Shown here one piece after another: positions 1 through 64,000 of a stretch of DNA of 64,000 nt. How positions within the stretch are numbered: position 1 is the stretch's first letter; the number at the start of each line of letters is the position of its first letter. Under the pieces are notes generated by a model, which was not told where the DNA came from, searched no databases, and worked only from the letters and a program-made list of their open reading frames with translations. This stretch comes from an uncultured Desulfurococcales archaeon (GTDB lineage Archaea > Thermoproteota > Thermoprotei_A > Sulfolobales > WANQ01). Location: assembly GCA_964467535.1 (NCBI GenBank), contig CAYXRT010000001.1, positions 86,036 through 150,035 of the forward strand, given 5' to 3'. The position numbers and the translations under genes are program-made.

Positions 1-2
1 AG

Positions 3-155
3 GATTCAGGTAAATGTTATGCTACTCTCATAATTGATGTGTATTACAATAATAAGTTATTTCCTGGATATACGATATTAATCGATCCCATGCTTAAAGG
101 TGTTAAGCCAGTGAATAAAACTATCAGGTTGAGGTATGAAGCTGCAAGAGAATGA
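3..155 (+). CDS. 3' end of an unidentified ORF entering from upstream of the window (partial)
   Basis: Frame open from the window edge to TGA at 153-155 (...KTIRLRYEAARE*). No recognisable motif. Confidence 0.2.
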   Translation, partial: DSGKCYATLIIDVYYNNKLFPGYTILIDPMLKGVKPVNKTIRLRYEAARE

Positions 156-214
156 AGCGCTAAAACTTTAGGAACAGGATAAGCAGTCTTACGGTTTAAT
201 CGATGTAGTTAATG

Positions 215-1903
215 TTAGAAGACTTCTGGTGCTCTCCATTCTCCCCATACTTCTCTTAATACTCCACTTATTTCTCCTAAAGTCGCCTTGGCTTTAATAG
301 CTTCTAGTATATATGGGAATAGATTTACATCTTCTTTTTCAGCAACTTTACCTATTTCATTAAGAAGTCTGCGTACTTTTTCATTATCTCTATTTTCCTT
401 TAACTTCCTTAGTCTATTAACAACTCTTTCTCTAACTATTGGGTCTACTTTAAGTATTTCTATTCTTGGTTCCTCTGGTTCTATGAACATATTCACTCCA
501 ATTATTGGTATTTCTCCTTTCTCTACCTTTAATTGGTATTCGTAAGCAGCCTTAGCTATCTCTCTTTGAGGGTATCCCAGTTCAATAGCCTTAACCATTC
601 CCCCAAGTTTATCAATTTGGTCTATTATTTTCCATGCTCTTTCCTCTATTTCATCTGTTAACCATTCTATATAGTAGGCTCCACCTAAAGGATCAACTGT
701 ATCAACTACACCTGTTTCATAGGCTATTACTTGTTGTACTCTTACTGAGAGCTTTACTGCTTTCTCCGTCGGTAGGCTTAGAGCTTCGTCATAGCTGTTT
801 ACATGTAGGCTTTGCGTTCCACCTAAAACAGCTGCCAGTGCCTGGATTGTCGTCCTTATAATGTTTACTTCTGGTTGTTGAGCTGTTAATGTCACTCCAG
901 CTGTTTGTGTATGAAATCTTAACATCATAGATCTTGGATTTCTTGCTCCGAACCTCTCTTTCATAATTTTAGCCCACATTCGACGTGCTGCTCTAAACTT
1001 TGCTACTTGCTCAAAGAGATTTGTTCTTGCTGCAAAGAAGAATGATATTCTTGGGGCAAATTTATCAACGGACATCCCTCTCCTTACAACCCATTTTACG
1101 TACTCTATTCCATTGGCTAGTGTAAATGCTATTTCTTGAGCTGGTGTAGCTCCTGCTTCTTCAAAGTGATATCCACTTATACTAATGCTATTCCATTTAG
1201 GCATTTCCTTAGCACAAAACATTATCACGTCGGTTGCATACCTCATAGATGGCAATGGCGGATAAATGTAATTCTTTCTTGCAATATATTCTTTTAATAT
1301 ATCATTTTGTACTGTTCCACCCAGAATGCTCTTGGGTATTCCTCTAGATTCAGCTACTGCTATGTACATCGATAATACTTCCATTGTAGTAGCATTTATG
1401 GTCATGGATGTTGTTACTTTATCCATAGGTATTTCCTTAAATACTATATCCATTTCCACTACTGAAGGCATTGATACTCCTACTTTACCTACTTCATACC
1501 ACGCTAATGGATGATCAGGGTCTAGGCCAAGCTGTGTTGGTAGATCAAAAGCTATACTTAATCCTGTTTGACCAATGCTTAACAGATACTTATATCTCTT
1601 ATTAGTGTCTTCAGCTGACCCAAAACCTGCATATTGTCTGATGGTCCATATTCTTCCTCTATACATTGTTGGATAAACTCCACGTGTAAACGGATAAGCT
1701 CCTGGAAAACCTAGCTTTTCAAGATAATCCCAATTCTTTTCCTGGAGATCTAAAGGTGTATATAATCTTTTAACAATAATTCCCTCTTCTGTTAGAAATT
1801 CCCGTTTTCTTTCAGGTATCTTTTTTAGTATTGGTTCGACTACCTCTTTCTCCCATTCTATAAGCTTTTCACGTATTCTCTCTAGAGTTTTAAAATCAAA
1901 CAA
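215..1903 (-). CDS. mcmA: Methylmalonyl-CoA mutase, large (catalytic, N-terminal domain) subunit
   Basis: 562-aa ORF with typical MCM TIM-barrel sequence (YPFTRGVYPTMYRGRIWTIRQYAGFG, TGLSIAFDLPTQLG, NSISISGYH). Sits in an operon with the B12 subunit, epimerase and MeaB. Confidence 0.92.
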   Translation of the reverse strand: MFDFKTLERIREKLIEWEKEVVEPILKKIPERKREFLTEEGIIVKRLYTPLDLQEKNWDYLEKLGFPGAYPFTRGVYPTMYRGRIWTIRQYAGFGSAEDTNKRYKYLLSIGQTGLSIAFDLPTQLGLDPDHPLAWYEVGKVGVSMPSVVEMDIVFKEIPMDKVTTSMTINATTMEVLSMYIAVAESRGIPKSILGGTVQNDILKEYIARKNYIYPPLPSMRYATDVIMFCAKEMPKWNSISISGYHFEEAGATPAQEIAFTLANGIEYVKWVVRRGMSVDKFAPRISFFFAARTNLFEQVAKFRAARRMWAKIMKERFGARNPRSMMLRFHTQTAGVTLTAQQPEVNIIRTTIQALAAVLGGTQSLHVNSYDEALSLPTEKAVKLSVRVQQVIAYETGVVDTVDPLGGAYYIEWLTDEIEERAWKIIDQIDKLGGMVKAIELGYPQREIAKAAYEYQLKVEKGEIPIIGVNMFIEPEEPRIEILKVDPIVRERVVNRLRKLKENRDNEKVRRLLNEIGKVAEKEDVNLFPYILEAIKAKATLGEISGVLREVWGEWRAPEVF

Positions 1904-1906
1904 AAT

Positions 1907-2320
1907 TTACTCACCCTTCCTTTCAACTATTTCAAGTAATACCCCATAAGCAGACTTAGGGTGTATGAAATTTATTATCCTCTTTCCGTGAGCTACTTCT
2001 CTTGGCTGCTCATATACTATCTCAATCCCCTTTTCTTTTAGTTCCTTTATAGCTTTAGCTATATTGTTTACTCTTAGTGCTATGTGATGTAGTCCTTCAC
2101 CTCGCTTTTCAATAAACTTAGCTATAGCACTATCAGGAGCTGTTGCTTGTAAAAGCTCGATATATGTTTCACCTACTTTGAATATAGCTACTTTAACTTT
2201 CTCTTGAGGAACTTCTTCAATTTTTATTAATTCTAAGCCTAGTATGTCTCTATAAAACTTAATAGCTTCATCTAAGCTCTTTACAGCTATACCTAAATGA
2301 TCTACTTTTAATATTTTCAT
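1907..2320 (-). CDS. mce: Methylmalonyl-CoA epimerase (glyoxalase/VOC fold)
   Basis: 137 aa. The start (KVDHLGIAVKSLDEAIKFY) and the LHHIAL motif are typical of VOC-family epimerases. Lies between the two mutase subunits. Confidence 0.85.
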   Translation of the reverse strand: MKILKVDHLGIAVKSLDEAIKFYRDILGLELIKIEEVPQEKVKVAIFKVGETYIELLQATAPDSAIAKFIEKRGEGLHHIALRVNNIAKAIKELKEKGIEIVYEQPREVAHGKRIINFIHPKSAYGVLLEIVERKGE

Positions 2321-2322
2321 AA

Positions 2323-2808
2323 TTAGACCCCTTTCTCGGCTTTACGTTTCTCTATGGCTAGCTTGTATACGTCTTCTATTATTTTCCTCAGTGAGGTTCC
2401 AGGTCCATGTACCACTGCAATACCTATTCTTTTCAATATAGGTATATCAGATGGCGGTATAATTCCTCCAAAAAGTATCGGTATCTTCAATCCCTTCTCT
2501 TTCACAAGCTTAGCTAAGTCTTGAGCAAATTCAATGTGTGAGCCAGATAATATGCTTATGCCTATAACATCAACGTCCTCTTCAATTGCTGTACGTATTA
2601 CACTCTCAGGTGTTTGATGAACACCTAAATATACTACATCAAAACCAGCGTCCCTTAGTGCTCTAGCAATAACCTTAGCTCCTCTATCATGTCCGTCAAG
2701 GCCTATTTTAGCTATTAAAACCTTAATTCTCCTGCCTCCTATAACAGGGTCTACTTTTACTCTAAGCTCCTTACATATATCAATAGACATTGATTCTGCA
2801 GGCAACAT
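2323..2808 (-). CDS. mcmB: Methylmalonyl-CoA mutase, small B12-binding subunit
   Basis: Cobalamin-binding signature [25 protein letters not shown] (DxHxxG). 161 aa. Confidence 0.9.
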
Positions 2809-2874
2809 ATCACCATTGTATAAAGTTATAGATCCATAACACTACACTATTGGAGTGAAGTAATAAGGTATACT

Positions 2875-4518
2875 TTAATTATTTTTATGAATTTTATTAA
2901 CTTCCTCCTCTAATATTTTCCTTGCTTTTTCGAGAAGTGGAGGATTTAATACAAAACCGGGAATGAAAGGTATCTGGGCTTCCCTTTTACATGCACGTTT
3001 TACAATTTTACTTGAACCATAGTTAAGGTATCCATTGATGAAACTTCTAATGAGTTCCTCTGCTATTCTTGGTTTATTATATAATTTAAAAAATGTAAAG
3101 TAGGTAAATTCAGCTATATCCCATGCCATCACGTTTTCATTCTCAGTACTTCTCGCTTGTTCTAAATCAACTAGATATACATACTTTGAATCGTTTGAAA
3201 TGATAAAGTTATCTGGCTTGCAGTCACCTATGGCATATCCTTTACTATGTATTATTGCAAGTACCTCACCTACCCTGTAAAATTCCTTGGGTCTTATAAT
3301 TACTTCCTTAGTTTTTACCATTATCCCTGGAAGTAGAGATAGCCCTTGAATAAATTCCCTAATTAAGATCTTTTTAGATAAATGAACGCCTAAAATCCTT
3401 GGTGTTAGTATATTGTTCTTAGCATCTCTTAACCTTAACATGAAATGATATTCTCTACATAATCTTTCAATAGCATCTAAATAGAAGTCTATTGCTGTTC
3501 TCCCGAGCACTTCAACTATAAACCATTTAAATGCTGATAATGAGGCATACTCCTTTATGACTATAGGATATTTCTCACCATTCTTTTCTATTTCATATAT
3601 TACTGCAGTATATATTCCTGTTCTACGCTTATCTATAATCCTAGCTTTACACCCTTCACCACATAATGACTTGAGTAATTCATTAAGCCACTTGCTTCCT
3701 TTTAATATAATTCCTTCCTTTAACTTTAGGAGTATTTCAGGATACTTAAGCTCTTCAGGGACCTCATACCTTCTTCTCTTTACCTTTGAAGTTATCTCGA
3801 ATGTTATATGTGAAATCTCTGGTAGCCCAGCATACGCATGCGCTAAATAAGAGGCAATGCCTTTAATTAATAGTGATGCTATATTTAGTACCTTATCTAC
3901 TACATTGATTTTCTTTGAGGTCTTTAGTTTAACATAGTCTTCATTTATATACTCTAATATTCCTTCATCTATGAGTTTATTTATTATATCCTTATATTCG
4001 TTTCTAAGTCTCTCACGAATTCTCGGCGTATTAAGCAGTTTTGAATAGCTATACTTTAAAGGTGTATACAACTGAGCTCTTATTCTCATCTTTCTTATCG
4101 GGAAGTATTCTATTGGTACTTCTATGTCTTCGTTCATAACGCTTAGTTTAGCTAGATCATTTACTCCTTCAAGAACTATTCTATACCTATATAATGTTAC
4201 AATGTTTCTTGCTTTGCCTTTATCGTATATTATCTCTATGGGAGCTAATAGCCTTCCTGCAATGAATTCGCCCAAGAAGCCAAAGCTTGCATCAAGTACT
4301 ATTAGTTTGTCATTGGTAATCAGAAGTGCCAATTTTGTCTTATTGAAGTCTTTATAATAGTATCTTAATCCGTAGGGGTACTTAGGCACTATGACTAAGA
4401 CATCGTAGTCGCTATCAGGTCTAGCATATCCTCCTATCCTAGATCCATATAATATTATCCCTTCAGCATTAGGATATAATTCGAGCACAGTTGTTATTAT
4501 CTTGTTATATTCGCTCAT
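2875..4518 (-). CDS. Fusion protein: N-terminal minimal (Pol-beta type) nucleotidyltransferase plus C-terminal RIO/Bud32/Kdo-like atypical protein kinase domain
   Basis: N-terminus LYGSRIGGYARPDSDYDVLVIV matches the GS...DxD NTase motif. C-terminus has IVIKEY (Lys), GDCKPDNFII (catalytic loop D-x-K-P-x-N) and LVDLEQA (DFG-equivalent). Confidence 0.6.
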   Translation of the reverse strand: MSEYNKIITTVLELYPNAEGIILYGSRIGGYARPDSDYDVLVIVPKYPYGLRYYYKDFNKTKLALLITNDKLIVLDASFGFLGEFIAGRLLAPIEIIYDKGKARNIVTLYRYRIVLEGVNDLAKLSVMNEDIEVPIEYFPIRKMRIRAQLYTPLKYSYSKLLNTPRIRERLRNEYKDIINKLIDEGILEYINEDYVKLKTSKKINVVDKVLNIASLLIKGIASYLAHAYAGLPEISHITFEITSKVKRRRYEVPEELKYPEILLKLKEGIILKGSKWLNELLKSLCGEGCKARIIDKRRTGIYTAVIYEIEKNGEKYPIVIKEYASLSAFKWFIVEVLGRTAIDFYLDAIERLCREYHFMLRLRDAKNNILTPRILGVHLSKKILIREFIQGLSLLPGIMVKTKEVIIRPKEFYRVGEVLAIIHSKGYAIGDCKPDNFIISNDSKYVYLVDLEQARSTENENVMAWDIAEFTYFTFFKLYNKPRIAEELIRSFINGYLNYGSSKIVKRACKREAQIPFIPGFVLNPPLLEKARKILEEEVNKIHKNN

Positions 4519-4528
4519 ATCATATCAG

Positions 4529-5445
4529 CTACTTTACTCTTATACCTAACTTCTCCGCCACATAGTATATCATTCCTAATACACAGTTATATCCACTACC
4601 CTTAGATAAGGGATTATTCTCCCTAATTGTAACAATATATTTGAGATCCTCGTCTACTTCAAGCATCTTCCTATATACTTCATCAGCACTATAAATACCT
4701 GATTTAAGTAAATTACTTATTATGTCTTCCCATTCAATTATCTTCGCTATAGCTTTGTTAATTACCTTATTTGCAGGTTCATCACAGACTCCAAAGTGGG
4801 TGACCATTATCTTGCCTGCATTTTCTATAAGAAGTCTCTTAAGACTCTCTTTAGCTTTATCTCCATCAAACATTGGTACAGCTACTGGTATTAACCTTCT
4901 ATCATAATATAATCCTATGGCATCTCCTGTTATAAGAACATTATACATAATCCTATCTGATAAGATAATGATAGTGGATCCAGGACCCAATATATGTATA
5001 AGAAATCTCATAGACAACCTTATAAGTTACGATTGAACATGGACAAAGTATCATATATAGCCTTAACACACATCCATATAGATCATGGTGGAGGAACAAG
5101 TCTATTAATATCAAATTTAGGGGCAAAGCCAAAGGTAATAGTACATCCTAAGGGAGCCAAGCATATAATTAATCCTGAAAAGCTTTGGAAAGCAGGTCTA
5201 GCTGTTTTAAAAGATATAGCAATAACTATGGGAAAACCCGAGCCAGTACCTTCGGACCTAGTTTATAGTATAAATGATAATGAAGTCATAGATTTAGGCA
5301 ATGTAAAGGTTAAAGCAATATACACACCAGGGCATACTCCTCATCATGTATGTTACTTAGTTAAACCAGAAGATGCAAGTACACGTTTATATCCTTGTGG
5401 TTCAGGGTCCAATAGTAATATGTGTTCTGATACTTCTTTTAACAT
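4529..5445 (-). pseudogene. MBL-fold metallo-hydrolase disrupted by an internal 420-bp inversion (4955-5374) plus a 1-nt frameshift
   Basis: The first 23 codons (MLKEVSEHILLLDPEPQGYKRVL) are on the minus strand at 5445-5377. The next parts are on the PLUS strand at 4956-5374: SDKIMIVDPGPNICIRNLIDNL, then ...ALTHIHIDHGGG...TPGHTPHHVCYLVKPED. The C-terminal half is on the minus strand from 4954 (RIMYNVLITGDAIG...MVTHFG...). The ORF-track entries 4529..5017(-) and 4994..5461(+) are fragments of this one gene. Confidence 0.8.
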
Positions 5446-5457
5446 GTCTACTCTCCC

Positions 5458-6414
5458 TTAATGTACTATTGTTATGAATTCAAAAATCTTCTTTGATGCT
5501 GTTATAGGATCTATAAGCCCCTGTAGAACTTTATCTATTATTTCTCTAACTTCATTCCTGTTAGTTATTAACTCCTTAATTCTCTCCTTGAGCCTCCATT
5601 TTAGTAGAAGATCTAGTTCAAATTTTCTTCTTCTTTTTCTTCTCTTGGTTAATTGATTAGTTTTTATTAAGTATTCCATGTGTTCTATCACTTTATTAAT
5701 AACGTCTTTTATACCCTTATTCATTATTGCAGCAGTTAATAATATTGGAGGCTTCCATCCCTCTCGTATAATACCCTCTAATGCAAATTTAACTTGGCTT
5801 AGTGTCAGCTCTGCTTCAGGTTTATCAGCTTTATTTATGACATATATATCTCCTATTTCCATAAGACCAGACTTTATCGCTTGTATTTCATCACCTGCTC
5901 CTGGCATTAATACTACTATAACTGTGTCTACGGCATTCATTATCTGTATATCTGATTGTCCTGCCCCCGTGGTTTCAACAATAATGTAATTGTATCCTAC
6001 TGCATCAAGTATCTCTATTGATAACAACGCTTTCAACGGTAATGATCCTTCACTTAATGACGTCATACTTCTCATAAATACGTTATCTCCTAATACACTT
6101 TGAAGTCTTATACGATCTCCTAATATAGAACCTCCAGTTAATGGACTTGAAGGGTCTATTCCTATGATGGCTATCTTTTTATTCATTTTCTTTAAGATCC
6201 TTGTCATAGACGCAATTAATGTACTCTTACCGGCTCCCACTAATCCTGTAACACCTACAACATGTGCCTGTCCTGTTCTAGGCCAGATGAGATCAATTAT
6301 GTTTAATAATACATCTGGATTAACTTCTATTAATGATATCAGCTTTGATAATGATCCTACATCTCCATCTAATGCACTACTAAGTAATGACTCTACGCTA
6401 CTTCGTATAGTCAT
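5458..6414 (-). CDS. meaB: MeaB/ArgK-type methylmalonyl-CoA mutase-associated GTPase (G3E family)
   Basis: P-loop GVTGLVGAGKST, switch motif VETTGAGQ and NKADK guanine-specificity motif. Heads the mcm operon. Confidence 0.88.
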   Translation of the reverse strand: MTIRSSVESLLSSALDGDVGSLSKLISLIEVNPDVLLNIIDLIWPRTGQAHVVGVTGLVGAGKSTLIASMTRILKKMNKKIAIIGIDPSSPLTGGSILGDRIRLQSVLGDNVFMRSMTSLSEGSLPLKALLSIEILDAVGYNYIIVETTGAGQSDIQIMNAVDTVIVVLMPGAGDEIQAIKSGLMEIGDIYVINKADKPEAELTLSQVKFALEGIIREGWKPPILLTAAIMNKGIKDVINKVIEHMEYLIKTNQLTKRRKRRRKFELDLLLKWRLKERIKELITNRNEVREIIDKVLQGLIDPITASKKIFEFITIVH

Positions 6415-6505
6415 TTATTCTTCCCAGGTTGCGACTATATACTTAGCATTCAAACTTAAACTTTATGTACCTAGACATCAGCTTATCTAAATAGGTTCGA
6501 CTAGC

Positions 6506-7330
6506 ATGTGTAGATTTATAAGCTTCAAAATTAGTGAACCAAGATATTTTAATTACATAGCGTATAGTCTTTCATATATTTCGCTTATAGATCCATTACT
6601 TCCTATAAAAGTACCTAATGTTCCGAGTCACGTAGATGGATGGGGGTTAAGCGCATATGATTCACATGGGATTCTTACTACTTTTAAATCAAGTAGACCA
6701 TTCTACTTAGACATAAGAAGAGTCCTAAGAATTCTTGAGGATTTAGAACCACCGATATATGGCTTAATACATATTCGTAGAGCTAGCACTGATCAACCTA
6801 TAGGAGCTGTTCACTCTCATCCCTATATTGGTGAAGTTAATGGAGCTCTCATATTAATGGCACATAATGGGGGATTAAATAAGGAGCTAATAAAGAAGTA
6901 TTATAATTTAGATATTAATGTTAATGAAGTCACCGACTCGTATGTTTACTTTTACCTATTATTGAAAACGTATAAGAATATAGGTGATATTCTTACATCC
7001 ATCGAGAATATTATTAAAGGACTAATATCTATCAATGCTGTAAAATTAAAGTATGGGGGAACTCTAAGAGAATCAAGCTTGAACGCAGTATTATTATTCA
7101 TTAAAGATGATAGACCAATAATATACGTCATTGAAGATTGGAAGCATCTTCGAGGAGAGCTTAGAAAGTATTATAGAATTTTAACATTAGCTAAAGACAA
7201 GAACGTGATTATATGTTCAAGTAGTATTGCTGAAAGGCTAAGGAACTTCGGATTTACTGACTATAAACCTGATGTTGTTAGAGAGGTATGTACTGACAAC
7301 AGACTTGTTAGGATACTAGCTATTAAGTAA
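6506..7330 (+). CDS. Class II (Ntn) glutamine amidotransferase-like protein (YafJ/EgtC-like)
   Basis: N-terminal MCRF (catalytic Cys2), DGWG, HIRRAS...HPY and AHNGGL motifs. Confidence 0.6.
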   Translation: MCRFISFKISEPRYFNYIAYSLSYISLIDPLLPIKVPNVPSHVDGWGLSAYDSHGILTTFKSSRPFYLDIRRVLRILEDLEPPIYGLIHIRRASTDQPIGAVHSHPYIGEVNGALILMAHNGGLNKELIKKYYNLDINVNEVTDSYVYFYLLLKTYKNIGDILTSIENIIKGLISINAVKLKYGGTLRESSLNAVLLFIKDDRPIIYVIEDWKHLRGELRKYYRILTLAKDKNVIICSSSIAERLRNFGFTDYKPDVVREVCTDNRLVRILAIK

Positions 7331-7338
7331 ATAGTCTT

Positions 7339-7797
7339 TCATGCATACAGTGATGGCATCGCCTGAAATCTTGAAATATACATAGTCATTAGAGCTTCTA
7401 ATAGTCTTTCTAAATCAAATATTATACTACGACGGCTACCCTCTTTTCTTATGAGAATAAACGTCTCTTTATCCTTCATAAGCAGGAGAGCTCTCCATTC
7501 AACACTCATACCGTAAATTTTGGTTACCAATACGTATAAATTCCTTCCAGGTCGATGTATGAAATTAATTACGTATACTGATGAATATTTAGGAATACAA
7601 TATATATCTCCGTAAACTCTTACTTCACTTAATGGTATAGGCTTAAACTCCTCAGTTAAGAAGATGTAATCATTTATTGTAAGACTATAACACACTTCCT
7701 TTAATCCTATATCGCTAATTAGCTCACATCCCCGTTTTACATATTGTTCTTGAACAAGAGCTTTACATTCATATTCTAAGTCTATGATCTTAACCAC
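7339..7797 (-). CDS. Hypothetical protein
   Basis: 152-aa ORF filling the gap between flanking genes. No recognisable motif. Confidence 0.4.
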   Translation of the reverse strand: MVKIIDLEYECKALVQEQYVKRGCELISDIGLKEVCYSLTINDYIFLTEEFKPIPLSEVRVYGDIYCIPKYSSVYVINFIHRPGRNLYVLVTKIYGMSVEWRALLLMKDKETFILIRKEGSRRSIIFDLERLLEALMTMYISRFQAMPSLYA

Positions 7798-7946
7798 TGC
7801 TTATCCCTAAATAATATTTACTCACATAAACCAATATTTAGTGTGAGATAAAATAAAATTATTTGCAAGCATTTGTATGAAGAGACACCAATACATATAT
7901 CGTGAAAAGAGAATAAAATATTCGTCTAAGTTGACTTAAATTTGCG

Positions 7947-10925
7947 TTACACTTCTATGTATATCAATACTTGTTTATTCTCTATATTCCACTTTCTTGC
8001 ATTTGCAATGGGTTTCTCAGATAACATTATGTCGGATGCCCTCGTTTCTCTTAAGATATAATCTTTAAATTTCTTTATAGCTTCTTTAAGTTCGTTATCA
8101 GGAGTATGTATTACTATTCTATTAACTACCTTATCAAGTGGTAGGTTTAATTCCTTTCTTATTACTTGGATCCTTCTAACTATCTCCCTGGCTAGTCCCT
8201 CAAGTAGTAGCTCTTTATCTATTACGGTATCTAAGAATGCTGGTAGCTCCTTTACATCTAGTTTAACTAAGTTTTCAATTCCTTTTTCCTCTGTTTGGAT
8301 TACTACTTCTTTAATATTTGCATATATTTTGATTATGTTGATGCATCGCCTATAAGCTTCTTCTTCACCTTTGTTTACTATTAGGACTAACTTCTTTAAT
8401 GGCCATCTCCTCTTTATTCCCATGCTTGATCTTACAGTTAGTATTGCTTCTGATACCTTGAGCACATTGGTTACTCTTCTCCATGTATCTTCATCTACTA
8501 GTTCTCTTGGTACTGTTGGCCAGTCTTCTAAGTGTATGCTTTCCTTTGCTTTCTCTCTTAGTAACTTTCGTGTAAATGCTTGGTATATGTATTCTGCTAT
8601 GAAAGGAGCGAATGGAGCTAGTACCTTTAATATACTTGATATTACTATAAACAATGTAGCATAGACTGCTCTTTTACTTGGATCTTCAACTTCTATCCAT
8701 ACTCTTGGTCTTATCAACGTTATGTATCTATGACTAAGTTTTTCAACTATAAAGTCTAGTATAGTTCTTAATGCTATATGTAGATTGTTTAATTCGAGAG
8801 ATTCTTCTACTTTCCTTATTGTTTTATCTAGTTCTGTTATTATCCATTTGTCTACAGGTTCTAAATGTCTTAAGTCTTCCTCAATTCTTTCTGGGGTCCA
8901 TTTGTCTAGCTGCATGTATGTTAGTGCAAAGTTTACGCTGTTCCATAATATATCTAATTGTCTTTTTATGAGAACTATTTCGTCTGGGTCAAAGTTCATA
9001 TTGTCCCATGGCGCTGCTTTTACCGTTAAGTATAGTCTCAGTAAGTCAGCTCCATGCTTCTCCATGAACTCCAATGCCCATATCACGTTCCCTCTACTTT
9101 TACTCATTTTCTTACCATACTTATCTAGCACATGTCCTTGATTTAGCACGGCTTTATATGGTGTTGACCCGTGCCATGCAACTGATGTGAACATTAGTGT
9201 ATAGAACCAACCTCTCGTTTGGTCTACTGCTTCCGTTATCCACGTATATGGGAATAATTCTTTGAACTTATTATCCCATCCATATTGATGCAAGCTTGCC
9301 GTATGGGCAACACCACTATCCATCCATACATCTACTACATATGGTTCCCTCTGCATTAATCCTCCGCATTTGGGGCATTTTATTATTACTTTGTCTATCC
9401 ATGGTCTATGATGGTCTATTACTACTTCTGGATTTAGAGCATGTTTCTTAACCTCTTCCAGGCTACCAAAAGCCATTCTATATTTACATTTACTGCATGT
9501 CCATATCGGCAGTGGGGTACCCCAATATCTTTCACGGCTTATACACCAATCCCTTGCATTTTCAAGCCAATCTCCAAATCTCTTTCTAGCCCATTCTGGA
9601 TACCATGCAACCTTCTTATTTTCTTCAATCATCGCCTTCTTTATGGGCTCAACTCTTATAAACCATTGTCTGTCGGCATAGTATATTAGTGGTGTATCAC
9701 ATCTCCAGCAATGAGGGTATTCGTGCTCATACCATCCAAAATGGGCTACTAATCCTTTAGCATGTAGATCTTTAACTACTTGCTTACTAGCATCTTTAAA
9801 CCATAGTCCAGCATATTTACCTGCAAGTTCTGTAAAGTACCCGTTCTTTGCAAGTGGATTGAATACCCTTATATTGTACTTTCTAGCTTCTTCGAAGTCC
9901 TCTGGTCCATGGGCAGGAGCCATATGAACTATACCTGTACCCTCCTCCATACTAACCCAATCAGCTACGATAACAGCATGCTCATACTTGCCATTATGTT
10001 CTTTATGGGCTGGTACTTCATCTAATAGCGGATGTATGTACTTTTTACCTAGGAGATCTCTTCCTCTATATCTAGCTACAACCTCATATGAAGCTATATT
10101 TATCTCCTTGAATACTGATTCAAGTCTCTTTTCAGCTATTATCCAGTATTCATTTCCGACTTTAACTTTAACATAATATTCATCGGGATGGACGGCTAAT
10201 GCTTCATTAGCTATTATCGTCCATGGAGTTGTAGTCCATGCAACCATGTACGTATTCTCTTCATCTATTAATTTTAACTTAAAGTAGAGGCTGGGATCCT
10301 TAACAACCATAGAGCCTAATGCAACTTCATGACTGCTTAATGCTGTTTCACATCTAGGACATATTGGTATAACCCTTAAATCTTCATATAATAGTCCTTT
10401 ATCCCACATAGTCTTAAGGAAAGTCCATGCTGAGTCTAAGTATCTTGGATCTCTCGTCTCATATGCATGATCATAGTCTAGCCACAATCCTAGTCTTTCA
10501 CTAGCCTTTCTCCAATGATCTATGTAATAGTCTACAAGCTTTTGGCATTCCATTATGAATTTATTGACGCCATACTTTTCTATGTCCTTTTTAGTCTTAA
10601 ATCCTAGATTTCTTTCAACTTCTATTTCTACTGGTAGTCCTTGTGTATCCCATCCCGCTTGATCCCATACTCTAAATCCTTTCATTCTTTTATATCTTAG
10701 CATTATGTCTTTGAATGTCCTTCCTCTTGCATGACCTACATGCATAAATCCATTAGCTGTTGGTGGTCCTTCTAGAAATGCGAATAGTGGTTTATTTGGA
10801 TCTGAAGCTTTTTCTTTAACCTTCATGTATATATTGTTCTTATTCCAGAATTCTATTACCCACTCCTCAACATTTAATGGATTGTATCTACCCTTTATGC
10901 TAGGTGATACAGATAATGATATCAC
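7947..10925 (-). CDS. ileS: Isoleucyl-tRNA synthetase
   Basis: 992 aa. HIGH-type motif PPTANGFMHVGH, GWDTQGLPVE (IleRS-type), KMSKS (KMSKSRGN) and zinc-knuckle Cys pairs (CPRCETAL, CWRCDTPL). Confidence 0.85.
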   Translation of the reverse strand: MISLSVSPSIKGRYNPLNVEEWVIEFWNKNNIYMKVKEKASDPNKPLFAFLEGPPTANGFMHVGHARGRTFKDIMLRYKRMKGFRVWDQAGWDTQGLPVEIEVERNLGFKTKKDIEKYGVNKFIMECQKLVDYYIDHWRKASERLGLWLDYDHAYETRDPRYLDSAWTFLKTMWDKGLLYEDLRVIPICPRCETALSSHEVALGSMVVKDPSLYFKLKLIDEENTYMVAWTTTPWTIIANEALAVHPDEYYVKVKVGNEYWIIAEKRLESVFKEINIASYEVVARYRGRDLLGKKYIHPLLDEVPAHKEHNGKYEHAVIVADWVSMEEGTGIVHMAPAHGPEDFEEARKYNIRVFNPLAKNGYFTELAGKYAGLWFKDASKQVVKDLHAKGLVAHFGWYEHEYPHCWRCDTPLIYYADRQWFIRVEPIKKAMIEENKKVAWYPEWARKRFGDWLENARDWCISRERYWGTPLPIWTCSKCKYRMAFGSLEEVKKHALNPEVVIDHHRPWIDKVIIKCPKCGGLMQREPYVVDVWMDSGVAHTASLHQYGWDNKFKELFPYTWITEAVDQTRGWFYTLMFTSVAWHGSTPYKAVLNQGHVLDKYGKKMSKSRGNVIWALEFMEKHGADLLRLYLTVKAAPWDNMNFDPDEIVLIKRQLDILWNSVNFALTYMQLDKWTPERIEEDLRHLEPVDKWIITELDKTIRKVEESLELNNLHIALRTILDFIVEKLSHRYITLIRPRVWIEVEDPSKRAVYATLFIVISSILKVLAPFAPFIAEYIYQAFTRKLLREKAKESIHLEDWPTVPRELVDEDTWRRVTNVLKVSEAILTVRSSMGIKRRWPLKKLVLIVNKGEEEAYRRCINIIKIYANIKEVVIQTEEKGIENLVKLDVKELPAFLDTVIDKELLLEGLAREIVRRIQVIRKELNLPLDKVVNRIVIHTPDNELKEAIKKFKDYILRETRASDIMLSEKPIANARKWNIENKQVLIYIEV

Positions 10926-11001
10926 CTTGAAAACATACTATTAGAACAGGCTTATAAGTATTTATCTAAATAGCTATTGATGCGTAACAGGGGTGAGGTA
11001 A

Positions 11002-11832
11002 TTGACATTAACATTTGTTGGCATGGGTCCATGGTTTGGAGCATTAACTTTGGAAGCCCTAGATGCCATTAGTAATGCTGATACTGTCTATATAGAATTA
11101 TATACAAATATAACACCAGGATTAAGCTACGAGAGATTAAAGAGAATTACTAAAGGTAATATAAAATTTGTTACTCGTAAGGAGCTTGAGGAAGAAGAGG
11201 GTAGACATATTATTGAAGAAGCTAAACATAAGAATGTAGTATTGTTGATTGGTGGTGATCCATTTATAGCTACAACACATGTAACTCTTAGAATTGAAGC
11301 ATTGAAGAATGGCATAGATGTCAGAGTTGTTCATGGGGTTTCAGGAGTTTATTGTTGTATAAGTATTAGCGGCTTACAAGTCTATAAATTTGGAAAAATG
11401 GTAACACTTGTCTATCCAGAGAAATATTACGTTCCTTATACAACATACTATGTTATTAAAGAGAATTATGAGAGAGGACTTCATACTCTAGTTTTACTTG
11501 ACATAAAGTTTGATGAAGGACATGCAATGAGGGTTAATGAAGCAGTGTCGATATTGATGGACATAGAGAAAAAGGTTTGTAAAGAGGAGAAATCAAGACC
11601 ATTTCTTGAGAAAGTTATAGGACTTGCTATTGCTAGAGCTGGTACTCCTGAAGTGTATCTTAAAGCTGATCTTCTACCAAATCTAGCTAATTATAATTAT
11701 CCTCCTCCACCTCATAGCTTAATAATAGTTTCAAAACCTCATCCCTTAGAGCTTGAAGCATTAATGTATTTTGCGGGATTACCTAAGCATATAGTTGAGG
11801 AGAGGAAGAGAACCCGTGAATCCATTAATTAA
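11002..11832 (+). CDS. dphB: Diphthine synthase (tetrapyrrole-methylase fold)
   Basis: LTFVGMGPW...ALDAISNADTVYIELYT and LIGGDPFIATTH are typical of archaeal Dph5/DphB. Confidence 0.85.
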   Translation: MTLTFVGMGPWFGALTLEALDAISNADTVYIELYTNITPGLSYERLKRITKGNIKFVTRKELEEEEGRHIIEEAKHKNVVLLIGGDPFIATTHVTLRIEALKNGIDVRVVHGVSGVYCCISISGLQVYKFGKMVTLVYPEKYYVPYTTYYVIKENYERGLHTLVLLDIKFDEGHAMRVNEAVSILMDIEKKVCKEEKSRPFLEKVIGLAIARAGTPEVYLKADLLPNLANYNYPPPPHSLIIVSKPHPLELEALMYFAGLPKHIVEERKRTRESIN

Positions 11833-12955
11833 TACGTTAAAGTTAAAGGAGAAGGTGAGAAAAGAACTCCTTAAAAGTATGGATCGAGCTAGTATCAGTA
11901 AAGCTTTAGGCGATTATCATGCTCAAAGAGCACCTAGACCATGTGGTATAACTATTCATACAGGTATTGGATGCGATTTTGGATGTATATATTGCTATAT
12001 ACCTGATATGGGGTTTCCTAGAACAATATCTCCTTATCCTCTTAATGGGGCCGAACTTGTATTAGCATTATCAACAAACCCATATGTATTTCCTGGACCT
12101 ATAGGTACTCTTGCTGCTTTCGGATCTGTAACAGAACCCCTTCATAAGAAGACCATAGAAAAGACCTTAGAATACCTTGAATATATAAGCAAGTACCTGA
12201 AATTACCAGTACAGATGTCAACTAAAGCTGTTGTTAATGAAGAAATCATTGATAAGATTAAGGAAATAGAACCTGATATAAGTACCCTAATTACGATAAT
12301 TACCCTAAATAAAAGTAAAATTCTTGAACCAGGAGCTCCTCCACCTATGGATAGATTTGAATTTATGAAAACGTTATCGAACCATGGTGTTCATGTTGTC
12401 CTGTTCTTGAGACCAATAATTCCGGGGGTAACAGATAGAGAAGTAGAAAAAATAATTAAATTAGCTGCTGATTATGGCGCCCAGGGCATTGTTCCTGGGA
12501 CATTAAGAGTAACTTATTCAATGATTAATAGATTAAGAAAAGCAGGAATAAATATTTCAACAATAACTTCATTAATGCCCTATAAGCCTAAAAAGAGCTA
12601 TGAGCAAGTTCCCTTAAAAGGTGGTAAATTCAAAGAATTAGCAATTAAAATTGCTAGGGATTACTCACTTAAAGTTTATCCATCAGCATGTGCAGCTAAT
12701 ATTGATGCTCATAAACAGGCATGTTATGCTTGTAGTAAAGGTCCTTGTGGTAACTTATGCTATCACGTTAACATTGAAGAAAATCATCTACTTGAAGTAC
12801 TAGAATACTTCAATATTAAAGGTAATGTAGTGAGAATTGCTGCAAATAAGGTTGAACTAAGAATTACTAGTAAAATAACTGACCATATAGTTAATTTATT
12901 AAAGAACTTAATTTTCTGGTGTACTAGAAGAAGACCAATTATACATCTTAGGTAG
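11795..12955 (+). CDS. Radical SAM protein (SplB/DNA-photolyase-like subgroup)
   Basis: CDFGCIYCY matches the CxxxCxxC cluster motif. The 5' end overlaps dphB, so the true start may be the internal Met (MDRASIS...). Confidence 0.7.
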   Translation: MRRGREPVNPLINTLKLKEKVRKELLKSMDRASISKALGDYHAQRAPRPCGITIHTGIGCDFGCIYCYIPDMGFPRTISPYPLNGAELVLALSTNPYVFPGPIGTLAAFGSVTEPLHKKTIEKTLEYLEYISKYLKLPVQMSTKAVVNEEIIDKIKEIEPDISTLITIITLNKSKILEPGAPPPMDRFEFMKTLSNHGVHVVLFLRPIIPGVTDREVEKIIKLAADYGAQGIVPGTLRVTYSMINRLRKAGINISTITSLMPYKPKKSYEQVPLKGGKFKELAIKIARDYSLKVYPSACAANIDAHKQACYACSKGPCGNLCYHVNIEENHLLEVLEYFNIKGNVVRIAANKVELRITSKITDHIVNLLKNLIFWCTRRRPIIHLR

Positions 12956-14176
12956 CTCTCGTAACCTACATGGAGGCTTTATGAACTTTATCTCTGGTAT
13001 AGGCGTCCTTCTCAAGTTTATTGACCTGGCATTCTCTATGAGGATGTCAAGAATTTTTAAGTTTAACTTAGCTTCTTCTGTCCTGACCTTTTCTGGATCT
13101 GCTCTTGTCGTCGGCTTTGTTGAAACTGCTGCACAGTATTCTTGAAGCTTTGCAGATTCCTCATAAGTTCCTATAAACCTTGCCATTTTTACTATCTCAT
13201 CCTTATCTAAACCAATAAGTGGTCGAAATATAGGTATCTTTATGGGTTCTTCAGCAACTGCTATATTCCTTAGGGTTTGTGATGATACTTGACCAAGTGA
13301 TTCGCCTGTTACTAATGCTTCAGCTCCTACTTTCAACGCTACTTTTTCAGCTACCCTAAACATTATTCTTCTCAGCATAACGTTCCAAAGCTCTTCACTT
13401 ACATTACTCATAATGTCTGCTACAACCGGTCTAAAATCTACAATATATAGCATGGGTTCATAGCCATAACTCCAGTAGTCAGCCAAGATTTTTGCAACTC
13501 TTATTACTCCCTTCTCATGTTCTTCACCACCTAAGTTGAAGAATACGTAGTGTACAATAGCTCCACGTTTAAGCATATACCATGATGCAACTGCTGAGTC
13601 AAATCCTCCCGATATTAATGAGAGAACAGTTCCTTCGCTACCTATAGGCAATCCTCCAGGGCCTTTAATTATCTTATCAAAGAAGTATACCTTGCTATAC
13701 CTAACCTCTACGTAGACTACTACCTCAGGATTTTCTAAATTAACTTTCTTAGCGCCATGATCAAGTAGTGCTTTGCCTAAAGCTTTTTCTATATCCTTGC
13801 TTGTAAAGTCGTGTTCTCCTGCTCTTCGCGCTCTAACCATAAACTCCTTACCTTTTACAGTATCGCTATATAGTTCAACACCATACTGGACTATATCGTC
13901 AAGGGTATTGAAGCGTCTTTCGATCACTGGCGAAAGGGATACTATACCAAATACTCTGCTCAATACCTCTAAGGCCTTATCTATATGTTCATCAGGTATT
14001 TTCACGAATATTCTAGCATCACTTGACCATACCCTACGTGTGCTTATATCAATGCTTTTAAGAGCATCGATAATGTTATTTATAAGTAGCCTTTCCATGC
14101 GAGGTCTAGTTCTATGACTCTTTAATGCTATTTCCCCATATCTAACTAATATTAATCCCATTTCTAGTACCTTCAA
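12908..14176 (-). CDS. thiI: tRNA 4-thiouridine synthase ThiI (THUMP plus PP-loop ATPase)
   Basis: N-terminus ILVRYGEIALKSHRTRPRMERLL (ferredoxin-like/THUMP) and PP-loop SGGFDSAVASW. Confidence 0.85.
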   Translation of the reverse strand: MKVLEMGLILVRYGEIALKSHRTRPRMERLLINNIIDALKSIDISTRRVWSSDARIFVKIPDEHIDKALEVLSRVFGIVSLSPVIERRFNTLDDIVQYGVELYSDTVKGKEFMVRARRAGEHDFTSKDIEKALGKALLDHGAKKVNLENPEVVVYVEVRYSKVYFFDKIIKGPGGLPIGSEGTVLSLISGGFDSAVASWYMLKRGAIVHYVFFNLGGEEHEKGVIRVAKILADYWSYGYEPMLYIVDFRPVVADIMSNVSEELWNVMLRRIMFRVAEKVALKVGAEALVTGESLGQVSSQTLRNIAVAEEPIKIPIFRPLIGLDKDEIVKMARFIGTYEESAKLQEYCAAVSTKPTTRADPEKVRTEEAKLNLKILDILIENARSINLRRTPIPEIKFIKPPCRLRELPKMYNWSSSSTPEN

Positions 14177-14271
14177 TGTAAAGATTTGCTCCTGAACTTA
14201 TAAGTTAAGTTACCTCTAATATAACATCGATTACCCTAGAGTCAGTGACTGTTCTCGTGTAAAGGTTTTTA

Positions 14272-14297
14272 TAGGTCTATGTAGGTCTTGTAGGTCT
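14272..14297 (+). repeat. Three direct TAGGTCT heptamers (14272-14278, 14282-14288, 14291-14297), a candidate subterminal recombinase-binding array at the IS left end
   Basis: Read directly: aTAGGTCTatgTAGGTCTtgTAGGTCTttt, about 20 bp upstream of the tnpA start. The reverse-complement heptamer is present at the right end. Confidence 0.5.
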
Positions 14298-14317
14298 TTT
14301 TATTCTGGAGATGGTCT

Positions 14318-14950
14318 GTGGAGCGTCATTATAGTACTCGGGAAGTTTGTGAGATTCTGGGGATTGCTAATCGTACTCTTCGTAGGTGGATTAAGGAAGG
14401 TAAGATAAGAGCAGTTAATATTGGTGGTAGGTAGAGAATACCAGAAAGCGAGATTAAACGTCTTCTTGGACAACCCGTAGAGCAGATAACAGTTCCTAAA
14501 GTAGCTCGTGTTGTTATCTATGCTCGTGTAAGTGGAGCTAATCAGAAGAAAGAGTTAGAGAATCAAGTAGAAGCACTAAAGGAATATGTAGAGCAAAACA
14601 ACTGGAAGTTAGTAGGAGTAGTCAAGGATATTGCTAGTGGTCTTAAAGAGGATAGAAGAGGATTATGGAAACTTATAGAAATGGCTAAGAAACATGAGTT
14701 CGATGTACTACTAGTGGCTTATAGAGATAGATTAACAAGGTTTGGATTCAAATACCTTGAAGAACTATTCAAGGCTTATGGAGTAAAAGTCATAGTAACT
14801 TTCCAAGAACCGGCTAAGGACTTCTACCAAGAACTGGTTGAGGATTTGATAGAAATAGTGACTTCATTTGCTTCGAGAATCTATGGTAAGCGTAGCCATA
14901 AGTACAGGAAGGTGGTGGAAGCAGTTGAACAAACAATTAAAGACCCTTGA
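14318..14950 (+). pseudogene. tnpA: IS607-type serine recombinase TnpA (MerR-like HTH plus resolvase catalytic domain) with an in-frame TAG at 14432-14434
   Basis: GTG start. HTH region YSTREVCEILGIANRTLRRWIKEGKIRAVNIGGR*RIP, then the catalytic region VVIYARVSGANQK...DVLLVAYRDRLTRFG. The stop replaces the residue expected in GG(R/H)(W/R)RIP. Confidence 0.8.
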
Positions 14951-16913
14951 AAGAACAGTAGTATTAACATCACTACCATTAACTAAGGCTAAGGTTGAGG
15001 TACTTAGTCATGTCTATCAAGTCTACGGTAGAATCCTTACTGAAGCACTAGAATACATGTGGAACAATAATATTACTTCATGGGTTAAAGCTAAGAAAAC
15101 GTTGTATAAGAGGTTTAGGAAGAAGTATCCCGATATCCCTTCACACTATATACATGAAGCTATTCGTGATGCCTCTCAGAGAATCAAGAGCTTCAGGAAG
15201 CTCAAGAAAAAGGGATTAGCTGAAACCGAGAAACCAGTAATTAGGAGATGGAGTGTTGGATGTGACAACCAGTTATGGAAGTTATCATTTGAGGGAGTAA
15301 GAATAGCTACTCATGAGGGATGGGTAAACGTATCATTACAGTTCCATAAACTGTTCTGGAGATACTATAATAGAGGATGGACTCTTAGAAGCTCTGCTAG
15401 ATGGAAACTCATAGGAAGTAAATTATACCTCTATGTAGTATTCATGAGGAATATAGAGGTTAGGAGCTATGCTCAACTAGAATCTATGGTATTGATATTA
15501 ACGAAAATAATGTAACAATATATTGTTATCCTGAAAATAAAGCAATAACTATAGTTACCAACTTATCAAAGATAGTGCTTGGGTACGCTTATAGAAGAGC
15601 AAGGATACAGCAGAAATGGAGTAAACTATTTGGCGCTAAAGATAATAGGAGACTTAAAATAGCGTTGAGGAAACTTAGAGAGAGGAATGTTAAAAGAGAT
15701 ATTAAGCAGAAACTTGCTAGACTTATTACTGATATTCTTAAAGATGGTGTAGTTGTTCTTGAAAAACTACCTAAGAAATTCCAAGACAAGGTTCTTGAAG
15801 AAAGTAGGAAAATAAATGGACTCGACGCTCATAGGTTAAAGCAGTCAAGCATACGAGGAATACTTAAGTTGATAACTGAAAAACTAGAGGAACATAGCAT
15901 TCCCTATGTCTTAATTAATCCTTCTCATACTTCCTCTACATGTCCTATTTGCGGTTCCAGACTCGTTCCGATGACGAGTTAATGGGGGAGGATAGTATGC
16001 ATAACACGTTATATATTACTGATAAAAGAGCTATGGAAGCATTCGGTTATATTGTTGGAGCTGTATTGGGAGATGGTACAGTTTGGAGAAGAAATAGAGG
16101 AGATATTGATGTATATTTATATAATCAGAATATCGGATTAATAACTGAGTTTTGTAAATGCGCACATACATTAAGGTTAAAGTATAGGATAAAAGAAGTT
16201 ATTCGCACTCTGAAACATCCAGAAAGAGAAACATTGCGACTAGTTAAATATTACATGGTTATTACGTACTCTTCACCTATAGGAGAAATAATAGCAAAGT
16301 ATAAACAAGCACCATACAAATGGAGAGTCCCTAGGGAGTTTATTAATAATAAAAGCTACCGCAGGGGTTTTCTAAGAGGTTTAATTGATACAGAGGGGTG
16401 TATATCTATAATTTATAGGCGAAATAGAAAGCCACTTATTAAATTCGTCATAGTTATATCATCATGCTACAACGCACTAGCGGAGCTCAAGAATTATTTA
16501 GAACTTAAGGATAACATAAGGCTTCATTTAAATTACAATAATAGTAAGAAAAATACTTACGCTTTGTATACTTATGATAGACAAGAAATCTTAAAAATTA
16601 CTTCCCTAATAAAGTATCTTGCTCACACAAGAAAAAGTAAGAAATTTACAAAAGTACTTGAGGTTCTTTGAATAGTTGTGCCCAGAGGAATGGTTGGAAA
16701 CCAAGGATAATGACATGTTCTAGATGTGGATTCACGCATGATAGGGATGTCGTGGGGGCTATGAATCTAGTTAGAAAGTACCTCCTAGATGTGGGGGGTT
16801 ATGCCGTCTACTCCCCGAAGGGTGCCCATGACCACCATGTAGAGTGGCTCGTAGCCACAATGAAGCATGAAGTTGAGGCTCAACCCGCCCTAGCGAGACC
16901 TATAATGACTTAG
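14868..16913 (+). pseudogene. tnpB: TnpB (IS605/IS607 OrfB, RuvC-like RNA-guided nuclease family) with a frameshift near 15464-15490 and a 697-bp insertion at 15981-16677
   Basis: Three frame segments: 14868-15515, 15464-15982 and 16678-16913. RuvC-I IYGIDINENN, RuvC-II VVVLEKL, zinc finger CPICG...CSRCG and RuvC-III HDRDVVGAMN are all recognisable. Confidence 0.8.
15997..16671 (+). CDS. LAGLIDADG homing endonuclease (double-motif, monomeric type), free-standing ORF nested inside tnpB
   Basis: The two LAGLIDADG motifs are FGYIVGAVLGDGTV and GFLRGLIDTEGCI. GGAGG lies 6 nt upstream of ATG 15997. The ORF is uninterrupted to TGA at 16669-16671. The ORF-track start at 15940 lies in tnpB sequence and is probably not used. 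Confidence 0.8.
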   Translation: MHNTLYITDKRAMEAFGYIVGAVLGDGTVWRRNRGDIDVYLYNQNIGLITEFCKCAHTLRLKYRIKEVIRTLKHPERETLRLVKYYMVITYSSPIGEIIAKYKQAPYKWRVPREFINNKSYRRGFLRGLIDTEGCISIIYRRNRKPLIKFVIVISSCYNALAELKNYLELKDNIRLHLNYNNSKKNTYALYTYDRQEILKITSLIKYLAHTRKSKKFTKVLEVL

Positions 16914-16930
16914 GACGGGAAACGGTCATA
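16790..16930 (+). ncRNA. Candidate TnpB-associated right-end guide RNA (omega/reRNA) scaffold
   Basis: A markedly GC-rich stretch in an AT-rich genome overlapping the tnpB 3' end. Hairpins are GTGGCT-cgt-AGCCAC (16844-16858) and GTTGA-ggc-TCAAC (16872-16884). The position matches where omega RNAs are encoded in TnpB elements. Confidence 0.3.
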
Positions 16931-16940
16931 AAAGTATAAA

Positions 16941-18407
16941 ATGCTGTTTATTAAAGGAAGTGGTGAAGTGGTGATTCCTATTGTGTTGCGAGTATATAAT
17001 ACATTAACTCGTAGTCTTGAGGTTTTTGAGCCTTTTGAGCCTGGATTAGTAAGAATGTATGTATGTGGACCAACTGTTTATGATTATAGTCACCTAGGAC
17101 ATGCAAGAACATATATAGCATTTGATGTAATTAAAAGATACCTTATATTAAAGGGATATGATGTTGTTCACGTCCAAAATATAACGGATATAGATGATAA
17201 GATAATTAATAGGGCAAGAAATGAAGGAGTTTCATGGAAGGATATAGCTGATAGATATATTAAGGACTACCTTGAAGCTCTAGAAAAGCTTAATATACAT
17301 GTTCATTTACACCCAAGAGTTTCAGAACACATAAATGAAATCATAGAATTTATTCAAGATTTAATAGACAAAGGCTATGCCTATGTAGCTCCTAGTGGCA
17401 GCGTTTACTTTGATGTTGATAAATATGATGATTATGGAAGGCTAAGTAATAGGCTTACCAAGGAATTATGGGGACAAGAAGAAGAATTTATTAAGGAAAA
17501 GAAGAATCCATATGACTTCGCCTTATGGAAGGCCGCTAAACCGGGCGAGCCATGGTGGGAATCACCATGGGGTAGGGGTAGACCTGGATGGCATATTGAG
17601 TGCTCAGTCATGAGTTCAAAGTACCTCGGAGACCAATTTGATATACATGGTGGAGGACAAGATCTTATATTTCCGCATCATGAGAATGAGAGAGCACAAA
17701 GTGAAGCAAGATTTGGTAAAAGACCATGGGTGAAATATTGGCTTCATGCAGGTCTCTTTAGATTTGCTGGAGAGAAGATGAGTAAGAGTTTAGGAAATAT
17801 TATTACCTTAAGGGAGGCGTTTAAGAAGTGGAAGCCTGAAGTAATAAGATTATGGCTTGCTACGATTCATTATAGAAAACCTGTTGACTTTTCTGAAGAA
17901 GCTTTAATTCAAGCTGAAAGAAACTACAATAGGTTGGTAAATGCTATTGAAATTCTTAAAAAGCTTATGGAGGAAGTTGATGTAGATTTTAAGCTTAATG
18001 AAAACGACATAAAGCTTCTTAGGGATTTAATTGCTATTAGGAAAGGTTTCTATAATGCTATGGATGATGACTTTAATGCTAGTGAAGCATTTAGTTATGT
18101 CTATAAACTTACAACAATAGTATTTAAGGAATTAAGCGTTAAACCCAAATACGCATTAATCCTTAAGGCATATAAGCTAATGTGGGAGTTTAATCAAGTA
18201 CTAGGAGTATTAGATAAATACTTTATTGAATCTCCTGTGGAAGCTAATCTAGTCAATAAGCTCATAGAACTTATCATTAACATAAGACAAATACATAGGA
18301 GGAGAAAAGAATACGAAATAGCCGATTGGATTAGAGAGGAATTAGCTAAGCTCAATATAAAGTTATTTGACTATAAAGGCAAAACAACTTGGATTATTGA
18401 GAGGTAA
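16941..18407 (+). CDS. cysS: Cysteinyl-tRNA synthetase
   Basis: [18 protein letters not shown] (HIGH-type motif), KMSKSLGN and WHIECS. The true start may be one of the in-frame GTG/TTG codons at 16968-16986, giving the usual (M)...[10 protein letters not shown]-terminus. Confidence 0.9.
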
Positions 18408-19310
18408 TCATCTAGTACATATGTTTTTTAATGGACAATTACTACATTCATTTCTACTACAATATAGTTTATCATGAACATAGCTTACGGTCTGTATCCA
18501 TCCACTAAGAGGACCATATAACTGAATGCTTGAACCAGTTAAACACTTATCTTTAAATTTACAGTCTATGCAGAAGGCCTTATTTAATAGACACATATTT
18601 TTACTTGGAACAATAATCTCTTTATCCATTAGCTCCAGATAACGTGAAACCCTTTGATAATGAACATCAGAAGGAGTAAATATTGAGCCTCTACAAGTGA
18701 ATAAAAGATATGCATCAATAACTTTAGGACCTACATACTTTAAGTCCATTAAAGCTGCTCTCTCAGACCAGGGACTTACATTACGTAATGTCCTCCTTAA
18801 TTCAATATAACTAGGTATTATCTCACTTAATTGTTTTAACTGGTAACTACTTCCTACGGCTCTCATATTCATTGATTGTATGTTATCTATGTTTTCCTTG
18901 CTTAGTTCAAGGATTTTACGAACCCATTTTATGACACTTACATGATAATTGGCTCTACGAGATAGAAAAGTTGCGATGAATACAAAGTCCCTATCATATG
19001 AACTTACCATAAGCCTTAATCGCTCGTAACATTCAATTATTCTCTCAACTATATACCTTTTACTCCTCTTAACCTTAGATAGGTAATCATAGGGGTTAAA
19101 CCATAAGCCCATCCATTCACTAATAAAAGGTTCACATTCTTCAGAATATGTTATCTCTCTTCCATTCCTATTTACGATTATCTTACAGTTTTTACCAGCT
19201 CCATAGACCTTTACTAATTTGTTATCATACATATTGAATAGAAATGATATGAAGCTTGGATATAGTGATAGTTTTATATCTATAGGTATTTCTAGTTCAA
19301 GTCTCTTCAA
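18408..19310 (-). CDS. HhH-GPD superfamily DNA glycosylase-like protein with C-terminal Fe-S type Cys cluster
   Basis: Helix-hairpin-helix-like LKYVGPKVIDAYLLF. C-terminal CSRNECSNCPLKNIC (C-x4-C-x2-C-x5-C) resembles the EndoIII cluster loop. Confidence 0.45.
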   Translation of the reverse strand: MKRLELEIPIDIKLSLYPSFISFLFNMYDNKLVKVYGAGKNCKIIVNRNGREITYSEECEPFISEWMGLWFNPYDYLSKVKRSKRYIVERIIECYERLRLMVSSYDRDFVFIATFLSRRANYHVSVIKWVRKILELSKENIDNIQSMNMRAVGSSYQLKQLSEIIPSYIELRRTLRNVSPWSERAALMDLKYVGPKVIDAYLLFTCRGSIFTPSDVHYQRVSRYLELMDKEIIVPSKNMCLLNKAFCIDCKFKDKCLTGSSIQLYGPLSGWIQTVSYVHDKLYCSRNECSNCPLKNICTR

Positions 19311-19338
19311 CTTCCATAAACCTATGGTATGATATATT

Positions 19339-20595
19339 TTATGGCTCTAAAATGTCTGGGGTCCTTGGGTATAGAATTGTTTCATGTATTTTATCTAGCT
19401 TTAGCATTGTTTGAAGTAATCTCTCAACGCCTAAGCCAAAGCCTCCGTGAGGTGGAAAACCGTATTTAAACATTTCAAGGTACCATCCAAAGCTTTTAGG
19501 ATTCAATCCTTTAGCCTTCATACGTTCTATAAGTTTTTGTGGATTATGTTCTCTTAATCCTCCAGATGACCATTCAACTCCGTAGGTTCCAGGTCCGAAG
19601 AAGTCTATTCTATGTGCTATTCTAGGATTATCTTCATCAACTTTGTAATAGAAGGCTACTACTCTTTCGGGAAATTCTGTTACAAAGAACGGTGTTGTAA
19701 ATGATTCACATAGTGCTCTTTCTTCTTCAGCACCAAAGTCCTCTCCCCATGGAAGGTCTATTCCTTTTCTCTTTAATATTTCAAGGGCTTCATCATAACC
19801 TATTTTCTCATAATGATTTGGTACTTCAAGCTTAAGCCCTAAAATCTCTAGATCTTTTTCATTTCTTTCTAATACCCTTTCATAAATGTATTTTATAAGA
19901 TTAAATTGTAGGTCCATTAACTCTTCTTTAGTTACCATAGCTGCTTCAACATCTATTTGCCAAAACTCTGTTAGGTGCTTCCTTGTCCTTGATTTTTCAG
20001 CTCTAAATGATGGACCTATAGTAAACACCTTACCGAAGGCAGGTATAGCAGATTGTTTATACAATTGTGCACTTTGAGCTAAGTATGCAGTTCTATCAAA
20101 ATATTTTACTGGAAACAGGTTTGCTCCACCCTCTGTAGCAGTAGCTATAATTATTGGGAATTGAAGTTCAACGAAACCTCTACTTGTTAAAAATTCTCTT
20201 GCTGCTTGTACAACTGTTGCTCTAATTCTAAATATTGCCTTTATCTTAGGCTTACGTATGTCTAGGTATCTATACTTAATTCGTGTAGGGAATTCTGCGG
20301 GTACTTTCTCACTTAAATCTATTGGTAGTGGCTCTGATGGAGCAATAACTTTGATCTCTCTTGCGATGATCTCTCTCCCGAGCTTGGCAATACTGCTTTT
20401 AACCATTAGTCCTTTAACTTCAATAAAATATTCATTACCTAAATCGGCGACTATATTCCATGTTTTTCTATCAACTTCCCTCTTCTTAACAGTTACCTGC
20501 TCAATTCCATCAAATGTTCTGAGAACTATGAAAGCTATGCCCCCAATTCTTCTGATACTCATTACATGCCCGTATACTTTAACATCATTTTGCAA
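19339..20595 (-). CDS. asnS: Class IIb aminoacyl-tRNA synthetase, most likely asparaginyl-tRNA synthetase (AspRS not excluded)
   Basis: N-terminal OB fold, motif 2 FRAEKSRTRKHLTEFWQIDVE (AsnRS-like) and motif 3 HGGFGLGVERLL. Confidence 0.65.
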   Translation of the reverse strand: MQNDVKVYGHVMSIRRIGGIAFIVLRTFDGIEQVTVKKREVDRKTWNIVADLGNEYFIEVKGLMVKSSIAKLGREIIAREIKVIAPSEPLPIDLSEKVPAEFPTRIKYRYLDIRKPKIKAIFRIRATVVQAAREFLTSRGFVELQFPIIIATATEGGANLFPVKYFDRTAYLAQSAQLYKQSAIPAFGKVFTIGPSFRAEKSRTRKHLTEFWQIDVEAAMVTKEELMDLQFNLIKYIYERVLERNEKDLEILGLKLEVPNHYEKIGYDEALEILKRKGIDLPWGEDFGAEEERALCESFTTPFFVTEFPERVVAFYYKVDEDNPRIAHRIDFFGPGTYGVEWSSGGLREHNPQKLIERMKAKGLNPKSFGWYLEMFKYGFPPHGGFGLGVERLLQTMLKLDKIHETILYPRTPDILEP

Positions 20596-20667
20596 CTAAT
20601 TCTACCTCCTACCTAAATCATAAACTATCTAAGAGGTTTAAATATGAATAGTTGTTAATGGGGTGTA

Positions 20668-22044
20668 CTACCTTAATCCTAAAAGATAAGTCGCTATAAT
20701 GAAATATGTCGAAAGTCCTAGAACATCTGTTAATGTTGTTAATAATGGTGCTGAAACAACGGCAGGGTCTGCTTTGATCTTCAATGCTATAAATGGTAGT
20801 GAAACACCTATTAGGCTAGCTATAAGTATTACCAGTACTAATGTTAAGGACACTGATAAGGATACTAGTAGATCCCGGGAAGTTGCCATTGCGATCATGA
20901 AGCCTGCAGGTGCCAGTATTAGTCCTAAGAGAAAAGCTGAAATAGACTCTTTTAATATTACTCTCAGAAAATCTGCAGTTCTCGCTTCACCAATAGCTAA
21001 AGACCTTATAACTAGCGTTGCTGATTGGGAACCTGCATTACCGGCGGTACCAGTTAGGAGAGGTATGAAGAAGGATAGGGCAACAACAGCCGATATAATG
21101 TCCCTGAAATTACTAATAACGGTTATTGTTATAGATTCCATTAAGTATAGGACTATGAGCCAAGTAGCTCTTTTCTTAACTAACTCAGTTATTTTAGCTG
21201 TGAGATAAGCGCCTTTGATTATCTGTATAAGACCACCAAATTTTAATAGATCCTCGGAGGATTCAGCTACAATAACATCGATTATGTCATCAACTGTTAT
21301 TGCTCCAAGCAGTCTACCTTCTAAGTCTACCACCGGTATTTCAGTTAAATCATATCTTATAACGAGCCTAGCTGCTTCTTCTCTATCGGCAAGCGCATTA
21401 ACCGTAATTCTACATGGTAGTGTCACTTCGCCTATTTTCTTGTCTCTTGGTATTGTAAATAAGGACTTAACATCTATCCATCCTTTTAGCTTACCTTCAT
21501 CATCAATTACATATATGTAATTGCTTTTATCATAGTATCCGAACTCGTTTTTAATACTAAATTCTTTAATGACTTCAGCTACGAGCTGTCTTTCGTTGAA
21601 TATTGGTATTCGTGTTGTCATTACTCCTCCGGCTGTTTCGGGAGGATAACCTAGTAACGGTTTTACTTCTTCAAGCTTCCAATAAGGTAGTTCTCTTAAT
21701 ATTTGACGTTTGTAGTATGGTGGTAATTTCTCTATTATATCAGCTAATTCATCAGGAGGTATTTCAGGTGCTATTTTAGCTAATCTCGTAATTCCAATAA
21801 CTTTAATTACATCTAAGAGTACTTCTTCAGGGAGCTTTGCGAGTATTTGAACATATTTATCATTACTTATTAATGCAGCAAGTGTCCTCCTTTTCTCTTC
21901 ATCAAGTCTTAAAAGGATGTCAACTATGTCCTGAGGTGATAGTTGCTTTAGAATTCTACCAACTTTCTCTACCTTACCTTCTTCAATTAGGTCACTAATT
22001 TCATCTACAATAGGCTTTATGTCTACTTTACCGGTCCCTATCAT
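20668..22044 (-). CDS. mgtE: Magnesium transporter MgtE
   Basis: N-domain, tandem CBS region and a C-terminal 5-TM domain with GNAGSQSATLVIR. Confidence 0.88.
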   Translation of the reverse strand: MIGTGKVDIKPIVDEISDLIEEGKVEKVGRILKQLSPQDIVDILLRLDEEKRRTLAALISNDKYVQILAKLPEEVLLDVIKVIGITRLAKIAPEIPPDELADIIEKLPPYYKRQILRELPYWKLEEVKPLLGYPPETAGGVMTTRIPIFNERQLVAEVIKEFSIKNEFGYYDKSNYIYVIDDEGKLKGWIDVKSLFTIPRDKKIGEVTLPCRITVNALADREEAARLVIRYDLTEIPVVDLEGRLLGAITVDDIIDVIVAESSEDLLKFGGLIQIIKGAYLTAKITELVKKRATWLIVLYLMESITITVISNFRDIISAVVALSFFIPLLTGTAGNAGSQSATLVIRSLAIGEARTADFLRVILKESISAFLLGLILAPAGFMIAMATSRDLLVSLSVSLTLVLVILIASLIGVSLPFIALKIKADPAVVSAPLLTTLTDVLGLSTYFIIATYLLGLR

Positions 22045-22188
22045 TCCAACCCCCCTGACCTAGCTTAACCTTTAGCACAATTAATGATTTTCTTGGTATT
22101 TAACTAGAGTATCTTATGCTACTTATAAAAGTTCTCGTGTAGTATCATAATTAAGTGCTAAGGTATATGTTAGTAGAAATAGCTAAAG

Positions 22189-23295
22189 GTGTCTTTAATG
22201 AAAATAGATCGTGCTGATACGTGTAAACTATCCATGTCCATATATGATAATGGTAAACATTATAGTATAAATGCTAAGATATCACTGCAACAAAAGCAGA
22301 GGGACTTGAAGCTCATTTTGACCTCCAGTGCTTTTAATATTATGATCCAAGCTCCGTGGAGCCTATACGATAGAGATGACAACATTCTTCACCTTAAGTC
22401 TAGAAATAATCAAAGAGAAATCAAGTTATCATATAGCATAGAGTCCAAAAGTAGATTATTACCTAGAGATTTATGGTATCCTCTACCTATTCAAATGAAG
22501 TATATGTTATTCGAAATAGAAGCATCAAGTAAAGCACCTGATATTATAATAATTAATGGAAATGAACTTAAAGTTCGTGGATGGGGTGATTACCTATCAA
22601 CGTTTTGGAGAGGGTATGGGCTTAACATAGCATTGTTGAAGAAGAGAAAACCCACTATATTAGATCTTAAGAGAATTATAGCCTTTATGTTACATGATCT
22701 ACATACAGGATATAGCGCCTTATATGAACTAGGACATTTGCTTACTAAATTAAATAATCTTATTTCTCCCAAATATTCAAGAGTTATAGTAGTTGATGAT
22801 GAAGAAGAAACTATTATTCCCCCATTAATTACATTTAATTTTAAATCTAAGAATATAGCTAACCTCTATTTCAATTCAATAGCTGCCATTATTGGTGCAG
22901 ATCCACAAGACTTAGAGAAGCCTATAATCAAAGACTTATGTAGTTACATACTTTATAGACTAGGTGTATACCGTTACTTGTCATCTAATTTATTTAAGTT
23001 AATGGAACTTAAGCTAGGTGAAGAAAAAATACTGGAACTTATTTCGAAGAGTATAGATGAGATAGTCATAGAATTGAAGGATATTGAAAAGCTACTAAAC
23101 TTAAGTACATCCTCTATACCTCAAGTAATCATTGATAAGGAGTACTTAAAGGTTCGTGGAAGGGGCGTTTATATGATTAAAGTTCTTAATCAGAAAATGA
23201 ATATAAGATCACAATACATCATTCCACTGAAAGATGATGAAGTTGAATTGCAACTTGATGGGGATGTGAGGTTAGTGTTAATTAAGCCCCTTTGA
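22189..23295 (+). CDS. Hypothetical protein
   Basis: 368-aa ORF with no recognisable motif. Lys/Ile/Leu-rich, consistent with local coding bias. Confidence 0.45.
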   Translation: MSLMKIDRADTCKLSMSIYDNGKHYSINAKISLQQKQRDLKLILTSSAFNIMIQAPWSLYDRDDNILHLKSRNNQREIKLSYSIESKSRLLPRDLWYPLPIQMKYMLFEIEASSKAPDIIIINGNELKVRGWGDYLSTFWRGYGLNIALLKKRKPTILDLKRIIAFMLHDLHTGYSALYELGHLLTKLNNLISPKYSRVIVVDDEEETIIPPLITFNFKSKNIANLYFNSIAAIIGADPQDLEKPIIKDLCSYILYRLGVYRYLSSNLFKLMELKLGEEKILELISKSIDEIVIELKDIEKLLNLSTSSIPQVIIDKEYLKVRGRGVYMIKVLNQKMNIRSQYIIPLKDDEVELQLDGDVRLVLIKPL

Positions 23296-23299
23296 AGGC

Positions 23300-24055
23300 C
23301 TAATATTCGAATTCCATAGACATATTTAATATACTTAATAATCGTTTAATGTTATTAATAATAGTTTTCCTTACTTCCTCTATATCTAACTCCTTAACCT
23401 TAGCTATGAATTTTAACACCTCTGGTATTAAATTTGATCGTAATATATGTCCTCTATATTCATATGGTCCATCACTTTCAGTTAGTATAATGTCTAGAGA
23501 TGCTTCCTTTAGAATATTTTGGTGCTTTTTCTGAAATAATATTGAGGGGTTTATTGTAATGTAATAATTTTGAGCTTCTATCTCTTTTAGTAGTTGTTTT
23601 GGACCAGTATACCAGTGTATTATTGCCACCTTTATATTATATTTCATTAACTCATTAAGTACCTCTTTCCAAGCGCCTAAAGCATGAACGTTTACTATGA
23701 CATTTCCTAACGTGTTTACGAGTTCTAAGAATTTTTTAAATACAATCCTTTGAAGTTCAAATGTATTTGATTTAAATTTTTTATCTAATCCTATTTCTCC
23801 TATCATTTTAGGCCTAGAATTTAATGCTAATTCTATGATATTATTCACATCATCTAAACTTACTTCATAACCTATACTCCAAGGATGTGCCCCAACACCA
23901 CCTATAATGTTATTATACTTTGACTCTAATTCTATATTTCTAAGAGAAGACCTATAGTCATCACCTACACTTAATAGAAGGATTTGCTTATATTGATTTA
24001 ACTCATTCAGTGAGTATTCATATGCATGACAGTGGGCATCAACATACTTTAACAA
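23300..24055 (-). CDS. tatD: TatD-family metal-dependent hydrolase/DNase
   Basis: The start YVDAHCHAY (HxH), GEIGLD and the later H/D/E ligand pattern are typical of TatD. Confidence 0.75.
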   Translation of the reverse strand: MLKYVDAHCHAYEYSLNELNQYKQILLLSVGDDYRSSLRNIELESKYNNIIGGVGAHPWSIGYEVSLDDVNNIIELALNSRPKMIGEIGLDKKFKSNTFELQRIVFKKFLELVNTLGNVIVNVHALGAWKEVLNELMKYNIKVAIIHWYTGPKQLLKEIEAQNYYITINPSILFQKKHQNILKEASLDIILTESDGPYEYRGHILRSNLIPEVLKFIAKVKELDIEEVRKTIINNIKRLLSILNMSMEFEY

Positions 24056-24091
24056 GAAGGAGTAGGCACCCCTTATTACGATTATATAGAG

Positions 24092-24565
24092 TTACTTTAA
24101 TGCTACGTGTAAGCTGCTTCTTGTGGCTTTTAGTCCTGGCTCTCCGTGTTGTACTCTTTTACATGTCATGCTGAATTCTCCTAGGTAATGTCCTATCATT
24201 TCGGGTACTATCTTTACTGGTATGAATTCCTTACCATTGTATACAGCAATAGTTAATCCTATCATTTCTGGAAGTATTATCATGTCTCTTACATGAGTCT
24301 TTATTACAACCTTCTTTCCTTGAGCTAGCAGTTTCCTGGCCTTTCTAATTTTTTCTAGTAACCTTCTCTGTTGAGGTGTAAACCCTCTCTTTAGACTCCT
24401 TCTTTGCCTTGCTGGGAGTAATTTGATAAATTCGTCCATGGGCATAGTTAGTAGTTCTTCTAGAGTCTTACCTCTATATCTAAAGTTCCTCCATTCATGG
24501 GGTATTTCAAATCCTAGTATCTTTGTTATGTCTGCGATCCTCCCACTTGCACTTCTTGATGGCAT
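24092..24565 (-). CDS. rps19p: 30S ribosomal protein S19 (uS19)
   Basis: [16 protein letters not shown]...[13 protein letters not shown]...VYNGKEF...GHYLGEF...HGEPG. Start placed at Met56 of the listed ORF, because the 5' extension overlaps the divergent gene. Confidence 0.88.
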
Positions 24566-24708
24566 TCTAAACACCCTTCCCTTAGGTATTATCACACTAG
24601 ATTCGAGTTTAAACCTTATCTGTATGTCCTTAAATAAGCTTATCGTTTTTAATGTTGTAGGTTCTTTATAAGTCGTCGGGCCTCTCTCAGTTATGAGGAA
24701 GGATACTA

Positions 24709-25302
24709 GTGCTACGTAGGTTATTTTCATGGTGGTTAAGTAAGTGCAAGATATTTATTGTAGGATGTATATTAGTACTCATACTTGGAATAGCTTTTGG
24801 TTCTATTTTCTGGCCCCTTTTTGGGGAACTTATAAGAGGGGTTGCAAAGAGATTTATTGGTCTAAGGCCTTTTACACTTGAAATGTTCATCTATATCCTA
24901 ATCAATAACATCTCAATATTATGTGTATGGATTTTTATAATAGGAGGATTAACGGTCTTATTACCTTACATGATCTTACTGATTAACGCTGTTACATTAG
25001 GTTCCTTTGTAAGCTACATGCATGTAACGTATGGTATAGACATGTTAGTAATGTTGTTGCTACTCATACCTCACGGTATCTTTGAGATTACTGCCATCAT
25101 TATGGGGGTTTCATGTTCAGCATTCTTTGGTATTAATGTTTGGAAGATGGTGCTAAAGAAAAAGCCGCTTAGTGAATTGAAAATCGACTTCATTAATGTA
25201 ATTAAGATGATAGCATTTGCCTCTATACTAATGGTTCTTGCTGCTCTTGTTGAAACATATATTACTCCACTTTTTTACTTTCTCTTTTCAAGTAGGTTTT
25301 AA
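24709..25302 (+). CDS. SpoIIM/DUF95-family integral membrane protein
   Basis: Multi-TM protein with the [13 protein letters not shown] motif characteristic of DUF95. Confidence 0.55.
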
Positions 25303-27335
25303 ACCCAATATTTCATTAATATTCTTGGTATCTTCATAGGGTCTTCAACAACATGTACCTTGCCTCCAATACCTATAATCTTATGGGCTTCACCTTCATC
25401 ATAGCTTGGAGGGACAATGCACACGACCTGCCATCCGTTTTTAATGATTCGTTCAATGATTTTATGTGGTTGAATGTCTTTAACTGTTTGCTTTAAATCA
25501 GTTATTAATATAAGGGTTTGAGGTCTAATGGATTTAGATGCTTCAACTAATGCCCTTGATATGTTTGTTAGCCCTGTAAAACTTGCAGATAACAATATAT
25601 CAACAACTTTATGGAGAGGTGTTCTCCCATAAATATCAATTACGCTTACATCCTTAGAGAATAAGACTAATCTACTAATGGATCCTATAAATGTTGATGC
25701 TGCCAACAGGGTCCATGTTGCATAGTCTCTCATACTGCCACTTATATCTACTACAAGAACTAATTTTCGTCTTCTAACTTTATCCCTGTAAATTAGTGGT
25801 TGTGAAGACCAGTGTAATAGTCTTTCAATTGTTTTTCTAAGATCAAGTTTGTGTGTTCTGTGTTGTGTCTTTTTAAAGCCTATAATCACGGATGATCTTA
25901 TTCTTCTCCTTGTCTTAAACCATAGCCTTAATGCTTGTATTAGTATCATTCTCTTGAGCTTGGGGTCAGTGGAATTAGTATACATTTTTTGAAGTATATG
26001 CATTGCTTCATTAAAGCTTAATCTCTTAGTTAATGATTCTACAGCAAGTAATGGTCTTTCAGTCTTGATAGCATTTATTATAGTTTGGGTAACCTTAACT
26101 AATTCCATAGTTTTATAAATCAATGGATCGAGTTCTTCCTCGTAACCTGATGTTATCAATTCCCTTAACTTCTTCAAACTTGAATATAAGAGATACTCAG
26201 AATACTCTAAATAAGCTTCACCTGCTCCTTCCACTAATGCTTGTAAAGCTTTATCGTATGCCTGAGCTATTTGAGACATAAGGTATATGTAATTACTTGA
26301 CTTACCCAAATGTACTGTAGCTGATTTAGATATATGAGTAAGGGCCTTAAATGGGAGTTTATTTAGTAATTCTATTACCTCATCTAACTTCATATTTCTT
26401 AGAAGGTATGGTAAGAGTATTTGTTGTTGTTCCGGAGAGAGCCTTAATATTATGCTTGGCAGATACTTTGATTTACTAATTACAGATGATTGAACGACTC
26501 TGGGATTTGATTTGAGTAGAGTCTCTACATTATGTTCATTAAGTAGATTAAAATGATTTAGTAAGTTTAGTACATCATATATGTTTGAAACATTTATACC
26601 TGTATTTAGCCTAAGTGCTATTAATTCCGCGGCCTTTTTGGCAAGCCTATAATTTTTGTTTTTTAAGGCCTCAATACCCAGTCTTGCAAGTTTGCTTGTA
26701 TCGAGTTTTTCCAAGTACTTGAAGTCTAAGTCTATATAGAGAGCTGATCCTTCATCACTTATTTTATGTATAGATATTCTTTGAAGCTTATGAATCCATT
26801 CATTGCTTGCAGCCTCTACTATATTATAATATCCTCTTTCTACAAGTTTTTCAATTAGCTTATATGCTTCATCTCTACTTACTACTTTTGAACTACCGCT
26901 TTTCGTCTTCCTTATTATACCAAGTCTTTTAAGTAATGCATAAGCTCTTCTCTTTCTTTCTCTTTGAGTCCTCGTCCCTCTTTCAAGGATTTTTCTTGTT
27001 GATGCTATTTTTTCATTAAATGAAAGACCTAGTATCTTAAGTTCTTTTTCAATATCCCTCATCATCATTTCAACGATTCTGTACTTATTTATGACTACCT
27101 TTCTCCAAGCATCTTCGAATAATGCCTCATCCCTACTTCGTTTTATTAAGATTGATTTAAGAACCCATTTAATGTCATTTAAGTCTAATTCTTCAGCTCT
27201 ATTATATCCAATTAAATTAGCATACGAATTAAGGATATTATATGCTTCTATAGCTTCTGAAGTACCTACTTTAATGCCATTTCTCCTTAACTCTATTACG
27301 AGGTTTAATAGAAATATCCTTAGATCTTTTATCAT
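25299..27335 (-). CDS. VWA domain protein (CoxE-like), partner of the upstream MoxR ATPase
   Basis: C-terminal MIDAS-type motif LVLVVDISGSMRD. CoxE-like N-terminus (FLLNLVIELRRNGIKVGTSEAIEA). Located 5 nt downstream of the AAA+ gene. Confidence 0.65.
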   Translation of the reverse strand: MIKDLRIFLLNLVIELRRNGIKVGTSEAIEAYNILNSYANLIGYNRAEELDLNDIKWVLKSILIKRSRDEALFEDAWRKVVINKYRIVEMMMRDIEKELKILGLSFNEKIASTRKILERGTRTQRERKRRAYALLKRLGIIRKTKSGSSKVVSRDEAYKLIEKLVERGYYNIVEAASNEWIHKLQRISIHKISDEGSALYIDLDFKYLEKLDTSKLARLGIEALKNKNYRLAKKAAELIALRLNTGINVSNIYDVLNLLNHFNLLNEHNVETLLKSNPRVVQSSVISKSKYLPSIILRLSPEQQQILLPYLLRNMKLDEVIELLNKLPFKALTHISKSATVHLGKSSNYIYLMSQIAQAYDKALQALVEGAGEAYLEYSEYLLYSSLKKLRELITSGYEEELDPLIYKTMELVKVTQTIINAIKTERPLLAVESLTKRLSFNEAMHILQKMYTNSTDPKLKRMILIQALRLWFKTRRRIRSSVIIGFKKTQHRTHKLDLRKTIERLLHWSSQPLIYRDKVRRRKLVLVVDISGSMRDYATWTLLAASTFIGSISRLVLFSKDVSVIDIYGRTPLHKVVDILLSASFTGLTNISRALVEASKSIRPQTLILITDLKQTVKDIQPHKIIERIIKNGWQVVCIVPPSYDEGEAHKIIGIGGKVHVVEDPMKIPRILMKYWV

Positions 27336-27340
27336 CTTCT

Positions 27341-28342
27341 CTATCCTAATACTTCATCTACTACCCTTTCTACTAGTTCTTCATCTTCAATTCTCTTTAC
27401 GAGAGAGACTAGAGCTGTTTCCTTTAGGTCTTCAAGGTCTACTTTCTTCTTATCCTTTAATTTTGCTATACTCTTAGCTAGCTGCGCCCAGAGGACGGTA
27501 TCTGCAGGTCCAGGTTTATGAAGTGCTTGTTCTCTTAGCTTTTCAACAACATCAAGCATCTTGGAAATAAATTGTGGTGGTAGCTCTACCTCTATATCTT
27601 CAGTTCTTAACTTTATGATTTCAGCTTCAATTTCACGAGGTGGATAGCTAAACTTTATCCTAACAACCCTTCTAAGAAAGGCATCACTAAGCTCTCCCTG
27701 TGCTATATCTTCAGGATTACTGGTCATTATCACTTGGAAACCTATACCCTTAGACTTGAAAACTCTCCTAAGTTCTGGTACTATAATTCTCCTCTTATCA
27801 ACTATATCTAATAACATGTTTTGAAATTCTTCACTACTTCTCCTAATTTCATCAACAAGAACACCTACGTCTAAGACTAATGCTGCTAGTAGAGGTCTTG
27901 GAATATAGCTGTCTTCAGTAAACCCGTATTTAAGGGCCATTAATGGGTGGAAGTCTCCAATGACCCTATATTCATCATAGTTTTCACTACATGGTAGAAC
28001 AAACGCTCTCTTACCAGCCCATAAAGTTAATATAGCTTCACCTGTTTCTGTTTTACCTGTTCCTGGAGGTCCTTCATAGAGAACAGGTCTTCCATTAATG
28101 AAAGCCGCTATAGTTAAGGCAATAGTTCTGTAATCCGTAATTAATTTATAGCGCTCTCTTAGTACTTTAACCATGAGTTCAGGATTTCTTATTGGTTTTC
28201 CAGGTTCAAGAACAGGTTCATATATCTTTCTAATTTTATCTTCTATACTTTCAGCTACTCTATGCGTTTCCTCTTTATCCACGGTAAAGCCTAGAGCTTT
28301 TTCAATTAATTTTTCTAATTCCCTAGCTTTATCCCTACTCAT
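27341..28342 (-). CDS. MoxR/CoxD-like AAA+ ATPase
   Basis: Walker A GPPGTGKT, Walker B LVDEIRR and sensor region typical of the MoxR family. Confidence 0.75.
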   Translation of the reverse strand: MSRDKARELEKLIEKALGFTVDKEETHRVAESIEDKIRKIYEPVLEPGKPIRNPELMVKVLRERYKLITDYRTIALTIAAFINGRPVLYEGPPGTGKTETGEAILTLWAGKRAFVLPCSENYDEYRVIGDFHPLMALKYGFTEDSYIPRPLLAALVLDVGVLVDEIRRSSEEFQNMLLDIVDKRRIIVPELRRVFKSKGIGFQVIMTSNPEDIAQGELSDAFLRRVVRIKFSYPPREIEAEIIKLRTEDIEVELPPQFISKMLDVVEKLREQALHKPGPADTVLWAQLAKSIAKLKDKKKVDLEDLKETALVSLVKRIEDEELVERVVDEVLG

Positions 28343-28438
28343 TATCTATTACATCTCATTTATCTAACTATCTTAATACCTCCTACTACCTATGAATATA
28401 TTTGTACCTAATAAAGGTGACATATATAGTGATAAAAT

Positions 28439-28894
28439 ATGAGTAGAATAATAGGCGTAATTTATAGTGTAGTAGTGCCAGGGCTTGATGAGAAACATTA
28501 TGACTTAATATTTACTGATGATAAACTTATTGCTGTTTACCTAGGCGAATATGCTAGAGTTTCTAGCCAGACAGGCCTACCTATTAAAAGCGATCTTCAA
28601 GTCTATAGGATATTAAAGAAAAAGCGTGAGAGAAAGTATAAGGAAGAGGACCTTAAACATTTATGCAAAGAGAAGGAGAATATAGTCATACCCTACACAG
28701 AACTTTCGTTAATTAAAATTAAGAAATCCACTTCACCTCACACAAAGAGAATGAAGGATAAAGAAGGAAAACACGAGTTTGTTGAATTGATCTTAAGAAC
28801 TAATAGAGGCTTATTCGATTTTAAAGTATCGATTAAAGCGTATGATTTATTAAAGAGAATGGTCAATTACGTCGATAGAGTTAAAGGAATCTAA
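28439..28894 (+). CDS. Hypothetical protein
   Basis: 151-aa ORF with no motif recognised. Confidence 0.4.
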   Translation: MSRIIGVIYSVVVPGLDEKHYDLIFTDDKLIAVYLGEYARVSSQTGLPIKSDLQVYRILKKKRERKYKEEDLKHLCKEKENIVIPYTELSLIKIKKSTSPHTKRMKDKEGKHEFVELILRTNRGLFDFKVSIKAYDLLKRMVNYVDRVKGI

Positions 28895-29309
28895 TACCAT
28901 ACTCTAGCACTAAAAGTCTTGGCTTGACATTCCTGCCTTCCCTTATTAATGCTACAAATCCCATATTTTCGAGCCATTTTAGGTCCTTATATACGTTAGC
29001 AACGTTTCTATTTAGGTCACGAGAAAGCTCTGATATACTTTCATACTCTCTATGTGATAAGTAATCTAGTAACTTAGTTATTTCCTTTGAAAATAGCTTC
29101 CAATGCTTACTTGGATCAAATTTTACTTCTATTTCTTCAATATATTCTAGTTCTCCTTCCTCTTCACTTAACTCTATCTCTCTTAAAAGGTCCCTATACT
29201 TTTCTAGAGCTTCTTTATCACCTCTTTCTAACCTCTTCTTCAGTTCTTCCATTTTTACGTAAAGCTCTTTTCTCGACAACATTTTTAATATGAATAGCAT
29301 TACTGGCAT
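28881..29309 (-). CDS. Winged-helix transcriptional regulator-like protein
   Basis: C-terminal wHTH-like segment ESISELSRDLNRNVANVYKDLKWLENMGFVAL, with an acidic coiled N-terminus. Confidence 0.5.
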   Translation of the reverse strand: MPVMLFILKMLSRKELYVKMEELKKRLERGDKEALEKYRDLLREIELSEEEGELEYIEEIEVKFDPSKHWKLFSKEITKLLDYLSHREYESISELSRDLNRNVANVYKDLKWLENMGFVALIREGRNVKPRLLVLEYGIRFL

Positions 29310-29360
29310 AAACTCGACCTCAAGTACCTATATTTAATTAGTTGGAAACCCTAGACTTAA

Positions 29361-29885
29361 TTGGTTGCTATTATGGAGAAATACATATACCGTGGCCGTA
29401 AGTTTAATGTTAAAGTAATTGAAGCTATACTGCCTACAAGTGTAAAGACTATTAAGGAGGTTGTTGAATTTAGAGGAGCAGTAGCAATACTTCCAGTGCT
29501 AGGTAGGAATAAGATCGTTTTAATTAATCAGTATAGACCTGTAATTGGCGAATGGATTATTGAAGTTCCTGCAGGTACTCTTGAGGAAGGTGAGGACCCT
29601 AAATCCTGTGCTTTACGTGAATTAGAGGAAGAAGTAGGATACAAAGCTGGAAGACTTATTAAATTATTTGAAATGTACATGACTCCGGGATATAGTACTG
29701 AAAAGCTACATGCATTTTTAGCCTTGGATTTGGTTAAAACAGGGGCAAAAAGAGAACGAAATGAAGTTATCAAAGAAATCATACTTGACATAGATGATGC
29801 AATAAAAATGATAGTGAATAATGAGATCAGGGATGCAAAGACTATAGCATTACTATTATACTACAAATACATATATTCTCGCTAA
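29361..29885 (+). CDS. NUDIX hydrolase (ADP-ribose pyrophosphatase-like)
   Basis: Nudix box GTLEEGEDPKSCALRELEEEVGY. Confidence 0.8.
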   Translation: MVAIMEKYIYRGRKFNVKVIEAILPTSVKTIKEVVEFRGAVAILPVLGRNKIVLINQYRPVIGEWIIEVPAGTLEEGEDPKSCALRELEEEVGYKAGRLIKLFEMYMTPGYSTEKLHAFLALDLVKTGAKRERNEVIKEIILDIDDAIKMIVNNEIRDAKTIALLLYYKYIYSR

Positions 29886-29899
29886 AGGGGATACAGTTC

Positions 29900-30949
29900 A
29901 TGGCCGGGTTTCCATATGATAGTATCGAGGAACCTATAGTTAAGAGGTTAATTCAAGGAGTCTTAGTTATAGGCGTTGGTGGTGGAGGGGATGTTGTTGG
30001 CGCTATTCATATATATCTATGGATGAAAAGACTAGGAGCTAATACTCTATTAGCGTCAATACCTTGGGAGCGCTTTTCCATAGACCCCGTACCAGGTCCT
30101 ATAGGTATTGATGAAGTTGTCGGAGGTAAAATTATAGGTAATTATGCCATGCTCGTTAATGGTAATGAATATGTTATTCGAAATAAAAGAAGGATTATAC
30201 CACAAGGGGTACGAGTTGCAAAAGTTCTTAAGACTAAGGTTGCTTTAATTGATGCATCTCATGGTGAGAAGGGTCTTAGAAAAGGCATTGAGGAGCTATG
30301 TACTTCAATGGGTTTAGATACTACCATAGGTATTGATGTAGGCGGAGACATCGTTGCTAAAGGCCACGAAGATAATTTATGGAGCCCATTAATGGACGCA
30401 CTCGCTTTAGCAGCGATTGCTAATTCATCTGTATATGGTTTAATAGGAATACATTCTATTGGAGCTGATGGAGAATTAGACATCAATATTACTCTAAGCA
30501 GAATTTCCGAAATAATTAAACATGGTGGTTTAGTGGGCATTTATGGTCTTTGCCGAACTGATATAACTGTTCTTTCAGAAATATTAAAGCATGCTGAAAC
30601 AGAAGCTAGCTCTATTGCATATTTAGCAGCTAAAGGATTCATAGGATTTAAGGATATAAGACTTTCTACACGAAAGGTAAATATAACACCCTATTCAATG
30701 GTGACGTTTTTAGTTGATGCTAGAATCCTTTATCAATTATCACCTCTAGCTCAAGTACTTACTGGAACAGAAGATATACGGGAAGCTAGGGAAAGGTTAA
30801 ATAACATTCATGTTTATACGGAGTTAGACTTAGAAGAGGACTTGTACCCCCTACTTAAAGCAGGACGTAAATTAACTAAAGAGGTAATTTTAGAGATCTA
30901 TAGGAAAGGTGTCAAGAGAGTAAAGGACAAAAGTACTAGTATCCATTAA
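29900..30949 (+). CDS. DUF1152-family protein
   Basis: VIGVGGGGDVVGA near the N-terminus and overall length are typical of archaeal DUF1152. Confidence 0.5.
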   Translation: MAGFPYDSIEEPIVKRLIQGVLVIGVGGGGDVVGAIHIYLWMKRLGANTLLASIPWERFSIDPVPGPIGIDEVVGGKIIGNYAMLVNGNEYVIRNKRRIIPQGVRVAKVLKTKVALIDASHGEKGLRKGIEELCTSMGLDTTIGIDVGGDIVAKGHEDNLWSPLMDALALAAIANSSVYGLIGIHSIGADGELDINITLSRISEIIKHGGLVGIYGLCRTDITVLSEILKHAETEASSIAYLAAKGFIGFKDIRLSTRKVNITPYSMVTFLVDARILYQLSPLAQVLTGTEDIREARERLNNIHVYTELDLEEDLYPLLKAGRKLTKEVILEIYRKGVKRVKDKSTSIH

Positions 30950-30974
30950 GTTTTATCTACTACGATATAAATAC

Positions 30975-31502
30975 ATGAAGTGGGTTAGGAGGTATATGAA
31001 GAAAAAATACGATCAAGAGATATCATCATGGCTTCTATCAGAAGGATTTAGGGTTGAAAAACTAGAGCCCTTACCTAGATTAAAAGTTGCATGGGGTCTC
31101 AATGTTTATACACCACCACCATTGGTGGTTAATATAAAGATTTTCCAGCCTGCAGGACATGAAGATAGAATAGTACTGTTATTAGGTGTGAATATTTCAC
31201 CAGATCATCAAAGAGAGTTAAATAAATTAGACGATTCTGAGAGATATAGATTCATGAGCAAAATGCTACTTGACATAATACATTTATGCCCTGACTGCAA
31301 GTTTGCAATTCAACCGAATATGATGTCTCCTAAAACAATTATTGTAAGTAAAACATTATACTACGAAGAACTATCTAGACCTAAACTTGTTAATGAAATA
31401 GTTAGACTTGTAAATGTATTTATGGCTATTAATGCTAATCTATGGATAAAGTTTCCTCACCCCCTTAGGAAACCACAAACAACAACCACATATACGATAT
31501 AA
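30975..31502 (+). CDS. Hypothetical protein (possibly DUF2299/YbjN-like)
   Basis: 175-aa ORF. Family assignment is weak. Confidence 0.4.
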   Translation: MKWVRRYMKKKYDQEISSWLLSEGFRVEKLEPLPRLKVAWGLNVYTPPPLVVNIKIFQPAGHEDRIVLLLGVNISPDHQRELNKLDDSERYRFMSKMLLDIIHLCPDCKFAIQPNMMSPKTIIVSKTLYYEELSRPKLVNEIVRLVNVFMAINANLWIKFPHPLRKPQTTTTYTI

Positions 31503-31922
31503 CCTATCACGTAATGGGAATAAGCTTTAGATATAAATAACCTATCACAGATATCATCTAAACTTACTACTCGCAGATTCTTGCAAATCACTTAGAGCTT
31601 GATACCATAAAGAACTTATTACTCCTTATTCCTTAGGAGGTAAGAGGACTCAACCTTGAGTCCGTTGTATTTATTCTCATACCCTAAAACACATATACTA
31701 GTCCTTAGACAACCTTGATAAAGACGCTAATTCATTAAGAGAAGCATCTTTGGATAAATGTTTAACAAAATCATGGCGATTAAGCTCAGAAATGTTCATT
31801 ATTAATCTATTCTCTGTTAGTGTAACTTTATTCCAAGAGGCTAGAATATCATCTATATGATTAATAAATAGAGTATATTTACAACAGTCAGGTTTAAATC
31901 CCGAAGTATAGGAGATTACATC

Positions 31923-32924
31923 TTGGGTATATACGTGGATTATGCCATTGCGGTAGACATCGGTGCCACTAACTTAAGAGTAGGGTTAGTTACACGTAAA
32001 GGCGAGGTGCTACATTTAATAAAGGATTCAACACCTAAAACATGTGATCCAAACGCAATACCGCTTAAGATATCTAAGATGATTAATGAAATATTAAAGA
32101 GAGCTAACATAACCTTAGAAAATGTCTTAGGTATTGGTGTGGGAAGTATAGGTCCATTAAATATTAGGGAGGGAGTTATTGTTAATCCTCCTAATTTACC
32201 CAATGTCAAGAACATACCCGTTAAGCAAGTACTTGAAGATATCTTTAAAGTGAGGGTCATAGTTGTTAATGATTGTGTTGCAGCTGTATGGGGTGAGAAA
32301 AATTATGGTGCTGGTAAGGACTATGAAAACCTGGTCTACATAACCATAAGTACTGGTATAGGTGCTGGTGTAATTGTTGATGGAAATCTGCTTTTAGGTA
32401 AGGATGGAAATGCTCATGAAGTTGGACATATAGTTATAAGATATGATGATGGAATCAAATGTGGATGTGGCGCTATTGGTCATTGGGAGGCTTATGCTTC
32501 TGGCGCTAATATTCCAAAATTAGTTAAATTACTACTAGATAGGTGGAATATTAGTAGGAGCGAAACTAAACTATATGAATTAATTGAAAGGAATTTACTT
32601 ACAGCTGAAGCTCTGTTTAATCTAGCTAAAGCAAGCGATGATATTGCTTTGAGAATTATTGATGAATTAGGTAAAATAAATGCTGCAGGTATAGCATCGG
32701 TTATTAATGTTTATGATCCCGAACTAGTGACCTTGGGTGGAGCCGTAATATTAAATAATCCTGAGGAATTAACGATAAAGCCTATGCTCAAGTATCTAGA
32801 TAACTACGTTTTAAACAGACTACCTAGAGTAATGATAACCCCGTTAGGACATGAGGTAACACTACTAGGCGCTGCTGCACTGATATTTAATACTCCAAAG
32901 AGTTTATCTAAATACATTCAGTAA
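31923..32924 (+). CDS. ROK-family sugar kinase (glucokinase-like)
   Basis: ATP-binding AVDIGATNLRVG and the ROK zinc motif GHIV...CGCGAIGHWEAYASG. GGAG lies upstream of TTG 31923. Confidence 0.8.
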   Translation: MGIYVDYAIAVDIGATNLRVGLVTRKGEVLHLIKDSTPKTCDPNAIPLKISKMINEILKRANITLENVLGIGVGSIGPLNIREGVIVNPPNLPNVKNIPVKQVLEDIFKVRVIVVNDCVAAVWGEKNYGAGKDYENLVYITISTGIGAGVIVDGNLLLGKDGNAHEVGHIVIRYDDGIKCGCGAIGHWEAYASGANIPKLVKLLLDRWNISRSETKLYELIERNLLTAEALFNLAKASDDIALRIIDELGKINAAGIASVINVYDPELVTLGGAVILNNPEELTIKPMLKYLDNYVLNRLPRVMITPLGHEVTLLGAAALIFNTPKSLSKYIQ

Positions 32925-32977
32925 ACTCCACATAACAACTATGTAAATTTACATTGTCAAAGGTTATGAATTAGAAG

Positions 32978-35356
32978 TTACAAATTACATGTAGGACATC
33001 CGCCAGCATAGTCTTCGGGGGCATAGTGTAGTTCCTTATCTTTAATTCTATATCTTAATGCGAGACTTCTATCTATTTTAATTTTGACAGGTTTACGTTT
33101 AAGTAATTTGTCTAAGTCTATACCTAACTTTATGACTTGTGCAGGTTTACTTAGATCTCTATAAACCGTTATCCCCTTCACCCTTAACCTCCACGCATGA
33201 AGAAATACCTCTCTTACATCCTCCTTTGTAGCTGTATGGGATAAGTTAACTGTTTTTGATACAGCATTGTCAGTCCATCTCTGAAACACTGCCTGCATCT
33301 TTACATGGAATAAAGGATGTATATCATGTGCTGTGGGATATAATCGTCGTATTTCCTCTGGAACCCATTTTAGACCACGAACTCTACCTGCTTTAGCTAT
33401 TTCTAATATCTTGTCCTTTGAATATAAGTTATGCTTCTTAAGATCTTCAAGTAAGAGTCTATTTATTTCTATAAATACTCCTGCGGTTGTCTCTCTTAGA
33501 TACGCTAGTGCAAAGAAGGGCTCTATACCGCTATTTACACATGCTATTATACTAATACTTCCTGTTGGAGCTATTGTTGTTACTGTCGCATTTCTAATAC
33601 CTTTATCAATTTGTAGATCCTTAACCTTAGACCATTCCACTTTCGGTCTTTCTCTAATTAATTTCTTGACCCTTCCTGATATATTACTTGAACTATATAT
33701 CTCATTAGATGGTATTTGTGGCTCAAAGTTTAATCTCCCTTTAGCTAGTAAACTCTTATGGTATTCGGGGAATGGTCCTTTTTCTTCAGCTAGCTCTATG
33801 CTTGCTAATTTAGCATTATACGCTACCCACTCCATTATGTGATCTGCTATATATAATGCGTCTTCGCTATCATATGGTATCTTTAACTTAACCAACATGT
33901 CAGCTAAGCCCATAACTCCCAGGCCTATCTTTCTAGTCCTTTTAGTTGCTTTCTCAATTCTTGAGTCAGGAAACTTATTTACGTCTATCACGGAGTCGAG
34001 GAATCTCACAGCTATTTTAACATCATTAGCTAGTTTCATCCAATCTATTTTCGGCTCGTCACGTTCTATGACAACGTATCTTGCAAGATTTATACTCCCT
34101 AAATTACAACTTTCCCAGTCTAATGCAGGTACTTCACCACAAGGATTTACGGCATGAATTACCCCTAAATGAGGGACAACATTATGTCTTTCAATTTCAT
34201 CTATAAATACGACTCCTGGATCTCCCGATCTCCAAGCACAATCTACAATTCTATCAAATATCTCCCTTGCATTGACGTATTGTATTTTTACTCCTCTCTT
34301 TCTGCATTCTTCAATAACATTAAGTACGCCATCTCTAGGTGCTTTAAGTATCTCTGGACATTCACGAGGATTCACAAGAGGCCATTCTTCATCATTAAGT
34401 ACTGCATTAATAAAGTCATCATAAACCGCTACACTTATGTTAAATGTTGAAAATAGTGGAGAGTACGGATTACACTTAGAATTTATAAATTCAAATATAT
34501 CAGGATGCCATACATGTAATAATCCCATATTTGCTCCTCTTCTCTTTCCACCTTCCTTGATTACATCAGTCGCCGTATCAAATATCTTCATAAAACTAAC
34601 AGGACCGCTTGTTCTACCTCCTGTTCTTTCAAGAATATCTCCTTTAGGTCTTAGGGTTGAGAAATCGAAGCCTGTTCCAGCTCCACTTTTTTGGATTAAT
34701 GCCATTACCTTTAATGCTTCAAATATGCTTGCAAGATCATCAGGTACGGGTACTATGAAACATGCTGATAACTGTCCTAGCTCTGTACCGGCATTCATTA
34801 ATGTCGGTGAATTGGGTTGAAATCTAAGAGTTGACATGAGCTCAAAGTATTTTTGCGCTATACTCTCAACTTTATGTTTCTCGGCTCCATAGATTATTTC
34901 TGCATTAGCTATTGATTTGGCTACCCTAAGCCACATTTCTTTAGGCGTTTCAATAATTCTATCTAAGTAGGGATCTTTAAGGAGATACCTGAATTCAAGT
35001 AACTTTAAAGCTTGATATGTTAACTGCTCATCTATGGGATCTAATTTTTCAGGATCCTTTCCGGCATGCTTATATATTCTTGTTAATACATATAATTTCG
35101 CTGCCTCAAACCATTGAGGATTTTCTATTCCATACCTAAGTAGGGTTATCTCTATAATATCTGCCAAATCTCTCCATGAGATTTCCCTGGTATAACCTCT
35201 CTCATTAATAGTGCTGAGCACTTCTCTTACAATAACATCTACATATTTTTCAAGTCCTACCTTGCTAAGTATTTTAAATAAGTTGTTTCTTAACTTAATT
35301 GCGCTTAAAGGCTCTTTTAATTTCTTTCTCTTTATCACTACATATTTAGTACTCAC
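32978..35356 (-). CDS. nrdJ: Adenosylcobalamin-dependent (class II) ribonucleotide reductase
   Basis: N-terminal ATP-cone, active-site NPCGE, SACFIVPV and C-terminal redox Cys pair (CPTCNL). No intein. Confidence 0.88.
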   Translation of the reverse strand: MSTKYVVIKRKKLKEPLSAIKLRNNLFKILSKVGLEKYVDVIVREVLSTINERGYTREISWRDLADIIEITLLRYGIENPQWFEAAKLYVLTRIYKHAGKDPEKLDPIDEQLTYQALKLLEFRYLLKDPYLDRIIETPKEMWLRVAKSIANAEIIYGAEKHKVESIAQKYFELMSTLRFQPNSPTLMNAGTELGQLSACFIVPVPDDLASIFEALKVMALIQKSGAGTGFDFSTLRPKGDILERTGGRTSGPVSFMKIFDTATDVIKEGGKRRGANMGLLHVWHPDIFEFINSKCNPYSPLFSTFNISVAVYDDFINAVLNDEEWPLVNPRECPEILKAPRDGVLNVIEECRKRGVKIQYVNAREIFDRIVDCAWRSGDPGVVFIDEIERHNVVPHLGVIHAVNPCGEVPALDWESCNLGSINLARYVVIERDEPKIDWMKLANDVKIAVRFLDSVIDVNKFPDSRIEKATKRTRKIGLGVMGLADMLVKLKIPYDSEDALYIADHIMEWVAYNAKLASIELAEEKGPFPEYHKSLLAKGRLNFEPQIPSNEIYSSSNISGRVKKLIRERPKVEWSKVKDLQIDKGIRNATVTTIAPTGSISIIACVNSGIEPFFALAYLRETTAGVFIEINRLLLEDLKKHNLYSKDKILEIAKAGRVRGLKWVPEEIRRLYPTAHDIHPLFHVKMQAVFQRWTDNAVSKTVNLSHTATKEDVREVFLHAWRLRVKGITVYRDLSKPAQVIKLGIDLDKLLKRKPVKIKIDRSLALRYRIKDKELHYAPEDYAGGCPTCNL

Positions 35357-35480
35357 TTTACAATCCCTTAAGTTAGATTTAGCTAACTCGGCTAATTATC
35401 TTAACTTTATATCCTCCTCATTATATTTATGTTATAAGCTTATTTGATGCAGAGGAGGTTGATAAAAAAGGGGCTATGAT

Positions 35481-36395
35481 ATGGTTATTAAAGCTAGATA
35501 TTGGCTCATGGAGCTCGTCACGCCAACTTCAATACTTCTACACGGTGTTGAGAGGATAATTTATAGAGCTAAAACTAAATATCAGGAGGTAGAAGTAGTG
35601 GAAATTCCTATTCTTGGGAAAACACTGGTAATAGATGGAAAAATACAATCTGCCCTTATGGATGAATTCATCTATCATGAAGCACTAGTACACCCAGTAA
35701 TGTTAGCACATGAAAGACCCAGAAAAGTATTAATAATGGGAGGTGGCGAGGGAGCTACTTTAAGAGAAGTTTTAAAATACGAAAGTGTTGAGAAAGCTGT
35801 TATGGTTGATATAGATGCAGAAGTTATTGAAATAGCAAAGAAATACTTAACTGAATGGCATAAAGGCTCATTTGATGATCCAAGAGTTGAACTTGTTATA
35901 AGTGATGGTAGAAAATACCTTGAAGAAACTTCCGATAAATTCGATGTAATAATACTTGACTTAACGGATCCTACAGCTGGCGGAGCATCTGTTTACTTAT
36001 ATACTCTAGAGTTTTACAAACTTGTTAAAAAAGCATTGAATGATGATGGAATAATGGTTACTCAAGCTACAAGTGTATATTACACTTCTGAGGTATTTGC
36101 AACAATATACAATACTATAGCTAAGGTATTTCCAATAGTAAGAGCGTATATGGTATATGTACCAGCATTCTATTCTTCATGGGGGTTTGTTATTGGTAGC
36201 TTAAAGTACGATCCTAGCAAGCTGACTAAAGATGAAATAGATAAAAGAATTAATAATAGAATCAAGGGTGAGCTAAAGTTTTACGACGGACATACCCATA
36301 TATCTATGTTCTTCTTGCCGAAGAATGTTAGAAAGATTATAGCTGAGATTAAGGGTATAGCGACAGATAAAAAGCCCGTATTTCTACCTGCATGA
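35481..36395 (+). CDS. speE: Spermidine synthase / polyamine aminopropyltransferase
   Basis: YHEALVHP, VLIMGGGEGATLREVLK, VDIDAEV and IILDLTDP. Confidence 0.88.
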   Translation: MVIKARYWLMELVTPTSILLHGVERIIYRAKTKYQEVEVVEIPILGKTLVIDGKIQSALMDEFIYHEALVHPVMLAHERPRKVLIMGGGEGATLREVLKYESVEKAVMVDIDAEVIEIAKKYLTEWHKGSFDDPRVELVISDGRKYLEETSDKFDVIILDLTDPTAGGASVYLYTLEFYKLVKKALNDDGIMVTQATSVYYTSEVFATIYNTIAKVFPIVRAYMVYVPAFYSSWGFVIGSLKYDPSKLTKDEIDKRINNRIKGELKFYDGHTHISMFFLPKNVRKIIAEIKGIATDKKPVFLPA

Positions 36396-36400
36396 AAGTA

Positions 36401-36526
36401 TCATTTTTCTTCTAGTGCTTTCTTAACACATTCTTCAACGCATTCCTTAAAGGCTTCACCTGAATAGCCTAGGTCAATACATTCCTCTCTACATTTGCGT
36501 ACAACGTGGTATCTATCTACCTCCAT
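36401..36526 (-). CDS. Possible small Cys-rich protein (41 aa, twin CX3C)
   Basis: ATG...TGA ORF not in the track: MEVDRYHVVRKCREECIDLGYSGEAFKECVEECVKKALEEK. It fills the speE/nitroreductase gap exactly. Support is only an open frame plus the symmetric motif. Confidence 0.25.
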   Translation of the reverse strand: MEVDRYHVVRKCREECIDLGYSGEAFKECVEECVKKALEEK

Positions 36527-36532
36527 GTCTAC

Positions 36533-37345
36533 TTAATCACCCCTATGTTTTTCATAGTATTCTATTAGTTCCTCTAATGTTACCCTATATGGCTTAACGG
36601 GCTTTCCTACAGGTACTATGTATAGTGGATGCTCGTTCTTTGATGCATTAATTATCGTCCTAACCATATCATCATAGAAAGCTCCTACAACCACTGTCGC
36701 TAATCCAAGAGCTGTCGCTTGTAGATAGATATTTTGTCCAACATGTCCTACTTCCATATGGACATATCTAATACCTCTTTCACCGTATCTTGAAGTAGTT
36801 CTCTCATATACAGCCGTTATGACTATTGATATTGGTGCTCTTAGAACCCACTCTTGTCTGAGAGCAGCTTCATATAGTTCCTTTCTGACATCACCTTCTT
36901 TTACAAGGATTATTGCATGTTCATGAGGTAGGTATTTATATACTCCCGGTTTTAAGCCTACGACACCGTTCTTCCCTACCACTACATATACTTCTAATGG
37001 ATAGGTAGCACCAGCGCTAGGAGCTGCTCTAAATCCTCGCTTGGGATTTGTTATTCCTTGCGCCGCCCATAGCAATTGTGAAAGCTGTGAAATAGTTAAT
37101 GGTTCATCTTTATATTCTCTAATACTCCTTCTATAGGCAATCGCTTCTTCGACAGTCATTTTACCTTTAAGTCGAGGATAAGGTAGAAGGATTTTATTAT
37201 CCTTTATGATAGCTTTCTCTTTTACAGGTGTTGGAGTTAAAGGTAAAGGTCTATATACATATGAGATTATAAGAAATGCTACTATTAATGATATAACCAC
37301 AATAGCTATGATAGCTACTAATGAAATCTTATCAGCATATATCAT
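36533..37345 (-). CDS. Nitroreductase-family (SagB-type dehydrogenase domain) protein with N-terminal TM anchor
   Basis: RRSIREY...LSQLLWAAQG...PSAGATYPLE are typical of the nitroreductase fold. The N-terminus is hydrophobic. Confidence 0.7.
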   Translation of the reverse strand: MIYADKISLVAIIAIVVISLIVAFLIISYVYRPLPLTPTPVKEKAIIKDNKILLPYPRLKGKMTVEEAIAYRRSIREYKDEPLTISQLSQLLWAAQGITNPKRGFRAAPSAGATYPLEVYVVVGKNGVVGLKPGVYKYLPHEHAIILVKEGDVRKELYEAALRQEWVLRAPISIVITAVYERTTSRYGERGIRYVHMEVGHVGQNIYLQATALGLATVVVGAFYDDMVRTIINASKNEHPLYIVPVGKPVKPYRVTLEELIEYYEKHRGD

Positions 37346-37488
37346 ACCTTGCCCTCAGTATCTAACAATCGTCTAAGCCCCTTAAGTATTATACGCAACA
37401 ACATAACAGTAAGATAATTTTTAAAGCACATATCCTTATAATCTTAAGCTCAGTGGTTTACAGAGGCTTAAGGGGTGAGTGAGTAAGA

Positions 37489-37965
37489 ATGCCTGTATGG
37501 CATTATTCAATGAAGGTGGCAGATGAAGAGAGAATAGCTAAGGCAATGCTATGGGACGTACCAGTATCTCCTAAGATTATGTACGAGGTATGTAGAGCTA
37601 TTAGAGGTATGATGCTTCAAGAAGCTAAGGAATATTTGAAAAGAGTTATTGAGTTAAAAGAACCTATACCTTTCTTTAGATATAAAGGTAAGCAAGCCCA
37701 TAAGAAAGGTCTTGCGGATAAGTGGAAGTGGCCTATAGGCAGATATCCAGTAAAAGCAGCTAAGTATTTACTAAAGCTACTAGAAAACGTTGAAAATAAT
37801 GCTGAGGATAAAGGCTTAGATACGTCTAAGCTTAAGATAATTCACATAGCCTCACACAAGGGCCCTATACTTAAGAGGTGGATGCCTAGAGCATTTGGAA
37901 GAGCTACTCCTAAATTTAGGAGATTAAGTCATATCGAAATTATTGTTCAAGAGGTTGGTAGGTGA
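37489..37965 (+). CDS. rpl22p: 50S ribosomal protein L22 (uL22)
   Basis: Sequence and position ahead of S3. [13 protein letters not shown]...RGM...A is typical of archaeal L22. Confidence 0.9.
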
Positions 37966-37969
37966 GATC

Positions 37970-38611
37970 ATGGTTAATATTAAGAAGTACTTTATTGAAC
38001 ATTCTTTGAAGAGAGTTGCTGTTGATGAGTTCCTTGCAAAGATGTTTTATAGAGCTGGTTATGCTGGCGTTGATATTCAAAGGACACCGCTTGGTACGAG
38101 AATAATAATCTATGCAGAAAGACCTGCTGTTATCATAGGTAAAAGAGGTTCAATGATTAAACAGTTGGCTCAAATACTTGAAAAGTACTTTGGATTAGAA
38201 AACCCACAAATAACTGTCACTAACGTCGAAAACCCAGAACTAAACGCAAGAGTTATGGCATTTAGACTTGCGACAGCTCTTGAAAGAGGTTTTCACTTCA
38301 GAAGAGCTGCATTCGTTGCGCTTAGGAGAATTATGGAGGCTGGCGCATTAGGGGCCGAGATAGTTATTAGTGGTAAACTTACAAGTGAAAGAGCAAGATA
38401 CGAGAAAATCAGAGCCGGCAAGGTCTTTAAGGTAGGTGAACAGGTTTCGTATATGGTTGATAGAGCTGTAGCGCATGCATTGTTGAAACCTGGAATCTAC
38501 GGTGTTGATGTAACTATAGTCAAGCCCATACCCACAGCCGACTATGTTAAAATAAAAGAACAACCTCCTTCAGAAACTGCCAGTGAAGTAAAAGAAGGTG
38601 AAACTACATGA
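37970..38611 (+). CDS. rps3p: 30S ribosomal protein S3 (uS3)
   Basis: KH domain [12 protein letters not shown]. Start at MVNIKKYF (internal Met of the listed ORF). Confidence 0.9.
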
Positions 38612-38826
38612 GCTTAAAGCCAGATGAAATTAGGAAAATGAGCCCTGAGGAACGTAAAGAAAGGCTTGAAGAACTTAGGATGGAGTTAATAAAACTTAGA
38701 CTACAAGCTGAAATGGGTACCCTAGATAATCCCGGTAGGATTAAGACAATTAAGAAGACAATTGCTAGAATATTAACTATAATACGTGAAGAAGAATTAA
38801 AGAGACAGGGAAAGCTTAAACGATGA
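38608..38826 (+). CDS. rpl29p: 50S ribosomal protein L29 (uL29)
   Basis: 72 aa, [25 protein letters not shown]. Confidence 0.9.
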
Positions 38827-39104
38827 AGCGTACGCCTAAGAACATATTTTATCATGAGCTTATAGGCTTAAGAGTTAAAGTAATTAAACATACCGATGAA
38901 AGTCTTATAGATCTTGAAGGAAGAATAGTTTATGAAACCAAAAACTTCCTCATTATAGCATCTAAAGGAGGATTGAAAAAGGTTTCTAAAAAGAGTGGAG
39001 TTTTCTTACTAACGTTATCAGATGGTGTTAAAGTAGAGGTTAAAGGAGAAAAAATATTAGCTAGACCTGAGGATAGGGTGAAACTGATTAGAAAGAGGAG
39101 ATAG
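38823..39104 (+). CDS. rnp1: RNase P protein component 1 (Rpp29/Pop4)
   Basis: HELIGLRVKVIKHTDESLIDLEGRIVYETKNFLII. Conserved archaeal position between L29 and S17. Confidence 0.85.
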   Translation: MKRTPKNIFYHELIGLRVKVIKHTDESLIDLEGRIVYETKNFLIIASKGGLKKVSKKSGVFLLTLSDGVKVEVKGEKILARPEDRVKLIRKRR

Positions 39105-39107
39105 TGC

Positions 39108-39473
39108 ATGGGTAAGAAGGGAGCTGATGTAAAGAATGTAGGTATACCCGGTATTCAGCCACCGCAAAGGAAGTGTAATGACCCTAAATGTCCATGGCAT
39201 GGTAATGTTAGAGTACGTGGCCTAATACTTGAAGGTGTTGTTGTAAGTAATAAAATGCATAAGACGGTAGTTGTTAGAAGAGACTATTTATACTATGATA
39301 GAAAATACATGAGATACGAGAAAAGACATAGTAAAATTCATGCTCATAACCCACCATGCATAAATGCTAAAGTAGGAGACGTAGTAATAATAGGTGAAAC
39401 AAGACCATTAGCAAAAACCGTATCATTTGTAGTATTAGCTATTAAAGGTCATGTTGAAGAGGTGAAGAAGTAA
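39108..39473 (+). CDS. rps17p: 30S ribosomal protein S17 (uS17)
   Basis: [10 protein letters not shown]...[14 protein letters not shown]...[15 protein letters not shown]. Confidence 0.9.
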
Positions 39474-39892
39474 TGGTTAAGAGAGAGAAAGGTTCTGCGT
39501 TTCCGAGAAGGAGAATTAATACAGGCTTACAAGTTGGATCATATGTTAAAGTAGCCGACAATAGTGGCGCTAAGGAAGTGCTAATCATTGGTGTTCCCGG
39601 ATATAAGGGTAGGCTAAGAAGAATTCCACCAGCTGGAGTTGGGGATATGGTTGTCGTTTCAGTCAAGAAAGGTACGCCTGAAATGAGAAGACAAATACTT
39701 AGGGCCATAGTAATTAGGCAAAGAAGACCATATAGGAGACCTGATGGTACATGGATAGCATTTGAAGATAATGCAGTAGTCATAGTTACACCCGATGGAA
39801 CTCCAAAGGGCTCCGAAATTCATGGACCTGTAGCTAAGGAAGCTGCCGAAAGATGGCCTCGAATAGCTGCCTTAGCTACAATAATAGTATAA
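39473..39892 (+). CDS. rpl14p: 50S ribosomal protein L14 (uL14)
   Basis: [15 protein letters not shown]...[11 protein letters not shown]. Confidence 0.92.
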
Positions 39893-39902
39893 GGTGATAG
39901 TA

Positions 39903-40346
39903 ATGAACTGGATTAAGTCTTCTCATCCAAGCAAGCAACGAAAGACCTTCTTCAATGCCCCACTTCATAAGAGACAGAAATTCATGACTGCAATGCTCTC
40001 GCCAGAATTACGAGAAAAATATGGAATTAAGAGATTACCAGTTCGTAAAAATGATGTCGTTAGAATTCTTAGAGGTAACTGGGCTGGACATGAAGGTAAG
40101 GTTGTAGAAGTTGACCTTAAACGTTTAAGAATATTTGTTGAAGGGGTCACGATAAAGAAGGCCGATGGTACACCAAGATACTATCCCATTCATCCATCAA
40201 AGGTTATGATTGTTAAATTAGATTTATCAGATCCTAAGAGAAAGGAAATCATTGAAAGAAGGAGAAAGGCTAGAGAAGAACTTTTAAAGAAAATAGAAGA
40301 ATCTGTGGAAAAGCAAGAAGCAGGTGAAGAGAAAAAAGAGGGATAA
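39903..40346 (+). CDS. rpl24p: 50S ribosomal protein L24 (uL24)
   Basis: SKQRK...[23 protein letters not shown] (KOW motif). ATG 39903 follows GGTGA. Confidence 0.88.
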
Positions 40347-40349
40347 GCT

Positions 40350-41111
40350 ATGGCACGCATGGGTGGTAGGAAGCACCTAAAAACCTATGTAGCACCTGCA
40401 TGGTGGCCCATACCAGTTAAGGAAAGAGTATGGACTGTAAAGCCTAGACCAGGTCCTCATCCGATTGAGAGGTCTATTCCACTGTTAATACTTGTTAGAG
40501 ACATTTTAGGTTATGCTAAAACTGCAAGAGAAGCTAGGAAGATAATTGCTGAAGGAAAGATTAAAGTTGATGGTAAAGTTAGAAGGGATTATAAATTCCC
40601 TGTAGGTTTAATGGATGTTGTTGAAATTATACCTACAGGTGAAACTTATAGGCTTATTCCTTATCCAGTGAAATTCTTAACATTACATCCCATTCCTAAG
40701 GAAGAAGCTTCATTTAAGCTATGTAGGATTAATAATAAGACAACCGTTAAGAGAGGTCATATTCAATTAAATCTACATGATGGAAGAAACCATTTAATTA
40801 GAGTAAAAGATCCTACAAATCCTGTAGAGGATACATATAAGACCTTAAGTACAGTTAAAATCTCCATACCTGAACAGGAGATACTAGATTACGTACCACT
40901 GGAGCCTGAAGTATTAGCAATTATTATTGATGGAAGAAATGTTGGAAGAGTTGGAAGAATAATTGATATAACAAAGGGCATGGGTAGACGTAGATCTCTA
41001 GTAACATTAGAAGATGCTAAAGGAGAGAAGTTCCAAACAATTCTAGATTACGTCTTCGTTATTGGTAGAGAAGAGCCGCTAATAAGCTTACCTCAAGGTG
41101 CTTGGAAGTGA
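40350..41111 (+). CDS. rps4e: 30S ribosomal protein S4e
   Basis: [18 protein letters not shown]...[23 protein letters not shown]. Confidence 0.92.
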
Positions 41112-41674
41112 GTAGCGTTCTACCTAAGGAGTTAATAGAATCTATTCTTAAGAGATGGGAAGAACAACCAATGCTCAAGCCTAGGATTGCAAAGGTAACA
41201 GTAAATATAGGTGTTGGTTCTTCAGGTGAAAGGTTACAAAAGGCATTTAAAGTCTTAGAAATGCTTACAGGGCAAAAACCTGTTCCTAGAAGGGCTAAAA
41301 AGACTATTAGAGAATTCGGAATAAGAAGAGGAGAAAATATTGCAGTAATGGTTACTCTAAGAAAGGAAAAAGCAATAGAATTCTTAAAGAAAGCACTTGA
41401 AGCCATAGGTTGGAGGATAAGCGCAAAGAGCTTTGATGAATATGGTAATGTGGCTTTTGGAATAAAGGAGCATATATCAATACCTGGAGTTAAGTATGAT
41501 CCTGAAATAGGTATTTTCGGAATGGATGTCGCCATAACCTTGGAAAGACCAGGATTTAGGGTTCTGAGAAGGAGAAGGTGTAAGAAAAAACATATACCTA
41601 GAAGACATAGGGTTAGTAAAGAGGAGGCAATGGTATTCCTGGAGAAGGAACTAGGTGTAAGAATAGTACCATAG
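41102..41674 (+). CDS. rpl5p: 50S ribosomal protein L5 (uL5)
   Basis: [11 protein letters not shown]...[16 protein letters not shown]...GMDV. Exact start uncertain (TTG 41102 or GTG 41108). Confidence 0.9.
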
Positions 41675-41685
41675 GGGTGAGAAAC

Positions 41686-41850
41686 ATGGGTAAGTTCAGG
41701 CCTCCAAAGCATAGAGCATTTGGTAAGGGTTCAAGAAAGTGTAGAAGATGTGGATCGCATGATGCGGTTATTCAAAAATATGGATTAATGTTATGTCGAC
41801 AGTGCTTTAGAGAAATTGCACCAAGTCTAGGCTTTAAGAAATATAACTAG
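41686..41850 (+). CDS. rps14p: 30S ribosomal protein S14 (uS14, zinc-ribbon type)
   Basis: 54-aa ORF below the track cutoff: [54 protein letters not shown]. Canonical position between L5 and S8. Confidence 0.9.
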
Positions 41851-41867
41851 TTCTTAAGGTGATAGAT

Positions 41868-42269
41868 ATGGTTATGTTAGACACCCTAGCAAACGCCATG
41901 GCAACAATCTATAATTGTGAAATGAGGGGTAAGCGGGAAGCAATCATAATGCCTGCTTCTAAACTAATAATATCTGTATTAAGGGTTATGCAGCGTGAAG
42001 GATACATAGGTGAATTCGAGTACATAGATGATGGTAGATGGGGTAAGATTAAAGTTCAGCTACTTGGTAGGATAAATAAATGTGGTGTTATTAAGCCTAG
42101 ATTTTCAGTCAAGTATAAGGATTTAGAGTCTATGCCACACTGGCTTAGAAAATACCTCCCATCAAGAGATATAGGTATATTAATAATTTCAACATCTCAG
42201 GGAGTTATGACTCATAAGGAAGCATTAGCTAAAAGAATAGGAGGAGTTCTATTAGCATACGTTTACTGA
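41868..42269 (+). CDS. rps8p: 30S ribosomal protein S8 (uS8)
   Basis: [18 protein letters not shown]...[13 protein letters not shown]. Confidence 0.9.
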
Positions 42270-42285
42270 TTTCGAGGTGATTTCT

Positions 42286-42834
42286 ATGGCTAAGACTGTT
42301 CACGTTGTTGAAAAAGTACTTATTCCCCAAGGAGTTGAAGTGAAAGTTGATAGATTAAAGGTAACCGTTAAGGGACCTAAGGGGCAATTAACAAAGGATT
42401 TTTCTCATGCTAGGGGGATAATCATTAGAAAGACTGATAATGAAGTTATCGTGGAGACTTTTTTCGCTGATAGAAAGAGGAAGGCATTAATTCCAACAAT
42501 AGCTTCTCACATAGAGAATATGATAATTGGCGTTACTAAAGGTTTTAGATATAAACTTAAGATAGTCTTCTCTCACTTCCCTATATCAGTTAAAGTCTCT
42601 GGAGATAAGGTCATTATTGAGAACTTCTTAGGAGAAAAAGCTCCGAGAATAGCAAAGATTGTAGAAGGAGCTAAAGTAAAGGTAATGAAAGACGATATTA
42701 TAGTAGAGGGCATTGATATTGAAGTTGTCGGTCAAACAGCTGCTAACATTGAAAGAGCTACTAGAATTAAAGGCTACGATAGACGTGTATTCCTAGATGG
42801 TATATATATTTATGAAAGAGGTGTTATAGAGTGA
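42286..42834 (+). CDS. rpl6p: 50S ribosomal protein L6 (uL6)
   Basis: IPQGVEVKVDRLKVTVKGPKGQL...FSHFPI. GAGGTGAT precedes ATG 42286. Confidence 0.9.
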   Translation: MAKTVHVVEKVLIPQGVEVKVDRLKVTVKGPKGQLTKDFSHARGIIIRKTDNEVIVETFFADRKRKALIPTIASHIENMIIGVTKGFRYKLKIVFSHFPISVKVSGDKVIIENFLGEKAPRIAKIVEGAKVKVMKDDIIVEGIDIEVVGQTAANIERATRIKGYDRRVFLDGIYIYERGVIE

Positions 42835-43229
42835 AGCCTGCATTAGATTCCGTAAAGCAGAGATTATTAAGGCTTAAGCTAGCAATGAAAAGAAAGAAGC
42901 CTGAATTCTTAAGGCATCTATGGTGGAAGTTCCCTAAGTTTATTAACCAATATGCGTGGAGAAAGCCTAAAGGACTTGATAACAAGATGAGGTTAAAGCT
43001 AAAGGGATACCCCCCAGTCGTTAGTGTAGGCTATAGATCTCCTAGAGTTGTTAGAGGATTACATCCATCAGGATTTAAACCTGTTGTAGTTCATAGTGTT
43101 AAAGACCTTGAATCTCTTGATCCAACGACCCATATAATTTATATAGCTAGTAATATAGGTTTTCGTAAACGTATGCAGATATTAGAAAAAGCAAAGAGTA
43201 TGGGGTTTAGAATAGCTAATGAGGTGTAG
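42831..43229 (+). CDS. rpl32e: 50S ribosomal protein L32e
   Basis: WRKPKGLDNKMRLKLKGYPPVVSVGYRSP. Confidence 0.9.
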   Translation: MKPALDSVKQRLLRLKLAMKRKKPEFLRHLWWKFPKFINQYAWRKPKGLDNKMRLKLKGYPPVVSVGYRSPRVVRGLHPSGFKPVVVHSVKDLESLDPTTHIIYIASNIGFRKRMQILEKAKSMGFRIANEV

Positions 43230-43234
43230 GTGCC

Positions 43235-43681
43235 ATGGATTTGAGTATACAGAAGAGGCTTGCAGCAGAAATATTAGGTATTGGTGAAAGCCGTATTTGG
43301 ATTGATCCTGAGAGAATAGAGGATGTACAAGCAGCTACAACTAAAGATGACATAAGAAAGCTAATCAAAGAGGGAGTTATAACGGTAAAACCTGTTAGAG
43401 GTAACAGTCGAATCAGGTGGAGAATTAGACACGAGCAAAGAAAGAAGGGCAGAAGAAGAGGTCACGGCAAGAGAAAGGGAGCTAAAACAGCTCGTCTATC
43501 AAAGAAAGAGGCCTGGATGAATAAGATTAGAAAGATTAGACGTTATTTAAGGTACTTAAGGGATAAGGGTATAATTGATAGAAGAACTTATAGAAGATTA
43601 TATATGTTAGCTAAAGGTGGTATGTTCAAGAACCTTTCAAGCTTACAAGCATACATGAAGGAACATGGAATAATAAGGTAG
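43235..43681 (+). CDS. rpl19e: 50S ribosomal protein L19e
   Basis: QKRLAAEILGIGESRIWIDPE...RGHGKRKGAKTAR. Confidence 0.9.
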   Translation: MDLSIQKRLAAEILGIGESRIWIDPERIEDVQAATTKDDIRKLIKEGVITVKPVRGNSRIRWRIRHEQRKKGRRRGHGKRKGAKTARLSKKEAWMNKIRKIRRYLRYLRDKGIIDRRTYRRLYMLAKGGMFKNLSSLQAYMKEHGIIR

Positions 43682-43691
43682 GTGAAACAAT

Positions 43692-44375
43692 ATGGCTAGA
43701 GGACCTAAATATAAGGTTCCAAGGAGAAGACGTCGTGAAGGCAAGACTAACTACTATAAGAGATACATAATGGTTCTTTCAGGTAAGCCTAGATTCGTAG
43801 TTAGAAGATCATTGAATCACATCATAGTACAAGTAGTTAAATTTAATCCTAAAGGAGATATTACAATTGCTGCTGCACATAGTAGGGAGCTTGTTAAAAA
43901 ATATGGCTGGAAGGGCGCTACAGATAATCTCCCTGCAGCATACCTAACAGGTTTCTTGGTGGGCTTACGTGCATTAAAAGCTGGAGTAAAATATGCTGTA
44001 CCTGATATAGGTCTTCATAAGTTTACTCCTTGCTGTAGAATTTTTGCTGCAATAAAGGGAGGCATAGATGCTGGTATGGAAATACCCATGGGTATACATA
44101 AAATATTTGAAAATGAGGAGAAACTAGAATATTGTCTTAAATATAGAATACCTGGTCAACATATAGCTGATTATGCTTCTAAACTTCTGTCCGAAAACCC
44201 TGAATTATATGAAAAACGCTTCTCAAAATACTTAAGCCGTGAATTTGATCCTCGTAATCTTCCTTCACATTTTAGGGAAACACTTCTCAAAATATGTAAA
44301 GATTATGGTTTAAATGAAAGTACTTGTAGTGAACTACCACGAATACCTGAGAAAATTAAAGAGGGTGAAGAATAA
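43692..44375 (+). CDS. rpl18p: 50S ribosomal protein L18 (uL18)
   Basis: [13 protein letters not shown]...[17 protein letters not shown]. Carries a longer C-terminal tail than most homologues. Confidence 0.88.
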
Positions 44376-44377
44376 TC

Positions 44378-45010
44378 ATGCTAGGTAAAGTTAATATTGA
44401 AGAATGGGTTCCCAGGACGCGTGTTGGAAAGCTGGTAAAGGAAGGTAAGATAACTTCCTTAAGAGAAATATTTGAAAAGAACCTTCCGTTAAAAGAGCCT
44501 GAAATTGTAGATTATTTTCTACCAGATCTACAACACCAAGTTATTGATGTAAGTATTGTACAGAAGATGACTGATGCAGGTAGAATTACCAGGTTTAAAG
44601 TTGTTGTAGTTGTTGGTAATTTTGATGGATATGTAGGTCTAGGTCAAGGTAAAGCAAAACAACTCAGAATGGCTATTGAAAAAGCCCTCATCGACGCCAA
44701 ACTAAATATTGTTCCAGTGAGAAGAGGATGTGGAAGCTGGGAATGTAGATGTAATGAACCACATAGTATACCTTTCGCCGTTAGAGGTAAGGCAGGAAGC
44801 GTCGAAGTATTACTTAAACCAGCACCTAGAGGTACAGGTTTAGTTGCAGGTGAAGTAGCTAAAGTAGTTTTGAGATTTGCTGGCATAAGTGATGTATGGA
44901 CTCAAACACGTGGAGAAACCAGAACAACATTAAATTTTGCTAAAGCAGTTTATGAAGCATTAAAAAGGACGTACTATTTCGTAACACCACAAGACTGGTA
45001 TAGAAGGTAG
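44378..45010 (+). CDS. rps5p: 30S ribosomal protein S5 (uS5)
   Basis: [11 protein letters not shown]...[18 protein letters not shown]...GTGLVAG. Confidence 0.92.
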
Positions 45011-45030
45011 AAAATACTAGGGTGTATATA

Positions 45031-45513
45031 ATGCCATCGATATACGCTATTATAAGAATTAGAGGTAGAGTAGATGTTCCGCCAGATGTAAAGTATACTT
45101 TAGCTCTATTGAGATTACACAGAAAATTCCATTGTGTTTTATATCCTTCAACTTTACCTGGCATTGAAGGTATGTTACATAAGGTCAAAGACTGGGTTAC
45201 TTGGGGGGAAATTGATAGAGAGACATTAATTGAGTTATTAAAGAAAAGAGGCAGAGTGCCAGGAAATAAACCTTTAACAGATGACTACGTAAAAACAGTC
45301 TTAAAGATACCAGGAGGAATTGAAGAATTAGCTAATAAGATACTTAATGGCGAAGTAATGTTGCATAGAATAGAAGATAAAATTAAGCCCGTATTCAGGC
45401 TTCATCCACCAAGAGGAGGTTTCAAGGGGAGTACCAAGAAACCTTATGGTGATGGTGGCGAACTAGGCTATAGAGGACCTGCAATAAACGAGTTAATAAA
45501 GAGAATGCTTTAG
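45031..45513 (+). CDS. rpl30p: 50S ribosomal protein L30 (uL30)
   Basis: YAIIRIRGRVDVPPDVKYTLALLRLHRK. Confidence 0.88.
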   Translation: MPSIYAIIRIRGRVDVPPDVKYTLALLRLHRKFHCVLYPSTLPGIEGMLHKVKDWVTWGEIDRETLIELLKKRGRVPGNKPLTDDYVKTVLKIPGGIEELANKILNGEVMLHRIEDKIKPVFRLHPPRGGFKGSTKKPYGDGGELGYRGPAINELIKRML

Positions 45514-45522
45514 GTGTAGAAT

Positions 45523-45984
45523 ATGGTTGTGAGAAAGAGGAAAAAGAGTAGAAAATTACGTGGTAGAACTAGAACACATGGCTATGGTAGAATAGGTCAG
45601 CATAGAAAGTCTGGAAGTCGTGGTGGTAAGGGGGCAGCTGGAATGCATAAACATAAATGGACTTGGGTGGTAAAGTACGCTCCATCATGGTTTGGTAAGC
45701 ATGGATTTTCTAGGCCACCTGAACTTCTACCATCAGTACAAGCAATTAATGTAGGCGAACTTGATGAATTAGCAGAAAAACTCTTAGATGAGGGAAAGGC
45801 AGTAATGGAGAATAACAAGATAGTCATAGATGTAAGAGAACTGGGGTTTAACAAGGTATTGGGTAGAGGTAAGGTTTCAAGACCATTGAAAGTTATAACT
45901 CCTTATGTATCTGAAACTGCAAAAACTAAGATAGAGCAGGCTGGCGGTGAAGTAGTCGTAGTTGAAAATTCAGGTGCTAGGTAA
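45523..45984 (+). CDS. rpl15p: 50S ribosomal protein L15 (uL15)
   Basis: [31 protein letters not shown]. Confidence 0.9.
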
Positions 45985-47384
45985 TGGTATTTATTGAGCT
46001 TCTTGCCGCAGTTGGTAGGAAGCTTCCTACGGTTGAAAGACCTAAGATGAGGTTACCTCTTGGTAGAAGACTTATTTGGACTGGAATAGTTCTCTTAATA
46101 TACTTTATAATGGCAAATACCCCTATATATGGAGTTAAGGTTTCTGAAGCTGACCCGCTTAGGGGACTGTACTTAATACAAGTCATATTTGCAAGCACTA
46201 TCGGTACATTAATGGAGCTCGGAATAGGTCCTATAGTAACAGCTGGGTTAATTCTCCAAATACTTGTCGGCGCCAAGATAATAAAGTTAGATTTAACTAA
46301 CCCTGAGGACAGGAAGAAGTTTACCGAAGCTGATAAAGCTCTGGCATTGATAATAGCTTTAGTTGAAGCTGCTATATATGCATTTGTATGGAAATGGGAT
46401 CCGGGGCTGATGTACACTATACCAATTCATGTAAAGCTATTAGTTATTGTACAATTATTTATAGCAACCTTCATAGTTATATTGCTTGATGAAATGATCC
46501 AAAAGGGTTGGGGTCTTGGAAGTGGTGTAAGCCTCTTCATACTTGCAGGTGTAGTTTATAGAGTATTTTGGTCTATGTTTGGAATTTTAACGGTTAAAGG
46601 GGAGGAACCTTACGGCTTCATACCCTATACCATATGGGTATTCATGAATGGTAAAGATCCTACATCAATTATCCTTAGATTTAGACCTGATATAAGAGCA
46701 GGATTACCCGATTTAGTGGGATTCATAACAACATTCACACTTATAGCTATTCTAGTCTACCTTGAGGGAATGAAGGTAGAAATACCTGTAACAACGCAAA
46801 GGCTTAGAGGTATAAGAACTAGAGTACCATTAAAGTTCATGTATGTAACCAACATACCCGTTCTACTCGTAGGAATTCTTATATCGGATCTACAATTATT
46901 TATGGGATTAGCTGAAAGGCTTGGCCCAGGTCCTATAGCTGATGCATTTAGAACAATAGTATACTACTTAAGTCCTCCAAGATTTCTATTACAGGTGGTA
47001 TATGAACCATTTAAAGTCCTGGTAAGCTGCCTTGCATGGATAGGATTATCTATATTATTAGGTTTTATGTGGGTTGAAATAGCTGGTTTAAGTCCTGCAC
47101 AACAAGCAGAGAACTTAGTTAAGTCAGGACTTGAAATACCTGGTATAAGGAGGAACCCTAAAATACTTGAAAGGTTATTAGCTAGATACATCTACCCACT
47201 AACTGTTTTAAGTTCGATAATTGTTGCATTAGTGGCTGTGCTTGCAGGTTTATTTGGAGCATATGGCAGTGGCACAGGCTTACTTCTTGCGGTAGGAATA
47301 GTTTATCAGTATTACATGATGATAGCTTATGAAAGAACATTAGAAATGTACCCAGTGCTCAAGAGAATTATAGGTGAAGAGTAA
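45984..47384 (+). CDS. secY: Preprotein translocase subunit SecY
   Basis: 10-TM protein with ASTIGTLMELGIGPIVTAGLILQIL. Canonical position after L15. Confidence 0.92.
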   Translation: MVFIELLAAVGRKLPTVERPKMRLPLGRRLIWTGIVLLIYFIMANTPIYGVKVSEADPLRGLYLIQVIFASTIGTLMELGIGPIVTAGLILQILVGAKIIKLDLTNPEDRKKFTEADKALALIIALVEAAIYAFVWKWDPGLMYTIPIHVKLLVIVQLFIATFIVILLDEMIQKGWGLGSGVSLFILAGVVYRVFWSMFGILTVKGEEPYGFIPYTIWVFMNGKDPTSIILRFRPDIRAGLPDLVGFITTFTLIAILVYLEGMKVEIPVTTQRLRGIRTRVPLKFMYVTNIPVLLVGILISDLQLFMGLAERLGPGPIADAFRTIVYYLSPPRFLLQVVYEPFKVLVSCLAWIGLSILLGFMWVEIAGLSPAQQAENLVKSGLEIPGIRRNPKILERLLARYIYPLTVLSSIIVALVAVLAGLFGAYGSGTGLLLAVGIVYQYYMMIAYERTLEMYPVLKRIIGEE

Positions 47385-47999
47385 ATGAAGAGAAACCCTT
47401 TCCTTACATTAATAGTGGTAGGAGTACCTGGAGTAGGAAAAACAACTGTCTTAAATAATCTCGTAAAACTAGCTGAATATGAGGGTATTAAGATAAGGGT
47501 TGTAAACTTAGGAGATTACATGTTTAAAGCTGCTAGAGAAAAAGGGTTAGTTTCTCATAGAGATGAGCTAAGAAAACTTGAGCTAAGAAAACAACTTGAA
47601 CTTCAAGGTCATGCTGCTAAACTTATAATTCAGGATTCTTTAAGTAGGCTTGATGAAAAATCTGTGCTTATAGTTGATACACATGCTATTATCAGAACTA
47701 CAACAGGATATTGGCCTGGGCTCCCAAAACATGTAATTGAAGAACTTTCACCCGATGCAATAATAATTATTGAAGCACCCATAGAAGATATCATATCTAG
47801 ACAACTGAGAGATAAAACTAGATATAGAAGTGATTTTGCTAGAAAAGAGGTAATTGAAGAATTAATACTATTCACAAGAATAGCCGCTATCTCAAGTGCT
47901 ACTTTTACTGCTTCAAGCGTGAAGACAGTTTTAAATCTTGAAGGTAAGCCTGAAGAGGCAGCACGTGAAATCCTAGAGGTCATAAAAAAGCTTAGATAA
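47385..47999 (+). CDS. adkA: Adenylate kinase (archaeal type)
   Basis: P-loop VVGVPGVGKTTV. Position after secY. Confidence 0.85.
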   Translation: MKRNPFLTLIVVGVPGVGKTTVLNNLVKLAEYEGIKIRVVNLGDYMFKAAREKGLVSHRDELRKLELRKQLELQGHAAKLIIQDSLSRLDEKSVLIVDTHAIIRTTTGYWPGLPKHVIEELSPDAIIIIEAPIEDIISRQLRDKTRYRSDFARKEVIEELILFTRIAAISSATFTASSVKTVLNLEGKPEEAAREILEVIKKLR

Positions 48000-48460
48000 T
48001 GGGTGAAGAGATGTTAGCTATATATACTTTGATCACCTGTACTCTAGCAATGTTCTTTGGAATAAGTATTGTAAGGAGTATCATGAACCCTGATGTAGTA
48101 AGGTATGCCTATGAAAAGCTAAAAGAACTTAGTATTCAGGCAGAAAAGATTAAGCGCACAGCTGATGAAAGTAAGGCAAGTAAAAAGTTAAGAAAAATAG
48201 CCCTTGAGGTAAAGTACTATAAGAGGATAATTACAAGAGCAACAATTATAAGGACCATAGTGTTCTTTCTAGCCTTCGTATTGGCCTCAATGCTGGTGCT
48301 TTCCAAGGCTCCGGTTGTAGCGACACCAAATATATTTCCATTATCCTTAATTTCTGTCAAAGTGGGTAAAGTACATTACATACAATCTGTTTGGTACATG
48401 TTCCTCATATTCATGTTATTAATACCAGTAGCCAATAGATTAACGGGTGTGCGCAGGTAA
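47999..48460 (+). CDS. DUF106 / EMC3-Oxa1-like membrane protein
   Basis: TM, coiled-coil (KLKELSIQAEKIKR...), TM architecture. Conserved archaeal position after adk. Confidence 0.55.
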   Translation: MGEEMLAIYTLITCTLAMFFGISIVRSIMNPDVVRYAYEKLKELSIQAEKIKRTADESKASKKLRKIALEVKYYKRIITRATIIRTIVFFLAFVLASMLVLSKAPVVATPNIFPLSLISVKVGKVHYIQSVWYMFLIFMLLIPVANRLTGVRR

Positions 48461-48532
48461 TTCAATATGGGGCATTATGGTTTATTTAACCCTCATAAAC
48501 TTAATGCTCTAGAAAGTATAGGGTGAATATAA

Positions 48533-48814
48533 ATGGTAAGGCCTGCTCTTCGATCAAGATCTCTAAGAAGAGTATATAGGAGGACTCCTGGAGGAAGAAC
48601 AGTAATTCACTACGAGAGAAGAAAGCCTAATCCTGCAAAATGCGCCAGATGCGGTAGACCATTAAATGGAGTGCCAAGGCTTAGGCCTTCGCAGTTAAGA
48701 AAACTCCCTAAAAGTATGAGAAGACCTGAAAGACCTTATGGAGGAGTACTATGTCCTAGATGCTTAAGTGAATTATTAAAAGATGCTATAAGATCTCAAC
48801 TTGTTGGGGCATAA
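48533..48814 (+). CDS. rpl34e: 50S ribosomal protein L34e
   Basis: [26 protein letters not shown]...CARCGRPL...CPRC. Confidence 0.9.
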
Positions 48815-48826
48815 AAATTGCCTAAA

Positions 48827-49357
48827 ATGATTATTGCTATCAGTGGACCAGCTGGAAGTGGAAAGACTACACATGCCAAGAGGCTCGCCAAAGAGCTTGG
48901 TTTACGTTATTTTTCTGCAGGACAAATCTTTAGACAAATAGCCTCTAAAAGAGGGTTAAGTTTAGAGGAATTAAGTAAAATTGCCGAAAAAGATCCAACA
49001 ATAGACCTAGAAATAGACAGAAGGACGTTAGAAGAGGCATTGAAGGGTAAAGTTGTTTTAGAAGGTCATTTAACTGCTTGGATAGTCAAAGATATTGCTG
49101 ATATAAAAATATATCTTAATGCACCTTTTAAGCTCAGAGTCTTAAGAATAGCTGCTCGAGAAAATAGACCACTAGGAGAAGTTGCTCGAGAAACAATGCT
49201 AAGGGAGTATAGTCAAATAAGGAGATTTATAAAATTCTATGGTATAGATGTAAGGGATCTATCAATATTTGACCTCGTAATAGATACATCTAAGTTAGGT
49301 GTTGATCAAACATATGAAATCATAAGACATTATATTAAATTAAAGTTAAATGTTTAA
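48827..49357 (+). CDS. cmk: Cytidylate kinase (archaeal)
   Basis: [26 protein letters not shown]. An alternative TTG start lies at 48818. Confidence 0.85.
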
Positions 49358-49434
49358 TTAGACATAAAGCTTATCTATACACACCTACATGGTTAAGAGG
49401 GGTAAAGCTAAGAGGAAGACTTGAGGGCTCCAAT

Positions 49435-49725
49435 ATGCCTGCAATAGAAGTAGGAAGAATATGTGTTAAAATAGCCGGAAGAGAAGCAGGCAGAAAATGC
49501 GTAATAGTTGATATAATTGATGAAAACTTTGTATTGGTAACAGGGCCTAAGGATATTAGCGGAGTTAAGAGAAGAAGATGTAATATTAAGCATCTAGAGC
49601 CCTTAGACAAGAAAATAGATATACCGAAAGGAGCATCTGATGAGGAGGTTAAGAAAGCATTAGAAAGTGCGGGATTATTAGATTTTATGAAGGAGAGAAT
49701 AAAGCCAAAGATATCAGTAATATAA
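49435..49725 (+). CDS. rpl14e: 50S ribosomal protein L14e
   Basis: [26 protein letters not shown] (KOW-like). Confidence 0.88.
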
Positions 49726-49805
49726 GTCACTACTATATTTAATGTTATTTCAGTAAGCAAGCTATTTTTAATCCTCTAAACCCCATTTCATTTTGGTGCT
49801 GAAGA

Positions 49806-50843
49806 GTGTCGGCTAGAGAGGGTCTAGAATTTATTAAGAAGCTTGATAATTATGGCGAAGTTAAGAGGAAGATGTTAGTAAAAGCTGAAGACGAGACTGA
49901 TCCTAAGTATGGCTATGTACCATACAAAAGACCTATTGATATGTACATTAAGTATGGTGTAATAAACTTAGACAAACCGCCAGGACCCACAAGTCATGAA
50001 GTCGTTGCTTGGGTCAAGAAGTTATTAGATTTAAGAAAAGCCGGTCATGGTGGTACACTTGATCCAAAAGTCACAGGAGTTCTACCCATAGCATTAGAGA
50101 ATGTAACTAAAATCATAGGAAACGTAGTTCATTCAGGTAAGGAGTATATTTGTGTTATGCAACTTCATTCACCAGTACCAGAGGATAAGCTAAGAAAGAT
50201 ATTAAGTGAATTCACAGGCCAAATATACCAAAGACCCCCGCTAAGATCATCAGTTAAAAGAACGTTAAGAATAAGAACTATACATTATGTAGAGCTACTG
50301 GAATATAATGGTAAATATGCTCTGTTAAGAATAGGATGTGAAGCTGGTACATACATCAGGAAGTATTGTCATGATATTGGTGAGGTCTTGGGTGTCGGAG
50401 CTCATATGAAGGAGCTTAGAAGAACGAGAACAGGGCCATTCAAAGAGGATGAAACGCTGGTAACTATGCAAGAATTATCTGAAGCCGTATATGTATACAG
50501 AGAAGAAGGTAGGGAAGATCTCTTAAGGAAGGTTATATTACCAGGCGAATATGCAATATCTCATTTACCAAAAATCATAATACGGGATTCCGCAGTTGAC
50601 GCTATAGCTCATGGTGCAGACCTTGCCGTACCAGGAATACTGTTACTACATGAAGGAATAAAGAGAAATGACTTAGTAGCTATTATGACTTTAAAAGGCG
50701 AATTAGTTGCTTTAGGTAGAGCACAAATGACAACCGAGGAAGTTCTTCAAGCACAAAAGGGGATTGCCATAAAGACTATTAGAGTAATTATGCCTATAGG
50801 AGTATATCCTAAGCTATGGAAAAGAAAAGGAGAAAGAACATGA
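49806..50843 (+). CDS. cbf5: H/ACA RNP pseudouridine synthase Cbf5 (TruB plus PUA); uninterrupted (no mRNA intron)
   Basis: GVINLDKPPGPTSHEVV, GHGGTLDPKVTGVLP (catalytic Asp) and a C-terminal PUA domain. The start could be GTG 49806 or Met 49869. Confidence 0.9.
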   Translation: MSAREGLEFIKKLDNYGEVKRKMLVKAEDETDPKYGYVPYKRPIDMYIKYGVINLDKPPGPTSHEVVAWVKKLLDLRKAGHGGTLDPKVTGVLPIALENVTKIIGNVVHSGKEYICVMQLHSPVPEDKLRKILSEFTGQIYQRPPLRSSVKRTLRIRTIHYVELLEYNGKYALLRIGCEAGTYIRKYCHDIGEVLGVGAHMKELRRTRTGPFKEDETLVTMQELSEAVYVYREEGREDLLRKVILPGEYAISHLPKIIIRDSAVDAIAHGADLAVPGILLLHEGIKRNDLVAIMTLKGELVALGRAQMTTEEVLQAQKGIAIKTIRVIMPIGVYPKLWKRKGERT

Positions 50844-51439
50844 TACACTATTATGCAGAAAAACCTCCATCAAAACCTCATGCTAGAAAAATTATTTCAG
50901 ACTTCATCAGAGGTGTTTCGGTTGAGTTTATTGTAGAACCACCTGTATTCTCCGTCAACCGAATAGATCCCGGATCCAAATTATTAATCGAAGTAGCACA
51001 AATACCCTCAAATGCCATAATATTGGATATGGGCTGCGGCTACGGAGTTATTGGAATAACCCTTGCAAAAGTATTTCCAGACATAAAGGTATACATGGTT
51101 GATATAAATAGGAAAGCTGTAGAACTATCAAAAATAAATGCTAAAATTAATGGCGTTCAAGATAGAATAATAGTACTACAAGGAAACTTATATGAACCCG
51201 TAAAGGATGTGAAGTTCGATGTAATATTGTCGAATCCTCCTATAACAGCGGGATTTAGTATAGTTGAAAAACTCATTAAGGAATCTTTTAAATACCTTAA
51301 ACCTAAAGGTTCTATGCAACTAGTTGTGAAAAAAGGAATCGATAGAGTAAGAAGGATGTTAATGAATATCTATGGCAATATTGAAATACTGGCAAGTAAG
51401 AAAGGATACAAGGTGTTAAAGAGCATAAAACAAGCTTAA
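50840..51439 (+). CDS. Class I SAM-dependent methyltransferase (RsmC/RlmG small-domain type)
   Basis: ILDMGCGYGVIG (motif I) and ILSNPP (NPPx motif IV). Confidence 0.7.
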   Translation: MIHYYAEKPPSKPHARKIISDFIRGVSVEFIVEPPVFSVNRIDPGSKLLIEVAQIPSNAIILDMGCGYGVIGITLAKVFPDIKVYMVDINRKAVELSKINAKINGVQDRIIVLQGNLYEPVKDVKFDVILSNPPITAGFSIVEKLIKESFKYLKPKGSMQLVVKKGIDRVRRMLMNIYGNIEILASKKGYKVLKSIKQA

Positions 51440-51472
51440 AACCCCACACGAATATCAAATAAATAGGACTGT

Positions 51473-51572
51473 GCCGGGGTGCCCGAGCGGACTAAGGGGC
51501 CGGCCTGGAGACTACCTGGAAAGCCGGTGGGGCGCACGCCCCGCGCGGGTTCAAATCCCGCCCCCGGCGCCA
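51473..51572 (+). tRNA. tRNA-Ser(GGA) with an 11-nt intron at canonical position 37/38 (51511-51521); CCA encoded
   Basis: Acceptor GCCGGGG/CCCCGGC, anticodon stem CCGGC/GCCGG, loop CUGGAG|A, long variable arm UGGGGCGCACGCCCCGC and T-arm GCGGG-UUCAAAU-CCCGC. A GC-rich island in AT-rich DNA. Confidence 0.88.
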
Positions 51573-51626
51573 ATCAATAAAAAATCAGGGATGGAATTCT
51601 GCCTACTTCTAATGCTTCTGAGAATA

Positions 51627-51977
51627 TTATCTGGTCTTTGCGCAAAATAGAACATATTTAAGAACTTTATTACTATTGTTCAAAACTCCATGGGGTGTAT
51701 GCATAGGTATAAACACGGCATGACCCGCCTTGACATGGTAGCTTTTATCTCCTAGTCTTATAATCCCTTCTCCTTCTAAAATTAAGTAAGCTTGCTCTTC
51801 ATCATCATGTGAATGTAAAGGAACTTTCTCACCTGGAGGAACCTCAACTATTCTCATTATGAGGAACTTAGCTCCAGTGCTTTCATCGAAAATAAATCTA
51901 TACATAACATTATTAATGACTTTTACGGGTATTTTAGATATGTTAATAACATATTCCTTCAAGGACATGATTATCAT
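51627..51977 (-). CDS. Cupin-domain protein
   Basis: PLHSHDDEEQAYLILEGEG...GHAVFIP..TPHG matches cupin motifs 1 and 2. Confidence 0.7.
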   Translation of the reverse strand: MIIMSLKEYVINISKIPVKVINNVMYRFIFDESTGAKFLIMRIVEVPPGEKVPLHSHDDEEQAYLILEGEGIIRLGDKSYHVKAGHAVFIPMHTPHGVLNNSNKVLKYVLFCAKTR

Positions 51978-52015
51978 CTACAGATTCTATTCCTTGGGGA
52001 GCTTTATATGCTGAT

Positions 52016-52777
52016 CTATCGAGACTTAAATTCGTTAGAGAAAGTTATGAAATCTCTAAGTTCATCTAAGCTTAGTTTAACGATGATAGAATTATTATTT
52101 AAACTTTGGACGATACTTACAGGGAATTTTAGGAATCCTTTCTCCTCGTAGACCCTAGCTAACCATGAAGGTACTTTATAATATCCAGGTGACCTTAATG
52201 TTAGCGCTACTATCTTCATAGATTTATTGTCCACTTCAAAATCATTTATAATTCCTAAGAGTCTATTGTTCATGTCGAAAACTTTCTTCTTGTAGATGTA
52301 CTTTAAGGAAAGCTCCGGAGTATAGATGTATTGTACTTCAAGTATTAGTACAGGTAAGTACATTAGAGTGACTACTCCAGTCCATAGTAGTATTTGTCCA
52401 TATATTGTGAAGAAGTAAATTATGCCTAAATATAATAGTAAACTAATTAAAGGTATGAACATTATTAATGCTAATATGTCACGTTCCCTCATAGCCTTTT
52501 CTAAGCTTCTTAAACGTTTGTATCTTAGACTCCTAATAGCTTTATCCAGATATTCCTTAACCACTCTGAGTCTAGGAGCGTGTTCTATATGTACCAAAAG
52601 ATCTGCTGGAACTATCCTTCTTAATAATCCTATTTTGAGTAAATTTACGTAAAGTCCTACGGTTACTATGTATTTAAGTTCATAGTTCTGAGAATCAAAG
52701 AGTATATCGTAAATTCTCCCAATAGGCCTACCAACAGCATCGATTAATACTTGCCCTATGAGCCTAGACGCTAGCAT
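52016..52777 (-). CDS. Membrane protein with PRC-barrel-like domains flanking a TM segment pair
   Basis: LIGQVLIDAVGRPIGRIYDILFD and LLGIINDFEVD resemble PRC-barrel strands. Central hydrophobic helices. Confidence 0.4.
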   Translation of the reverse strand: MLASRLIGQVLIDAVGRPIGRIYDILFDSQNYELKYIVTVGLYVNLLKIGLLRRIVPADLLVHIEHAPRLRVVKEYLDKAIRSLRYKRLRSLEKAMRERDILALIMFIPLISLLLYLGIIYFFTIYGQILLWTGVVTLMYLPVLILEVQYIYTPELSLKYIYKKKVFDMNNRLLGIINDFEVDNKSMKIVALTLRSPGYYKVPSWLARVYEEKGFLKFPVSIVQSLNNNSIIVKLSLDELRDFITFSNEFKSR

Positions 52778-52837
52778 CGCATAGACCCTGATAAGTATTT
52801 CTCTATGTAGCGATATAATTTTATTTTCTTAAATAAC

Positions 52838-53593
52838 GTGTTACTTAACTGTGGTAGCTTGATCATCGATTTTCATGTTGAAGTGGGTTATAATATCTAT
52901 CATGATGTTTGTTTAAATGTAGAAGACCTAATAAACGAAATGAAACGTTATAATATAAGTTATGCCGTTATAACACCTGCTTATGGTGTTTCTTATATAT
53001 GTGAGTTTATTAGAGCAAATAGGGAAATAATTAACATCACTAATAAGTATAAAAACTTAATAGGATTTGCTGTAGTCAATCCATGGGTCAATGAACATGC
53101 CATTAATGAACTTAAAGAGGTATTGAGTAAATATAAATTGAGGGGAGTTAAGCTTAATCCTTACCTGCAAGGTTTCAGTATTAATCATCCAATAGTTTAT
53201 CCTATTGCCGAGTGCATTGTTAAGTATAAGGTACCACTATATATACCATCAGGATATCATCCACAAACTCCTCTTGAAATCGCTGACTTAGCTGATGTAT
53301 TCCCTGAGCTTATCGTAGTTATGGGATTTGCAGGTTTTAGTGATTTTTGGATGGAGGTAATACCTGCCATGAGAAAACGTGATAATATATATGCGGACAT
53401 TTCATGTCAAACTAATATAAAGTCACTTAAGAAGGCAATAGAGTATGTAGGAAGTGACAGATTCTTATTTGCATCAAGCTTACCTTATTCAAGTCCTAAG
53501 TTAGAACTTGAAAAGATGAAGCTATTAGACTTGAAAGAAGAAGATAGAGAAGCGATTTTGTGGAAAAATGCGAAGAGACTACTTAGACTATAA
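52838..53593 (+). CDS. Amidohydrolase-2 (TIM-barrel metal-dependent hydrolase) family protein, variant N-terminal metal motif
   Basis: Paralogue of the next gene. N-terminus (L/M)IIDFHVEVG where the partner has IIDVHAHL. The start is probably TTG 52859. Confidence 0.6.
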   Translation: MLLNCGSLIIDFHVEVGYNIYHDVCLNVEDLINEMKRYNISYAVITPAYGVSYICEFIRANREIINITNKYKNLIGFAVVNPWVNEHAINELKEVLSKYKLRGVKLNPYLQGFSINHPIVYPIAECIVKYKVPLYIPSGYHPQTPLEIADLADVFPELIVVMGFAGFSDFWMEVIPAMRKRDNIYADISCQTNIKSLKKAIEYVGSDRFLFASSLPYSSPKLELEKMKLLDLKEEDREAILWKNAKRLLRL

Positions 53594-53604
53594 CGGGTAA
53601 GACC

Positions 53605-54348
53605 ATGATTATTGATGTTCATGCACATTTAATAAACTCTTCAAATGGTAATCCTGTGGATGAAATACTAAGTATTGCAGATAAGCTTGGTATAACAATA
53701 GTATTTTTAATGCCTTTTAGAGCACTATTTCGAAGAGAGATTTTCATGGATAATTTAAGGGTTATTGAAGCTTATAGACGACATCCTAAAAGAATAATAC
53801 CTTTTGTTACCGTTGATCCTTGGTTAGGTGAAGAAGCTGTTAAACAGCTCAAGATGTTCATAGCACTTGGTGCTAAAGGATTAAAACTTCATCCCTTAAC
53901 GCAGGGGCTTCCTGCACATAGTGAAATCTTATATCCATTAATAGAGATTGCAGAGAAAGAGAAGATATTAATACTATTCCATACAGGATCTCCTATATAT
54001 GCTCAACCTTTACAGATCTTGGAATTGGCAAGTATTTATACTAAAGCAAAGTTTATCTTAGCCCATATGGGGCTTGGAAAACTTTGGTATGATGCTATTA
54101 GGGCTGCTAAGAAAGCTGATAACATTTATTTGGATACTGCTGGTCAAAGATATATACCTGTGATAAGACTAGCAGTTAAGGAGATAGGATCTACTAAGAT
54201 TCTCTTTGGCTCTGATATGCCCTTCCTATCGCCAGAAATCGAACTGGAGAAAATATTCCAATGTAGATTTCCACAGAATATTCTAGAAGATATACTATAT
54301 AAAAATGCGCTTTTACTTATAAAGAGCATGAGACGCCCACAAATATGA
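53605..54348 (+). CDS. Amidohydrolase-2 family metal-dependent hydrolase
   Basis: MIIDVHAHL (HxH), GLKLHP, AHMG and FGSDMPF are typical of PF04909-type enzymes. Confidence 0.7.
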   Translation: MIIDVHAHLINSSNGNPVDEILSIADKLGITIVFLMPFRALFRREIFMDNLRVIEAYRRHPKRIIPFVTVDPWLGEEAVKQLKMFIALGAKGLKLHPLTQGLPAHSEILYPLIEIAEKEKILILFHTGSPIYAQPLQILELASIYTKAKFILAHMGLGKLWYDAIRAAKKADNIYLDTAGQRYIPVIRLAVKEIGSTKILFGSDMPFLSPEIELEKIFQCRFPQNILEDILYKNALLLIKSMRRPQI

Positions 54349-54401
54349 TATGTAGGATAAAGTTTATTTATGATTGACGTTAAAGTCTTATGTAGTCAAG
54401 G

Positions 54402-55868
54402 GTGACTTGTATGGCTATGACACCTATAGATTACGTGGTTTTAGTCTTATATTCCATAATTGTTGTAGGAATTGGTGTATGGGCTTTAAGAAAAACTAAA
54501 TCGACAGCTGATTACTTCGCTGGAGGTTGGAAGATACCTTGGTGGTTAGCGGCAATATCGCACCATATGTCTGGTTATAGCGCCTTTGCCTTTGTAGCCT
54601 ATGCTGGAGTTGCGTGGAAATATGGCTTCACTATTTATACTATTTGGGCTTTAACTATAGGTATAGGATTAATAATAACAGCATTTACATTTGCACCACG
54701 ATGGGCTAAACTTGCCAAGAAAGCCATAATGACTCCTCTAGAATATTTAGAGGAGAGATTTAATCTACCAACTCGTATAGTTCTTGCTCTCTCAGGTATA
54801 GGTATAAAGTTTGTTGATGAAGGTTTGAAGATATATTCATTAGCCGTTTTCCTATCAGTATTTATAGGGATAGACCTTGTCCATAGCATTATCATAGGAG
54901 GCGTGATAGTACTCATCTACATGACTATGGGCGGCATACTTGCATCGCTATGGACAGACTTCATCCAAGCTATAGTTCAGTTCTCTATCACCATAGTTAC
55001 ACTGGGTGTAGCTCTTTCAATTGTAGGTGGTATTCCAGGATTAATATCTAAAGCACCACCTGGCTTCTGGCAACCCCTAAGCGGTGCGTATACACCATTT
55101 TGGTGGTTTATATTCTTAATAGTAGTTACATTAAGCTATGCTGGAGGTACATGGGGGCTTGCTCAGAGGTTTATATCAGTAGGAGACCCTAAAGCAGCTA
55201 GAAAAGCTGCACTATTCTCATCTATACTATACTTTACATATCCATTATCATTCTTCATACCTATGTGGGCAACTAGAATAATATATCCAAAACTTGACAA
55301 CCCAGAATATGCCTACGCGCTATTATGTAGAGACTACTTACCTAAAGTAGCACCAGGCCTTCTAGGTCTAATGGCGGCAGCGATGTTTGCTGCAACAATG
55401 TCCATGGTCGACTCAGATCTTAATGCCTTAGCAGCTGTCCTTACAAAGGATGTTTACGGCAGATTAAGAAGAGGTGTTACAGATAAACATTTACTTGCCG
55501 TGGGCAGAATCGCCACATTCATCTTTGGTGCAATAACTGTTGCTGTAGCTCTTGCAGCACCCCAATTAGGTGGCGCCTTTAAAGCCATGGTTAAATGGTA
55601 CGCAGGCCTACTAGGTCCAATAAGTATACCCTTACTCTTTGGATTAATATACAAGAAGACTTCTTGGAGAGGCGCTATAGCTTCATGGGCAGGAGGATTC
55701 ATAGTATGGGCTATATTGAACTTTGGCTTACAAACACCTTGGGAAATCACTACCGGGTGCCAGCTACTCACATCATTTGTAATATTCTTTATAGAGGGAT
55801 TAGTAGTAAAGAAGACACCAGAAGAAGAAAAGAAGATAGAGGAACTATTCAAAGTATTAGAAGCGTAA
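54402..55868 (+). CDS. Sodium:solute symporter family (SSF) transporter
   Basis: About 13 TM segments. ADYFAGGWKIPWW near the N-terminus is typical of SSF. Confidence 0.75.
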   Translation: MTCMAMTPIDYVVLVLYSIIVVGIGVWALRKTKSTADYFAGGWKIPWWLAAISHHMSGYSAFAFVAYAGVAWKYGFTIYTIWALTIGIGLIITAFTFAPRWAKLAKKAIMTPLEYLEERFNLPTRIVLALSGIGIKFVDEGLKIYSLAVFLSVFIGIDLVHSIIIGGVIVLIYMTMGGILASLWTDFIQAIVQFSITIVTLGVALSIVGGIPGLISKAPPGFWQPLSGAYTPFWWFIFLIVVTLSYAGGTWGLAQRFISVGDPKAARKAALFSSILYFTYPLSFFIPMWATRIIYPKLDNPEYAYALLCRDYLPKVAPGLLGLMAAAMFAATMSMVDSDLNALAAVLTKDVYGRLRRGVTDKHLLAVGRIATFIFGAITVAVALAAPQLGGAFKAMVKWYAGLLGPISIPLLFGLIYKKTSWRGAIASWAGGFIVWAILNFGLQTPWEITTGCQLLTSFVIFFIEGLVVKKTPEEEKKIEELFKVLEA

Positions 55869-55992
55869 CTCTTTTTCATCCTATATAACTTTTTTGCAAA
55901 TTCAAGTAGCTTGTAATATTATCTATCATCCAACATTTCATTCTATTAAATAAAATGACTTTTTGAAATTCATTATAATAGAGAAGTTATTA

Positions 55993-56952
55993 TTAGAGCC
56001 TTCCATGACATGGTTCTATTTTTGCCCCTATCCTCTCTATGTCCAATAACTTGATTTCGTATTCATTAAGTATATTGCCTACAATCTTTTTTACTCTTTC
56101 TAAAAAACTACCAACATCGTCCTTTTTAATAATTGCAAAAGTTGCAGGTCCTGCTCCAGCAATATTAAATCCTAGAGCTCCAGCATCTAGACAAGCCTTC
56201 TTTAGATCCCAGTATCTAGGTATGAACCTAGATCTTGCTTCTTCGATGGGTCCACCAATACTAATAGCCTCTCCGAAAGCTTTTAGATCATCATTATGTA
56301 TTGCATATATGAGTTTTGCTGTAGCGGATACTTGTTTAATGAGATCCTTTAATTCTATATATTTAGGTAAGATCTTCCTCATAACTCCAGTTGAGGGCTT
56401 CTTATACTTTAATGGTATAAAGGCTACAAGCTTAATGTTGTTAATTAGAAACTCAGATATCTTAACTTTGTAAATATGAATCTCTCTTTTAGTTAAATCT
56501 AGTAGGACTAATCCTCCATAGATGCTTGCAGCGACATTATCATAATGTATTGATCCTGCACTAGCTATTTCACCATAGCCGGCGCATGCTACAAGTTCTC
56601 TTAAATTCAGCTTATTGCCTAGCAAGCTATTTAGGGCATAAGCAACTGCAGCTGCTGATGCTCCAGATGAGCCGAAACCTTTTGCAATAGGTACATTCTT
56701 ATATACTTTCACGTAAACTCCTATTTCACCTAATAAAGCATATTTTTCAAGAACAGCTTTAATTGCATAATATGCTGAATTCTTATTTCCGCTTGGAACA
56801 CTAGAACTATTACATTCTACGACTATATCGTTAAACTCCTTAGTTATCTTAACTTCTACGAAATCCCTGGCAATATTAACAGCCATTGCTGCTACATCGA
56901 ATAAGCACCCTAAATTAGCGATACTACCCGGAGCTGATGCTATTACCTTCAT
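55993..56952 (-). CDS. thrB: Homoserine kinase (GHMP kinase)
   Basis: GHMP motif PIAKGFGSSGASAAA. N-terminus SAPGSIANLGCLFD. Confidence 0.8.
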   Translation of the reverse strand: MKVIASAPGSIANLGCLFDVAAMAVNIARDFVEVKITKEFNDIVVECNSSSVPSGNKNSAYYAIKAVLEKYALLGEIGVYVKVYKNVPIAKGFGSSGASAAAVAYALNSLLGNKLNLRELVACAGYGEIASAGSIHYDNVAASIYGGLVLLDLTKREIHIYKVKISEFLINNIKLVAFIPLKYKKPSTGVMRKILPKYIELKDLIKQVSATAKLIYAIHNDDLKAFGEAISIGGPIEEARSRFIPRYWDLKKACLDAGALGFNIAGAGPATFAIIKKDDVGSFLERVKKIVGNILNEYEIKLLDIERIGAKIEPCHGRL

Positions 56953-57051
56953 CTTGAAGCCCTTATCTTCTTAAGGGACTCTATATCTTAAAAAGTTACT
57001 TAAGATACTAGTAGATTCAAGGTAATCATGCACTTGCCCTAGGGTGATGTT

Positions 57052-58200
57052 ATGAATAAAGGTACGAAGGCTATACATGCTTGGAGAGATGTTGATATAA
57101 ATAATATTAAGCCTATAACTATGCCTTTATATAGTTCTATACCCTATGAATTTCCAACAGAGTACAAAATCTATGGCCATGTACTGAAATATTCGAGAGA
57201 GGAAAACCCAAATGCTTATGCCTTTGAATATACTCTTGCTCAATTAGAAAAATGTAGGTTTGGCTTAGCATTTTCTTCAGGTATGTCATCTATATCAACA
57301 TTATTTACTCTGACTAATCTGAAGGGTAAGGTATTGGTAATATGCAAAGAAATTTATGGTTCAACACTAATACTTGCTCGTAAGTTGAAAGATATTGGGC
57401 TAAAAGTTATTGAAGTGCTACCTAGTGAGGAGGATATAATCAGTAACATTAGAAATGAGAGCATAGTATTTATTGAATCCATTACCAACCCTCTATTGAA
57501 AGTTTTTGATTTAGAGGTTATAGGTAAGGCATGTAAGGAATTCAATGCACTACTTGTTGTTGATAATACATTTGCATCGCCTATACTATTAAATCCCATA
57601 GATTATGGCGCAGATATTATAATCCACAGCATTACTAAATACATAGGAGGTTATAATGATGTTCTTGGAGGTGCTATTCTATTAAATGATGAGCCTCTAT
57701 TCAATGAACTACTTGAATTAAGAAAATTGCTAGGTACTATTATTTCACCATATTCAGCGTATTTAGCTTTAAGAAGCATAAAAACATTAAAGATTAGAGT
57801 TTTAAAACATTCCGATAACGCCAAGGTAATTGCTGAATTTCTAGAAGATCATCCTAAGATTGAGGAAGTGTACTATCCAGGGTTGAAGAGTAATCCTAGA
57901 TACAAAATAGCATGTAAGTTATTAAAAGGAGGTTTTGGAGGTGTTGTATCCTTTACCATTAAGGGAACTACGAATGATGCTCTCAATCTTTTGAGTAAAT
58001 TTAAGATCATTAGACCTTCTCCAAGCTTTGGTGGAACAGAATCACTAATAGTTCACCCACTATCAAGTTCTCATAAAGACCTAACGGAAGAGGATAGAAA
58101 ATTACTAGGCATTAAAGGGAACTTACTAAGGTTAAGTGTAGGGCTCGAAGATGTTGAAGATATTATAGAGGATTTGGATACAGCATTATCTACTCTATAA
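57052..58200 (+). CDS. Cys/Met-metabolism PLP-dependent enzyme (cystathionine gamma-synthase/beta-lyase family)
   Basis: PLP-lysine region HSITKYIGG, DNTFASP and the C-terminal LRLSVGLEDVEDI signature. Confidence 0.8.
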   Translation: MNKGTKAIHAWRDVDINNIKPITMPLYSSIPYEFPTEYKIYGHVLKYSREENPNAYAFEYTLAQLEKCRFGLAFSSGMSSISTLFTLTNLKGKVLVICKEIYGSTLILARKLKDIGLKVIEVLPSEEDIISNIRNESIVFIESITNPLLKVFDLEVIGKACKEFNALLVVDNTFASPILLNPIDYGADIIIHSITKYIGGYNDVLGGAILLNDEPLFNELLELRKLLGTIISPYSAYLALRSIKTLKIRVLKHSDNAKVIAEFLEDHPKIEEVYYPGLKSNPRYKIACKLLKGGFGGVVSFTIKGTTNDALNLLSKFKIIRPSPSFGGTESLIVHPLSSSHKDLTEEDRKLLGIKGNLLRLSVGLEDVEDIIEDLDTALSTL

Positions 58201-58274
58201 AAATGTTAGAATAGTAAAACTAAAAATAGTGCTTAAAGCTAATTGTTAAAGTGATGGAATATAGGGAGGGCTTC

Positions 58275-58709
58275 ATGGAGTTTAAGAAATTTGAATTTAA
58301 AGAGCATACTGCTGACGTCCTTATAGTAGCTTATGGGAAAAGTATTGAAGAATTATTTGAAAATGCAGCTATAGCTGTATTTGAGGTCATGACAGATACC
58401 TCCAAAGTAGAACCTAAACTAGAGTATAAAGTTGAAGAGGAAGGCATTGACCTTGAAAGCCTACTCCTTAGATGGCTTGAAACATTTCTTGTATACTACG
58501 ACTCTGATAATGTTGTTTTCAGTAAGTTTAAAGTTGATAAAATTTGGTGTAGGGACGAGGAATGCTATATTAAAGGTAAGGGCTGGGGAGAGCATTTTAA
58601 TGAAGAAAAACATGAAAAAAGAACGATAGTTAAAGCAATAACTTATGCTGAAATGAAGATAGAGAAGAAGGATAATATATGGACTGCTACATTCGTAGTA
58701 GATATATAA
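58275..58709 (+). CDS. Archease
   Basis: FEFKEHTADVLIVAYGKS...VKAITYAEMKI. AGGGAGGG precedes ATG 58275. Confidence 0.8.
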   Translation: MEFKKFEFKEHTADVLIVAYGKSIEELFENAAIAVFEVMTDTSKVEPKLEYKVEEEGIDLESLLLRWLETFLVYYDSDNVVFSKFKVDKIWCRDEECYIKGKGWGEHFNEEKHEKRTIVKAITYAEMKIEKKDNIWTATFVVDI

Positions 58710-59657
58710 TTATTTAGTTAAACGCTTCATTAGAACTAGCTCCTTACTTAATACTTCATGAGGGTATTTAGAGAAATAATTATGATATAATCGCTCTTCT
58801 ACGAGTATCCGTAATGTTTTAAACCCTAGCTTTTTCGAAAGACAAAACATGTAGTCTAGTACCAAAGGTATTTTACCTTCATCCCTAATCCATAATCCTA
58901 ATTTACCTTCATCCTTACCAGACCACAAGCTCTCTAAAACAAATACTGCTTGAAGCTCAGGTATATAGCCTTCTAAACCAACAATTCTATCTTCCTCAAT
59001 AGCGTAATCCCATAGGCTTTTAAGCCAAAACGTAAATGACGATTCTATTCTAGGTGATATAAATTCCAAATCCTTTACCTCATTGTAATGTTGAGGGAAG
59101 TCCATTATTTTATAACTGGGAGATTCTTTACTAATGGTAATGTTCTCGATGTTTATTTTGAGGTTAATTATATTGTATGCTATTTCATTTAATCCGCACT
59201 TCTTGTAGAAGTCTATAGCTTCTTTTGCTGGCCAAACACTAATTGTACGGCAATTATTTTTCCTTCGCTAATTCTATCGCTTTATTTATTAATGCTCTAC
59301 CTATACCTCTACGTCTATAATTTCTATGAACCTCTAAAACATCTATGAACGCTGTTCTTCCTAAAATACCCTTCTCTTCACCTATTAGAGCTCTAATTCT
59401 CCAACAACTTTACCATTCACCATAGCAACTAATGGATACTGTTTACTAGTCAGTATGTAGTTTAAATGTATGGATCAAGTTTCAATACTCATTCAGGGAC
59501 CTCCATGACTAAAACGTTCTTCAATACTAAGCTCCTCATATTTAGCCTCAACTTCTTTACCATTAACATACTTAAACCATTTATCCACGCTAGAGCAGTT
59601 GACGTCAACAATGCCTTTAACGTCATCTAAAGAAGCTTTTCTCACGTTAATATTCAT
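58710..59657 (-). pseudogene. GNAT N-acetyltransferase fused to a C-terminal domain, inactivated by two in-frame TGA codons and at least two frameshifts
   Basis: Minus-strand reading gives MNINVRKASLDDVKGIV...HGGP(TGA)MSIET(TGA)SIHL...VNGKVVGELEL/frameshift/IGEEKG...VHRNYRRRGIGRALINKAIELAKEK/frameshift in an A-run/NNCRTISVWPAKEAIDFYKKCG... This continues in frame into the listed ORF 58710..59105. Confidence 0.75.
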
Positions 59658-59695
59658 TACACCTCCCCAAATGATGTTTTCTAGTTGTCTTAAAA

Positions 59696-60328
59696 CTAAG
59701 CTAACATTTTCCTAACTCTAATACCTCTCTTTAATAGTAGATCTGCACATTGCTTACAGAAATACCTTGATTTACCATCAACCTCAAATACGCTATTACT
59801 AAAATTCATTACACACTTAGGTGTTAGGCAATGGTTTAAGCCAAGTACATGACCTACTTCGTGAATAACTTCTTTACATGTTCTTTCAATAAATTTATTA
59901 TAATCAGATTCAAGACCATAAAATTCGTTCCTGAGCCTCCTTAAGTAAACTACACATACCTTTAATACGCTAGATGCTTCACCGAAAACAAAGTTAAGGC
60001 CCCTAACATAGGCGTCGATATCTCCTATACCTACAACAACATCATAACCATAACCTTCGGTATTTCTATACAACCAATCTAGTATTTTATCGCTATTGTA
60101 TTGAGCTCTATGCCAATTATATACTGTAATAGGGGGTGAAAGTATAACACCATTAACATCAACTATTACTCTTTCAAATGTATCCTTTAGTACGGATACT
60201 ACATTATCAATTATACTTAGATCAATAGCTGTTAAAGGTTGTAGTAGTATTCTAAGAGCATCCATAAACCTGAACCCCTTTGACTCTCCAGCATAAAACT
60301 TAAACCTCCCCCATACATATACTATCAT
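59696..60328 (-). CDS. amzA: Archaemetzincin (peptidase M54)
   Basis: HEVGHVLGLNHC zinc site plus CVM...C..C second site. The real start may be Met at 60265, since the longer ORF abuts the tRNA-Phe gene. Confidence 0.8.
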   Translation of the reverse strand: MIVYVWGRFKFYAGESKGFRFMDALRILLQPLTAIDLSIIDNVVSVLKDTFERVIVDVNGVILSPPITVYNWHRAQYNSDKILDWLYRNTEGYGYDVVVGIGDIDAYVRGLNFVFGEASSVLKVCVVYLRRLRNEFYGLESDYNKFIERTCKEVIHEVGHVLGLNHCLTPKCVMNFSNSVFEVDGKSRYFCKQCADLLLKRGIRVRKMLA

Positions 60329-60331
60329 GAT

Positions 60332-60439
60332 GCCGCCGTAGCTCAGCCCGGGAGAGCGCCCGAGGAGACCTGGTTAATCAGGTCTCCGGCGAAGCTGAAG
60401 ACCGGGTTGTCCGGGGTTCAAATCCCCGCGGCGGCACCA
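60332..60439 (+). tRNA. tRNA-Phe(GAA) with a 31-nt intron at non-canonical position 30/31 (60363-60393); CCA encoded
   Basis: Acceptor GCCGCCG/CGGCGGC, D-arm GCUC-AGCCCGGGA-GAGC, spliced anticodon arm CCCG|G-CUGAAGA-CCGGG and T-arm CGGGG-UUCAAAU-CCCCG. A canonical hBHBh' motif surrounds both splice sites. Confidence 0.88.
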
Positions 60440-60532
60440 ATTCTCTGCTAATGATGTCTGTCATCCTGGATCTTGAAGTAATATTTATCAAACTTTAGGC
60501 TAATTAATTAATAGCTTCTGGGTGTTATTTCC

Positions 60533-61234
60533 ATGAAGGCCGCTATACTTGCAGGTGGTATGGGTAAAAGGCTTAGACCTCTTACACTCGAAAAACCAAA
60601 ACCTTTAGTTGAAGTTGCAGGCAAACCCATTATTGAATGGCAGATTACATGGCTTAAAAAGTATGGTGTTGATGAAATAGTACTCCTTGTAGGCTACATG
60701 AAGGAAAAACTTATTGAATACCTTGGTAGTGGCTCTAGACTTGGAGTAAGAATTACATATGTTGTGGAAGATGAACCTCTAGGAACTGCTGGAGCAATAA
60801 AAAATGCTGAAAGCGTTCTAAAAAGAGAAGACATATTCTTTGTAATTAATGGAGACATAATAACAAATCTTAACCCGTTAAAAATGGTTGAAGTAATTAA
60901 TCAACAACCAAATATAATAGCTATTATAGCAGCTGTCCCCCTTAGAAGCCCTTACGGAATACTTGAAATAGATGAAAAAGGATATATCAAGAAATTTATT
61001 GAAAAACCGTATCTCGAAGAATATTGGATTAATGCTGGTGTATATGTAATGAAACCAGAAATACTAGATCATCTTGTTGAGAGAGGAGATATAGAAAGAA
61101 CAACATTTCCAAAATTAGCTGAAGAAGGTAAAATAATGACATATAGATACAAGGGGGTATTCTGGAGAAGTATTGATACATATAAGGATGTAGAAGAGGT
61201 AAGTAAGGAAATCAAGAAGTTAAAAACACTATAA
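60533..61234 (+). CDS. Sugar-1-phosphate nucleotidylyltransferase (NDP-sugar pyrophosphorylase)
   Basis: MKAAILAGGMGKRLRPLTLEKPKPLV signature. 233 aa. Confidence 0.8.
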   Translation: MKAAILAGGMGKRLRPLTLEKPKPLVEVAGKPIIEWQITWLKKYGVDEIVLLVGYMKEKLIEYLGSGSRLGVRITYVVEDEPLGTAGAIKNAESVLKREDIFFVINGDIITNLNPLKMVEVINQQPNIIAIIAAVPLRSPYGILEIDEKGYIKKFIEKPYLEEYWINAGVYVMKPEILDHLVERGDIERTTFPKLAEEGKIMTYRYKGVFWRSIDTYKDVEEVSKEIKKLKTL

Positions 61235-61267
61235 TTTACATTAACACTAACTGAGGAATAGTAATTC

Positions 61268-62311
61268 ATGGTAATATTTGAAAAGCCTAGAGACATACTA
61301 TTCACACTACTCTTAGACCAAGGAATTACATCTATAGGTTCAAAAATAAAAGCTAAAGAGTTGCCAGTACTAAACAACAAATTCCAGCAATTAATAACGC
61401 ACATGCTATTATATGATAAGACTATAAAGATAGTGAAGGAAGGAGGATGGTGCCCGCTATATTCTGAGACATGGAATAATAAGGTCTTTACACTATGTAG
61501 GAGAAATGTAAGGGTATATATGAATACGAGTAGTGTAGACTCTGTTTATCCACACGAAAAGGGCGAAGGACTAATGATAGAGCTAAAACACCTATTATCT
61601 TTACTCCCCCAACCAGTGAAGCCTATATTTATAGTCGATTTAAGGTATTGGGATTTACTATTAGATAAAGAGAGAAATTTGCTATTAACTCAACTATCTT
61701 TCTCACTTTCAATCCTTAGAGAATATTTATGGGATTTAAATTTGGTGATCACATCAGCACCTAAAGGTATAATAGATAGAATAAAGCAGTTCATGGGACA
61801 TAATAAGGTGCAAATATATGTAGAAGGACCGGAAAGAGTACTCGAAAACTACAAATCAGATAAGGTAATTGTTCTAGACCCAAATGCTCCTAGACAGCTA
61901 ACCTCAAAAGACCTTGATGAAATTGAGGTATATATTCTTGGAGGAATAGTTGATAAAATTATACCAAGGCAGGGACTTACATCAACTCTAGCTAAAGAAC
62001 TAGGACTTGAGACTAGAAAAGTAACATTAAGAGGAAGCACAATAGGTGTACCCTGTAGAATAAATAAAATTATAGAAATAATCTTAAGAGCCAAATATGA
62101 TACCCCTAAAGATATAGACTTAGCAATAAAGCTTTCGCAATCAAGAATAGACGCTAGATGGAGGGCTCATAAAGAAATAATTGAATATGCTAAGAAATAT
62201 GGTAGGTTCACCATACCAAAAGAGCTATACTATGAATTATCAAAATGGCTTAACCTCACATGGAAAGACTTTATCCAAGCAGTGAAAATGGCAGGTATGG
62301 AAATAAAATAA
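61268..62311 (+). CDS. trm10: SPOUT-class tRNA methyltransferase, Trm10-like (m1G9/m1A9)
   Basis: The central region VIVLDPNA...EVYILGGIVDK...GVPCRINKIIEIIL resembles the Trm10 SPOUT core. Assignment from memory of family motifs only. Confidence 0.45.
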   Translation: MVIFEKPRDILFTLLLDQGITSIGSKIKAKELPVLNNKFQQLITHMLLYDKTIKIVKEGGWCPLYSETWNNKVFTLCRRNVRVYMNTSSVDSVYPHEKGEGLMIELKHLLSLLPQPVKPIFIVDLRYWDLLLDKERNLLLTQLSFSLSILREYLWDLNLVITSAPKGIIDRIKQFMGHNKVQIYVEGPERVLENYKSDKVIVLDPNAPRQLTSKDLDEIEVYILGGIVDKIIPRQGLTSTLAKELGLETRKVTLRGSTIGVPCRINKIIEIILRAKYDTPKDIDLAIKLSQSRIDARWRAHKEIIEYAKKYGRFTIPKELYYELSKWLNLTWKDFIQAVKMAGMEIK

Positions 62312-62403
62312 ACCTACTAGCTTATCCTGAAATAGACGAGGGATCAAGAAGGGTGAAATTAAATTTCTTCCAATAAATAATGCTATTAAAATAATCTGCT
62401 TTT

Positions 62404-63213
62404 CTAGATATTTACAAATATCCATTTCTTCTTACCTATAACCTCATAACCTAGCTTCTTGTAAACCTTTATTGCTGGTTCATTATCTTCCTCAACATGT
62501 AATAATGCTTTTGCACCACTATTTACTGCGTCTCTAGTTATTGCTGAAGTTACTATCTTACCGTATCCTTTGCCCCTATAATCTGGATGAGTATATACAT
62601 CACCGATGATCCATACTTCATTTGTTCTTAGGTACGTACAAGCTATAGATACCAGCTTATCGTCATGGAATACTCCATAATATCTCCACTTAATAATTAT
62701 GTTCTTAGCAAAATCTCTATCAACACGTCTACCTTGAACAGTCTTAAGCTCTATGAACTTATCAAGATCCTCAATGCTTAATCTTCTAGCTCTTTCAGGA
62801 TTATATGGTACAAACTTGTCTTCATCAGTAGCCATATCCAAGTAGCATTTAGTGCTTACTTTGGCATTCTTAGAGTGTAAGTAATTGAGTATTGAAGCTA
62901 CAAGAGAGTCGTCATAGACATGAATAATAGATTTATTGATGTAGGGTATGTATTTTATCAGGCTATGGGCTTGACCCCATATGTGTATACCTAAAATTCT
63001 AGGACCTTTCCATATCAGCAGGTATCCAACGATGTTATCATTACTTACAGCCATGTGTATGTCTGTATTGTCTATTTCATATATTAAGTCATAGAATAAG
63101 TATACATGTGTAAGTGAATCCTTCATGTATAGGTTAACGATATTCCTCCATAACTTATAATTTAGTTCTTTAAAGCTTCTACATTTTATGCTCATAACCT
63201 GAAACCTCACCAT
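62404..63213 (-). CDS. GNAT-family N-acetyltransferase
   Basis: C-terminal acetyl-CoA motif HPDYRGKGYGKIV...NEPAIKVYKKLGYE. Confidence 0.7.
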   Translation of the reverse strand: MVRFQVMSIKCRSFKELNYKLWRNIVNLYMKDSLTHVYLFYDLIYEIDNTDIHMAVSNDNIVGYLLIWKGPRILGIHIWGQAHSLIKYIPYINKSIIHVYDDSLVASILNYLHSKNAKVSTKCYLDMATDEDKFVPYNPERARRLSIEDLDKFIELKTVQGRRVDRDFAKNIIIKWRYYGVFHDDKLVSIACTYLRTNEVWIIGDVYTHPDYRGKGYGKIVTSAITRDAVNSGAKALLHVEEDNEPAIKVYKKLGYEVIGKKKWIFVNI

Positions 63214-63405
63214 TAAATCCTCCTTAAAAGTTATACATGATACGCTTAAGTATTTTTAATTGAGGAAGAATACTTTAAATTAAGGGTTGCCCCCATATTC
63301 TCTTCAGTTATCCTCATATGATTAGCTAAAATCTCTGATCTTCAAGCGAAGGTAAGTCTTAGACGCCTTATATTGTGTGTTGTATTTGAGTTAACTCAAT
63401 ACATT

Positions 63406-64000
63406 TTATTTAATGAAGAGCAAAGCCTTTACATAATCAATAGGGTTAATGAGCATCCCCAATGTTCTATGAAGGAAGTACCTGAATACTATGTAAAGTA
63501 AGGCTATGGTTAATATGAGAAGCAATGCTCTTGCTCCCTTACACCACTTGATTAAGGTTTTAGGAAGAGTTAGAGCAATGATGAAGGGTAGAGCGCAAGC
63601 TGATAATATCTCTACCGTTAATGTCATTGGTGAATATGTTGTTGATTTCACATATGGGTTATGCTTAATCTCAACTCTTAGTTTCTTTAAGGTCCCCCAA
63701 GTAACCTTCCTCACAGTAACATATACTCTGTAAGGTGATGATCCCTGAATCTTATCTATATCAATTGCTACATAGTCTGTAGCTACTTTAACAGCTGTCT
63801 TTACATTTTTATATACTTCATCAGCCCATAGAACCCTATTAGTGAAATCACATATTATGATTCTTAACTGAGCATACTTACTCCCTACCACTAGAGGATT
63901 AGGCTCTACAAATACTTCATAAGAAATAAGGATAGTGCCATTCCTCGGTGGATAAAAGCTTACGTAGACCTTACTAAGTCCTTCACCTTCAGCTAGTAAC
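63406..64000 (-). CDS. Hypothetical C-terminally membrane-anchored protein (5' end beyond the window)
   Basis: The frame stays open upstream of the listed GTG to the window edge (LLAEGEGLSKVYVSFYPPRNGTILISYEVFVEPNPL-VGSKY...). Two C-terminal hydrophobic helices. Confidence 0.4.
   Translation of the reverse strand, partial: LLAEGEGLSKVYVSFYPPRNGTILISYEVFVEPNPLVVGSKYAQLRIIICDFTNRVLWADEVYKNVKTAVKVATDYVAIDIDKIQGSSPYRVYVTVRKVTWGTLKKLRVEIKHNPYVKSTTYSPMTLTVEILSACALPFIIALTLPKTLIKWCKGARALLLILTIALLYIVFRYFLHRTLGMLINPIDYVKALLFIK

Follow-up and report, generated by a model that had tools for sequence, protein, structure and literature searches.

An MBL-fold hydrolase gene broken by a fixed internal inversion in the predicted mcm operon of an uncultured hot-vent archaeon

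In this study, we analyzed a 64,000-nt stretch of archaeal DNA (the window) and found that an uncultured hot-vent archaeon, represented by a population from Guaymas Basin, has an MBL-fold hydrolase gene in its mcm operon that is broken by an inversion within the coding region. The locus is very probably a pseudogene that was fixed recently and that arose from a one-off illegitimate inversion, rather than a switch or an assembly error. The inversion is genuine and is fixed across all haplotypes sampled, and the ancestral gene was collinear. The core of the original prediction, that one MBL-fold gene in the mcm operon had been broken by an internal inversion, therefore holds, although its breakpoints had to be moved and two of the three explanations that it offered were lost.

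The gene now lies in three pieces on alternating strands. The first piece (5370-5445, minus strand) comprises codons 1-25 (MLKEVSEHILLLDPEPQGYKRVLAS) and the first base of codon 26, and was defined by translation, with its right breakpoint placed by HMM scoring and the closest relatives. As predicted, the start codon lies at 5445, 12 nt past the meaB stop and on the minus strand, where translation also placed codons 1-23. This original start codon now encodes 30 aa, running into antisense sequence and then a stop. The second piece (4945-5369, plus strand, 425 nt) is the inverted central segment, delimited by HMM scoring, relatives and purine skew; it holds codons 26-167 and carries the HxHxDH metal motif (H68, H70, D72, and H73) and H156. 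The third piece (4529-4944, minus strand), placed by homologue alignment, begins with the final two bases of codon 168 and continues through codons 169-305 to the stop codon. Metal ligands D175 and H217 are encoded here, as is the C-terminal helical lid, whose helices correspond to residues 226-300 in the predicted model of an intact sister protein. The earlier assignment of the THIHIDHGGG and TPGHTPHH block to the plus strand, and of the C-terminal half to the minus strand down to 4529, was thus correct. A homology-free check agrees with these limits, as the purine fraction of the plus strand is 0.39-0.40 in the flanking minus-strand genes vs. 0.567 in 4945-5369, and the change in the sign of the skew coincides exactly with that interval.

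A second lesion lies inside the inverted segment. The single frameshift noted there previously is real: one base has been deleted within 5031-5034, producing an in-frame TGA on the plus strand (5034-5036), and the deletion is also present in all sister contigs of the population. The motif TACGATTGAACATGG begins at 5028. Since relatives read Tyr-Gly at the deletion site, an ancestral TAC GGA TTG likely lost one G, although a T lost from GAT TTG could also account for the shift. Because the gene's 917 nt equal 2 mod 3, the frameshift persists after re-inversion.

When the segment was flipped in silico, a protein of 305 aa was obtained that is collinear with 14 intact homologues and keeps all invariant residues. 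The intact homologues are single collinear proteins of ~306 aa, in keeping with the expectation that a flip would give an MBL protein of normal length (~305 aa), and alignment of the orthologues, proposed as a check, revealed single collinear genes rather than two separate ones. The inversion had been described as a precise 420-bp event at 4955/5374. With 4955-5374 turned back, both junctions are indeed in frame, but the resulting protein scored 384.7 bits against the homologue HMM vs. 411.5 bits for the best reconstruction, ranked about 225th of 633 candidate breakpoint pairs and, when aligned with ten homologues, lacked 6 residues at the N junction and had 5 extra ones (RIMY..) at the C junction relative to every one of them. 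In contrast, breakpoint pairs whose start and end sum to 10314 (s+e = 10314) scored 408-411.5 bits in a gap-free alignment and restored both the invariant Tyr26 and a conserved 'PD'. The best-supported segment accordingly runs from 4944/4945 to 5369/5370 (425-427 bp, with 1 bp of microhomology), and its un-inverted junctions read ..CTTGCATCTT joined to ACATAATCC.. and ..GTTAAACCAG joined to ATAATGTTC... The junction residues of the three closest relatives (LAT-Y-I/M-VL and EPDNVVVTGDA) favor these breakpoints. A second option, from 4939-4942 to 5372-5375 with a 3-bp CAT/ATG repeat, appears less likely from the sequence; the preferred pair is ahead of it by just 3.2 bits and three junction residues, in a placement based on relatives that are just 60-67% identical. 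The 4-bp inverted repeat (ATCT/AGAT) previously assigned to the ends of the segment exists, but it is not at the true junctions and is at the level expected by chance, with 60 short imperfect inverted pairs in the surrounding 1 kb. A 16-nt inverted pair with 81% identity (4920-4935 and 5361-5376) was likewise rejected as a recombination site, as it is not at both junctions and is also at chance level.

Seven contigs, assembled at NCBI, JGI, ENA and Logan, carry the junction-spanning ORF of 140 aa along with MeaB and the NTase/kinase. The sequences of five of the seven were read; over 4300-5700, a region that includes both junctions and the frameshift, all of them match the window at 100% identity. 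Outside this region, 10 SNP sites separate the five contigs from the window, which gives at least five haplotypes when the window is included; some of the seven may re-assemble the same sequencing runs, and ERZ27227320 and SRR6823441 are one haplotype. The same arrangement was recovered from several runs by JGI, MEGAHIT-style (k141) ENA, SPAdes-style (NODE) ENA, and Logan assemblies. Orientation read from such consensus assemblies is the majority orientation, next to which a minority un-inverted subpopulation could exist. In a sister lineage from other Guaymas Basin samples, the hydrolase gene is intact and gene order is conserved. The sister-clade contigs (L001/L094, L095, and L096) carry IleRS-hyp152-GATase4-MeaB-MBL-NTase/kinase with an intact MBL gene, and within the P0001 cluster (n = 7) six proteins are 306 aa long and one is 279 aa. 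Identity of the MBL protein to the sister clade is 60-67%; for the neighboring genes the range is 55-79%. Among the homologues compared, the split form of the gene is confined to this population, and compared with the divergence of the sister lineage, which has the intact gene, the lesion is recent. A relative-rate test against P0001 with eight outgroups gave 25-36 vs. 22-33 changes (p of at least 0.2), and since no acceleration is apparent the age estimate is limited to 'recent'. Private substitutions were also considered as a sign of decay. At 4 of 15 near-invariant columns only the window copy departs from the consensus (K82S, A157T, G183R, and G225A; p = 0.015), but the count was rejected as evidence because the intact, divergent P0010 has six. 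In a genome scan with the family alignment, the best among the matches listed had 44% identity and came from Desulfurococcales MAGs; the source genome was not among them. The homology search missed the window's own 140- and 160-aa ORFs though they are present in its collection, and its silence on a near-identical intact allele therefore carries little weight.

The window is one assembled sequence, and an assembler might have mis-oriented ~425 bp of a gene that is intact in the genome. The probability of this is practically negligible: the same junctions and the same frameshift occur in independent assemblies from several runs with differing flanking SNPs, their identity in five contigs and at least five haplotypes rules out an artefact, and no repeats >4 bp able to confuse the assembly graph were found. 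A switch deserves more attention, since intragenic invertons exist, one of them in an archaeon, and invertons seen at ~100% in a single orientation may be locked (PMC10028968). Like the invertons described by Chanin et al. (PMC10028968), the segment at the mcm locus lies wholly inside a coding region, introduces premature stops and alters ORF calls; in addition, the inversion is balanced, both junctions are in frame and a serine-recombinase gene is located 9 kb away. Nevertheless, it is very unlikely that the gene is an inverton in the OFF state, either locked or flipping at low frequency, in which a site-specific recombinase flips codons 26-167. Invertons have flanking inverted repeats, which measure 11 nt in the validated thiC inverton (PMC10028968), as well as invertases and both orientations per sample. 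In contrast, no inverted repeats flank the segment, where complementarity at the supported breakpoints is 1 bp (alternatively 3 bp), and all sampled haplotypes share one orientation, with seven contigs inverted and the five that were read identical. The nearest recombinase gene, an IS607-type tnpA (14318-14950) with a YARVS catalytic motif, contains an in-frame TAG and would encode a transposase rather than an invertase, and no working invertase was found near the locus among those of the window's ORFs that were screened against Pfam. Ten candidate ON-state products were absent from ~15 billion proteins in an exact-sequence look-up, where one substitution or a partial contig would hide a match; both OFF-state ORFs are present in the same collection. 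A metagenome scan with the 30-mer just outside the right breakpoint (5380-5409) gave 0 matches, but a JGI contig known to contain the 30-mer was also missing, which indicates that the scanned collection is without this population's samples and that the result says nothing on ON alleles. Moreover, the reversibility that characterizes invertons would be defeated by the internal frameshift, since the 1-nt deletion leaves a stop after re-inversion and the gene stays dead in either orientation. Of the explanations offered originally, then, a fixed inactivating rearrangement stands, whereas a switch is unsupported and an artefact is effectively refuted. It is also most improbable that the segment serves, or until recently served, a hyperthermophile-type archaeon as a programmed intragenic invertible element, in which an unrecognised recombinase acting without long inverted repeats would toggle an acyl-CoA-handling hydrolase until the frameshift locked it. 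If true, a minority un-inverted subpopulation should be visible in raw reads.

Two further readings concern the pieces themselves and the origin of the inversion. Gene callers predict a 140-aa ORF (5039-5461, plus strand) and a 160-aa ORF (4529-5011, minus strand) at the locus, and these could be functional genes in their own right, for instance an MBL protein that has been split or neofunctionalised, given that the 140-aa ORF keeps HxHxDH and matches Lactamase_B and that every catalytic residue is still intact. We consider this highly improbable, as each homologue is one collinear protein of ~300 aa, with the split form limited to this population. The 140-aa ORF, which arises from the inverted piece and is listed as a Lactamase_B protein in public protein sets, is without the first 59 residues of the enzyme, including the first four strands; it crosses the right junction, ends with 28 residues that are antisense of the first piece, and overlaps the meaB stop. 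The 160-aa ORF crosses the left junction, and ~22 residues at its start are read antisense to the inverted piece while the remainder is the true C-terminal half; an exact look-up of a 162-aa version with a TTG start gave no match, since gene callers begin at the ATG. In the predicted model, one breakpoint falls within strand 25-29 and the other at the turn that follows strand 162-167 of a single beta-sandwich, suggesting that no piece is a folding unit. As to the origin, strand exchange by serine recombinases takes place at a 2-bp core, and IS607 transposases are not very selective about their targets. The inversion might be an off-target product of the IS607-family serine recombinase (TnpA) while it was active, an origin that would still leave a pseudogene. 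The tnpA gene of the IS607 element (14.2-16.9 kb), with its YARVS motif, is disabled only by the one TAG, and junction microhomology is 1-3 bp; however, the breakpoints show no detected similarity to any repeat or element end, the locus is without a second element copy or footprint, and nothing separates such an origin from ordinary illegitimate recombination, so that we regard it as a slim prospect. At the LAGLIDADG insert in tnpB, the best score for a bulge-helix-bulge intron was 7, which equals the background median.

We favor, instead, an illegitimate origin. The ancestral gene, with meaB on one side and the NTase/kinase on the other, would have had 305-306 codons and encoded an ST1585/PqsE-like MBL hydrolase. 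One balanced inversion of ~425 bp moved codons 26-167 to the other strand with zero bases gained or lost, perhaps by microhomology-mediated rejoining of two breaks or by a replication template switch. Junction microhomology of 1 bp (at most 3 bp), without recombinase-type repeats, points to a one-off illegitimate event rather than site-specific recombination. A separate one-base deletion at 5031-5034 adds the frameshift. The presumed outcome is a null allele in which no piece has a whole beta-sandwich core or all of the metal ligands, and the fragments are probably without function. The locus resembles other pseudogenes formed by small balanced inversions through illegitimate recombination in that the event is reciprocal, the junctions share 1-3 bp, recombinase sites are absent, the allele is null and a second, independent frameshift lesion is present. 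It differs from known inversion pseudogenes in that it occurs in a natural population of an uncultured archaeon, is fixed in at least five haplotypes and has an intact sister orthologue that represents the before-state.

The mcm-locus gene is a pseudogene of the MBL-fold superfamily (PF00753). The reconstructed protein matched PF00753 Lactamase_B over residues 27-206 with 54.6 bits (cut-off 22.7; E = 1.8e-14), and H68, H70, D72, H73, H156, D175, and H217 are all in columns that are invariant across 15 sequences; in the window, however, a single uninterrupted reading frame is precluded by the inversion of codons 26-167 and the 1-nt deletion. None of the NCBIfam models reached its cut-off with the reconstructed protein. 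By sequence, residues 26-265 matched ST1585 of Sulfolobus tokodaii (PDB 3ADR; E = 2.9e-25). The structural comparison was run on P0001, the intact sister protein (60% identical), whose predicted model had a pLDDT of 97. In Foldseek, this model matched 3ADR (E = 1.4e-19, TMt 0.77) and PqsE of Pseudomonas aeruginosa (PDB 2Q0I/2Q0J and 5HIO), in the latter case with a TM of 0.78-0.81 over the full length (315-323 columns). Full-length similarity that includes the C-terminal helical lid places the P0001 model in the ST1585/PqsE-like subgroup. ST1585 and PqsE share with the lost enzyme the MBL fold, the HxHxDH di-metal site and a C-terminal helical lid over the active site, but identity is ~30% to ST1585 and 16-17% to PqsE. 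PqsE is a 2-aminobenzoylacetyl-CoA thioesterase. ST1585 is without known function and did not complement a pqsE mutant (PMC3769375). Taken together, the lost enzyme was probably an ST1585/PqsE-like MBL-fold metallo-hydrolase.

All five flanking genes of the cluster are intact, and all are on the minus strand. The first is meaB (5458-6414), which encodes the MCM-associated GTPase (PF03308, E = 9.3e-76) and is 77-79% identical to its sister-clade counterparts. Downstream of the pseudogene is a 547-aa fusion protein (2875-4518; PF01909, E = 3e-7) whose N-terminal domain is a nucleotidyltransferase and whose C-terminal domain is a Bud32/RIO-like kinase; it matched TIGR03724 with E = 5.9e-13, under the model's cut-off, and is 72-73% identical to the sister-clade proteins. 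Next are the small, B12-binding subunit of methylmalonyl-CoA mutase (2323-2808; PF02310, E = 1.3e-29), a glyoxalase-fold protein (1907-2320; PF13669 and PF00903) that we read as methylmalonyl-CoA epimerase on the basis of its fold and operon context, and the large, catalytic subunit of the mutase (215-1903; PF01642, E = 8e-225). Spacers around the pseudogene are 12 nt, from the meaB stop to its start, and 10 nt, from its stop to the NTase/kinase. The shared strand, the tight spacing and the order kept in relatives identify the hydrolase gene as a member of the mcm cluster, which is a predicted operon. The association is specific to the lineage and not general for the hydrolase family: mcm or meaB genes occurred within 6 kb of a homologue at 4 of 81 genomic loci (L001-L081) and at none of 15 more distant metagenome loci. 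No T-runs of 5 or more that could act as new terminators with a polar effect were found in the operon transcript in either orientation. In its strand, its tight packing between meaB and the mutase/epimerase genes, and a placement kept in the sister clade, the hydrolase gene resembles MeaB-type accessory genes of mcm operons; unlike meaB, it is evidently dispensable in this organism.

The locus is an ordinary though unusually tidy dead gene that involves no new mechanism, and its significance is modest. It does provide a clean natural case in which a balanced sub-kilobase inversion, with hardly any homology at its junctions, has inactivated a gene, and for which the intact before-state is available in a co-occurring sister lineage. 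Inversion-killed genes are rarely documented because gene callers convert them to two plausible ORFs; indeed, this locus is already represented in public collections by a 'Lactamase_B' protein of 140 aa and a hypothetical protein of 160 aa, which makes it useful as a test case for inversion-aware pseudogene detection. That an ST1585/PqsE-like hydrolase is dispensable in the mcm operon of this lineage would fit, for example, an accessory or proofreading thioesterase rather than an essential step of the pathway. When the window was surveyed for further inversions, the other genes that lie on the strand opposite to both of their neighbors turned out to be ordinary genes, and an ORF at 41059-41712, considered as a second inversion, is a shadow ORF of uL5.

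The MBL-fold hydrolase gene (4529-5445) lies in a cluster of six closely spaced genes, minus strand throughout, comprising meaB (5458-6414), the broken hydrolase gene itself, a 547-aa nucleotidyltransferase/Bud32-like kinase fusion (2875-4518), the B12-binding small subunit of methylmalonyl-CoA mutase (2323-2808), a glyoxalase-fold epimerase (1907-2320) and the mutase large subunit (215-1903). From an ATG at 5445, 12 nt past the meaB stop, the minus strand reads MLKEVSEHILLLDPEPQGYKRVL...; a second block of the hydrolase, including THIHIDHGGG and TPGHTPHH, is carried by the plus strand, and the C-terminal half is back on the minus strand as far as 4529. Translation bears out the alternating strands described in the original prediction, and flipping back the interval proposed there (4955-5374) gives an in-frame reading at both junctions with a single frameshift left, as 917 nt leaves a remainder of 2 on division by 3. 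Independently of homology, the purine fraction of the plus strand agrees with an inverted segment, being 0.39-0.40 over the minus-strand genes, 0.567 within 4945-5369 and ~0.39 again in meaB.

Because the broken gene is not searchable as a single protein, its intact neighbors were looked up by exact sequence. MeaB and the nucleotidyltransferase/kinase were located in this way on five contigs, from ENA ERZ27248328 (246 kb), JGI 3300014911 (47.7 kb), ENA ERZ27227320 (13.9 kb), Logan SRR7051321 (7.1 kb) and Logan SRR6823441 (3.9 kb). The JGI samples involved are metagenomes of hydrothermal sediment from the Guaymas Basin (PMC6478937, PMC8065059). The same opposite-strand ORF pair occurs in all five contigs read, each of which matches the window at 100% identity from 4300 to 5700, a region holding both junctions and the frameshift; 10 SNP sites over ~10 kb distinguish at least five consensus haplotypes, the window counted. 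The junction-spanning ORFs of 140 aa (5039-5461, plus strand) and 160 aa (4529-5011, minus strand) are recorded from NCBI, JGI, ENA and Logan, and the former is present on seven contigs (the longest 282,637 bp), one of them probably a SPAdes-style contig from ERZ1742239 (16.8 kb). The locus also lacks any repeat above 4 bp by which assembly could have been confused. Identical junctions across differing assemblers, runs and flanking SNPs rule out the assembly artefact initially considered as one explanation.

Intact hydrolase homologues of 300-306 aa were numerous in a search of 5.8 billion proteins, the best being P0001, from the sister clade (58% identity, 100% of the query covered). The search did not list the window's own 140- and 160-aa ORFs, though exact look-up places both in the collection, and its negatives for near-identical sequences should be read with caution. 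Against ten homologues, the reconstruction from 4955/5374 lacked 6 residues at the N junction and had 5 extra ones at the C junction, the signature expected from a misplaced breakpoint. When 633 stop-free candidate breakpoint pairs were scored with an HMM made from homologues only, this pair reached 384.7 bits, vs. 408.3-411.5 bits for pairs whose start and end sum to 10314, with 4944/4945 to 5369/5370 (411.5 bits) at the top. Reconstruction at the latter sites is gap-free at both junctions and restores the invariant tyrosine Y26 and a conserved 'PD', reading LAS-Y-IIL and KPDNVLITGDA; the corresponding residues in three closer relatives of 60-67% identity (L095, L096, and L094, a contig identical with L001) are LAT-Y-I/M-VL and EPDNVVVTGDA. 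The HMM scores and these relatives together indicate an inverted segment of 425-427 bp, rather than 420 bp, with a junction ambiguity of 1 bp. The 4-bp ATCT/AGAT repeat first thought to bound the inversion is present in the sequence but lies away from the true junctions; short complementary pairs are frequent around the hydrolase (60 in 1 kb). A segment of 431-437 bp with a 3-bp CAT/ATG repeat at its ends scored 3.2 bits worse. The frameshift stems from the loss of a single nucleotide within 5031-5034, giving TGA at 5034-5036; relatives encode Tyr-Gly at this site, suggesting an ancestral TAC GGA TTG that lost one G.

The sister lineage, in other Guaymas Basin samples, has kept the hydrolase gene intact. 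Seven proteins make up the cluster of P0001, six of them 306 aa long and the other 279 aa, and the best reconstruction aligns gap-free at the junctions to single-gene homologues of 300-306 aa, confirming collinearity with orthologous MBL genes. Gene order in the sister lineage is that of the window: IleRS (69% identity), a 152-aa protein (78%), GATase4 (55%), MeaB (77-79%), the MBL hydrolase (60-67%) and the nucleotidyltransferase/kinase (72-73%). The identity of the hydrolase falls inside the range of its neighbors, so its divergence is not unusual. In a relative-rate test of the Tajima type, with P0001 for comparison and eight outgroups, the window branch showed no faster change (25-36 vs. 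22-33 changes, p ≥ 0.2), and all invariant residues, metal ligands included, are retained in the reconstruction. Measured against the separation from the sister lineage, inactivation is therefore recent; it is also old enough for fixation and for a second lesion alongside.

Intragenic invertons are a described class with flanking inverted repeats, dependence on an invertase and both orientations within a sample; a validated example in thiC has 11-nt inverted repeats, and a single intragenic inverton has been reported from archaea (PMC10028968). Such a switch caught in the OFF state had also been proposed for the hydrolase, but the locus departs from the inverton pattern wherever it could be tested. 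No inverted repeats were found flanking the segment, and orientation is identical in every contig read, these being consensus assemblies. Ten candidate ON-state products (covering three choices of breakpoint, the frameshift kept or corrected, and two start codons, plus the N-terminal fragment) were absent from ~15 billion proteins by exact look-up, whereas the OFF-state ORFs were found in the same way. Moreover, the internal frameshift leaves the gene broken even when flipped back, and the sole recombinase gene found nearby among the window ORFs screened against Pfam, an IS607-type serine-recombinase transposase 9 kb off, carries an in-frame TAG. Other window genes opposite in strand to both neighbors are ordinary genes, so flipping is no pattern in the window. 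We thus regard an invertible switch, including one with a low-frequency ON subpopulation, as very improbable. The contigs and the ancestral state instead bear out a fixed inactivating rearrangement, and the hydrolase gene is very likely a population-fixed pseudogene that arose by a one-off balanced inversion of ~425 bp and a 1-nt deletion. Lesions of this kind are already known; the gene adds one more, of value as a clean test case.

In the pseudogene, the original start codon now leads to a 30-aa peptide. When the intact sister protein was modeled with AlphaFold, at very high confidence (pLDDT 97, pTM 0.93), the N breakpoint fell within beta-strand 25-29 and the C breakpoint just past strand 162-167, in the turn, with HxHxDH and H156 on the inverted piece, and D175, H217 and the helical lid on the C-terminal piece. 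Judged from this model, none of the fragments would be a folding unit, and the 140- and 160-aa ORFs of the gene callers are thus almost certainly artefacts of the inversion, which serves as a warning that it has put spurious ORFs into databases. No run of five or more T was present on the operon transcript in either orientation of the segment, and the genes downstream are intact and conserved; a strong polar effect on the operon is therefore not predicted.

Among solved structures, the one nearest in sequence is ST1585 of Sulfolobus tokodaii (3ADR, E = 2.9e-25), and the best fold matches are ST1585 and, at full length, PqsE (TM 0.78-0.81). ST1585 is the nearest structural homologue of PqsE, with a C-terminal helical lid common to both, but it fails to complement a pqsE mutant and its function is not known (PMC3769375). 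No NCBIfam model reached its cut-off for the hydrolase. PqsE hydrolyses an acyl-CoA thioester and the gene sits in an acyl-CoA mutase operon; by analogy, the lost enzyme might have been an acyl-CoA thioesterase, which is only a lead. Genes for mcm or meaB were nearby in 4 of 81 genomic homologue loci and in none of 15 more distant metagenome loci; the association of the hydrolase with mcm is specific to this lineage.

The nucleotidyltransferase/kinase fusion combines an N-terminal PF01909 domain with a C-terminal Bud32/RIO-like kinase (TIGR03724, E = 5.9e-13, below cut-off). It is 72-73% conserved in the sister clade, its placement within an mcm cluster is unusual, and one Desulfurococcales MAG (L002) encodes a homologue of 30% identity close to meaB.

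A decayed IS607-family element occupies 14177-16940, between thiI and cysS. Its tnpA (HTH and serine-recombinase domain, YARVS motif) is one frame broken solely by the TAG at 14432-14434. In its tnpB the frame shifts near 15480-15515, and a 243-aa, two-motif LAGLIDADG endonuclease ORF in a third frame (15940-16671) interrupts the tnpB zinc-finger (Cas12f1-like TNB) domain between the two CxxC pairs. Since the tnpB frames rejoin if an insert of 1 mod 3 is removed, an endonuclease-bearing intron was considered; a simple bulge-helix-bulge scan of the insert gave nothing above background, and Rfam found no intron there. Gene calls indicate the same arrangement in three sister contigs. One sister contig, from ENA ERZ27227320 (k141_457890), stops 147 nt upstream of cysS (window ~16794), within the right end of the element, while other assemblies continue past this point, suggesting that several copies of the element, or variants with and without it, exist in that sample.

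Elsewhere, the window is 92% coding apart from two stretches lacking an ORF of at least 70 aa (59106-59695, 590 bp; 31503-31922, 420 bp). Within the first, a 54-aa ORF (59493-59657, minus strand) lies directly upstream of a 210-aa gene (59696-60328). In the ribosomal-protein cluster, a 217-aa ORF (41059-41712, minus strand) is a shadow of uL5 (41102-41674, plus strand), which is followed by uS14 (41677-41850, plus strand). The mechanical ORF list extends the S19 ORF (24092-24730, minus strand) by ~110 residues at the N terminus, probably from a start codon picked too far upstream. The sole tRNA in the 64 kb (51473-51572, plus strand; Rfam tRNA, 40.1 bits) was reported by ARAGORN as 'tRNA-???' with no anticodon assigned, and its length of ~100 nt indicates that it probably contains an intron.

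Follow-up and report, generated by a model that had tools for sequence, protein, structure and literature searches.

We analysed a 64-kb stretch of archaeal DNA (the window) in which an insertion sequence of the IS607 family carries, inside its tnpB gene, an insert that consists almost wholly of a LAGLIDADG homing endonuclease gene (HEG). The features of the locus are as follows.

14252 to 16926, forward strand: IS607-family insertion sequence, the host element, ~2.67 kb including the 697-bp insert (end-to-end alignment)
14318 to 14950, forward strand: tnpA, serine recombinase with an N-terminal HTH, a pseudogene (Pfam Resolvase, 1.8e-26)
14925 to 15980, forward strand: 5' part of tnpB, with WED/REC, RuvC-I, RuvC-II and the first CxxC (ORFs, frameshift mapping)
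15981 to 16677, forward strand: HEG cassette of 697 bp, mobile (missing in L009, L008 and >40 homologues)
15987 to 15991, forward strand: Shine-Dalgarno-like GGAGG (read from the sequence; putative function)
15997 to 16671, forward strand: LAGLIDADG homing endonuclease ORF, 224 codons plus stop (Pfam, AF2, Foldseek, dN/dS)
16678 to 16913, forward strand: 3' part of tnpB, with the second CxxC, the RuvC-III HDRD and the C-terminal tail (translation, Pfam TNB on the fused protein)

The assignment of the host to the IS607 family, made in the initial annotation, was supported by a Resolvase-type TnpA with an N-terminal HTH, an overlapping tnpB that follows it, and conserved ends. HTH_17/MerR and Resolvase domains are both present in TnpA orthologues, and the fused TnpB has a TNB domain. 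The element is 82-84% identical to its relatives L003, L004 and L010 over its full length, and the similarity ends at the element coordinates, the left-end boundary being approximate (~14245-14260). The left end has a conserved TAAAGGTTTTTATAGGTCT motif and the right-end terminus reads ...CTTAGGACGGGAAACGGT. The copy in the window is already decayed, which the initial annotation had missed: an in-frame TAG (14432-14434) interrupts tnpA at a place where relatives have TGG (Trp), and the frame of tnpB is broken by the loss of 1 nt near 15466, as mapped by comparison with L009 and L003. Orthologues of tnpA are intact at 210 aa in L001, L003 and L010, and orthologues of the tnpB 5' ORF are intact at 352/353 aa. 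The 3' part of tnpB has a GC content of 50%, versus 36% for the window, and hairpins in it are conserved according to an alignment and consensus fold that took in L001 only in shortened form; by analogy with TnpB systems generally, this part probably doubles as the guide-RNA (omega-RNA) scaffold region. The tail of L001 carries a second insert.

The insert splits tnpB between the two CxxC halves of the zinc finger. The upstream frame reads ...HTSSTCPICGSRLVPMTS and stops at a TAA (15980-15982) that is formed at the insert junction, and the downstream frame continues from 16677/16678 as (S)CAQRNGWKPRIMTCSRCGFTHDRDVVGAMNL. Deletion of 15981-16677 (697 nt) joins the two frames exactly as had been proposed (...LVPMTS/CAQRNGWKP..., with the slash at the join), and the C-terminal part of TnpB rebuilt in this way matches PF07282 (Cas12f1-like TNB) at 2.3e-17. 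Supporting this reconstruction is the fact that the spacing predicted by the deletion is the spacing found in empty alleles (L009, CCGATGACGGGTCATGCCCAGAGG; fused window, CCGATGACGAGTTGTGCCCAGAGG). Because AGTT is present at both junctions in the window (15977-15980 and 16674-16677), the position of the cassette is ambiguous by 4 nt and could alternatively be given as 15977-16673. The ORF occupies 97% of the insert, with flanks of 16 nt (5') and 6 nt (3'), so that only 22 nt are non-coding. The GGAGG upstream of the HEG ATG is present as annotated, although at a spacing of 5 nt, not the 6 nt claimed; in other insert variants GGGGAG is conserved in its place.

That the ORF encodes a LAGLIDADG protein was supported by profiles and by structure prediction, the two checks proposed for it. 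The ORF has two LAGLIDADG motifs, YIVGAVLGDGT (with Asp26) and FLRGLIDTEGC (with Glu133), and it matches PF14528 LAGLIDADG_3 at 37.8 bits in two stretches (cut-off 22.5) and PF00961 LAGLIDADG_1 at 26.9 bits (Pfam gathering cut-off 23.1). The metal ligands D26 and E133 (VLGDG and LIDTEG) are invariant in three variants and near-invariant in an alignment of 37 sequences. An exhaustive HMMER search with the HEG returned LAGLIDADG_3 relatives only, all distant relatives tested being LAGLIDADG_3, and hhalign gave a probability of 91% for a match between the HEG and a genuine I-CreI-like family. No relatives were found in the viral contigs searched, and a PDB sequence search with the HEG alone or with a three-sequence profile gave zero significant matches. 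AF2 with three sequences gave a pLDDT of 44, and the 37-sequence alignment was used instead; with it the model has a pLDDT of 93.7 and a pTM of 0.90, with the LAGLIDADG elements in the expected order. The predicted fold is a tandem alpha-beta-beta-alpha-beta-beta-alpha of the DNA-binding-saddle type. Foldseek matched the model to I-Tsp061I, I-DmoI, I-SceI and PI-SceI (E ~1e-8 for the first three, 1e-8 to 1e-6 over the four). Its top neighbours also include bI3 maturase and WhiA, and since these are non-nuclease LAGLIDADG proteins, the fold alone is insufficient as proof of nuclease activity. The dN/dS of the HEG (0.17-0.26) indicates purifying selection. Based on profile and structure prediction, the HEG product is a monomeric two-motif LAGLIDADG enzyme in which both catalytic acidic residues are kept.

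Uninterrupted tnpB alleles, for which a search had been suggested, are common: they were found in L009 (site sequence GTTCCGATGACGGGTCATGCCCAGAGGAATGG), L008 and >40 close homologues, and SKLVPMTGYAQRNGWKP is intact in 42 of the 86 top homologue clusters. The same insert occurs at one site in four diverged tnpB lineages, from >10 independent assemblies. These HEG-bearing groups comprise the window and L021; L010, L006, L007, L011, L022 and L023 (lineage B); L001, L002 and L013 (lineage C); and L003, L004 and L005 (lineage D). The inserts of the window and of lineage B (L010, L011, L022 and L023) are 99.0-99.3% identical over 697 nt, versus 69-76% (5') and 79% (3') for the flanks, the adjoining tnpB being 75% (5') and 79-82% (3') identical; between the window and lineage C the insert is 94% identical and the flanks 64-76%. 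In sliding windows the identity profile is step-like, rising and then falling precisely at the two junctions. Synonymous divergence has the same pattern, the dS of the HEG (0.014, 0.16 and 0.5-0.65) being 3 to 100 times below that of the N-terminal part of tnpB in the same pairs (1.3-1.7). The locus combines presence/absence polymorphism at one site with an insert more alike than its flanks, as in a mobile HEG, and comparison of the copies shows that it has moved between diverged copies of the transposon, each time into one and the same site. Between L010 and L022, identity is 97-100% from -400 to +800 and drops to 71-90% further upstream; this mosaic may represent a co-conversion tract of ~400 bp, although ordinary recombination could also produce it. 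The description of the target as multi-copy has indirect support only, in that one MAG contig has two members of this tnpB family (P0007 and P0047); the 64-kb window has a single copy, and a search for others in it found none.

The initial annotation had interpreted the AGTT repeat as a 4-bp duplication arising from a 4-nt stagger. We rejected a target-site duplication, as the counterpart of the AGTT/AGTT of the window is GGTT/AGTT in lineage C, an imperfect repeat, and ACCT/GGCT in lineage D, which is no repeat; the AGTT repeat is not conserved and is no homing footprint. Removal of the insert leaves zero additional bases relative to empty sites, and homing by double-strand-break repair produces no target duplication. 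The exclusion of an intein held, given the TAA at the junction and an ORF that lies in another frame with its own ribosome-binding site and ATG. A split intein of the 'fractured gene' type was rejected, since the two exons meet precisely at residues that are neighbours in uninterrupted TnpB.

A second, unrelated HEG family, which is I-CreI-like, is found in related IS607 elements, where it occupies a different site within the tail of tnpB, and it spans tnpB clades that are only 33-38% identical to one another. Its site is the loop of the conserved tail hairpin, which is encoded by the pseudo-palindrome GGGGGGTTATGCCGTCTGCCTCCC. The presence of a second LAGLIDADG lineage in the same gene suggests that HEG invasion of tnpB is recurrent.

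We consider it probable (at roughly 80%) that the insert is a free-standing LAGLIDADG HEG, with neither intron nor intein, whose homing site lies in IS607 tnpB and which is a hyperparasite of the transposon. The core of this interpretation, a free-standing HEG of this type in a conserved tnpB site, is that of the initial annotation, and it is supported by the empty alleles, the four lineages, the identity steps, the dS values, the predicted fold, and the negative bulge-helix-bulge (BHB) and Rfam results described below.

The most novel alternative to this interpretation is that the HEG-bearing tnpB might not be dead, either because the cassette is removed by RNA processing of a non-BHB kind or because TnpB fragments reassemble, which we consider unlikely. 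If it were so, IS607 elements would harbor a protein-guided and an RNA-guided homing nuclease that cooperate, and the cassettes would be the first intervening sequences with a HEG in a gene for an archaeal protein or guide RNA; taken with the second HEG family, the tnpB/omega-RNA module would be a long-standing, dedicated LAGLIDADG landing pad in the Thermoproteota.

Reassembly, a genes-in-pieces arrangement, would require that the 352-aa and ~70-80-aa TnpB fragments are both translated and come together, perhaps around the zinc site, into an active nuclease, in which case the insertion would be nearly neutral for the transposon. There is a phage precedent in mobE within nrdA of Aeh1, where the split enzyme remains functional (PMC2988022). 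A TTG at 16668 of the window, in the frame of the tail, overlaps the HEG stop (TTGA); however, lineage D lacks this overlap. Likewise, the in-frame Met before the second CxxC is conserved in all alleles, but these include the uninterrupted ones, and the Met is therefore not an adaptation. Several HEG-bearing copies, L003 and L022 among them, do keep both parts intact, with an intact tnpA, a 352/353-aa tnpB 5' ORF and an intact tail ORF, which could reflect selection (for a split protein or through unrecognised RNA-level excision) or, equally, recent insertion. Against these stand the frameshift in the window and the second exon of L010, in which CAG has become TAG two codons into the tail and the tail changes are 5 non-synonymous versus 2 synonymous; the tnpA stop and tnpB frameshift of the window and the nonsense codon of L010 are decay in HEG-bearing copies. 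In addition, the break is inside the zinc finger and the main fragment loses RuvC-III. We find this alternative decidedly unlikely.

An archaeal intron with a relaxed or non-canonical BHB and its own HEG, spliced from the tnpB/omega-RNA transcript by the host splicing endonuclease so that TnpB is functional, is a further alternative. Archaeal rRNA-gene introns with LAGLIDADG HEGs are well known in the same phylum (as reviewed). The top structural matches include the rRNA-intron enzymes I-DmoI and I-Tsp061I, excision would be codon-perfect, both tnpB parts are open in several HEG-bearing copies, and the tnpB 3' region is structured and GC-rich. The junctions, however, gave a different picture. 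The BHB splice geometry was modelled on the intron-containing tRNA-Ser at 51473-51572 of the window, in canonical or moderately relaxed form, and we applied it at the mapped junctions, where alone the criterion is meaningful because an unrestricted scan yields 15-46 chance matches per locus. In none of the four variants (window, L010, L001 and L003) was there a 4-bp central helix with flanking helices at any register from -8 to +18 nt of the junction, in agreement with the earlier claim that no register gives a BHB motif, whereas the control tRNA-Ser intron scored 4/4 plus 5 bp in the same test. Crenarchaeal endonucleases tolerate relaxed BHB motifs. When the two junction regions were co-folded, they did no better than shuffled sequences in three variants (z -1 to +1.6, that is, within ~1.6 sd of the shuffle mean), the junctions belong to the most poorly conserved stretches of the insert and have no compensatory pattern, just 22 nt of the insert are non-coding, and disabling mutations build up in HEG-bearing copies. 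We regard this model as highly improbable. The absence of a group I ribozyme, as annotated, extends to group II: there were zero Rfam matches at the gathering threshold, and nothing but a spurious lncRNA match at E up to 10 over 15800-17000.

Finally, that the LAGLIDADG gene is vertically inherited and immobile (degenerate, domesticated or maturase-like), with the empty alleles arising by precise loss, would fit the non-nucleases bI3 maturase and WhiA among the top structural matches and the non-functional stages that HEG life-cycle models predict, but it can hardly be correct given that descent cannot yield either a HEG dS up to 100 times below that of the adjoining tnpB or an identity step exactly at the junctions, that the catalytic Asp and Glu are kept at a dN/dS of ~0.2, and that there is no intron present for a maturase to act on.

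Returning to a free-standing mobile HEG, we assume by analogy that its homing site is a conserved stretch of ~30 bp, approximately 5'-GTTCCGATGACGGGT/YATGCCCAGAGGAATGG-3', of IS607 tnpB in Desulfurococcales-type archaea; this predicted stretch encodes LVPMTG(Y/H)AQRNGW and falls, within the TnpB zinc finger, between one CxxC pair and the other. A promoter would not fit within the cassette, so the cassette would be transcribed together with tnpA-tnpB. The TAA that ends the short tnpB, the ribosome-binding site (GGAGG or GGGGAG) and the ATG 14-17 nt on are all supplied by the cassette, an arrangement that would couple HEG translation to that of tnpB. The product, a monomeric two-domain LAGLIDADG enzyme according to profile and structure prediction, would then cleave uninterrupted tnpB copies at the homing site, presumably with a 4-nt stagger, as is the behavior of the family. 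Repair of the cut allele on a HEG-bearing template would give it the cassette and sometimes flanking sequence as well; this copying step appears indirectly in the use of the same site in four lineages, the step-like identity and the possible ~400-bp tract of L010 and L022. The recipient tnpB would be cut into a 352-aa fragment, which lacks both the second CxxC and RuvC-III, and a tail with little or no translation. The insert most likely inactivates TnpB, and TnpA-dependent transposition would be unaffected. As the cassette would both invade and disable tnpB, it would be a hyperparasite of the transposon. Decay of TnpB/IS607 in archaeal genomes may also have HEG invasion as an overlooked cause, and the HEG family, which stands apart in sequence space and whose predicted 30-bp target is well defined, could provide a thermostable meganuclease scaffold. 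In the literature searched, no account of tnpB as a homing site was found.

HEGs are usually found in essential host genes, within a self-splicing intron or an intein. The HEG described here can sit "naked" in an ORF because the cell can do without its host gene, which is part of another selfish element. Its closest counterparts in structure are the archaeal rRNA-intron enzymes (I-DmoI of Desulfurococcus mobilis, I-Tsp061I, I-PorI and I-ApeI), which are likewise monomeric two-motif proteins with an Asp/Glu pair, occur in the same phylum and have a highly conserved target (best TM ~0.65-0.71), although sequence similarity to them was undetectable by phmmer. These enzymes are encoded inside spliced BHB introns of rRNA genes, whereas the HEG in the window has no BHB and lies in a protein-coding transposon gene. 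In its organization it resembles the free-standing HEGs within phage coding regions, such as mobE in nrdA of Aeh1, mobA in T4 gene 60 and seg43 in gene 43 (PMC2988022), which also have their own translation signals and lie directly in an ORF, cutting the gene in two without an intron or intein. The phage cases involve HNH or GIY-YIG enzymes and essential genes that remain functional in pieces, whereas in the window a LAGLIDADG enzyme interrupts a dispensable selfish gene in an archaeal chromosome and the evidence favors inactivation. In fractured genes, split inteins flank a free-standing HEG (Dassa et al., 2009, PMC2677866), and these are similar in that such a HEG interrupts the host gene but differ in having the intein halves that are absent here. 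Lastly, in published accounts TnpB of IS605/IS607 elements is described as an RNA-guided homing endonuclease and IStrons as chimeras of a group I intron and an IS. Like these systems, the window has nested selfish elements at an IS607/IS605 tnpB that would depend on double-strand breaks and recombination. The intron of an IStron serves the transposon, whereas the protein-guided nuclease of the window would invade and disable the RNA-guided TnpB. Hyperparasitism between two kinds of homing nuclease, a LAGLIDADG enzyme and the TnpB that serves transposon retention, would have a clear natural example in this locus.

The tnpB gene interrupted by the cassette, the 697-bp insert carrying a LAGLIDADG homing endonuclease gene (HEG), is part of an IS607-family element laid out in the window as follows.

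About 14252-16926: IS607-family insertion sequence
14318-14950: tnpA, serine recombinase (Pfam Resolvase, 1.8e-26)
From 14925: start of tnpB, overlapping tnpA

The upstream tnpB frame ends with the residues CPICGSRLVPMTS and a TAA at 15980-15982, and the downstream frame picks up at 16678 as CAQRNGWKPRIMTCSRCGFTHDRDVVGAMNL; in silico removal of 15981-16677 joins the two frames, and the joined C-terminal part matches the Cas12f1-like TNB domain (2.3e-17). The 697 nt between the tnpB halves hold a single 224-codon ORF (15997-16671) with flanks of 16 nt (5', including a GGAGG) and 6 nt (3'), 22 nt of non-coding sequence in all. On re-reading the sequence, the facts of the initial annotation on the insert were all correct, save that the spacer from GGAGG to ATG is 5 nt, not 6. 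Absent from that account was the state of the host element, which is a decayed pseudogene: in tnpA, the Trp codon of relatives (TGG) is a TAG at 14432-14434, and tnpB is broken into ORFs at 14868-15515 and 15575-15982 by the loss of 1 nt near 15466. At the left end, a 9-nt tandem duplication (GTAGGTCTT, 14280-14300) is absent from other copies.

A search with the reconstructed TnpB, of the kind the initial annotation had proposed for tnpB genes lacking the insert, found more than 40 uninterrupted homologues of ~430 aa (66-84% identity) that read ...SKLVPMTG(Y/H/F/C)AQRNGWKP... across the site. The taxon names of the homologues, together with a GC content of 35.6%, make a Desulfurococcales hyperthermophile the probable source organism. 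The empty-site DNA of two HEG-free alleles, L009 and L008, has spacing identical to that of the insert-deleted window. The cassette itself occupies one identical site in four diverged tnpB lineages, its HEG-bearing loci being spread over more than 10 independent assemblies, in at least five distinct genomic contexts.

HEG-bearing loci by tnpB lineage
Lineage A: window, L021
Lineage B: L010 (Desulfurococcales MAG), L006, L007, L011, L022, L023
Lineage C: L001, L002, L013
Lineage D: L003, L004, L005

The HEG-free family member of L008 lies at 4001-5312 (GCA_054043265.1, contig JBPKTM010000008.1, 100,956 nt). This MAG contig has an intact tnpB copy (P0007) and a frameshifted copy with an 80-aa tail (P0047), both HEG-free, and the target can therefore be multi-copy within one genome. 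A further called protein, P0058 (700 aa), has an unrelated TnpB-like N-terminal half followed by a C-terminal half, beginning at ...QFWKYYNGGW, that belongs to this tnpB family. It has the appearance of an IS nested in another, or of a fusion made in gene calling. Near the HEG-bearing IS607 of L003 (5226-6462) and L004 (1983-3219, minus strand) is a more distant tnpB, split into ORFs of 279 aa and 139/141 aa with no intervening insert, suggesting that this copy is frameshifted.

Between lineages, the insert and its flanks differ in identity.

Nucleotide identity of the insert and its tnpB flanks
A vs B: insert 99.0-99.3%; 5' flank 69-76%; 3' flank 79%
A/B vs C: insert 94%; 5' flank 75-78%; 3' flank 63-73%
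Comparisons with D: insert 82-83%; 5' flank 72-77%; 3' flank 69-85%

Full-length-segment BLAST gave similar values for the A-B flanks (75% across the 487 nt that precede the junction, and 82% for the 236-nt tail). In 100-nt sliding windows, identity between the window and L010 is 72-78% ahead of the 5' junction, steps up there to 98-100%, and returns at the 3' junction to 74-80%. The HEG has a synonymous divergence of 0.014 (A-B), 0.16 (A-C) and 0.5-0.65 (to D), against 1.3-1.7 for the 5' part of tnpB in the same kinds of pairs. This identity step and the low HEG divergence are incompatible with vertical descent. The cassette has been transferred between tnpB alleles that had already diverged, each time to one and the same site, as is characteristic of homing, and in this it behaves like a homing element. 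L010 and L022 differ in genomic location. Their identity is 97-100% between a point some 400 nt upstream of the insert and the right end of the element, insert included, and drops to 71-90% farther upstream in the 5' part of tnpB. This mosaic is consistent with the flanking-marker co-conversion expected of homing, and ordinary recombination is also a possible source.

Because AGTT is present at both the 5' and 3' junctions, the cassette boundary is ambiguous by 4 nt. The proposal that this 4-bp repeat is the trace of a 4-nt stagger did not hold. The repeat varies (GGTT/AGTT in lineage C, ACCT/GGCT in D), removal of the insert leaves zero extra bases relative to empty sites, and homing via break repair makes no target duplications; for these reasons we regard it as a coincidence, or as microhomology from the original insertion. 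Conserved in all lineages is that the first bases of the cassette give the TAA ending the truncated tnpB, followed by GGGGAG/GGAGG and the HEG ATG, an order which suggests that HEG translation may be coupled to tnpB.

The HEG protein belongs to the LAGLIDADG superfamily, as first proposed: its LAGLIDADG_3 and LAGLIDADG_1 matches exceed the Pfam gathering scores, and AlphaFold models it with high confidence (pLDDT 93.7, pTM 0.90) as a tandem alpha-beta-beta-alpha-beta-beta-alpha topology. Its family is very isolated: 5.8 billion clustered proteins include only two other close clusters (91% and 79% identity). When 1.84 billion representatives were searched exhaustively with HMMER, there was an empty gap between the protein itself and E = 8e-11, and the search gave 76 distant relatives, which served as the AlphaFold alignment; those tested were all two-domain LAGLIDADG_3 proteins. 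Foldseek searches of the PDB with the model matched exclusively LAGLIDADG proteins (bI3 maturase, WhiA, I-SceI, PI-SceI and the archaeal intron enzymes I-Tsp061I [TM 0.65/0.71] and I-DmoI). The metal-ligand positions Asp26 (VLGDG) and Glu133 (LIDTEG) are invariant, an Asp/Glu pairing like that of I-DmoI. A dN/dS of 0.17-0.26 among variants indicates that the protein has been kept by selection.

An intein is dismissed because a stop codon precedes the ORF, which is not in the tnpB frame, and the tnpB junctions have no extra residues to form split-intein halves. For an archaeal intron, the tRNA-Ser(GGA) gene at 51473-51572 supplied the splice geometry and was the positive control. Its 11-nt intron, at canonical position 37/38, causes a wrong ARAGORN anticodon call and forms a clean helix-bulge-helix in which the central helix is a perfect 4 bp and the outer helix has 5 bp. 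No bulge-helix-bulge (BHB) motif like the control's was found at the tnpB insert in any register between -8 and +18 nt relative to the junction in four variants, and no partial match was common to the variants. The nucleotides next to the junctions rank with the most variable in the insert, no compensatory pattern was seen there, and the two junction regions co-folded no better than shuffled controls. Rfam gave no ribozyme in the insert at any threshold. In agreement with the initial annotation, the insert thus reads as neither intron nor intein.

A second, unrelated HEG family was found in L001 (3402-3892) and L002, as a 477-nt insert with a 152-aa, single-motif, I-MsoI/I-CreI-like LAGLIDADG protein (PDB 3fd2 at 1.5e-16). 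The insertion point, 113 nt before the tnpB stop codon, separates ...LLDVGGR from ALCLPKGAH... and falls within the loop of a GGGGGG...CUCCCC hairpin conserved in the tnpB 3' tail. Two further IS607 clades have relatives (49-57% identity) at the equivalent position, and TnpB identity among the three clades is only 33-38%.

Second-family relatives in the other two IS607 clades
One clade, L014-L017: about 3965-4480
Other clade, L018-L020: about 3990-4470

Each mapped insert (477, 516 and 477 nt) has a length divisible by 3 and yet is interrupted by in-frame stops, and no BHB is present at this site. In L024, an empty allele of one clade, the site reads GGGGGTC up to the junction and then ATGCCGTTGCCCCC. 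The stem arms of L014 are swapped (CCGCCC...GGGCGG in place of GGGGG/CCCCC in L024) and still complementary across the insert, while the encoded peptide is wholly different. Since homodimeric LAGLIDADG enzymes recognise pseudo-palindromes, the hairpin-encoding DNA may be the target of this family. In the window, the tnpB tail and right end (16678-16926; GC 50% vs 36% for the window) have conserved hairpins (GGGGGG..CUCCCC and GUGGCU..AGCCAC) and a 7-bp inverted repeat, CCTAGCGAG..(22 nt)..CTTAGGACGGGAAACGGT, which is 10 bp (CCCGTCCTAG/CTAGGACGGG) in relatives reading GTCCTAG, such as L009. This structured region is probably an omega-RNA scaffold or TnpA site.

Because the cassette parts the first CxxC of TnpB from the second CxxC and RuvC-III (HDRD), the 352-aa product is expected to have no catalytic activity unless the fragments come back together. 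A functional split protein is possible, given that both tnpB parts are open in L022, and in L003 apart from a 10-nt deletion at the tnpB stop, and that mobE lies within nrdA of phage Aeh1 with function retained (PMC2988022). Decay is seen in HEG-bearing copies: besides that deletion, there are the tnpA nonsense codon and tnpB frameshift of the window, a CAG to TAG change two codons into the tail of L010 (with 5 non-synonymous vs 2 synonymous tail differences from L022) and the second insertion in L001.

The likeness of this putative homing element to archaeal intron HEGs is in the protein, and that to phage free-standing HEGs that split genes is in the arrangement. As far as our literature search found, an intron-less LAGLIDADG HEG that lies within a chromosomal ORF of an archaeon, and whose homing site is in an IS607 RNA-guided nuclease gene, is a new arrangement.
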